Source of the DNA: a virus
Reading direction: 5' to 3' (one strand)
IMG/VR virus record: IMGVR_UViG_3300023296_001674
DNA: 25,260 bases
Shown here one piece after another: positions 1-25,260 of this stretch. Position 1 is the first letter of the stretch. Every line of letters starts with the position of its first letter. The notes below the pieces were generated by a model. The model saw only the letters and a list, made by a program, of their open reading frames with translations. It did no database searches and was not told the DNA's origin. A program made the translations under genes and the position numbers.

Positions 1-186
1 ACAATAACCGAACAAAAAAATATAGAACGTAATTATTGGCGCATTTTTAGCGAATTGGAAGAAGCAAACAAAAAAATAAAAACATTAGAAGCAGAAAATA
101 AAAAATTAAAAGAGAGTGCTAAAAAAGTGCCAAAGAAAAATATATTAACATCAACAAGTGCTGATATATTTTCATCTGATGACTAA
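1..186 (+). CDS. 3' end of a CDS entering from upstream; Lys/Glu-rich, coiled-coil-like C-terminus (…LEAENKKLKESAKKVPKKNILTSTSADIFSSDD*)
   Basis: Frame 1 is open from the window edge to TAA at 184-186; amino-acid composition typical of a coiled coil. Confidence 0.4.
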   Translation, partial: TITEQKNIERNYWRIFSELEEANKKIKTLEAENKKLKESAKKVPKKNILTSTSADIFSSDD

Positions 187-210
187 CAAAGTTTAGTTTA
201 ACGGCGGCGA

Positions 211-435
211 GTGTTTTTACACTTGTATTTCAAAGATGGTCTCCTGATTGTCGTTAAACTAATAGGGGCGATGATTGTGGCAAAACAGTTCATCGTCCCT
301 TCTACATTACCTGCGGATGGAATAATATTCTTTATCGCTCGCCCACCATCCTTTCTTCGGAATGCACTGATGAGTAAGGGATTAAAAATAACAAACCTAT
401 TGTACGGTGGTTCTAGAACATCTAATCGGCGATAG
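211..435 (+). CDS. hypothetical 74-aa ORF (doubtful; region may instead be structured non-coding RNA)
   Basis: ORF track only; no convincing SD; long-range complementary segments (199-207 with 254-262; GGCGAG with CTCGCC at 344-352). Confidence 0.2.
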   Translation: MFLHLYFKDGLLIVVKLIGAMIVAKQFIVPSTLPADGIIFFIARPPSFLRNALMSKGLKITNLLYGGSRTSNRR

Positions 436-453
436 ACAAATGGTTTTTATAAA

Positions 454-492
454 GGCGAGACTACACAAGAGGTAGTCTCGCCTATTTCATTT
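454..492 (+). terminator. rho-independent terminator
   Basis: 11-bp perfect stem GGCGAGACTAC / GTAGTCTCGCC (454-482) followed by TATTTCATTT. Confidence 0.8.
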
Positions 493-497
493 AGCCC

Positions 498-525
498 TTG
501 ACATATTATATTAATCGTATATAAT
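498..525 (+). promoter_or_regulatory. sigma70-like promoter (TTGACA – ~16-17 nt – TATAAT) in AT-rich context
   Basis: TTGACA at 498-503, TATAAT at about 520-525, directly upstream of CDS 554. Confidence 0.6.
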
Positions 526-553
526 AATAAAAATTGCACGAAAGGATTTAATA

Positions 554-979
554 ATGACATATAGAAATATTAATGTGAATGGCACTGATTACAAATATGT
601 GATCGGTAAGACTTATATTAAAGTTGTCGGCATTGGATCGATATTAAAATATCGTGTGGGCACACCGGCTGGTATAACATATAAAACATATCTTGAGTGG
701 ATGAAATTGTCCGATTCAGAGTTACAAGAAAAAACTAAAGGTCATAGAGTTCAAACTGGACCCGGTGATGTTAAAAAGTTTATATTAAATCCAGACGGCA
801 ACATTCCTTTATTGGAACCGTTTCGCTGCAATGGATATAGATATATCCATGAAGAGTCGGGACGAGTTCAGGATGATGTAAGATTAAGATCCGACCCATT
901 TGATGGTGAAATCTATCGCAAACTTAATTTTTCATTTTATTGCCAAGAATGCCACGATGAACGCGCAATGGATATTTAA
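554..979 (+). CDS. hypothetical protein (141 aa)
   Basis: ORF with SD AAAGGA 8 nt upstream; TAA stop. Confidence 0.6.
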   Translation: MTYRNINVNGTDYKYVIGKTYIKVVGIGSILKYRVGTPAGITYKTYLEWMKLSDSELQEKTKGHRVQTGPGDVKKFILNPDGNIPLLEPFRCNGYRYIHEESGRVQDDVRLRSDPFDGEIYRKLNFSFYCQECHDERAMDI

Positions 980-991
980 AGGAGTTAAATT

Positions 992-1294
992 ATGAATAAA
1001 AATAAAGCAGTGCGAAATCTTCAGTTGATGATTGATATCAGAGAAGGCAAGCCACCGGTTAGAACTACGGAGAAATCTGCGTTCAACAAAGGCATTGAAG
1101 TAAATCAACCAAAGCACGATGTTTCACGATATCAATATTTTTCTTCGTATACAGGAAGAATGTTATCGCAGCATGAAATGGGCATGATTCGGAGATTTCA
1201 ACAAGCAGAAAATCTTATGTTTGATGGATCGCATACGCAGATTTTTGCAAATGCAATTCGTGGGCATCAAGTTGAAGCAGTTAATAGGGGATAA
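992..1294 (+). CDS. hypothetical protein (100 aa)
   Basis: SD AAAGGAG upstream; tightly packed after the previous gene. Confidence 0.6.
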   Translation: MNKNKAVRNLQLMIDIREGKPPVRTTEKSAFNKGIEVNQPKHDVSRYQYFSSYTGRMLSQHEMGMIRRFQQAENLMFDGSHTQIFANAIRGHQVEAVNRG

Positions 1295-1302
1295 TTATTA
1301 TA

Positions 1303-1584
1303 ATGCATATTGATAAAATACTTAATCTGCCAATGCAAGAAAATGATGCTGAAGCGAAAACAATACGGGATTATTTGAAAGAGTTGCTTAAAGAACTTTG
1401 GGTGGAGGGTGAAGGATTTTCGGGTAAACGTCCTTTCGGAAATAGCGGCTGGCATCACGAACTCTATACTACATTAATTATACATAAAGTGATTGATGGA
1501 ACGTTGGACGAAGATGGATATATAGATCATTGTGATGATGCACAAGGAGATACCATTATAATTGCTGTGATAAATGCTTTATAA
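1303..1584 (+). CDS. hypothetical protein (93 aa)
   Basis: ORF in an operon-like series; AGGGGA upstream. Confidence 0.55.
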   Translation: MHIDKILNLPMQENDAEAKTIRDYLKELLKELWVEGEGFSGKRPFGNSGWHHELYTTLIIHKVIDGTLDEDGYIDHCDDAQGDTIIIAVINAL

Positions 1585-1601
1585 TTATTTAAAAATGAGG
1601 A

Positions 1602-1880
1602 ATGTTTTATATGTTGTATGAAAAGTTATCAGATCATGAAACACTTGATTTAAACAGTGTTGTTTATATTCATTATAGACAGGGTGTGATTTTTAAAAAA
1701 CCGCCATTTTGGGTTAGATGGATTCCAATGGTAATGATCGGCGAAGATATACCTGCTCGAATTCAAATATTACTTGACAATAAGGAACGGTTGATGTATT
1801 ATTATGAAACTAACGAAGAAGCAAATACAGCTTATAATGATGTAGTTGCTAATTGGAAAAAGATCGCGGGACCGTTGTAG
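1602..1880 (+). CDS. hypothetical protein (92 aa), TAG stop
   Basis: SD GAGGAA upstream; ends in TAG followed by a terminator. Confidence 0.6.
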   Translation: MFYMLYEKLSDHETLDLNSVVYIHYRQGVIFKKPPFWVRWIPMVMIGEDIPARIQILLDNKERLMYYYETNEEANTAYNDVVANWKKIAGPL

Positions 1881-1918
1881 ACCTTGTATTATGGTTTTGT
1901 ATTTCATACCCCGCAAAA

Positions 1919-1966
1919 AGACCATGTAATTGCGGATACTGAACATGGTAATTTTTTTTAATAAAA
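1919..1966 (+). terminator. rho-independent terminator with two alternative hairpins
   Basis: CCGCAA/TTGCGG (1919-1942) and ACCATG/CATGGT (1929-1957) overlapping stems, then AATTTTTTTTAAT. Confidence 0.6.
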
Positions 1967-1975
1967 GGCGACAAT

Positions 1976-2398
1976 ATGGTTAATACTAAAACACTTAATA
2001 AAATAGCCACCGACATAGAAAAAAATAAAAAACGTAAAGAACGACGTCGCGAGTTATATGCTTTAAAAAAAGAAGAAATAAGAAAAGAAGCAGTGATACA
2101 AAAAGGTGTTAAAAAGGCATTAAGACGATTGGGACCACGTTGCGAAGAATCCGCAAAAAACGGCGAAAAATATCTTCCGTTGATTACAACAAGATCAACA
2201 AGCGGAAATGACTCTATTGATTTTTGGCATCCAAGTGAACGCGACGAGCCAGAATGTTTTCATGAAATTGCTTCTAGGATAGAAGAACATTTAGAAAAGA
2301 AAAATATTGATCATGACTGGCGGCATTGGGATGATAGTGGAGTGGCAACTTGGAGCAATTATGCGCTTTGTGTTGTATGGGATGGTATAAATAAATAA
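1976..2398 (+). CDS. hypothetical basic protein (140 aa; Lys/Arg-rich N-terminus)
   Basis: ORF with SD AAAGG. Confidence 0.6.
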   Translation: MVNTKTLNKIATDIEKNKKRKERRRELYALKKEEIRKEAVIQKGVKKALRRLGPRCEESAKNGEKYLPLITTRSTSGNDSIDFWHPSERDEPECFHEIASRIEEHLEKKNIDHDWRHWDDSGVATWSNYALCVVWDGINK

Positions 2399-2492
2399 GA
2401 TGTTTGGCACCGGTTGTAAGTCACCTGACGACATAGGGCGGATCGGCTAAGAGAGTGCATGTAGGACTACCAAATATTTTCAAGGAGTTAAT

Positions 2493-2684
2493 ATGAACGA
2501 TAAAGATGAAATGCTACAAATTATTGGCGAACTTAAAAATGGTGCGATGGATATTCTTAAAAAAATACAAAATCATGAATTATCAGAAGACGAGTTGTTA
2601 TACTATATGAATATAGCAGATGATGCAAACAGCATACTTGCTGGAACAATTAAAAAAATAGATGAAGCGCAAAAAACTACTTGA
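2493..2684 (+). CDS. hypothetical small protein (63 aa)
   Basis: SD CAAGGAG 6 nt upstream. Confidence 0.5.
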   Translation: MNDKDEMLQIIGELKNGAMDILKKIQNHELSEDELLYYMNIADDANSILAGTIKKIDEAQKTT

Positions 2685-2711
2685 CAATCTAAAAAGGGTG
2701 TTGTATAATGC
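2683..2711 (+). promoter_or_regulatory. consensus sigma70-type promoter TTGACA-N17-TATAAT
   Basis: TTGACA 2683-2688, 17-nt spacer, TATAAT 2706-2711 (perfect consensus). Confidence 0.75.
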
Positions 2712-2881
2712 CTAAAGTTAAAAAATGATAAATACTTTTACGGTGAACATCTTCGCCATGGTGAAATACCCAAAACCCAATTAAGTGGATGTGAAAAAAC
2801 ATAGAACAAAACGCCATGGTGGCGTATTATTTGAATCGGCTTTAAAAACTTTTTAAGCCTAACGAGAAAAGGAACCGAGAT

Positions 2882-3043
2882 ATGACTTCTACTTTTAAAC
2901 ATAAACATATAGATACAGGGACCATTTGTAATGGTAACGGTATTGTTGTGTTTATGCGCAATGTAGTGAGAAATACAAATGATACAAAACGAGGTTGGGA
3001 TTTTACCAACTTTATCAAAGGCAAAGGAGTTAACGGGCATTAA
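2882..3043 (+). CDS. hypothetical small protein (53 aa; not in ORF track)
   Basis: ATG 2882 with SD AAAAGGAA; ends in TAA just before the strong terminator. The overlapping minus-strand ORFs 2738-3040 look spurious. Confidence 0.4.
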   Translation: MTSTFKHKHIDTGTICNGNGIVVFMRNVVRNTNDTKRGWDFTNFIKGKGVNGH

Positions 3044-3072
3044 AACCTAAAATTCCAGTTCAAACAGAACTA

Positions 3073-3109
3073 AAAGCCTTTGATAGAAATATCAAAGGCT
3101 TTTTTTATT
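3073..3109 (+). terminator. rho-independent terminator
   Basis: 13-bp stem AAAGCCTTTGATA / TATCAAAGGCTTT with GAAA loop, then TTTTTTATT. Confidence 0.85.
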
Positions 3110-3394
3110 GAGCAAACGAGATCGAATACAGTGTTAACGCGGAACGAGACTGCTAGGAACACTTAAAATATACCTAATATGGGCGCGTTGTGGATGGATT
3201 TCCTTTTGTGGAATGATAAAAGCAATGGTAGGAAGCAAAGCGACCTACTAGGGAAAGCGTTATATGCTTTCCTGATAAGTTATTTTGTATGGAAGTGCCA
3301 TTAAAGCAGAACAATTGGTTTGGCGACCAAGCACCTTCGGGGCATAAAATCTGCTACTACTATACTATTTTAATCATAACTAAGTGTCACAAAA

Positions 3395-3464
3395 TATTGT
3401 ATGGTGTAGTGGTAACACGCTGCCTTTATCGGCGGAGCCGTGGGTTCGAGTCCTACTATGATAT
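3395..3464 (+). tRNA. tRNA-like element (AU-rich acceptor, D and T arms fold; anticodon loop irregular; no CCA), possible pseudogene
   Basis: Acceptor TATTGTA/TATGATA; D stem GTGT/ACAC; T arm GTGGG-TTCGAGT-CCTAC. Anticodon stem CTGCC/GGCGG leaves only a 6-nt loop. Confidence 0.3.
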
Positions 3465-3565
3465 TTGGATTACGTTCAGTGTGCACACCGAACGCCACAA
3501 ATTATCTGTTATTATCGCGATAGTGATAGATAATGTTGGGTCACTTAGTTATGATTAAAGTTTTT

Positions 3566-3790
3566 AGGGTGTTCGTCTAGTGGATTAGGACGCGCCGCCT
3601 TGGGTAGTTGGAGTTCGATTCTCCTTAGCAACGGTTACGTAAATCCGCACGGTGAGACATTGGTTCGAATCCAATACATGTTAAAATAACGATTTCACAT
3701 GAGATGTATAGTTTTAATGGATAAATCAGGCATGAGCCTTGTGCGGCAAGATAGTGGGTTCGATTCCCCTTGCGTTGAATGTGAAATGAT
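3566..3790 (+). other. cluster of tRNA-derived remnants: three T-arm-like hairpins without complete cloverleaves
   Basis: T-arm-like hairpins: GGAG-TTCGATT-CTCC, ATTGG-TTCGAAT-CCAAT, GGG-TTCGATT-CCC. No matching acceptor stems or anticodon arms found by hand. Confidence 0.3.
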
Positions 3791-3822
3791 GCTATATTGG
3801 TTTTTTAATATAGGAGATAATA

Positions 3823-4377
3823 ATGGAACTAGAAACATATCTTAAAGATTATGGCTTAACTGATGATATTATACGTTATGCTATATTCACTGGTACATTA
3901 ACCAAATATAGTATTTCAGATTGGCGTGTTATATGTTATATAATCGACGATCCTGATTTAGATCGTGAAACAAAAGTAGCCATGATTGAAAAAGCATTTA
4001 AAGATGATAAATGGCGTGCCAAAGAATTATTTGTTTTTATTGAAACATTAAATCAATTTGTAAAAGCAGATGATATTCTTTCAGGGGCACACGAAAAAGA
4101 TTCATGGGGAAAAGGTACACCATCTGAGCAATTTGCCATATCAGTGTCGCTCTGTGAAGCACTTAAAAAAATGAAAACCGAAAATAAATTAAACAGCGAT
4201 GAACAAATTGATGTTTTTGACCGATTTGTTGTATACATTATGGATATGTTTTCACCCGAAATGGTTGTGTTGACATTCAGACATGCTATCAAACAATATG
4301 GTATAAAATTCGATATACATAAACATTCCGAATTTAAAAAAGCAATGAAAGCATATAATCGTATAATATTAGCATGA
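3823..4377 (+). CDS. hypothetical protein (184 aa)
   Basis: SD TAGGAGA upstream; TGA stop overlaps the next start (ATGA). Confidence 0.65.
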   Translation: MELETYLKDYGLTDDIIRYAIFTGTLTKYSISDWRVICYIIDDPDLDRETKVAMIEKAFKDDKWRAKELFVFIETLNQFVKADDILSGAHEKDSWGKGTPSEQFAISVSLCEALKKMKTENKLNSDEQIDVFDRFVVYIMDMFSPEMVVLTFRHAIKQYGIKFDIHKHSEFKKAMKAYNRIILA

Positions 4378-4679
4378 AAGCATATAAATTATTCAAAAAA
4401 CGAAAAGATGGTTCAATTGGACCACTTTTCATTAATGCCAAAATGCGTATACCATTAAATGTGTGGCTGGATGCTGAAGATCATCCAACCAAAGGTTATG
4501 CACATAGACCAGGATGGCATGCTGGCGCTGAACCAAATGCACCACACCTAAGTGAAAAAGGACGCGTTTGGTATGAAGTAGAAATAAAAGACTTTGTGAC
4601 ATTTAAACGACCCATCAATCAAGGTGGTGAATGGTTGATTGCACAAAAAATCAAAGTGATAGGTGAATATCACAAATAA
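4374..4679 (+). CDS. hypothetical protein (101 aa)
   Basis: Translationally coupled start (ATGA overlap). Confidence 0.6.
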   Translation: MKAYKLFKKRKDGSIGPLFINAKMRIPLNVWLDAEDHPTKGYAHRPGWHAGAEPNAPHLSEKGRVWYEVEIKDFVTFKRPINQGGEWLIAQKIKVIGEYHK

Positions 4680-4682
4680 TAT

Positions 4683-4757
4683 GGACCGGTAACTCAGAGG
4701 CAGAGTGTTCGCCTTTTAAGCGAAACGTCGGGATTTCGAAATTCCCCCGGTCTACCA
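4683..4757 (+). tRNA. tRNA-Lys (anticodon UUU), CCA encoded
   Basis: Acceptor GGACCGG/CCGGTCT (G1·U72); D ACTC/GAGT; anticodon stem TTCGC/GCGAA, loop CTTTTAA. T arm GGGAT-TTCGAAA-TTCCC has a U53·U61 mismatch. A73, CCA. Confidence 0.75.
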
Positions 4758-4766
4758 ATCACTTAT

Positions 4767-4841
4767 GCACGATAGATAACTGGGGTTACGACGGCTTTTA
4801 CATGGCTGTTGTGGTGGGTTCGATTCCCACATCGTGTACCA
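4767..4841 (+). tRNA. tRNA-Val-like (anticodon UAC), short D arm, CCA encoded
   Basis: Acceptor GCACGAT/ATCGTGT; T arm GTGGG-TTCGATT-CCCAC; anticodon stem CGGCT/GGCTG with loop TTTACAT. D arm TAAC-TGGG-GTTA is non-standard. Confidence 0.5.
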
Positions 4842-4852
4842 ATACAATATAT

Positions 4853-4927
4853 GGACCGGTAGCTCAGAGGCAGAGCGTTCGCCTCTTAAGCGAAATGTCG
4901 AGATTTCGAAATTCTCCCGGTCTACCA
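4853..4927 (+). tRNA. tRNA-Lys (anticodon CUU), CCA encoded
   Basis: Paralog of 4683-4757; loop CTCTTAA. Compensatory D-stem (GCTC/GAGC) and T-stem (GAGAT/TTCTC) changes. Confidence 0.75.
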
Positions 4928-4936
4928 ATACCTTAT

Positions 4937-5011
4937 GCTCGATAGATAACTGGGGTTACGACGGCTTTAACATAGCTGTTGTGGTGGGTTCGATTCCCAC
5001 ATCGAGTACCA
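4937..5011 (+). tRNA. tRNA-Val-like (anticodon AAC), CCA encoded
   Basis: Paralog of 4767-4841; acceptor GCTCGAT/ATCGAGT (compensatory). Loop TTAACAT, with the closing pair changed from U·G to U·A. Confidence 0.5.
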
Positions 5012-5094
5012 ATATTTTTGATACACATAATGGTTTAGTGTATTGATAAACCGGCTGTGGGTGAAGCGGTATAACAAATGTCTACCCCCAATAT

Positions 5095-5169
5095 GGTCGT
5101 GTAGCTCAAAGGCAGAGCATTCGCTTTACATGCGAAAGGTTGTGATATCGTAATTCACCACGACTACCA
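5095..5169 (+). tRNA. tRNA-Val (anticodon UAC), CCA encoded
   Basis: Acceptor GGTCGTG/CACGACT; D GCTC/GAGC; anticodon stem TTCGC/GCGAA, loop TTTACAT. T arm GTGAT-ATCGTAA-TTCAC has a U53·U61 mismatch. Body related to the Lys genes. Confidence 0.6.
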
Positions 5170-5224
5170 ATATTGCTTTTTAGTTGTATAGTATGCTATT
5201 ATTGTTTTTTATAGGAGATATATA

Positions 5225-5617
5225 ATGGAATATGCATGGAATGATAAAATAGTTGAAGCGAATTTTAATTTTGATTCTGCGTATGAACATACGGAATGGG
5301 GATGTGATGATGGATATACATCATTATCGGTGTTGATTAATCGATGCCAAAATATGATAAAACTAAGATACACAAATGTTAATCGCATCCCGCCAAAAGT
5401 GCCTATGCCGATAACGCCGTGGTCGTTTGTTCTTGATGACATAGATATAGTAGTATATATGACATTGCGGTGCTATGATATATTTCTTATGGACACAAAA
5501 ACGTTTGATTATAGGCAGCATTTTACTATTAAAATCGATGACGATATGGATGATAATATAATAATAGTGTCATCTGTTGATAATGTATATACAGAAGCAA
5601 TAAGAATTCTAAAATAA
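5225..5617 (+). CDS. hypothetical protein (130 aa)
   Basis: SD TAGGAGA 7 nt upstream. Confidence 0.6.
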   Translation: MEYAWNDKIVEANFNFDSAYEHTEWGCDDGYTSLSVLINRCQNMIKLRYTNVNRIPPKVPMPITPWSFVLDDIDIVVYMTLRCYDIFLMDTKTFDYRQHFTIKIDDDMDDNIIIVSSVDNVYTEAIRILK

Positions 5618-5653
5618 TATCTAACGCAGTGCTAATCACATAAGCCGTTATTT

Positions 5654-5728
5654 GCAGGGGTAGCTCAGTGGTAGAGCGGTTGGTTGAAGCCCAGCGCGTG
5701 AGGAGTTCGATTCTCTTTCCCTGCACCA
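5654..5728 (+). tRNA. tRNA-Phe (anticodon GAA), CCA encoded
   Basis: Acceptor GCAGGGG/TCCCTGC; D GCTC-AGTGGTA-GAGC; anticodon stem GTTGG/CCAGC, loop TTGAAGC; T arm AGGAG-TTCGATT-CTCTT. Confidence 0.75.
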
Positions 5729-5740
5729 ATACAATAATAT

Positions 5741-5816
5741 GGAACCCAGGTATATCTGGTGAGTACGCGTGGTTGAAGTTCACGAGGACGCAGTTCGATC
5801 CTGCGGGGTTCCACCA
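5741..5816 (+). tRNA. tRNA with anticodon GAA (second Phe-like isoacceptor), CCA encoded
   Basis: Acceptor GGAACCC/GGGTTCC; anticodon stem CGTGG/TCACG, loop TTGAAGT; T arm CGCAG-TTCGATC-CTGCG. Confidence 0.6.
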
Positions 5817-5831
5817 ATCAAAGACCATTAT

Positions 5832-5906
5832 GGACCGTAGGTGTAATGGCTGCATCCGAGCCTTTTAAGCTCAGGGGACAGAGTTCGATTCTCTGATGGT
5901 CTACCA
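5832..5906 (+). tRNA. tRNA-Lys (anticodon UUU) paralog, CCA encoded
   Basis: Acceptor GGACCGT/ATGGTCT; D GTGT/GCAT; anticodon loop CTTTTAA on stem (C)GAGC/GCTC(A); T arm CAGAG-TTCGATT-CTCTG. Confidence 0.6.
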
Positions 5907-5915
5907 ATAATCAAT

Positions 5916-5991
5916 GCCGTATTAGTGACACTGGCTAACACGCCTGTTTTGTAATCAGGAAAATGGGGATCGATACCTCAATATGGCACCA
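5916..5991 (+). tRNA. tRNA-Thr (anticodon UGU), CCA encoded; T loop ATCGATA
   Basis: Acceptor GCCGTAT/ATATGGC; anticodon stem CCTGT/TCAGG, loop TTTGTAA; T arm TGGGG-ATCGATA-CCTCA. Confidence 0.55.
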
Positions 5992-6008
5992 ATAAATAAT
6001 ACTATAGA

Positions 6009-6083
6009 GCCTCTGTAGTTAATCTGGTATAACGGTAGATTTGTAATCTTCAATGCGCGGTTCGAGTCCGTGTGGAGGCACCA
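6009..6083 (+). tRNA. tRNA-Thr (anticodon UGU), second copy; CCA encoded
   Basis: Acceptor GCCTCTG/TGGAGGC; D GTTA-ATCTGGTA-TAAC; anticodon loop TTTGTAA; T arm CGCGG-TTCGAGT-CCGTG. Confidence 0.6.
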
Positions 6084-6089
6084 ATAAAA

Positions 6090-6854
6090 TTAATCATTGT
6101 GTAGTTGCGTTTTTTCATATTCATCGACATCAAGTTTTAATTGTTTATATGTGATAGATGATGTATTACGTTTTTTTACATTATCTTTCTGAAGCATTAT
6201 TTCACAATTTAATGGATGTGTAATATAATATGGATCATACTTGTTAACAATTGATTCATTTATAGATATTTTATGATCCCTCGCTACACCGTTTGAATTT
6301 TTCTTTGGGACATACCAACCATGTTTTTTTATTAAATCTAAATTGAGTAGATTGGGATAATCATTGACATCAAATTTGAAATAATATGGACGTTTCGTAG
6401 TTTGAAGTTCTTTTGCTGTTCTACCATATTGTTCAACGCAGCATTGACATTTTGATATATACCGATCTTTGGCGGTGAAAAGTGTAATACAGGTGGAGCA
6501 AGTTCTAAACCATACCATGGAATATTCACCATCGATATATTTTTTTAGTTTATCCCATCTTTTTGGATAATGACCAATATCTTTTATGATTTTGATATGA
6601 CTTTTACTCATTCGTTCTTTAGTTTCATTGCTATGTTTGCGACGGCTATTATTATATTTGGCGGCACAAGATTGATTACAATATTTCTTTTTTATAAGTG
6701 CTTCATCGTATGACCATGATTTGCCGCATTGGTTGCATGTTTTTGGATTTTTATTATATTCGGCAATGCGATGGTTTTTTTGATTTATTTGCGTTTTTCG
6801 TGAAGCTATAAATCCTAATTTACCAGCTTCAGATTTGGACAATTTACATGTCAT
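6090..6854 (-). CDS. HNH-family homing-endonuclease-like protein with N-terminal Cys-rich (CxxC…CxxSC) motifs; paralog 1 of 4
   Basis: 254 aa. C-terminal block …GVARDHKISINESIVNKYDPYYITHPLNCEIMLQKDNVKK shared with ORFs 8344, 11473 and 14027. Embedded in the tRNA array. Confidence 0.75.
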   Translation of the reverse strand: MTCKLSKSEAGKLGFIASRKTQINQKNHRIAEYNKNPKTCNQCGKSWSYDEALIKKKYCNQSCAAKYNNSRRKHSNETKERMSKSHIKIIKDIGHYPKRWDKLKKYIDGEYSMVWFRTCSTCITLFTAKDRYISKCQCCVEQYGRTAKELQTTKRPYYFKFDVNDYPNLLNLDLIKKHGWYVPKKNSNGVARDHKISINESIVNKYDPYYITHPLNCEIMLQKDNVKKRNTSSITYKQLKLDVDEYEKTQLHND

Positions 6855-6911
6855 GGCATATTTTTCCTTGTTATAAATAACTATGGCGGTAGATCAATCC
6901 TTGTGTCTTTA

Positions 6912-6937
6912 GTGATAAGTGCTTCAACACTTGTCAC
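6912..6937. promoter_or_regulatory. perfect 10-bp hairpin (GTGATAAGTG-CTTCAA-CACTTGTCAC) in the upstream region of the minus-strand HNH gene
   Basis: Inverted repeat with a single G·U pair; function unknown (operator, processing or homing-related site). Confidence 0.3.
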
Positions 6938-6967
6938 GCCGCTACTACTATTTATAACTTATACTAA

Positions 6968-7061
6968 GTCGGATTTCCCTAACTGGTGTGGGTAGAATCC
7001 ATAATATGCACTGGGTGATCCTTATGTGCTGCACGTGGTTCGATTCCACGATCCGGCTCCA
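6968..7061 (+). tRNA. tRNA-like, 94 nt (class-II-like length), CCA encoded; anticodon arm not resolved
   Basis: Acceptor GTCGGAT/ATCCGGC; 3-bp D stem CCC/GGG; T arm CGTGG-TTCGATT-CCACG; T73, CCA. Confidence 0.3.
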
Positions 7062-7103
7062 ATTAATTTTGTTCAATTAAATTCGAATCACTGATTGAAC
7101 AAT

Positions 7104-7199
7104 TGCTCATCCGGCGGGTTACATGAGCCACGCCATAACGGATTGAAATGAGCCATGCCGTTGGGTATGGATATCAGGAGTTTCGGTGATGAGCTACCA
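7104..7199 (+). pseudogene. tRNA-like remnant with 3' …ATGAGCT-A-CCA; internal 12-nt direct repeat (ATGAGCCACGCC / ATGAGCCATGCC)
   Basis: 5' TGCTCAT pairs with the 3' end, but no canonical T loop or anticodon arm. Confidence 0.2.
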
Positions 7200-7307
7200 A
7201 TTAACTAAGGTGAACGGTAGTAACCTTTAATGTGCGGCAGTGGTGCAATTCCCTAACTGATTGAGTTCGACTCTCATTCGGGTCTAGATGACAAAACATT
7301 ATAATAT

Positions 7308-7391
7308 GGACGGTGATGTTAAGACTATGGCTGGGCCAGCGCAAGCCTCTTAAGCTTGTATAAAAGAGTTCGATTCTCTCACCGTCTTCCA
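7308..7391 (+). tRNA. aberrant Lys-like tRNA (anticodon loop CTCTTAA = CUU) with ~9 extra nt in the D region; CCA encoded
   Basis: Acceptor GGACGGT/ACCGTCT; anticodon stem CAAGC/GCTTG; T arm (A)AGAG-TTCGATT-CTCT(C). 27 nt between acceptor and anticodon stem. Confidence 0.35.
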
Positions 7392-7457
7392 ATTATGCAG
7401 GCCATAGATGTTCCCTTTGTCCATTATTGGGAACTGTGGATGAAAACAAAAACGAAA

Positions 7458-7527
7458 GCAGGGTTAATGGACTGTGTGTAAGTTTTGTGATTAAAAGGGA
7501 TGGTGCAAATCCAATTCCCCTGCGCCA
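7458..7527 (+). pseudogene. degenerate tRNA-like element sharing the GCAGGG…CCCTGC-G-CCA acceptor of the Phe-type genes
   Basis: Acceptor and CCA present; T arm weak (GGG/CCA); no resolvable anticodon arm. Confidence 0.25.
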
Positions 7528-7531
7528 AATT

Positions 7532-7604
7532 TGTTTGATCGTCTTTGGAATACAAGATACCGTTGTCGAAGGCGGAGACGTTGGTTCGAATCCAACTTGA
7601 ACAC
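7532..7604 (+). pseudogene. Asp-like tRNA pseudogene (loop GTCGAA region), no CCA
   Basis: Acceptor TGTTTGA/TTGAACA (two G·U pairs); D GTCT/AGAT; T arm GTTGG-TTCGAAT-CCAAC. Anticodon stem CCGTT/GGCGG leaves only a 6-nt loop. Confidence 0.35.
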
Positions 7605-7693
7605 TTATTGTTAGTAATGATTTTATGTACATAAATGATTTGCTAGGCGAAAGCCAATAGTTTGCTGGTTCTATTTCTTAAAAATCCTCTTAT

Positions 7694-7770
7694 GGTAGGT
7701 GTAGTGTTAACGGTTAGCACGTCAGACTGTGACTCTGAAAGTGCCGGTTCAAATCCGGTCATTTACCCCA
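7694..7770 (+). tRNA. tRNA-His (anticodon GUG) with encoded G-1 and C73; CCA encoded
   Basis: G-1, acceptor GTAGGTG/CATTTAC; D GTGT/GCAC; anticodon stem TCAGA/TCTGA, loop CTGTGAC; T arm GCCGG-TTCAAAT-CCGGT; C73-CCA. Confidence 0.8.
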
Positions 7771-7854
7771 AATTTAATGCTGCTTGAGTTCAGGGTTCCA
7801 AGTAGATATTGTGGCTAAACCTAGCCGGTTCTAGCGTGATAATAAATTTTTAAT
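7771..7854 (+). other. structured spacer with multiple hairpins (GGCTA-AAC-TAGCC; CTTG…CAAG), possible tRNA remnant or small RNA
   Basis: No cloverleaf recoverable; several short palindromes. Confidence 0.2.
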
Positions 7855-7930
7855 GGCTACGTAGTAATCTGGGATTACGGTGCACTGTCGATGCACGTCG
7901 AGGAGGGTTCAATTCCCTTCGTAGCCGCCA
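7855..7930 (+). tRNA. tRNA-Asp (anticodon GUC), CCA encoded
   Basis: Acceptor GGCTACG/CGTAGCC; D GTAA-TCTGGGA-TTAC; anticodon stem GTGCA/TGCAC, loop CTGTCGA; T arm GAGGG-TTCAATT-CCCTT; G73. Confidence 0.85.
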
Positions 7931-7932
7931 AT

Positions 7933-8004
7933 ACCCCAGCCGATGCATTCGGACTCGAGTTTTCGAAACTTGACGGGAAGGTTTGATTCCTTCTTGGGGT
8001 GCCA
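7933..8004 (+). tRNA. tRNA-Arg (anticodon UCG) with atypical architecture (D hairpin directly after acceptor; T loop TTTGATT); CCA encoded
   Basis: Acceptor ACCCCAG/TTGGGGT; hairpin CCGA-TGCAT-TCGG; anticodon stem CGAGT/ACTTG, loop TTTCGAA; T arm GAAGG-TTTGATT-CCTTC. Confidence 0.55.
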
Positions 8005-8028
8005 ATTTAAAGAACGAGGGTGTAAACC

Positions 8029-8076
8029 GGTAGGAACTTACGTTGAACGGGATTTGCGGCAAAACCTACTTGCCAA
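8029..8076 (+). other. tRNA-like mini-element: GGTAGG…CCTACTT-G-CCA without D/T arms; the GGTAGGAA…CCTACT motif is also present at 3229-3250
   Basis: 6-bp terminal helix and an encoded CCA-like end; the internal ~35 nt lack a T loop. Confidence 0.2.
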
Positions 8077-8120
8077 TTAACCTGTGATTTTAATAGTCGG
8101 TAGCACCCCGCAGAAATAAT

Positions 8121-8195
8121 GGTCTATTCGTATAGTGGCTAATACACCGGATTGTCGATCCGGGAACGAGAGTTCAATTCTCTCATAGACCGCCA
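8121..8195 (+). tRNA. tRNA-Asp (anticodon GUC), second copy; CCA encoded
   Basis: Acceptor GGTCTAT/ATAGACC; D GTAT-AGTGGCTA-ATAC; anticodon stem CCGGA/TCCGG, loop TTGTCGA; T arm GAGAG-TTCAATT-CTCTC. Confidence 0.8.
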
Positions 8196-8200
8196 ATTAA

Positions 8201-8278
8201 GGCCCATCGGTCCAGCATGGAGTGGACATTTCCCTGTCACGGAAAAGATCACCGGTTCAAGTCCGGTATGGGTCGCCA
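8201..8278 (+). tRNA. tRNA with anticodon GUC (third Asp-type), 10-nt D loop; CCA encoded
   Basis: Acceptor GGCCCAT/ATGGGTC; D GTCC/GGAC; anticodon stem TTTCC/GGAAA, loop CTGTCAC; T arm ACCGG-TTCAAGT-CCGGT. Confidence 0.7.
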
Positions 8279-8286
8279 AAATTCAA

Positions 8287-8362
8287 TTCAGATGACCAAG
8301 CAAGTGAACGGGACCGCCTGTTAAGCGGATATTGCAGGGAGCGTTACCCTGATCTGGAGCCA
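8287..8362 (+). tRNA. tRNA-Asn (anticodon GUU) with non-canonical T loop AGCGTTA; CCA encoded
   Basis: Acceptor TTCAGAT/ATCTGGA; anticodon stem (A)CCGC/GCGG(A), loop CTGTTAA; T stem CAGGG/CCCTG perfect but loop lacks TTC; weak D stem. Confidence 0.5.
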
Positions 8363-8991
8363 ATAACTTTATATTTTTTGTCCCATTCATTTATTCGATG
8401 GTATAAATCATATAATGATAAACTTGAATGACGATTTTTAGATGAATTTTCTGGCTGTGGCATTATCTTGCAGTTCGCTGGATGTGATATATGATTTGGG
8501 TCTATTTTGTTTACAAATCCATCATGTACACTATACATGTGATCTCTTGTTAATCCGTTTTTATTTTTGGTACTATGATACATGCCCTGTTGATGTATCA
8601 TTATAAAATCAAATTCTTCTGGAAATGTTTGAAATGAAAATATAAATTTACATTGTTCTTTATATTTTATCTTCTCAATCATGTATTCTTGTGGTGTCAC
8701 CCTCATGGCATTTGTGCAAGTAACTGCACAACTTCTTCCGCAATAATATTCACGAGTTCCGGTTATAGGGCTAAATTTATTATTACATGTTGGATTTTTA
8801 CACTCGATTAGTCGTTTTTGATATTTTGTTAAATTTTTTACCGATATTTCTTTTTTGGTGAATATGCAACTACATGTAATATGTGATATTTTACCGTTGC
8901 TTTTGCCATGCATACGTGAATGACCATTCAATGCCATTAAGGATTTAAATTGATTATCGCATATATTACATGTATAAATATCTTTAGACAT
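8344..8991 (-). CDS. HNH-family homing-endonuclease-like protein with N-terminal C2H2 zinc finger (CNICDNQFKSLMALNGHSRMH); paralog 2 of 4
   Basis: Start trimmed to the Met at 8989-8991, which has a strong SD (GGAGG 6 nt upstream on minus strand). The ORF-track extension to 9204 runs through the plus-strand tRNA at 9081-9166. C-terminal HNH block shared with paralogs. Confidence 0.75.
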   Translation of the reverse strand: MSKDIYTCNICDNQFKSLMALNGHSRMHGKSNGKISHITCSCIFTKKEISVKNLTKYQKRLIECKNPTCNNKFSPITGTREYYCGRSCAVTCTNAMRVTPQEYMIEKIKYKEQCKFIFSFQTFPEEFDFIMIHQQGMYHSTKNKNGLTRDHMYSVHDGFVNKIDPNHISHPANCKIMPQPENSSKNRHSSLSLYDLYHRINEWDKKYKVIGSRSG

Positions 8992-9080
8992 TATCAACCT
9001 CCATTGGTTGTTATAGTTTAGAAGATATGGGGAATTCCAGTTCTCTATATCTTCGTTAGTATTTATCAATAACATATTAT

Positions 9081-9166
9081 TCGGATATAGGAGAATTGGT
9101 AGACCCAGAAGATTGTTAATCTTCCGCAGCAATGCATTCCAGGTTCGAGTCCTGGTATCCGAGCCA
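9081..9166 (+). tRNA. class-II (long variable arm) tRNA with Leu-like D loop (GAATTGGTAGAC), G73 and anticodon GUU (Asn codons); CCA encoded
   Basis: Acceptor TCGGATA/TATCCGA perfect; anticodon stem GAAGA/TCTTC perfect, loop TTGTTAA; variable arm 14 nt (GCA-GCAA-TGC); T arm CCAGG-TTCGAGT-CCTGG; G73-CCA. Confidence 0.55.
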
Positions 9167-9215
9167 ATAACACCGTAGCGTAGAAAATAGTTACTTCGTT
9201 TCACTCACGACTGGA

Positions 9216-9275
9216 ATGGGTTCGATTCCCATGCCCTGCGTAAGCAGGGTTTAGTGTAATGGTAGCACAGTATAT
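9216..9275 (+). other. permuted tRNA fragments: T-arm + 3' acceptor (ATGGG-TTCGATT-CCCAT-GCCCTGC) followed by GTAA and a 5' tRNA half (GCAGGGT-TT-AGTG-TAATGGTAG-CAC); the acceptor halves form a terminator-like hairpin
   Basis: CCCTGC-GTAA-GCAGGG hairpin followed by TTT; neither fragment has its partner half. Confidence 0.35.
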
Positions 9276-9353
9276 CTCTATTTTCGTTTTTTACTCGGTG
9301 TTGTTATTAATAAATAGAATTATACAAATTATTAGATTGGAGTTGTTATTTAA

Positions 9354-9677
9354 ATGAGTGACGAACGACGAAATAGTTCCAGATTTTCGACTGGGCGTGT
9401 ATCATATTTACGATTGAACGATTATTATTTTCCATTGGTTGATATTAGTGATGATGGATTTTTTGCGGAATGCAGTGATGGTTCATTGAGTATTGGCGAT
9501 GTTGTTGATATTGAAATACATATCAGTGATCGACATGGAATAGCTACATTTAACACTGAAACAGAGATACTGCGTGTTGGCGGTAGATTTATTGCAGGAA
9601 AATGGGATTTAGAATTAAACAGGGCTACGGATTGCGTTAAAACTTATTTTGACAATAGGCACGCACAAGTAGCATAA
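9354..9677 (+). CDS. PilZ-domain-like protein (candidate c-di-GMP binding), 107 aa
   Basis: N-terminal RRNSSR (RxxxR) followed by DISDDG and DGSLSIG, matching the PilZ RxxxR…(D/N)xSxxG signature; SD TGGAG upstream. Confidence 0.5.
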   Translation: MSDERRNSSRFSTGRVSYLRLNDYYFPLVDISDDGFFAECSDGSLSIGDVVDIEIHISDRHGIATFNTETEILRVGGRFIAGKWDLELNRATDCVKTYFDNRHAQVA

Positions 9678-9684
9678 TACAAAT

Positions 9685-9759
<75 letters not shown>

Positions 9760-9849
9760 TATCGATGCGTAGTGTTAAGTTACTTCGATTTTTTTTAAAT
9801 AAAAAACCCAAAAACTCTTAATATGTCTTTTTCACGATGTTGATTTCAT

Positions 9850-9923
9850 AGGGGTATCGTATAGTGGTAATACGGTGGATTCCAAACTCACAGACCGGGG
9901 TTCGATCCCTCGTTCCCCTGCCA
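9850..9923 (+). tRNA. tRNA-Trp (anticodon CCA), CCA encoded
   Basis: Acceptor AGGGGTA/TTCCCCT; D GTAT/ATAC; anticodon stem GTGGA/CTCAC, loop TTCCAAA; T arm CGGGG-TTCGATC-CCTCG. Confidence 0.7.
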
Positions 9924-9939
9924 ATTTAACGAGAATAAC

Positions 9940-11166
9940 ATGCATTTTATAATAAGTATCGATAGTGTATCAACGGATAGTCGGCATTATGACTGTGCCA
10001 AAAGTGATGAAAACTGTTGGCTTGATATATACGATGGCAATATCTATAACGATACTATATTAACCAATGCATTTTCATATAAAAACAAAACGATAAAACT
10101 TGATAAAGGTTGGCATACATTAGACCGCGACAAAGATGTTGTATGGTTTAAGGGTTATTCAACAGAAGCAAGATTGATTGATAGGGTTGAAGCCCGTAAT
10201 TATTCATCAATGGATGGAAATTATTGTTTTATTGTGTTTGATAAAACGACAGAATGTATTAACATATATCATGATACCAATCGTGGATTTGGTATATATT
10301 ATACAGATTCTATTATAACCAATTTATATACAATCAAAACATGCGTTAAGTTTGACGGGTGTATCATGGTAGATCACAATGACGAAATAATTGTTTCATC
10401 GTTACAGACAACGTTCACATTGCCTGATATAATTAAAGACAAATCTATTGACGATATGGCTGCTATTATAGCGCCTATGATGATTAAGAAAATCGAAGGA
10501 TTTATGAAATATAATAATGTGGTTGATTTAGAAATACAAGCAACTGGCGGTTTAGATACATTAACGGTGCGTGCATTATTAGATATCTGCGCGATTGATT
10601 ATAAATTGATTGATATAAAACCATTTAAAGATGGATGCAACTGGACTAATGATACAAATTCAATGATGGATATATTATCAAAATATCATTGGGGATTTCA
10701 GCAATGCAATTATTATGATGATATTACATATGTTGCCACTGGTTTTTGGGGCGATGAGTTATTGATGCGCAATCCGCTTCAAGTTCATTGGATATTGAAT
10801 CATTATGATATTGATTTATCGAATGAATATACAAAGCACCCTGATTCATATATGCTAGGATATTTTCAACAAGCGTATAAAGAGAAACTTATAGAACGCG
10901 ATAAAATATTTTCCAATGAAAATGAATTATATCAATATTCATTAGATTATGCACTTGATGAACCACAGATAACGCATGTTGATAATGTTATAATGTTTTC
11001 ACCATTTAAGGGTATTGACATATATATGAAAACACTCAATATGACGAATGAGGCAATATTAGAACAGGTTATAAATGGTGCACTGCAAAAGAAAATTATA
11101 TACGATATTAATCCTAAGTTATTGGATTGCTTAGAAAAATATAAAAATAGAAGAATACCAGTGTAA
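9940..11166 (+). CDS. PP-loop ATP pyrophosphatase-family protein, asparagine-synthetase-like C-domain (408 aa); N-terminal domain lacks the Ntn catalytic Cys
   Basis: …LEIQATGGLDTLTVRALL… resembles the SGGxDS PP-loop at the position expected for AsnB-type enzymes. Confidence 0.5.
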   Translation: MHFIISIDSVSTDSRHYDCAKSDENCWLDIYDGNIYNDTILTNAFSYKNKTIKLDKGWHTLDRDKDVVWFKGYSTEARLIDRVEARNYSSMDGNYCFIVFDKTTECINIYHDTNRGFGIYYTDSIITNLYTIKTCVKFDGCIMVDHNDEIIVSSLQTTFTLPDIIKDKSIDDMAAIIAPMMIKKIEGFMKYNNVVDLEIQATGGLDTLTVRALLDICAIDYKLIDIKPFKDGCNWTNDTNSMMDILSKYHWGFQQCNYYDDITYVATGFWGDELLMRNPLQVHWILNHYDIDLSNEYTKHPDSYMLGYFQQAYKEKLIERDKIFSNENELYQYSLDYALDEPQITHVDNVIMFSPFKGIDIYMKTLNMTNEAILEQVINGALQKKIIYDINPKLLDCLEKYKNRRIPV

Positions 11167-11228
11167 TATACCCCGCCCGAAAAGTAAAAATAGCTGTTAA
11201 GTATTTCATAAATAAGCATAAATACTAT

Positions 11229-11498
11229 ATGGATAATAGTACATTAATAGCGTTAGGAAGTTTGTTGTTTGCCATGATTGGTGGATTTTGGGGTGTCATA
11301 ACATACATCCTTGGAATCATCAAGGTGGAAAACGTTGAACGTCGTGGTGTCCAAGAAAAATTATATATGCGCGATGATGTAGCCAAAGATGTAATGAACG
11401 AAAGTTTAACAGAAGTAAAAAGTACCATCCGTGATACGAATGATAGACTCATACGTGTAGAAACAATATTATATGAAAGAACTGATAGAACAAAATAA
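11229..11498 (+). CDS. small membrane protein (N-terminal TM helix plus charged coiled-coil tail), 89 aa
   Basis: Hydrophobic segment LIALGSLLFAMIGGFWGVITYILGII followed by a charged tail; overlaps the next gene start. Confidence 0.5.
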   Translation: MDNSTLIALGSLLFAMIGGFWGVITYILGIIKVENVERRGVQEKLYMRDDVAKDVMNESLTEVKSTIRDTNDRLIRVETILYERTDRTK

Positions 11499-12108
11499 AA
11501 TATGGTTTTTAAGCAAAACGGTAATACGTTGTATAAATAGTTATATGGTTGATTTAAGAAAGAGTTTGCAAACACCAAAAGTTTGCTGTATTGAATGTAA
11601 AACAATATTTAGAACTAATCATTTTGTTAGACACTCGAAGAAGCGATGTATTGAGTGGAAAAAGAAAAACGGCATGATCCCAAAAGGGAAGCGTGGCGGT
11701 TGGAATAAAGGATTAACGAAAATGACTAGTTCGTTGGTCAAAAAAGGAACCGATACTTATCGTCGCCGTTATGAAAATGGTGAATATACACGACGCACAC
11801 AAACCGATGATATAAAGAAACAATATTGGCAAGATTGTAAATTTAAATTCAATGTTTATAATTATCCTGAAATATTTGACTTAAATTTACTCGATAAATT
11901 TGGGTGGTATCATCCTGTAGAAAATCCAAGTGGCGTAAGTAGAGATCATATTATTTCTGTATCATATGGATGGAAAAATGGTATAGATTCGAATATTATT
12001 AATCATATAGCCAATTGTAAATTGATGATTCATTTAGAAAATAACAAAAAAAATAATCGATCTGATTTATTATTAGAAGAATTATTACAAAAAATACACT
12101 CTATGTAG
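11473..12108 (+). CDS. HNH-family homing-endonuclease-like protein with N-terminal Cys-rich motif (CCIECKT…H…H); paralog 3 of 4; TAG stop
   Basis: C-terminal block YWQDCKFKFNVYNYPEIFDLNLLDKFGWYHPVENPSGVSRDHIISVSYGWKNGIDSNIINHIANCKLMIHLENNKKN shared with the other three. Confidence 0.8.
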   Translation: MKELIEQNKIWFLSKTVIRCINSYMVDLRKSLQTPKVCCIECKTIFRTNHFVRHSKKRCIEWKKKNGMIPKGKRGGWNKGLTKMTSSLVKKGTDTYRRRYENGEYTRRTQTDDIKKQYWQDCKFKFNVYNYPEIFDLNLLDKFGWYHPVENPSGVSRDHIISVSYGWKNGIDSNIINHIANCKLMIHLENNKKNNRSDLLLEELLQKIHSM

Positions 12109-12139
12109 GGGTGGTGTGAATCTGAACCCTTACTCCAAT

Positions 12140-12213
12140 GTTCCGTTGACAGAATGGTTATGTGCGTGGCTGCAACCCGCGTTATCCCGGTTCGATTCCG
12201 GGACGGAACTCCA
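12140..12213 (+). tRNA. tRNA-Cys (anticodon GCA), CCA encoded
   Basis: Acceptor GTTCCGT/ACGGAAC; anticodon stem CGTGG/CCGCG, loop CTGCAAC; T arm CCCGG-TTCGATT-CCGGG. Confidence 0.8.
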
Positions 12214-12221
12214 ATACATAT

Positions 12222-12296
12222 GCCCGGTTCGTCCAACGGTTAGGACACTCTCCCGATAAGAGAGGAATAGTGGTTCGATTCCACTACTGGGTACCA
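12222..12296 (+). tRNA. tRNA-Ile (anticodon GAU; C at position 33), CCA encoded
   Basis: Acceptor GCCCGGT/ACTGGGT; D GTCC-AACGGTTA-GGAC; anticodon stem CTCTC/GAGAG, loop CCGATAA; T arm AGTGG-TTCGATT-CCACT. Confidence 0.7.
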
Positions 12297-12317
12297 ATCA
12301 AACAATTTGACCTTAAT

Positions 12318-12391
12318 GGTCCGTTAGCTTAATAGAAAAGCACATGGCTGATAACCGTGCGACGGTGGAGCGTAACCATCACGGACTACCA
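12318..12391 (+). tRNA. tRNA-Ile (anticodon GAU), second copy, non-canonical T loop AGCGTAA; CCA encoded
   Basis: Acceptor GGTCCGT/ACGGACT; D GCTT/AAGC; anticodon stem CATGG/CCGTG, loop CTGATAA; T stem GGTGG/CCATC. Confidence 0.65.
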
Positions 12392-12452
12392 ATTATGACA
12401 TGATAGTTTAAACAGCTTATTAAATCCATGGATTGTGAGCAAAAGTAGAACA

Positions 12453-12470
12453 TGCCCGTATTCGGGGCAA
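12453..12470 (+). other. GC hairpin GCCCG-TATT-CGGGG in spacer (no T run)
   Basis: Seen in sequence; function unknown. Confidence 0.2.
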
Positions 12471-12507
12471 GATGAGGTGAAATGCCTTGAATGTCGCCAA
12501 GTTTAAT

Positions 12508-12581
12508 GCGGGTATCGTATAATGGAATTACTACACATTGCCTATGTGTAGACGGGGGTTCGATTCCCCCTACCCGCTCCA
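12508..12581 (+). tRNA. tRNA-Gly (anticodon GCC), second copy sharing the acceptor stem and T73 of the gene at 9685; CCA encoded
   Basis: Acceptor GCGGGTA/TACCCGC; anticodon stem ACACA/TGTGT, loop TTGCCTA; T arm GGGGG-TTCGATT-CCCCC. Confidence 0.8.
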
Positions 12582-12593
12582 ATAAATAGAAAT

Positions 12594-12848
12594 ATGAACA
12601 GAGAAACATTTGCCAATGCGTTAGAATACTATAGAAATATCAATATCCCACATGGATTTGATACGTGGGCTTATTTTGATGATATGCCGCCTGTTTTAAA
12701 GGAACGTGTTCGTGAATCGATGTCAAATAGAAATAGTGTAGCCATACATCAGATATTCAATGACGATGGCATGGAAGTGGCTATTGCAGTTCTAAATTTT
12801 TTAGACGAAACTGAAAAAGCGCAATATTATAAAACATACGACGATTAA
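12594..12848 (+). CDS. hypothetical protein (84 aa)
   Basis: ORF immediately downstream of tRNA-Gly; weak SD. Confidence 0.45.
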   Translation: MNRETFANALEYYRNINIPHGFDTWAYFDDMPPVLKERVRESMSNRNSVAIHQIFNDDGMEVAIAVLNFLDETEKAQYYKTYDD

Positions 12849-12851
12849 TAT

Positions 12852-12938
12852 AGAAGTACTTTGTATTGGTGAACTCAGCAGTCTCCAAAACTGTGTCGCA
12901 TTTGTGACTGGTAGGTTCGAATCCTACTACTTCTGCCA
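12852..12938 (+). tRNA. class-II tRNA (16-nt variable arm with 5-bp stem, G73) carrying anticodon CCA (UGG codon); CCA encoded
   Basis: Acceptor AGAAGTA/TACTTCT perfect; anticodon stem GCAGT/ACTGT, loop CTCCAAA; variable arm GTCGC-ATTT-GTGAC; T arm GTAGG-TTCGAAT-CCTAC perfect. Confidence 0.55.
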
Positions 12939-12993
12939 ATTTAACTCCCCATGATAAATATCATTTGTGACATAACGCGAATGGGGTAATATC

Positions 12994-13326
12994 ATGATGG
13001 ACGATGATACAAAAAACAGGTTCATAAAAACATTCAGTGATTATATCACAATGATTAAAGGCAAGCATGAATGTGCAAGACTTGTTGATATTAAAATGAT
13101 GGATTTATATACAATTGCGCCACATATATGCATTGTAGATATAGAACATCCATCGTTACGAAAGAAAATTATATTTTTTGGAACACAATTGGTATTAAAC
13201 GCTAATGCTGATTTAACTGGAACATACCTCGACTATGATGAATTAAACATTGATGATATATCCTTTCCATTATATGGTGATGGTGATATTATTGATCACA
13301 TTATAAGTGTTTCATTCAAAAATTAA
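12994..13326 (+). CDS. hypothetical protein (110 aa)
   Basis: ORF. A CCCCAT…ATGGGG hairpin spanning ~12949-12988 sits just upstream (12949-12954 and 12983-12988 are the stems) and may occlude the RBS. Confidence 0.5.
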   Translation: MMDDDTKNRFIKTFSDYITMIKGKHECARLVDIKMMDLYTIAPHICIVDIEHPSLRKKIIFFGTQLVLNANADLTGTYLDYDELNIDDISFPLYGDGDIIDHIISVSFKN

Positions 13327-13327
13327 T

Positions 13328-13400
13328 ATACCTCCGCTGATGGTTCAGACATAAGCTTGCGAAGCTTGTTGGGAAAGTTCGATTCTTTTCGGGGGTTCCA
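13328..13400 (+). tRNA. tRNA-Arg-like (anticodon GCG) with the same atypical D architecture as 7933-8004; CCA encoded
   Basis: Acceptor ACCTCCG/CGGGGGT; hairpin CTGA-TGGTT-TCAG; anticodon stem TAAGC/GCTTG, loop TTGCGAA; T arm GAAAG-TTCGATT-CTTTT. Confidence 0.5.
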
Positions 13401-13439
13401 ATATTGTTATAGCTATGGAAATTAGTTCCTTCTTATCCC

Positions 13440-13479
13440 AACCTGTAGGTCGTAGGTTCGAATCCTGCTCCTCGCGCCA
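13440..13479 (+). pseudogene. tRNA 3' fragment (T arm GTAGG-TTCGAAT-CCTGC + TCCTCGC-G-CCA) with no 5' partner
   Basis: No complementary 5' acceptor strand within 100 nt upstream. Confidence 0.3.
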
Positions 13480-13484
13480 ATTAT

Positions 13485-13531
13485 GCGGGGATAGCTCAGT
13501 GGTAGAGCAACTGGCAATTTTACTGGTTCCA
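13485..13531 (+). pseudogene. truncated tRNA: intact 5' half (GCGGGGA-TA-GCTC-AGTGGTA-GAGC-A…) joined after the anticodon loop directly to …TTCCA
   Basis: 47 nt; D arm perfect; T arm and 3' acceptor missing. Confidence 0.35.
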
Positions 13532-13562
13532 ATTATTATAGCAATATTTTATTAAATAGGTC

Positions 13563-13757
13563 ATGAACAAGTATGACACGGCGTATAGAAATCGCATTGC
13601 TGCCCAACGCAAACAGTGGGCAAACAATACGAAACAGCGTTTGTGGAATAAACGAATAAAGATATTGTATATTGCATGTGTATGTATTATAATCTCTTTA
13701 TCGGTTGCGGCAGAAGTATTTGGATATTTAAATATAATATTTGGTTTTTTGTTGTAA
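13563..13757 (+). CDS. small membrane protein (64 aa; basic N-terminus, C-terminal TM helix)
   Basis: ORF; hydrophobic C-terminus ILYIACVCIIISLSVAAEVFGYLNIIFGFLL. Confidence 0.45.
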   Translation: MNKYDTAYRNRIAAQRKQWANNTKQRLWNKRIKILYIACVCIIISLSVAAEVFGYLNIIFGFLL

Positions 13758-13764
13758 CATGATA

Positions 13765-13843
13765 TTGACTAGTAGCTCAGTGGTTTAGAGCGGGGAGTTC
13801 TAAACTCTCGACAGCGTTGGTTCAAATCCAACCTGGTCAACCA
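13765..13843 (+). tRNA. putative amber-suppressor tRNA (anticodon CUA, reads UAG); CCA encoded
   Basis: Acceptor TGACTAG/CTGGTCA; D GCTC-AGTGGTTTA-GAGC; anticodon stem GGGAG/CTCTC, loop TTCTAAA (U33, C34-U35-A36, A37); 7-nt variable region; T arm GTTGG-TTCAAAT-CCAAC; A73-CCA. Confidence 0.6.
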
Positions 13844-13850
13844 ATACTAA

Positions 13851-14022
13851 GCGGGTATCGTATAATGGTATTATCGCAGCCTTCCATGTGATATGTTTAA
13901 CATATCTCAGGTTGAGCCATTTATTGGCTCCTTGAAGGTCGAGGGTTCAGACCCCATCCGGTTTAAGCCCGGTAGACCAACTTAAGCTGATGACGGGAGT
14001 TCGATTCTCCCTACCCGCTCCA
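13851..14022 (+). tRNA. tRNA-Gly (anticodon UCC) interrupted between positions 37 and 38 by a ~98-nt structured insert; same acceptor as the other Gly genes; CCA encoded
   Basis: 5' exon GCGGGTA-TC-GTAT…GCAGC-CTTCCA (13851-13886). 3' exon A-GCTGA-TGAC-GGGAG-TTCGATT-CTCCC-TACCCGC-T-CCA (13985-14022). First 18 nt identical to the tRNA at 12508. Confidence 0.55.
13887..13984 (+). other. intron-like insertion inside tRNA-Gly(UCC): four consecutive hairpins
   Basis: Hairpins: GATATG-TTTAA-CATATC; GAGCCA-TTTA-TTGGCTC; GGTC…GACC with a T-loop-like GGG-TTCAGAC-CCC; CCGG-TTTAAGC-CCGG. Too short for a canonical group I intron. Confidence 0.4.
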
Positions 14023-14026
14023 ATAT

Positions 14027-14818
14027 TTGATAAATAGTTATATGAAATGTAAACAATGTAAAATATCATTTACCCCTATCCCACAAGCAAAAAAAGGTAT
14101 ATTTTGTTCGCACGATTGTCATAATGTATACCAGCGCGTAAATACTCGTGAGCAATACTTAAAAAATCCCAAACGGTGTATTTTTTGTGATGATATAATA
14201 TCATATAGAGAAAATATAAAAGTGGCGAAGTTTTGCAATAGGTCTTGCGGGGCAAAATATAATAATAAAAGACGTACAGAATGCGGATACACCCCAAGTC
14301 ATAAAAAATGGTCTAGTGGTAAAATATCTGCTAAAATGTCATCAAAAATGCGCCGTGCGGATATCAAATCAAGTGTCGTGTTTGGTGATTTTACTATAAT
14401 AACATTTGCTATATGCAATATTACGAATAAACCATATGTTCTACAAACACCGCATGGTGGTATAAAGCAAATATCACCATATATTAAATCATCTAAACAG
14501 ATATATTATGAGCAAGCCAAATTTCGATTTAATGTATATGACTATCCAGATATATTTGATATAACACTTTTAGAAAAATATGGATGGTATACATGTCCCG
14601 GCAAGAAACGAAAAAATCAAAAAAAGAATATAAATGGTGTAAGTAGAGATCATATAATATCTATCAATGATGGATTTAAGAATGGGTATGATCCATATAT
14701 TTTAGCACATCCTGCTAATTGTCGATTGATTAAACAAGTGGATAATGTTAAAAAATTAGATAAATCTAATATGTCATATGACGAGTTATTGATTAACATA
14801 AAACAATGGAATGGATAG
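14027..14818 (+). CDS. HNH-family homing-endonuclease-like protein with N-terminal Cys-rich zinc-finger-like motifs; paralog 4 of 4; TAG stop
   Basis: N-terminus MKCKQCKISF…FCSHDCHNVYQ…FCNRSCGAKYNN. C-terminal block …NGVSRDHIISINDGFKNGYDPYILAHPANCRLIKQVDNVKK. Confidence 0.8.
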   Translation: MINSYMKCKQCKISFTPIPQAKKGIFCSHDCHNVYQRVNTREQYLKNPKRCIFCDDIISYRENIKVAKFCNRSCGAKYNNKRRTECGYTPSHKKWSSGKISAKMSSKMRRADIKSSVVFGDFTIITFAICNITNKPYVLQTPHGGIKQISPYIKSSKQIYYEQAKFRFNVYDYPDIFDITLLEKYGWYTCPGKKRKNQKKNINGVSRDHIISINDGFKNGYDPYILAHPANCRLIKQVDNVKKLDKSNMSYDELLINIKQWNG

Positions 14819-14825
14819 ACTATTC

Positions 14826-14900
14826 GCCCCTATAGTACAATGGTTAATATGATCGCCCGGTAAGCGATAGATGAAAGTTCGATTCTTTCTAGAGGCACCA
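14826..14900 (+). tRNA. tRNA-Thr (anticodon GGU; C at position 33), CCA encoded
   Basis: Acceptor GCCCCTA/TAGAGGC (one C·A mismatch); anticodon stem ATCGC/GCGAT perfect, loop CCGGTAA; T arm GAAAG-TTCGATT-CTTTC. Confidence 0.65.
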
Positions 14901-14912
14901 ATAAATAACAAT

Positions 14913-15728
14913 ATGACAATGACACCACCAAATATTATAATTTATAGTAATCCACGTTCAGGAACCACATTGCTTCATCATACATTATTATTATTTTTTC
15001 AAGAATATTATGGTGATTATTATTGTGATTTACATGAATTCTTTACAACATCGCATATGACAACGAGACATCGTAATAATATAGATGAAATAAATTCCAT
15101 TACGTATGAACAGAATAACAATATATTAATAAAGACATACAAGCCAGCAGATACCGAAAGCAATGACTTCGAAGAAGAATTGCAACAACGAATTTCACAA
15201 TGGAACAATTGTGTAATAGCTGATAACAATCAGCCGTTTATAACAAAAATATTTCACAAAAATTTGATTGATCACAATTTTTCAAATACAATATTTGATC
15301 ATTCATTAAATTTGGTTCTTGTAAGAAAAAACGTACAAGATATGATATTGAGTTTTATAATATCAAATAGCAACAATAACTGGTTTTATTATGAAAATGA
15401 AAATATAGAAACATTGCGCGGAAGTTTGATTGGTGATATAGATATAATACGCATTCATTTGGAACGCAATAAATTATTTCTTGAAAATATACCCAATATA
15501 CCCAATGCATTAATCATTGATTATGATGAACTTAATGACTATGAATATTTTTATCAAGTTATTATAGATATGGGCATTGTTGATATTCGTGAATTGCATG
15601 CCATGGAAATATTTGATAACATACAGCTAAAACGTAAAATTATTCCAACACCATATACAATGGATCGTATAGATTATTTTAAGAATGCCAATGAAATAAA
15701 AACACTCATGGATGAATATTGTTCTTGA
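14913..15728 (+). CDS. sulfotransferase-family-like protein (PAPS-binding 5'-PSB-like motif NPRSGTT)
   Basis: Start moved to the Met at 14913 (MTMTPPNIIIYSNPRSGTTLLHH…); the ORF-track start at 14871 overlaps the tRNA. TGA stop. Confidence 0.55.
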   Translation: MTMTPPNIIIYSNPRSGTTLLHHTLLLFFQEYYGDYYCDLHEFFTTSHMTTRHRNNIDEINSITYEQNNNILIKTYKPADTESNDFEEELQQRISQWNNCVIADNNQPFITKIFHKNLIDHNFSNTIFDHSLNLVLVRKNVQDMILSFIISNSNNNWFYYENENIETLRGSLIGDIDIIRIHLERNKLFLENIPNIPNALIIDYDELNDYEYFYQVIIDMGIVDIRELHAMEIFDNIQLKRKIIPTPYTMDRIDYFKNANEIKTLMDEYCS

Positions 15729-15755
15729 CAATTTGTATCATTATGTTATTATAAA
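15725..15755 (+). promoter_or_regulatory. sigma70-like promoter (TTGACA + AT-rich -10)
   Basis: TTGACA 15725-15730; ATTATA/TATAAA 17-19 nt downstream; precedes CDS 15779. Confidence 0.5.
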
Positions 15756-15778
15756 CTCTTGAAATATGGAGAATTCCA

Positions 15779-16024
15779 ATGGATGATTATGATAAAATGT
15801 TTGATAATATGATAGAAGGATTCAAATCTGGTAGATTTAATGCTAAGGATTGGAATTTTTGTATTGATATAAATCTTGCTAATAAAAAAGATGTTTATGA
15901 TGGTTATATCATGGGAACTGGTGCTGAACAATGCGCTGGTTGTAAATCGTTTTCGACAAGGGAAGAACTTGTTGATTTGTTTACCAAAGTAGGCGCAAGG
16001 TTTATAATGAATGGAGTTGGTTGA
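15779..16024 (+). CDS. hypothetical protein (81 aa)
   Basis: SD TGGAGA upstream; overlaps the next start. Confidence 0.5.
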   Translation: MDDYDKMFDNMIEGFKSGRFNAKDWNFCIDINLANKKDVYDGYIMGTGAEQCAGCKSFSTREELVDLFTKVGARFIMNGVG

Positions 16025-16329
16025 TGGCACCTCATAGAGTACGACAATTGCATCGACCACGAAAAAAACCATATGGATTTGAAATATATGAAGATTCAAC
16101 ACCACTTAGTCTTGCCAATATTAGAAAGTGGTGCAAAAGTGTTATTGGTAATCTCGGCGAGCCACGCGGATGGTCATTAAAAGATGATACCATTTATATT
16201 AGAGGTCAAAAACGTGGTGGAAAACCCATGATTTATTTTATGGAAGAAAAACACGCTTTAGCATTTAAAAAAATGATAAACACAACAAATGTTGATGATA
16301 TACTTCTTTTTAAATTTATGTATTATTAA
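16021..16329 (+). CDS. hypothetical protein, tandem paralog A (RQLHRPRKKPYGFEIYED…MIYFMEEKHALAFKKM)
   Basis: Shares N- and C-terminal motifs with the ORF at 16329. Confidence 0.55.
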   Translation: MMAPHRVRQLHRPRKKPYGFEIYEDSTPLSLANIRKWCKSVIGNLGEPRGWSLKDDTIYIRGQKRGGKPMIYFMEEKHALAFKKMINTTNVDDILLFKFMYY

Positions 16330-16586
16330 TGGCAAACCGAATAAGACAAATGGTTCGCCCTAGAATAATGCCGTATGCGTTTAAAATTTATAGTGATTTT
16401 ATGGATCGACGTAATGTACATAAAGATCACAACAAACAAATGGCAATATATGGATGGGTTAAAGACACGTTTGGTGAATCTAACTATGATGTATGGACTT
16501 CGCGGCGTGAACCCACACGATATGCAACAATGATATATTTTATGGATGATACATCCGCCATGGCATTTAAGCTGCAATGGATGTAA
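16329..16586 (+). CDS. hypothetical protein, tandem paralog B (RQMVRPRIMPYAFKIYSD…MIYFMDDTSAMAFKLQWM)
   Basis: Start overlaps the stop of paralog A (TAATG). Confidence 0.55.
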   Translation: MANRIRQMVRPRIMPYAFKIYSDFMDRRNVHKDHNKQMAIYGWVKDTFGESNYDVWTSRREPTRYATMIYFMDDTSAMAFKLQWM

Positions 16587-16603
16587 ATAAAGCGTGATGA
16601 TCG

Positions 16604-16641
16604 GGTATCTAGTTCGATTTTTATCGGGATACCAAAATTTT
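16604..16641 (+). terminator. rho-independent terminator containing a T-loop-like sequence
   Basis: GGTATC…GATACC stem (loop includes GTTCGATT) followed by AAAATTTTT; just after the stop of CDS 16329-16586. Confidence 0.55.
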
Positions 16642-16799
16642 TAACCCAAATAATAGGAGTTCGACATGAAAACGGGATAACTTAGCGGCGGTTTGCCGCA
16701 CACATGGATTACAGCTAAAATCAAGAAATTTAAACTTTAATTAAGGAGATACACAATGAGTAATGAAAACTCAAGGGTATCGCAGAAAGTTTAGACAGT

Positions 16800-17129
16800 A
16801 TGGATAAAGCTGCGCTAAAAACACTTTCCGATACTCTTAATCGGATATGGGGAATCCCTGAACCAAGGGTCTATTATCCGAATAAACATTTCGAAAAACC
16901 TGAACCAGTTGAACAGACAATGTTCTCAGTGTTCATTCTTGACGCTGGTCCTAAACGGATTAACGTCATTAAAGAAATCAGATCAATCTTAGGATTGACC
17001 CTGAAAGAATCAAAGGATTTTGTTGATAATATAGACAAGAGCCTTGTTCAAGAAGACTTAGAAAAATGGGATGCAGATGCATTAGCCGAAACATTATCAA
17101 ATGTTGGAGCAACTGTTGAAGTTTCTTAA
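16800..17129 (+). CDS. ribosomal protein bL12 (L7/L12) C-terminal-domain homolog with a non-canonical N-terminus
   Basis: C-terminal 70 aa FSVFILDAGPKRINVIKEIRSILGLTLKESKDFVDNIDKSLVQEDLEKWDADALAETLSNVGATVEVS align by eye with bacterial bL12 CTD (FDVIL…KVAVIK.VR..TGLGLKEAKDLVE…EAG..VEVK). Confidence 0.65.
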   Translation: MDKAALKTLSDTLNRIWGIPEPRVYYPNKHFEKPEPVEQTMFSVFILDAGPKRINVIKEIRSILGLTLKESKDFVDNIDKSLVQEDLEKWDADALAETLSNVGATVEVS

Positions 17130-17171
17130 AATATACCAGTTTGGTGTCTGGGGTATAAACAAAACACCACC

Positions 17172-17225
17172 TTCCTCTTTCGTATAGTGGTTATGATCTT
17201 TGTGTCGCAATCAGAGGACGATTTT
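17172..17225 (+). pseudogene. truncated paralog of the tRNA at 17331 (5' two-thirds; T arm replaced by TTTTTTG)
   Basis: TCGTATAGTGGTTATGATCTTTGTGTCGCAATCAGAGGACG matches 17338-17378 with a few substitutions; preceded by the hairpin GGTGT…ACACC. Confidence 0.3.
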
Positions 17226-17241
17226 TTGTGGAGGCAATTAT

Positions 17242-17325
17242 GCGCGTAGCCGGTATGTTGGTACTACCACTGGTCTTCCAAACCAGCGCGAAAGCATTGG
17301 GGTTTGATTCCCCCTACCCGCTCCA
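17242..17325 (+). tRNA. tRNA-Gly (anticodon UCC) with an 11-nt variable arm (84 nt); Gly-family acceptor; CCA encoded
   Basis: Acceptor GCGCGTA/TACCCGC-T-CCA; D GGTA/TACC; anticodon stem CTGGT/ACCAG perfect, loop CTTCCAA; variable CGCGAAAGCAT; T arm (T)GGGG-TTTGATT-CCCC(C). Confidence 0.6.
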
Positions 17326-17330
17326 ATCAA

Positions 17331-17405
17331 GCCCCATTCGTATAGTGGTCATTATCTCTGTGTCGTACTCAGAGGACGGCAGTTCGATTCCGCCATGGGG
17401 CACCA
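17331..17405 (+). tRNA. tRNA-Thr-like (anticodon CGU if the loop is 7 nt; loop region could be 9 nt), CCA encoded
   Basis: Acceptor GCCCCAT/ATGGGGC perfect; D GTAT/(T)TAT; anticodon stem CTCTG/CAGAG with TGTCGTACT between; T arm GGCAG-TTCGATT-CCGCC. Confidence 0.55.
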
Positions 17406-17471
17406 ATTACATATTGCATTATATCCTATTTTTTTATATAATAAATAAAAAGAACAATAGGACACGAAACT

Positions 17472-18023
17472 ATGCGCGGAACATTAGAAGTGATTACTGG
17501 CCCAATGTTTGCCGGTAAGACGACAGAAATAATAAAACGATTATTATGGTCAAAACATCAAGGTAAATCAACAATTATATACAAACCAGCAATGGATGAT
17601 AGATATAGTGAAACTGAAATAGTTACACATACCAAATTTTCATACGAAGCAACATCCATCATTGATAGTTTTAATATCAATCCAACATACGATCATTATT
17701 TTTTTGATGAAATACAGTTTCATGATAAAAATATTGTTCCATCTATAACTAAATTATTAGATGAAGGAAAAAATGTAACGGTGGCTGGTTTAGACGCTGA
17801 TTATAAAGGTGTTGCATTTGCGAACACTGCTACGTTAATGGCGATGGCAGACGAAGTATTTAAGATAAAATCGCATTGTAGTTTATGTGGCAAAGATGCT
17901 GCTAAAACATTTAAAACTGGTTCGACAAGCGACCAGCGCATAGAATTGGGTGAAAATGACTTATACCGTGCCAGATGTAATGAGCATTGGTATGTATCAG
18001 GAACTGACGATAGTTTTTCTTGA
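17472..18023 (+). CDS. tdk: thymidine kinase
   Basis: N-terminal P-loop ITGPMFAGKTTEIIKR and C-terminal Cys cluster CSLCGKDA…RCNEHW typical of type II thymidine kinases; TGA stop. Confidence 0.9.
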   Translation: MRGTLEVITGPMFAGKTTEIIKRLLWSKHQGKSTIIYKPAMDDRYSETEIVTHTKFSYEATSIIDSFNINPTYDHYFFDEIQFHDKNIVPSITKLLDEGKNVTVAGLDADYKGVAFANTATLMAMADEVFKIKSHCSLCGKDAAKTFKTGSTSDQRIELGENDLYRARCNEHWYVSGTDDSFS

Positions 18024-18048
18024 CAATATTTTTTATATAGCATATAAT
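18020..18048 (+). promoter_or_regulatory. sigma70-type promoter TTGACA-N17-TATAAT
   Basis: TTGACA 18020-18025, TATAAT 18043-18048; precedes the desaturase gene. Confidence 0.7.
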
Positions 18049-18079
18049 GTTAGTATACAAAATTTTTAGGAGATATTAA

Positions 18080-19063
18080 ATGGATAACAACAATTACAAC
18101 GATTTAAAACAGCGTTTGGTTAATGCAGGATGTTTCGAACGAGCGACATCGCATTATGTTCTACGTATTACAGCAATTCTAATTGCTTATGTGGGAGCAT
18201 ATTTTGTTCTGCTTACACAGCCACTAGGATTGGTTGCAGTGGGTGCATTGATTATTGCAGCCTTTGCCAGCGTTCAGGCTGGTTTCATTTCACACGATGC
18301 TGGTGATGGCGGTATTACATCAAATAAGATGCTATCTACCGGTATGCGACAATTCTTTTTATCGTTTGTTACTGGTGTGAGTAGTTCATATTTTCATGCA
18401 CTACATAAAGTGCATCACAAAACAATGTTTAAAGGATCATCGAAATCATCCGACACAGTTTCAGAAAATGAATACGAAGGCAAATGGTTGAAGAAATTAG
18501 TTTCACGTGATGGTTTGTTATTCATGGTAACGATGGTTACATTACGGGGATTCACATTCAAATTTGAAAGTGTAAAATATATGCTTAAACACGCCAATAA
18601 AACCGCCGCAGATCAACTGTTGGTGGGATTGCACGTTGTAGCATGGCTGATCGTTCCAATGATGATTATTGGACCAGTAGCCATTCTAAACTATGCATTA
18701 TTGACGTTGTTGATTGGACCTTATATCGGAACGGTATTGGTTATTAATCATGCCGGTATGGTAACAGCAAACCGACAAATGCATTTGCCTAAATTTGAAC
18801 GCGTAGTAAATACTACACGCAATCTTGGTGACGGCGTTTGGAACAATCTGTTCTTCGGTGGTGTAAACAACCATATTGAACACCATTTGTTTCCGGGTGT
18901 GCCAGTGCCAAATCTAGGTGAAGCTAGAAAGATTACTGAAGCCTTTTGTGAAGAACGTGGTATTAAATACACCAAAGCTTCATATTTCAGCGCATTAATC
19001 GAAGCCAAAGACCATTTCAAGGGTTTGTCTTCACAGAGATTAGTTGCTGAAGCACTCAACTAA
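18080..19063 (+). CDS. membrane fatty-acid desaturase-family protein (three His boxes)
   Basis: HDAGD, HKVHH and HIEHHLFP motifs plus multiple hydrophobic helices; SD TAGGAGA upstream. Confidence 0.8.
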   Translation: MDNNNYNDLKQRLVNAGCFERATSHYVLRITAILIAYVGAYFVLLTQPLGLVAVGALIIAAFASVQAGFISHDAGDGGITSNKMLSTGMRQFFLSFVTGVSSSYFHALHKVHHKTMFKGSSKSSDTVSENEYEGKWLKKLVSRDGLLFMVTMVTLRGFTFKFESVKYMLKHANKTAADQLLVGLHVVAWLIVPMMIIGPVAILNYALLTLLIGPYIGTVLVINHAGMVTANRQMHLPKFERVVNTTRNLGDGVWNNLFFGGVNNHIEHHLFPGVPVPNLGEARKITEAFCEERGIKYTKASYFSALIEAKDHFKGLSSQRLVAEALN

Positions 19064-19073
19064 GGGAAACTAT

Positions 19074-19550
19074 ATGTTTAAATTTAATGTATGTAATTAC
19101 AGTGATTCACTGTATTCAATGGACAACTATACCAAGGCTATTGGTATAGTTGATCCAGATGAAAAAGTAACACCATCAGAAAAATATCATGTTGCACGAT
19201 GCCACGATATAGTAATGCAGGAACACCCTTGGGTGGCTCCCACAATAGACCAGTTTGTCGCAATTATGAATTTTGCAGAAGATTTTACAGACGATGATGT
19301 TGTAATGATTCATTGCTCTGCTGGTATATCACGCAGCACTGCAACTGCCATATTGTTATTAATGTTGCATGGCGCTGACGAAGAAGAAGCATTTAATGCT
19401 GTTGAACAAAATAGACCAAACATGAATCCAAACACATTGATTCTTCGCTTTGCTGATGAATTATTAGGAATGGATGGCGGTTTGATTGAATATCATAAAC
19501 AATGGATGGCGAAACGGGTTATTAAACCAGTTAGTTTCGCAGGACAATAA
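19074..19550 (+). CDS. Cys-based (CX5R) protein phosphatase, dual-specificity/tyrosine-phosphatase-like
   Basis: Active-site signature VMIHCSAGISRSTA. Start chosen at the Met at 19074, which has SD AAGGGAAA; the ORF-track start at 19044 overlaps the upstream gene. Confidence 0.65.
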   Translation: MFKFNVCNYSDSLYSMDNYTKAIGIVDPDEKVTPSEKYHVARCHDIVMQEHPWVAPTIDQFVAIMNFAEDFTDDDVVMIHCSAGISRSTATAILLLMLHGADEEEAFNAVEQNRPNMNPNTLILRFADELLGMDGGLIEYHKQWMAKRVIKPVSFAGQ

Positions 19551-19562
19551 AAAGGAAATAAT

Positions 19563-19697
19563 ATGCATCGCGATAAATTAAAAACAGACCCAGCCAATAA
19601 AGAGTATATTGACGGTTGGAATAGAATCTTCAATAAAAAAGAAGAAGTAGTTAAACCAAAAAAGAAAACGGCTAAGAAAAAACCTGCTAAGAAATAA
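19563..19697 (+). CDS. small Lys-rich basic protein (44 aa; not in ORF track)
   Basis: ATG with SD AAAGGAAA 6 nt upstream; MHRDKLKTDPANKEYIDGWNRIFNKKEEVVKPKKKTAKKKPAKK*. Confidence 0.45.
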   Translation: MHRDKLKTDPANKEYIDGWNRIFNKKEEVVKPKKKTAKKKPAKK

Positions 19698-19704
19698 AAT
19701 TCTA

Positions 19705-19734
19705 TTGACATATATCAACAATAGTGTATTATTA
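19705..19734 (+). promoter_or_regulatory. sigma70-like promoter (TTGACA + TATTAT)
   Basis: TTGACA 19705-19710; AT-rich -10 17-18 nt downstream. Confidence 0.5.
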
Positions 19735-19738
19735 ACTT

Positions 19739-19987
19739 ATGATAGATTTAGGATACATATTGGTAGCATTCATATGCTCTACCCCGATTGATACACCAGA
19801 TGGGCACCACAAGTGCTACAGTGGTTCATACGGATGGCATGCGACTGTTAGCCAATGTAGGGCTGCTGGCAAGGAGAAGCTAGCAGTATGGGAACAGCAC
19901 GGCTTACGTTTAGTCGCGGGAGTATGTAGAACACCCTTACCAGACGATGTTGAATATGAACAAGCGAGAAAAGAAAAATCATTTTAA
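19739..19987 (+). CDS. hypothetical protein (82 aa; locally GC-richer, Cys/Trp-containing)
   Basis: ORF only; weak SD. Confidence 0.35.
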   Translation: MIDLGYILVAFICSTPIDTPDGHHKCYSGSYGWHATVSQCRAAGKEKLAVWEQHGLRLVAGVCRTPLPDDVEYEQARKEKSF

Positions 19988-20000
19988 AAGGATATTATGA

Positions 20001-20279
20001 ATGAATAAAATTTATGAATTTCATTGGGAAGTTGGTAGAATGGGTGACGTTGAAGGTTTGTTCGTTGCCGATGATGCTGACGTTGCTAATTTGATCGGTA
20101 AAGAAATTTACTTTGGTGAAATTCTTGGAAAACATTCCGAAGTTTATGGAACGTTGGAAAAGGGCGATCTTGTTGTGAAATCAGATGATCCAGAATTTGT
20201 TGAAAAATTCATCGAAATAATGGGTTACGGAACAGTATCTGGTTATAATCCATTTGATTATTATGATCCAGATCAATAA
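20001..20279 (+). CDS. hypothetical acidic protein (92 aa)
   Basis: SD AAAGGA upstream; highly acidic composition. Confidence 0.55.
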   Translation: MNKIYEFHWEVGRMGDVEGLFVADDADVANLIGKEIYFGEILGKHSEVYGTLEKGDLVVKSDDPEFVEKFIEIMGYGTVSGYNPFDYYDPDQ

Positions 20280-20328
20280 TAAAATATAGACAAACACTTC
20301 GTTTGGGTGTATAAATATAGAATAATAT

Positions 20329-20436
20329 TTCCAAGTAGCTCAGATGGTAGAGCGTCTGACTGTGGAACAGATGAGCCTAAAGCTTTGAAGTTCAAATTTA
20401 ATCAGAATGTCGGCGGTTCGATCCCGTCCTTGGAAG
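20329..20436 (+). tRNA. aberrant tRNA-like gene, 108 nt, no CCA: canonical 5' half and T arm separated by a ~39-nt insertion after the anticodon arm
   Basis: Acceptor TTCCAAG/CTTGGAA perfect; D GCTC-AGATGGTA-GAGC; anticodon-like stem TCTGA/(A)CAGA with loop CTGTGGA (GUG); insert contains TTGAA-G-TTCAA; T arm GGCGG-TTCGATC-CCGTC. Confidence 0.35.
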
Positions 20437-20439
20437 CAA

Positions 20440-20575
20440 ATAAAAGTTTTAGGTCGTTCAATAAGCCATGTTTAGCGGCATGGTTAGGACAAGCGGGTAT
20501 AACCGCTAAATGGTATGCTGCAATCGGGGTTAACACTTATTGCAACGAGGTGAAAATCCACCCATAGAAATCAAT
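20440..20575 (+). ncRNA. highly structured spacer (candidate small RNA): hairpins CCATG-TTTAGCGG-CATGG and GCGG-GTATAA-CCGC
   Basis: Dense local complementarity; ORF 20307-20567 is discounted because it overlaps tRNA-like sequence. Confidence 0.25.
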
Positions 20576-20667
20576 GCCTCGGTAGCTCAGAAAAGCAACG
20601 TAAGTTGTAGTGTAGTAGCAGGTGACTGAACCTCACCGTGTCGGTAGTTCGAATCTATCCTGGGGCA
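20576..20667 (+). tRNA. aberrant tRNA-like gene, 92 nt, no CCA: ~20 extra nt in the D region
   Basis: Acceptor GCCTCGG/CTGGGGC; 5' D stem GCTC with no partner; anticodon-like stem GGTGA/TCACC with loop CTGAACC (GAA); T arm GGTAG-TTCGAAT-CTATC. Confidence 0.35.
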
Positions 20668-20711
20668 CAAATAATACAAAGGAAGATAACAATATCAAGT
20701 GAATAACATAT

Positions 20712-20787
20712 AGTTCCGTAGCTCAGTGGATAGAGCGCAACTTTGCGAAAGTTGAAGTCGGTGGTTCGATCCCACTCGGGACTGCCA
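20712..20787 (+). tRNA. tRNA-Arg (anticodon GCG) with canonical body (CCGTAGCTCAGTGGATAGAG… resembles the E. coli Arg-ACG body), CCA encoded
   Basis: Acceptor AGTTCCG/CGGGACT; D GCTC-AGTGGATA-GAGC; anticodon stem CAACT/AGTTG perfect, loop TTGCGAA; T arm GGTGG-TTCGATC-CCACT. Confidence 0.75.
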
Positions 20788-20806
20788 ATAACGATGAGGA
20801 TGTGAT

Positions 20807-21307
20807 ATGATCAGATTTTTTGATTACGAAGCAAGTGGATTGGACGCCGAGTCTTATCCTATTCAAGTTGCTTGGTGTGATGTGAATGGTGTTGGCGAAT
20901 CGCATTACATTATACCAAAAGATGAATGGACATATTGGGATTTTCACGCACAACGAGATGTGCATCATATTTCCAGAAGTATGCTTTATGAACAAGGAAA
21001 GCCAGTTGAAATAATCATTGAATTAATGGAAAAGGCATTGATGTGCCGTGATGTATATTGCGATGGTGGTCACTTAGATGAACATTGGCATGAACAGTTA
21101 TATGGTGATAACACCCCAACATTTTGGCTGAATGATTATTTTGCTTTTTTATATGATGTTGTAGACCCATTTAACAGAAAACCTAAATTACCGCATTTCT
21201 ATACAGAAGTGCGTGCCGCTGCTAGATTAGAATGTCCACCTACGCATGATGCCTTGGCTGATTGCCAATTTCTTGCTACTGGATATAGATTAGCAAAAGC
21301 GTTATAA
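20807..21307 (+). CDS. DEDDh-family 3'-5' exonuclease (DnaQ/RNase T-like)
   Basis: Exo motif I FFDYEASGL (D-x-E) and Exo III HDALADCQF (H-x4-D); 166 aa. Confidence 0.65.
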   Translation: MIRFFDYEASGLDAESYPIQVAWCDVNGVGESHYIIPKDEWTYWDFHAQRDVHHISRSMLYEQGKPVEIIIELMEKALMCRDVYCDGGHLDEHWHEQLYGDNTPTFWLNDYFAFLYDVVDPFNRKPKLPHFYTEVRAAARLECPPTHDALADCQFLATGYRLAKAL

Positions 21308-21310
21308 CAA

Positions 21311-21383
21311 TGCCTCCGCCGCTGGGTCGGAGTTGGGACTTCTAATCCCAAACTGGATGAGTTCGATTCTCTCCGGGGGCACC
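21311..21383 (+). tRNA. tRNA-Arg (anticodon UCU) with the atypical Arg-family D architecture; CCA encoded
   Basis: Acceptor GCCTCCG/CGGGGGC; hairpin CCG-CTGGGT-CGG; anticodon stem TGGGA/TCCCA perfect, loop CTTCTAA; T stem only 3 bp. Confidence 0.65.
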
Positions 21384-21391
21384 AATATTTC

Positions 21392-21420
21392 CTTGACATT
21401 ATGATACAATTATGATACAT
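21392..21420 (+). promoter_or_regulatory. sigma70-like promoter with a direct repeat (TTATGATACA x2) in the spacer/-10 region
   Basis: TTGACA 21392-21397; TTATGATACAATTATGATACATTTAT downstream. Confidence 0.45.
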
Positions 21421-21449
21421 TTATCCTTTAACAGCAAGGAGTTTGTTCA

Positions 21450-21689
21450 ATGTCTAAAAAAGCAAAAAGAGAAAACGCGGCAAAACTTATTGCTGAAAAA
21501 GTAACTGCTGCTGAAAATTTAATCAAAGACGCAGAAAAAATCGCAAATAAGTATGGTTTAAGTTTTCGCCACAGTGTTGCATATGGCATGGGTGGCGAAT
21601 ATGAAGGTGACAAAAATTTACGAACAGATCGTTGGGGCGACGCTGATCCAGCAGAAGATGGATGGAGTCCTAGTTCACATAGTTGTTAA
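21450..21689 (+). CDS. small acidic protein, tandem paralog 1 of 3 (C-terminal …DGWSPSSHSC)
   Basis: SD AAGGAG; shares VAYGMGGEYEGD and the C-terminal DGWSPSS motif with paralog 2. Confidence 0.55.
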   Translation: MSKKAKRENAAKLIAEKVTAAENLIKDAEKIANKYGLSFRHSVAYGMGGEYEGDKNLRTDRWGDADPAEDGWSPSSHSC

Positions 21690-21698
21690 GGAGATAAA

Positions 21699-21929
21699 AT
21701 GGCAGATAAAATGACAAACGAAGAAGCAGCAAAGGCGATTTCTGAAAAAGTTTCAGAAGCATATGCTGCTATCAATGCAGCAGAATCAATAGCCGATGAA
21801 TATAAATTGGACTTTAATTTTAGTGTCGCATATGGCATGGGTGGTTATTATAACGGCGATCCAGAAGACCGCGACGACGATGATGATGAAATGAATGATG
21901 GATGGAGTCCTAGTTCACAGGGCTGCTAA
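21699..21929 (+). CDS. small acidic protein, tandem paralog 2 of 3 (…PEDRDDDDDEMNDGWSPSSQGC)
   Basis: SD TAAGGAG; paralog of 21450. Confidence 0.55.
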   Translation: MADKMTNEEAAKAISEKVSEAYAAINAAESIADEYKLDFNFSVAYGMGGYYNGDPEDRDDDDDEMNDGWSPSSQGC

Positions 21930-21945
21930 CAAACGGGATTAAGCG

Positions 21946-22176
21946 ATGACTGAATTTACAATGGAACAAGCTGCGCATGTTATTGCGTTAAATGTCGAAA
22001 AGATTAACAAACTGGCACAAGAAACTAAAAATCTTGCTAATGAGCATGGATTAGAGTTTGAATTACAATTGGGTGATACTACTGATGCGCCCTTGCAGTT
22101 TGACGAGAATTGGGATTCTAGCGACTGTGGTTATGATGACCCACCGCATTGGGATTCATCCGACTGTGAGTATTGA
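21946..22176 (+). CDS. small acidic protein, tandem paralog 3 of 3 (repeated WDSSDC(G/E)Y C-terminal motif)
   Basis: Same length class and acidic C-terminus with duplicated W-D-S-S-D-C motif. Confidence 0.5.
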   Translation: MTEFTMEQAAHVIALNVEKINKLAQETKNLANEHGLEFELQLGDTTDAPLQFDENWDSSDCGYDDPPHWDSSDCEY

Positions 22177-22192
22177 TTGAAAGGACATCGTT

Positions 22193-23101
22193 ATGCTTTT
22201 TATTGGGTCTACTGCATTTAAACAACATCATAATTTACCGGGAATTTTACCGAAAGATATTGATGTTATGGGAACATACGAAGATGTTTCAAAGTATGTA
22301 AAAAGTCTTCATGGTGATCTGGTTGCTGCAAGACCATTTGCGGAAGGTAAGAAATATCTTTTCGTTAAGGCTGGTGATCATAAATCACCCGAAACAATTA
22401 TTGAAGCAGAGATTGCGTGGGAAGGATCGTTAGCAGAAGAATTTATCAAATTGATGGATGATACTGCTGGACATACACGATATGCTACATTGAATGGTTT
22501 ATATACCCTTAAGATGTCGCATCGATATTTGAGAAACTCGCCACATTTTTTAAAGACAATGCGTGATATTCATTTTATGAGAACACTGAAGGCTAGAATT
22601 CCAGATGAGTTGAAGGATTTTTACAAACGGCGAATGGCAGCAACGTATGATTATTCTCATCCTAATTTGAGTGTTACGAAAAAGACATTTTTTGATGGTG
22701 ATGGTATTGATTATAAATATGACCATGATTCAATCCATGAGACAGTTAAGATTGGTGAACATCCGGCTTATTGGTATTTTAAGCCAGATACAAGTGAAGT
22801 TGCGGTAAGCAAGGATTTGTTTGAAGCACTTGATTATGAATCACGAATCAATTCGGTTTTGGAAGAGGCGTATGTTCTTGCTATTGAACGTTCACAGGTT
22901 CCACATCCGGGTGTATTAACACGTAGAAAGAGTTTTGTTCTTGCATTAAATAAAGTATGCTCAAGCATTACTTCTGGATGGTGGAGAGAGTTCGCATGGG
23001 AGAATTATGATTCTGTGTATGAACGATATGACGATTCATATATGTATCGTTTTAACGCTGGAATAGATAGTGGATTGGTAAAACCATTCAATGAGGGATA
23101 G
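22193..23101 (+). CDS. hypothetical protein (302 aa), TAG stop
   Basis: SD AAAGGA upstream. Confidence 0.6.
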   Translation: MLFIGSTAFKQHHNLPGILPKDIDVMGTYEDVSKYVKSLHGDLVAARPFAEGKKYLFVKAGDHKSPETIIEAEIAWEGSLAEEFIKLMDDTAGHTRYATLNGLYTLKMSHRYLRNSPHFLKTMRDIHFMRTLKARIPDELKDFYKRRMAATYDYSHPNLSVTKKTFFDGDGIDYKYDHDSIHETVKIGEHPAYWYFKPDTSEVAVSKDLFEALDYESRINSVLEEAYVLAIERSQVPHPGVLTRRKSFVLALNKVCSSITSGWWREFAWENYDSVYERYDDSYMYRFNAGIDSGLVKPFNEG

Positions 23102-23103
23102 CA

Positions 23104-23352
23104 ATGATATATGTTTCTTTTTATAATTATTCATTGGATGCTTATGCAATAGTAGAAGCAGAAAACGTGGATATAGCAAAAGGCAAGTTTAAAAATTATT
23201 CTACCAGTGCTGATGGTTGGAGTAGTGGCGATGTGTTAAAATTTCCTAGAGTTAGCGTTCATGGAAATCTTTATACGATAGAAACTATTGAAGCATATAT
23301 ATCAGATACTCGTAGAAATTCAAAATCTATAGTTCTAATAAGGGATAAATAA
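23104..23352 (+). CDS. hypothetical protein (82 aa)
   Basis: SD GAGGGA upstream. Confidence 0.5.
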   Translation: MIYVSFYNYSLDAYAIVEAENVDIAKGKFKNYSTSADGWSSGDVLKFPRVSVHGNLYTIETIEAYISDTRRNSKSIVLIRDK

Positions 23353-23561
23353 TGAGAGATATAAATCGCATACCAGAAATTCTAGAGGCAATATATAATG
23401 CTTGGACTATTAATACTGAGTGTAGATTGGGACAAGTGCTTAATAATTCAATTCTTGGCAATCAGAGATTGGTTGATATTGAAGATGAGGAATTGCTTAA
23501 GGGGTTGAATGATTATTATGATAAATTAAATTTTAAGACGCATACAAAGGGTGACGTTTAG
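23352..23561 (+). CDS. hypothetical protein (69 aa), TAG stop
   Basis: ATGA-coupled start; SD AAGGGA. Confidence 0.5.
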   Translation: MRDINRIPEILEAIYNAWTINTECRLGQVLNNSILGNQRLVDIEDEELLKGLNDYYDKLNFKTHTKGDV

Positions 23562-23565
23562 GACG

Positions 23566-23712
23566 TTAGTCTGGGGGCAGTATAACTAGCACATCAGATA
23601 CCTGTATGTAAGGGTCATTTCAAGGAATGGCTGTTGACGCAGTATTCCGAAGAGAACGACGGTTGGTTGTAGGGCTGATACTGCCTGATGGGTTCGATTC
23701 CCGCTGTGTCAC
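23566..23712 (+). ncRNA. structured RNA with a tRNA-like T arm: long-range helix GGCAGTAT(23575-23582)/ATACTGCC(23677-23684) abutting TGGG-TTCGATT-CCCG
   Basis: Lies between CDS 23352-23561 and the HisRS-like gene; has no acceptor or CCA end, so it is not a standard tRNA. Confidence 0.3.
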
Positions 23713-23740
23713 TAATTAATGTAACAAAAGGAGAAAGACA

Positions 23741-24368
23741 ATGCTTAGAGGAACACGTTTGATGACTGGTGCGGAAGCATCTACATACACGAACACTGTT
23801 GACACACTACGGAGGTGTCTTCATCGATAATAATGTCGAAGAAGTTATAGTTCCGTCGTTATGGGAACAGCAGACATTTATTGATAAAGCAGGAAGTGAA
23901 ATTGTAAATCAGATGTGGGCATTTGAAGATAAGAAAAATCGCCCCGTATGTTTGATACCAGAAGTTACTGGTGTTATACAAGAAATGTGGCGCGATGATT
24001 GGAGTAAATCCAAACCAAAGCCATATTCTATTTTTTATGTGAATCGTTGTTATCGTTATGAACGACCACAGAAGGGTAGATATAGAGAATTCACACAAAT
24101 CGGATTAGAAATTCTTGGTGATACATCAGGGAATGATTACGATATGGCAATTAATTTATTGCAAAAGTGTCTCGATTGTTTTACTATAGATTATAAACTT
24201 ACAGAAACGGTACAACGCGGTTTGGCGTATTATGTTGATGATGGGTTTGAAGTCGAATGTGAGAAGTTGGGCGCACAGAAGCAAATTGCTGGTGGTGGTC
24301 GATACAATGAAGGTATTGGTTGGGCTATCGGCGTTGATAGATTAATATTGGGGATTGATGATGACTAG
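23741..24368 (+). CDS. miniaturised histidyl-tRNA-synthetase-like protein (class II motifs 2 and 3) requiring a +1 frameshift near 23804-23812, or a frameshifted pseudogene
   Basis: Frame A (ATG 23741, SD AAAGGAGAAAG) encodes MLRGTRLMTGAEASTYTNTVDTL (compare HisRS …[23 protein letters not shown]) and stops at 23828. Frame B (+1, open from 23769) encodes …YGGVF…MWAFEDKKNRPVCLIPEVTG…CYRYERPQKGRYREFTQIG…IAGGGRYNEGIGWAIGVDRL. No anticodon-binding domain. Confidence 0.55.
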
Positions 24369-24774
24369 TTTACACCTTATTACTTCACCGCGTGAATATG
24401 TGACAACTATGACACATAACTCGGATTATCTTCAGTCTTGCAAGACTAATAAACCATCATGGAAAAAAGCGGATCGTTCATTTCATACACTCGAAAATGG
24501 TGACAAATTATTTAATGTGTACTATGATAATGGTAAATTATGCGTGCAAAGATGGTATCAAAAAAGTGCTAAAATTGAATCTAATGATCTTCATCGATTG
24601 GATGGTCCAGCATATATATCTTATTATGAAAATGGCATGTATTATCGATCTTCGTGGTGGATCAATGGAAATTCTATTTCAGGCAAAGTGATGCGATCAT
24701 GGTTAAAAGAAAATAATATTTCTTCGCCATATTCAGATGAAGATCAAATGGCAATAATATTAAGGTGGGGATGA
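24355..24774 (+). CDS. hypothetical protein (139 aa) with repeated Gly/Tyr/Trp-rich motifs
   Basis: Start overlaps the upstream stop; TGA stop. Confidence 0.5.
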   Translation: MMMTSLHLITSPREYVTTMTHNSDYLQSCKTNKPSWKKADRSFHTLENGDKLFNVYYDNGKLCVQRWYQKSAKIESNDLHRLDGPAYISYYENGMYYRSSWWINGNSISGKVMRSWLKENNISSPYSDEDQMAIILRWG

Positions 24775-24962
24775 AAACTGATATATCATCAGATGATGAA
24801 AAAGAATTGATGTATTATATTAAAATGTATAGTCTTGGTTTTCATGGCGCAATTAATTTATTGCGATCTGATGGTATGTTAGAATATTTGGTTGATACTG
24901 AAACAGTTAAGTTAGATATTTTAACACACGCAATAGCGAAGAAAATACGTGATACTAAATAA
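24765..24962 (+). CDS. hypothetical protein (65 aa)
   Basis: SD GGTGGGG; overlaps the upstream gene by 10 nt. Confidence 0.45.
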   Translation: MGMKTDISSDDEKELMYYIKMYSLGFHGAINLLRSDGMLEYLVDTETVKLDILTHAIAKKIRDTK

Positions 24963-24966
24963 CAAT

Positions 24967-25043
24967 GGGCGATTAATCTGGCGAAAATAGGGGTAAAAGG
25001 TGAAGCTCCCCCTTCAGGCGGGTTCAATTCCACGCATCGTCCA
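24967..25043 (+). tRNA. tRNA-like element, no CCA; anticodon loop only 6 nt (CTCCCC); T stem with bulged A
   Basis: Acceptor GGGCGAT/ATCGTCC; stem TGAAG/CTTCA; T region GCGGG-TTCAATT-CC-A-CGC. Confidence 0.3.
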
Positions 25044-25055
25044 CAAATACCCTAT

Positions 25056-25128
25056 GGCTGGGGTGCTAGGAACACAGTTGTCCTTCATATGGATAATGCG
25101 CAGGGGGCGGAACCCTGACCAGCTACCA
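25056..25128 (+). tRNA. tRNA with anticodon CAU (Met/fMet or lysidine-Ile type), non-canonical T loop GGCGGAA; CCA encoded
   Basis: Acceptor GGCTGGG/ACCAGCT (6 bp); anticodon stem TGTCC/GGATA, loop TTCATAT; T stem CAGGG/CCCTG perfect. Confidence 0.55.
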
Positions 25129-25135
25129 ATACCAT

Positions 25136-25210
25136 GCTCTTGTAACATAATGGCTAATGTGAGCGTCTCATAAACGTTTGAAGAAGGTTCGATTCCTTCC
25201 TGGAGTACCA
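25136..25210 (+). tRNA. tRNA with anticodon CAU (Met/fMet or lysidine-Ile type), canonical arms; CCA encoded
   Basis: Acceptor GCTCTTG/CTGGAGT; D ACAT-AATGGCTA-ATGT; anticodon stem AGCGT/ACGTT, loop CTCATAA; T arm GAAGG-TTCGATT-CCTTC. Confidence 0.7.
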
Positions 25211-25219
25211 ATAAAAGAC

Positions 25220-25248
25220 TTGACATAACTTTCAAGTTTTGATATATT
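25220..25248 (+). promoter_or_regulatory. sigma70-type promoter TTGACA-N17-TATATT
   Basis: TTGACA 25220-25225; TATATT 25243-25248. Confidence 0.6.
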
Positions 25249-25260
25249 GTACATAGAAGA

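What the first reader, a model, noticed from the sequence alone, without database searches (positions are those of the whole stretch)
23566..24368. Miniature HisRS-like gene needing a +1 frameshift, preceded by a tRNA-like structured leader
Frame A from ATG 23741 (strong SD) encodes 23 residues matching the HisRS N-terminus (…RG…TG(A/E)(E/T)A…(I/V)(D/E)(T/G)TL(R/K)) and then hits TAA at 23828. The +1 frame, open from 23769, encodes a compact class-II core with textbook HisRS motif 2 (YRYERPQKGRYREF) and motif 3 (GGGRY) but no insertion or anticodon-binding domains. The shift must occur around ACA-CUA-CGG-AGG (23804-23815), a run of rare Arg codons (CGG AGG) reminiscent of +1 programmed-frameshift sites. 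Options are programmed +1 frameshifting, a recent pseudogenising 1-nt deletion, or a sequencing error. Immediately upstream (23566-23712) is a long-range-paired RNA ending in a T-arm mimic (TGGG-TTCGATT-CCCG). This recalls tRNA-mimic operators that autoregulate aaRS genes, or a HisZ/HisRS-paralog regulatory pairing with the phage tRNA-His at 7694.
Basis: partly seen in the sequence, partly recalled or inferred. Interest (0 to 1): 0.8.

Follow-up and report, generated by a model that had tools for sequence, protein, structure and literature searches.

The report
Histidine-sensing frameshift in mini HisRS gene
A very small histidyl-tRNA-synthetase gene in this giant phage, and in dozens of relatives including Pseudomonas and Burkholderia genomes, can only be read through a conserved +1 ribosomal frameshift placed at a histidine codon, which looks like an undescribed switch that makes the enzyme only when charged histidine tRNA is scarce.

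Summary
The split reading frame is real and is not an error or a pseudogene. Frame 0 (ATG 23741 to TAA 23828-30) encodes the HisRS N-terminus. The +1 frame (to TAG 24366-68) encodes the rest of a 208-aa HisRS catalytic core.

The same +1 split lies at the same nucleotide in 34 distinct loci: jumbo-phage contigs, the cultured Sinorhizobium phage Phosso, and chromosomes of Pseudomonas, Burkholderia, Paraburkholderia, Variovorax, Collimonas and Chromobacterium. All 34 carry [C/G]TT-CA[T/C], a Leu or Val codon followed by a His codon. Most have a Shine-Dalgarno-like GGAGG or GGGGG three bases upstream, as in prfB. Variation keeps codon periodicity in frame 0 before the site and in frame +1 after it.

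The predicted fusion products contain almost no histidine: 2 His in 7,066 residues, against 3.2% in neighbouring ORFs. The bacterial copies also sit behind a His-codon leader peptide plus a terminator.

Best reading: a prfB/Ty1-like programmed +1 frameshift in which the hungry A-site codon is His, so the gene is autoregulated by His-tRNAHis. This step is inferred.

The tRNA-like "leader" has a real T-arm motif, but nothing supports it as an operator. I found no prior description in the searchable literature.

The parts
23730..23733 (+). Shine-Dalgarno (GGAG) for initiation of the 0-frame ORF
   Evidence: Read directly from the sequence: 7 nt before ATG 23741. Relatives have similar GGAG/GAGG boxes before their ATG.
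23741..23830 (+). Frame-0 ORF, MLRGTRLMTGAEASTYTNTVDTLRRCL-H-R-stop. Codons 1-27 are the true N-terminus of the mini-HisRS. Standard decoding gives a 29-aa dead-end peptide.
   Evidence: ORF listed. The N-terminus matches in-frame homologues (MLRGTR...) and HisRS residues 6-30. Frame-0 synonymous fraction is 0.38, against 0.12 and 0.07 in the other frames.
23811..23817 (+). Internal Shine-Dalgarno-like stimulator GGAGGTG. The GGAGG core ends 3 nt before the shift codon.
   Evidence: Duplex with the 16S 3' end is -13.3 kcal/mol. 20 of 25 phage-type shifted loci are at or below -6 (mean -8.9), against a coding background mean of -3.0 with 16% at or below -6. In-frame relatives lack it. The spacing is the same as in prfB, AGGGGG-UAU-CUU (known from the literature).
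23819..23825 (+). Shift heptamer CTT-CAT-C: P-site Leu codon CUU, A-site His codon CAU, then the first base of the following 0-frame codon. After the +1 slip the next codon read is AUC (23823-25).
   Evidence: [C/G]TT-CA[T/C] is invariant in 34 of 34 distinct shifted loci (CTT 23, GTT 11; CAT 27, CAC 7). TTCA has zero entropy. The site is bounded by upstream +1-frame stops and by the downstream 0-frame stop.
23823..24368 (+). +1-frame part of the gene, IDNNVEEVIVPSLWEQ...LILGIDDD plus TAG. It carries the HisRS catalytic core: motif 2 YRYERPQKGRYREF, HisA RGLAYY, HisB GGGRY and motif 3 GWAIGVDRL.
   Evidence: AlphaFold model of the fusion has pLDDT 92.1, and a single helix (residues 10-29) spans the junction. 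Foldseek top hit is E. coli HisRS 1kmn, TMq 0.87. There are no in-frame His codons.
23634..23712 (+). tRNA-like element upstream of the gene: 8-9 bp acceptor-like stem, two hairpins, and the T-arm GGG-TTCGATT-CCC. An alternative 161-nt version starts at 23552. Most likely a degenerate or non-canonical tRNA gene of the array. No regulatory role is shown.
   Evidence: Rfam tRNA-Sec model scores 18.5 bits, E 0.3, in a local search only. It folds to a cloverleaf-like shape with z -1.28. Only the T-arm is similar to anything else. It is not conserved in relatives.

Best explanation
The gene encodes a minimal histidyl-tRNA synthetase of about 208 aa: the catalytic core only, with no insertion domain and no anticodon-binding domain.

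Its synthesis requires a programmed +1 ribosomal frameshift at CUU-CAU (23819-24). The steps are:
- Ribosomes start at ATG 23741 and read 27 codons in frame 0.
- With peptidyl-tRNALeu on CUU in the P site, the A site shows the His codon CAU.
- If His-tRNAHis is plentiful, His is inserted and translation stops two codons later at TAA, giving a useless 29-aa peptide.
- If His-tRNAHis is scarce, the A site stays empty. The GGAGG three bases upstream pairs with the 16S rRNA anti-SD, as in prfB. The P-site tRNA then re-pairs from CUU to UUC, and AUC is read next.
- Translation continues in the +1 frame to the full enzyme, ...TLRRCL|IDNNVEEV....

The full-length product contains no histidine, so it can be completed during His-tRNAHis shortage. 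If the enzyme charges tRNAHis, this closes a negative feedback loop analogous to RF2 autoregulation.

Shown here: the conserved split, the invariant site, the SD-like element, selection in both frames, the absence of His, and HisRS homology and fold.

Inferred: that the shift is ribosomal, that it responds to His-tRNAHis, and that the product aminoacylates tRNAHis.
For: (1) The same +1 offset (109 nt against 108 nt between the MLRGTR and P..W landmarks) occurs in 25 distinct phage or metagenome loci. These include the cultured phage Phosso. It also occurs in 9 bacterial loci. All 34 have [C/G]TT-CAY at the same position.

(2) The phase of nucleotide variation flips at the site. Entropy by codon phase is 1.03/0.68/1.57 before it and 1.50/0.81/0.57 after it. 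The synonymous fraction is 0.38 in frame 0 before the site and 0.47 in frame +1 after it, against 0.06-0.12 in the wrong frames.

(3) The site is bounded. In five loci a TGA lies in the +1 frame four codons upstream. In L004 and L020 a TAG lies immediately upstream. In L018 the 0-frame stop is 10 codons after the His codon, so a stop codon is not the universal trigger.

(4) In-frame homologues have L (39/60) or V (7/60) at position 27 and I or T, among others, at position 28. This matches a fusion made by a slip on NUU followed by AUY or ACU.

(5) The SD-like element is enriched and lies 3 nt upstream, as in prfB. No conserved downstream RNA structure was found.

(6) Histidine is avoided only in the translated frame:
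- 2 in-frame CAY in 5,164 codons, against 76 and 162 CAY triplets in the other two phases;
- 52 of 52 shifted-type phage proteins have no His in the core, and 102 of 109 bacterial-clade proteins have none;
- 32 of the 34 predicted fusion products are His-free;
- other ORFs of the window average 3.2% His, and none of them lacks His.

(7) Bacterial homologues carry an independent His-tRNAHis sensor. Each has an upstream leader ORF with 2-4 consecutive His codons, followed by an invariant terminator AAGGCGCC-N3-5-GGCGCC-T6. That sensor turns transcription on when His-tRNAHis is low, which only makes sense with a frameshift that also fires when the His codon is hungry.

(8) The fusion is a good HisRS core. 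It aligns without a gap to HisRS across the junction at 1.4e-27. The model has pLDDT 92 with one helix across the junction. Foldseek TMq to E. coli HisRS is 0.87. It matches hisS far better than hisZ.

(9) tRNA-His(GUG) lies within 1.2 kb in 14 of 19 relatives that have flanking tRNAs, and it makes up 18 of 99 neighbouring tRNAs.
Against: - There is no experimental evidence: no trans-frame peptide, no ribosome profiling and no reporter data.
- +1 shifts at hungry sense codons are usually inefficient in E. coli. This is general knowledge; reviews it.
- The SD-like element is weak or absent in a few loci (L018 +0.3, L024 -3.5, bacterial clade about -6 kcal/mol).
- GUU re-pairs less well on UUC than CUU does.
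- The phage carries its own tRNA-His, so it is unknown when His-tRNAHis would be limiting during infection.
- The TAG bounds in L004 and L020 are weakened if those phages suppress TAG. This window itself encodes a tRNA with a CUA anticodon.
- Nine bacterial-clade proteins have ATG at position 28, so internal initiation is possible in those.
- In a rough NJ tree the shifted and in-frame phage versions are intermixed, with about 17 state changes. The history of gain and loss is therefore unresolved.
Confidence: 0.7

Rival explanations
1. The +1 frameshift is programmed but constitutive. It only sets a low fixed yield of enzyme, and the His identity of the A-site codon is a by-product of coding constraints in the +1 frame (Phe-Ile/Thr = TTC-AYN).
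For: The 0-frame codons after the site (UGA or CGA) are largely dictated by Ile-Glu/Asp in the +1 frame. Part of the conservation could therefore be a protein-coding constraint. No regulation has been measured.
Against: - Under the NUU-to-UUC slip, TTC is not translated, yet it is never TTT (34/34).
- Position 28 is never K or R in shifted genes, although it is K or R in 19 of 60 in-frame homologues. K or R there would turn CAY into CAA or CAG.
- The absence of His in the products, and the His-leader attenuators in bacteria, point to histidine sensing.
Confidence: 0.13
2. The shift happens one codon later or by another route. Either tRNAHis sits on CAY in the P site with a slow UGA or CGA codon in the A site, or a special tRNA reads a four-base codon (CAYN or NUUC).
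For: 22 of 34 loci have UGA and 8 have CGA or CGG directly after CAY. These phages encode unusual tRNAs, including one with a GUG anticodon and a long extra arm at 20329-20436 and one called with a 2-nt anticodon. The product length would be the same.
Against: - L018 (CGC, stop 10 codons away), L020 (CCA) and L015 (AGC) lack a slow codon after CAY.
- tRNAHis(GUG) cannot re-pair on AUU or ACU.
- This model does not explain why the preceding codon is always [C/G]UU.
- No tRNA with an 8-nt anticodon loop was found in the window.
- A His-requiring shift contradicts the bacterial attenuator, which makes the mRNA only when His-tRNAHis is low.
Confidence: 0.06
3. These are two separate products. A 29-aa N-terminal peptide is made, and a core is initiated internally using the GGAGG as a real ribosome-binding site (for example at AUC or AUU, or at the annotated GTG 23769). 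Optionally the two assemble non-covalently.
For: GGAGG lies 7 nt before AUC, which is ideal SD spacing. Gene callers annotate internal starts. 9 of 109 bacterial-clade proteins have ATG at that codon.
Against: - Most loci have no start codon there. ACU occupies the position in at least 7 loci.
- The sequence upstream of F-I in the +1 frame is unconserved junk containing His residues, and it evolves under frame-0 constraint.
- The spacing between the N-terminal and core landmarks is conserved to the nucleotide.
- The junction lies inside one confident helix.
Confidence: 0.05
4. The split is a pseudogene or an assembly or sequencing error.
For: A single-nucleotide frame break in a metagenomic contig is the usual signature of an error. 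NCBI and JGI pipelines annotate only the truncated ORF.
Against: The same break is present in 34 distinct sequences from many samples, from a cultured phage and from finished bacterial chromosomes. It does not lie in a homopolymer. Both halves are under purifying selection.
Confidence: 0.01
5. The upstream tRNA-like element (23552/23634-23712) regulates the gene, either as a tRNA-mimic operator or, more modestly, as an RNase P/Z processing signal that frees the mRNA 5' end from the tRNA-array transcript.
For: A near-perfect T-arm sits 49 nt before the ATG, and a cloverleaf-like fold is possible. L007 and L013 also have unrecognised T-loop-bearing elements 40-45 nt upstream. L004, L012, L014 and L016 have real tRNAs there. 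No promoter or terminator was found nearby, which fits a polycistronic transcript.
Against: The fold is not stabler than shuffled sequence. There is no Rfam family. Beyond the T-arm there is no sequence or structure conservation. Many relatives have nothing tRNA-like upstream. tRNA-like remnants are common throughout this array, for example at 24965-25130.
Confidence: 0.1

Closest known systems
prfB (release factor 2) autoregulatory +1 frameshift, AGGGGG-UAU-CUU-UGA-C
   Same: The P-site codon is CUU. An internal SD-like sequence ends 3 nt upstream; L015 reads CGGGGG-TAT-CTT, almost the prfB cassette. Standard decoding gives a short dead-end ORF. The full-length product requires the shift. The proposed logic is that shortage of what decodes the A-site codon raises synthesis of the factor that relieves the shortage.
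   Different: The A-site codon is a sense codon (His, CAY), not UGA. The re-pairing codon is UUC, not UUU. GUU replaces CUU in a third of the loci. The gene is an aaRS-like enzyme. The feedback is inferred, not shown.
Yeast Ty1 / ABP140 / EST3 hungry-codon +1 frameshift (CUU-AGG-C)
   Same: A heptamer with CUU in the P site and a slowly decoded sense codon in the A site. The peptidyl-tRNALeu slips +1.
   Different: Ty1 depends on a constitutively rare tRNAArg(CCU) and has no SD element. Here the limiting species would be a conditionally scarce aminoacyl-tRNA cognate to the encoded enzyme, in bacteria and phages.
his operon leader-peptide transcription attenuation
   Same: His-tRNAHis is sensed by ribosome pausing at His codons. 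The bacterial homologues of this gene carry exactly such a leader (2-4 consecutive His codons plus a terminator) in addition to the frameshift.
   Different: The phage gene in this window has no such leader. Here the sensing codon is inside the gene and acts on the reading frame rather than on transcription termination. Rfam finds no match in the bacterial leaders at the gathering threshold.
Canonical bacterial HisRS (hisS) and its isolated catalytic domain
   Same: Motif 2 with the RPQxGRYREF loop, the HisA box RGLxYY, the HisB box GGGRY and motif 3 are kept. The fold matches with TMq 0.87. From my own knowledge, an N-terminal catalytic fragment of E. coli HisRS retains some activity, and tRNAHis identity rests mainly on G-1:C73, which is read by the catalytic domain.
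   Different: It is about half the size. The insertion domain, the loop between HisB and motif 3, and the anticodon-binding domain are missing. It scores below the NCBIfam hisS cut-off (142 against 287 bits). Activity is untested.
HisZ (HisRS paralogue, regulatory subunit of short-form HisG)
   Same: It is a HisRS-like protein without an anticodon-binding domain. NCBI names most bacterial members 'ATP phosphoribosyltransferase regulatory subunit'.
   Different: It matches hisS much better than hisZ (2e-41 against 2e-16). It keeps the catalytic boxes that HisZ has generally lost. It is about 200 aa against about 320-390 aa. No HisG gene lies next to it in any locus examined. In phages it sits among tRNA genes.

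Membership tests
prfB-type autoregulatory +1 programmed frameshift | Shift-prone P-site codon (CUU) followed by a base that allows +1 re-pairing | tested here: met
   CTT (23) or GTT (11) followed by C in 34 of 34 loci. The window has CTT-C at 23819-22.
prfB-type autoregulatory +1 programmed frameshift | Internal Shine-Dalgarno-like sequence about 3 nt 5' of the shift codon | tested here: met
   Window GGAGG(TG), -13.3 kcal/mol, 3-nt spacer. 20 of 25 phage-type loci are at or below -6, against 16% of background windows. It is weaker (about -6 to -7) in the bacterial clade and absent in L018.
prfB-type autoregulatory +1 programmed frameshift | The A-site codon is the UGA stop read by the gene's own product | tested here: not met
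   The A-site codon is His, CAT or CAC, in 34 of 34. UGA often follows one codon later, but not always.
prfB-type autoregulatory +1 programmed frameshift | Frameshift efficiency responds to the level of the gene product or its substrate | not testable with these tools
   Only indirect support is available: His-free products and His-leader attenuators in the bacterial homologues.
Hungry-codon +1 frameshift (Ty1 type) | A slowly decoded sense codon in the A site next to a slippery P-site codon, with no downstream structure required | tested here: inconclusive
   The heptamer architecture is met, and no conserved downstream structure was found. That CAY is decoded slowly under the relevant conditions is inferred.
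Histidyl-tRNA synthetase (class IIa) | Class II motifs 2 and 3 plus the HisRS-specific HisA (RGLDYY) and HisB (GGRYD) boxes | tested here: met
   YRYERPQKGRYREF, RGLAYY, GGGRY and GWAIGVDRL are present and invariant or nearly so across the family.
Histidyl-tRNA synthetase (class IIa) | Insertion domain and C-terminal anticodon-binding domain | tested here: not met
   The alignment to 1adj skips HisRS residues about 153-218 and ends before the C-terminal domain. The 208-aa model covers only the core.
Histidyl-tRNA synthetase (class IIa) | Reaches the curated family score (NCBIfam TIGR00442) | tested here: not met
   142.2 bits against a cut-off of 286.75, as expected for a half-length protein.
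Histidyl-tRNA synthetase (class IIa) | Histidine activation and aminoacylation of tRNAHis | not testable with these tools
   Context only: tRNA-His lies within 1.2 kb in 14 of 19 tRNA-bearing relatives.
HisZ | Closer to HisZ than to HisS profiles; encoded with or acting on short-form HisG | tested here: not met
   hisS 2.1e-41 against hisZ 2.2e-16. No HisG family appears among the neighbours in the P. syringae, B. gladioli, Variovorax, Chromobacterium or Collimonas loci, and none is seen in the flanks of this gene in the window.
tRNA-mimic operator / T-box type leader of aaRS genes | A conserved structured leader upstream of homologous genes, recognisable by a covariance model | tested here: not met
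   No Rfam match is significant. The fold z-scores are -1.1 to -1.3. The upstream regions of relatives are unrelated to one another.
his-type leader-peptide attenuator | A short leader ORF with consecutive His codons followed by an intrinsic terminator before the gene | tested here: not met
   It is absent from the window, which has no His-run ORF and no terminator. It is present in 9 of 9 bacterial homologues.

The most novel reading that the evidence does not exclude
This is a previously unrecognised class of recoding switch. An aminoacyl-tRNA-synthetase-like gene would be autoregulated by a +1 ribosomal frameshift whose A-site 'hungry' codon is the enzyme's own cognate codon. The switch is conserved from jumbo phages to Pseudomonas syringae and Burkholderia. 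In bacteria it is layered on a His-leader attenuator. It produces a histidine-free, roughly 200-aa minimal HisRS that can charge tRNAHis without an anticodon-binding domain.
Probability: 0.45. Interest if true: 0.92.

Novelty: new variant of a known kind. Interest (0 to 1): 0.86.

Why it matters
If the model is right, it adds a new logic to translational recoding. A sense-codon frameshift would report directly on the charging level of one tRNA and control the enzyme that charges it. This is a sense-codon counterpart of RF2 autoregulation.

It would be a natural, compact sensor of His-tRNAHis. That is useful as a reporter, and it gives a case of regulated hungry-codon frameshifting in bacteria that can be tested directly.

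It also has three practical consequences:
- It corrects the annotation of more than a thousand database entries, which are now truncated ORFs named 'ATP phosphoribosyltransferase regulatory subunit'.
- It defines what may be the smallest HisRS-type enzyme.
- It bears on why giant phages carry aaRS-like genes next to their tRNA arrays.

The presence of the gene in tractable organisms makes experiments straightforward. Candidates are P. syringae, B. gladioli, Paraburkholderia, and phage Phosso on S. meliloti.

Tried and rejected
- Megablast of the region against the phage collection found nothing.
- A first scan of IMG/VR with the single protein found only one locus. An alignment was needed.
- The look-up of encoding contigs for P0001, the window's own ORF, returned nothing.
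- I looked for a conserved RNA structure downstream of the shift site. None was found.
- I tested whether the shifted genes are monophyletic. The NJ tree is poorly resolved and intermixed, so no conclusion is drawn.
- Rfam on the leader and on the bacterial leaders gave nothing above threshold.
I do not trust this call.
- My first motif scan used the wrong spacer and found nothing. The corrected pattern hits the site, plus one minus-strand match at 25000-25012 that is probably chance.
- The PHROGs library has no family for this protein.
- Ten literature searches and reads returned no report of a frameshift in HisRS or any aaRS gene, and none of a CUU-CAU site. These included the Atkins 2016 recoding review and the GeneTack survey. 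The GeneTack 'tRNA synthetase' cluster is a generic cluster that its authors attribute to phase variation.
- Transcriptional slippage was rejected because no conserved homopolymer is present.
- A -2 shift was rejected because +1 reproduces exactly the 36-codon spacing of the in-frame homologues.
Full report
**What is in the window.** The window is part of a tRNA array of a jumbo phage. ARAGORN finds 27 tRNA genes, and Rfam adds several atypical ones.

At 23741 an ATG preceded by GGAG opens a 29-codon ORF, MLRGTRLMTGAEASTYTNTVDTLRRCLHR, which ends at TAA 23828-30. The +1 frame is open from 23769 to TAG 24366-68.

The +1 ORF matches Pfam tRNA-synt_His at 3e-14 and the class II core domain at 3e-12.

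Two details need correction. GGGRY is the HisRS 'HisB' box rather than class II motif 3, which is GWAIGVDRL.

**Is the frame break real?** A protein search with the conceptually fused product found more than 1,400 relatives of 185-222 aa. They fall into two kinds:
- full-length single-frame proteins that start MLRGTR or MIRGTR and cover 98-100% of the query;
- closer relatives that cover only about 86%. Their annotated N-termini are unrelated 'junk' followed by ..GGxF(I/T).. or ..SEVVFI...

The cultured Sinorhizobium phage Phosso (469 kb) has a 67%-identical copy that matches only from residue 27. Its DNA reads ATG CTA CGC GGA ACT CGT ... CTC CGA GGT TGT CTT CAT CGA AGC TGA, and the core continues in the +1 frame.

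I fetched DNA for relatives from IMG/VR, metagenomes and GTDB genomes. I then located the N-terminal landmark (M-x-R/K-G-T-R) and the core landmark (P-x-x-W) in all frames.

In-frame genes have the two landmarks 108 nt apart. Shifted genes have exactly 109 nt. I found 25 distinct shifted sequences of phage or metagenome type and 9 from bacterial genomes.

A sequencing error or a recent pseudogene cannot explain the same single-base offset at the same position in 34 independently assembled sequences. These sequences share as little as about 50% amino-acid identity.

**Selection.** I aligned 24 shifted genes. Before the site, the most variable codon phase is the third position of frame 0 (entropy 1.03/0.68/1.57). 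After the site, it is the third position of frame +1 (1.50/0.81/0.57).

The fraction of differing codon pairs that are synonymous is 0.38 in frame 0 for the N-terminal part, against 0.12 and 0.07 in the other frames. For the core it is 0.47 in frame +1, against 0.06 and 0.08. Both parts are therefore translated, each in its own frame.

**The site.** All 34 sequences have [C/G]TT-CA[T/C] at nucleotides 79-84 from the ATG: CTT in 23, GTT in 11, CAT in 27 and CAC in 7. The four bases TTCA never vary. In the window this is CTT 23819-21 and CAT 23822-24.

The interval in which the frame change must occur is narrow:
- Five loci have a TGA in the +1 frame four codons upstream.
- L004 and L020 have a TAG immediately before TTC. 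There is a caveat: some of these phages may suppress TAG.
- The 0-frame stop follows the His codon after 0-4 codons in most loci, but after 10 codons in L018. A stop codon therefore cannot be the universal pause signal.

In-frame homologues have Leu (39/60) or Val (7/60) at position 27, and Ile, Thr, Lys or Arg at position 28. A slip of the P-site tRNA from NUU to UUC, followed by reading of AUY or ACU, gives ...L/V27-I/T28.... This has the same length and character as the in-frame proteins. For the window the result is ...TLRRCL|IDNNVEEV..., which resembles P0007 ...KLRSCLIENGYQEI....

Lys and Arg never occur at position 28 in shifted genes. They would turn CAY into CAA or CAG.

**Stimulator.** Three bases upstream of the shift codon, most shifted genes have GGAGG, GGGGG or GAGG.
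- The predicted duplex with the 16S rRNA 3' end averages -8.9 kcal/mol, and is -13.3 in the window.
- Other positions in the same genes average -3.0.
- 20 of 25 shifted loci are at or below -6, against 16% of background windows.
- In-frame relatives lack the element.

L015 reads CGGGGG-TAT-CTT-CAT, which is almost the E. coli prfB cassette AGGGGG-UAU-CUU-UGA. The features of prfB are reviewed in PMC5009743. No conserved downstream RNA structure was found.

In relatives it is Arg-Gly or Arg-Ser.

**Why the histidine codon matters.** The A-site codon is the codon cognate to the enzyme being made. Three independent observations argue that this is not a coincidence.

(i) The predicted fusion products are essentially free of histidine.
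- There are 2 in-frame CAY in 5,164 codons of the 25 phage-type genes. The same genes contain 76 and 162 CAY triplets in the other two phases.
- 52 of 52 shifted-type phage proteins have no His in the core, and 102 of 109 bacterial-clade proteins have none.
- In-frame homologues have 0.34% His.
- The other ORFs of this window average 3.2% His, and none of them lacks His.

(ii) The family has a large bacterial clade: Paraburkholderia, Burkholderia gladioli, Variovorax, Collimonas, Chromobacterium, Pseudomonas syringae and others. Most entries are named 'ATP phosphoribosyltransferase regulatory subunit'.
- All 120 best hits lack the N-terminus.
- In all nine loci examined, the DNA has the same frame-0 N-terminus ending ...RFRS(Y/W/F)-L-H-stop, with CTT-CAY.

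(iii) Each of those nine bacterial genes is preceded by a short leader ORF with a run of His codons. Examples are MNQFPQSNRHHHHSPL.., MELRNVPTRLHHHHGRL.. and ..FNFHHHHGRM... The leader is followed by an invariant intrinsic terminator, AAGGCGCC-N3-5-GGCGCC-TTTTTT, 20-33 nt before the start codon.

This is the architecture of the his-operon attenuator, which lets transcription through when ribosomes stall for lack of His-tRNAHis. A gene whose mRNA is made only under His-tRNAHis shortage, and whose product contains no His, fits a frameshift triggered by an empty A site at CAY. It does not fit a mechanism that needs His to be inserted.

**What the product is.**
- The fused 208-aa protein aligns without a gap across the junction to T. 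thermophilus HisRS (E 1.4e-27), and it skips the insertion domain.
- It matches NCBIfam hisS at 2e-41, against hisZ at 2e-16.
- AlphaFold gives pLDDT 92.1 and pTM 0.88, with a single helix (residues 10-29) running through the junction.
- The best structural matches are E. coli HisRS catalytic domains (TMq 0.87, E 1e-17).
- Motif 2 with its RPQxGRYREF loop, HisA, HisB and motif 3 are invariant or nearly so in the family.

From my own knowledge, the motif-2 loop is what reads the G-1:C73 identity element of tRNAHis, and an isolated catalytic fragment of E. coli HisRS keeps some activity.

In phage relatives the gene sits in tRNA arrays. tRNA-His(GUG) lies within 1.2 kb in 14 of 19 loci that have flanking tRNAs, and it accounts for 18 of the 99 neighbouring tRNAs.

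I therefore consider a minimal, anticodon-independent HisRS the most likely function, at about even odds. A HisZ-like or other histidine-adenylate-using role cannot be excluded, especially for the bacterial copies.

**The upstream 'leader'.** The T-arm-like TGGGTTCGATTCCCG and an 8-9 bp acceptor-like pairing are real, and an 80-nt version folds into a cloverleaf-like shape. Even so, the evidence for a regulatory leader is weak:
- Stability is not above shuffled controls (z -1.1 to -1.3). Real tRNAs in the window score similarly on this test, so it is weak either way.
- Rfam gives only a sub-threshold tRNA-Sec hit (18.5 bits, E 0.3 in a local search) and nothing window-wide.
- Nothing but the T-arm resembles any other sequence I fetched.

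Upstream regions of the relatives differ from one another. There is a genuine tRNA-His in L004, and tRNA-Gln in L012, L014 and L016. L007 and L013 have unrecognised tRNA-like elements. L002 has terminators. Several loci have coding sequence, and the bacterial copies have the His-leader attenuator.

The simplest reading is a degenerate or non-canonical tRNA gene of the array. It may serve as a processing site. I see no evidence for a tRNA-mimic operator.

**Comparison with what is known, and novelty.** Mechanistically the site combines features of two known systems:
- prfB: CUU in the P site, an SD-like stimulator at a 3-nt spacing, a short dead-end ORF, and autoregulatory logic.
- Ty1, ABP140 and EST3: a hungry sense codon in the A site.

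It fails the defining prfB feature of a stop codon in the A site. I therefore file it as a new variant of programmed +1 frameshifting, not as a member of the prfB family.

Full-text searches and two key surveys returned no frameshift in HisRS or any aaRS gene, and no CUU-CAU site. The surveys were the Atkins et al. 2016 recoding review and the GeneTack survey. PHROGs has no family for the protein.

The literature library is incomplete, so prior description cannot be ruled out.

**Confidence.**

| Claim | Confidence |
|---|---|
| A conserved, functional +1 recoding event exists at NUU-CAY | about 0.9 |
| It is a sensor of His-tRNAHis | about 0.7 |
| The product charges tRNAHis | about 0.5 |

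All mechanistic steps beyond the sequence patterns are inferred and need the experiments listed under next steps.

Noticed in passing
L161-L164, L241-L248 (bacterial homologues), about 30-200 nt upstream of the gene: Every bacterial copy examined has a leader ORF with 2-4 consecutive His codons, followed by an invariant terminator AAGGCGCC-N3-5-GGCGCC-T6. A conserved GCGCCG(G/T)GG box after the His run could form the antiterminator. It looks like an unannotated his-type attenuator; Rfam has no hit at the gathering threshold.
   Followed up: partly
window 20329-20436: A tRNA gene with the anticodon loop CUGUGGA (GUG, His) but an extra region of about 40 nt, no G-1 and a G discriminator. It is found by Rfam (54 bits), and by ARAGORN only with introns allowed. 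It is a second, non-canonical His-anticodon tRNA beside the canonical tRNA-His at 7695-7770. Which enzyme charges it is unknown.
   Followed up: partly
window 13851-14019, 3566-3683, 20576-20667: Rfam tRNA matches of 169, 118 and 92 nt, which means tRNA genes carrying large insertions (one of about 95 nt with its own T-loop-like motif, one in the D-loop). Default ARAGORN misses them. They may be introns or composite tRNA-like genes.
   Followed up: no
window 13766-13843 and 3394-3465: A tRNA with a CUA anticodon (amber-suppressor type, called tRNA-Pyl by ARAGORN), and a tRNA called with a two-base anticodon. These hint at stop-codon reassignment or unusual decoding in this phage.
   Followed up: no
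window 13445-13511: A sub-threshold match to the YrlA (bacterial Y-RNA-like) family: 32 bits against a gathering score of 69, E 0.0016. It lies inside the tRNA array.
   Followed up: no
window 17241-17322, 12852-12934, 6967-7058: Sub-threshold tRNA-Sec-model matches (38, 37 and 27 bits). They are probably long-arm or atypical tRNAs that are not called as tRNA genes.
   Followed up: no
window 24965-25130: Two further tRNA-like remnants with T-loop-like motifs (GGCGGGTTCAATTCCACGC and GGGGGCGGAACCCTGACC), between the last ORF and tRNA-Met 25136-25210. No tool calls them as tRNAs.
   Followed up: no
L007 about 1100-1210 and L013 about 1095-1190: Two relatives also have T-loop-bearing, tRNA-like elements about 40-45 nt upstream of the mini-HisRS start. 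Neither ARAGORN nor Rfam (E<=0.01) recognises them. Their sequences are unrelated to the window's element.
   Followed up: partly
P0074 (protein); 9 of 109 bacterial-clade proteins: P0074 starts MLRGTR but enters the +1 frame around codon 10 through a different indel, and still keeps ..GGSFI... Nine bacterial-clade proteins have Met (ATG) at position 28, right after the shift site, so internal initiation might coexist with frameshifting there.
   Followed up: no
window 24355-24368: The next ORF (139 aa, with a weak MORN-repeat match) starts at TTG 24355 or ATG 24358, inside the last codons of the mini-HisRS gene. This suggests translational coupling within one operon.
   Followed up: no
window 22193-23101: The 302-aa ORF two genes upstream matches PHROG 2141 (unknown function) at 7e-97. 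It is the only neighbour with a known phage family.
   Followed up: no
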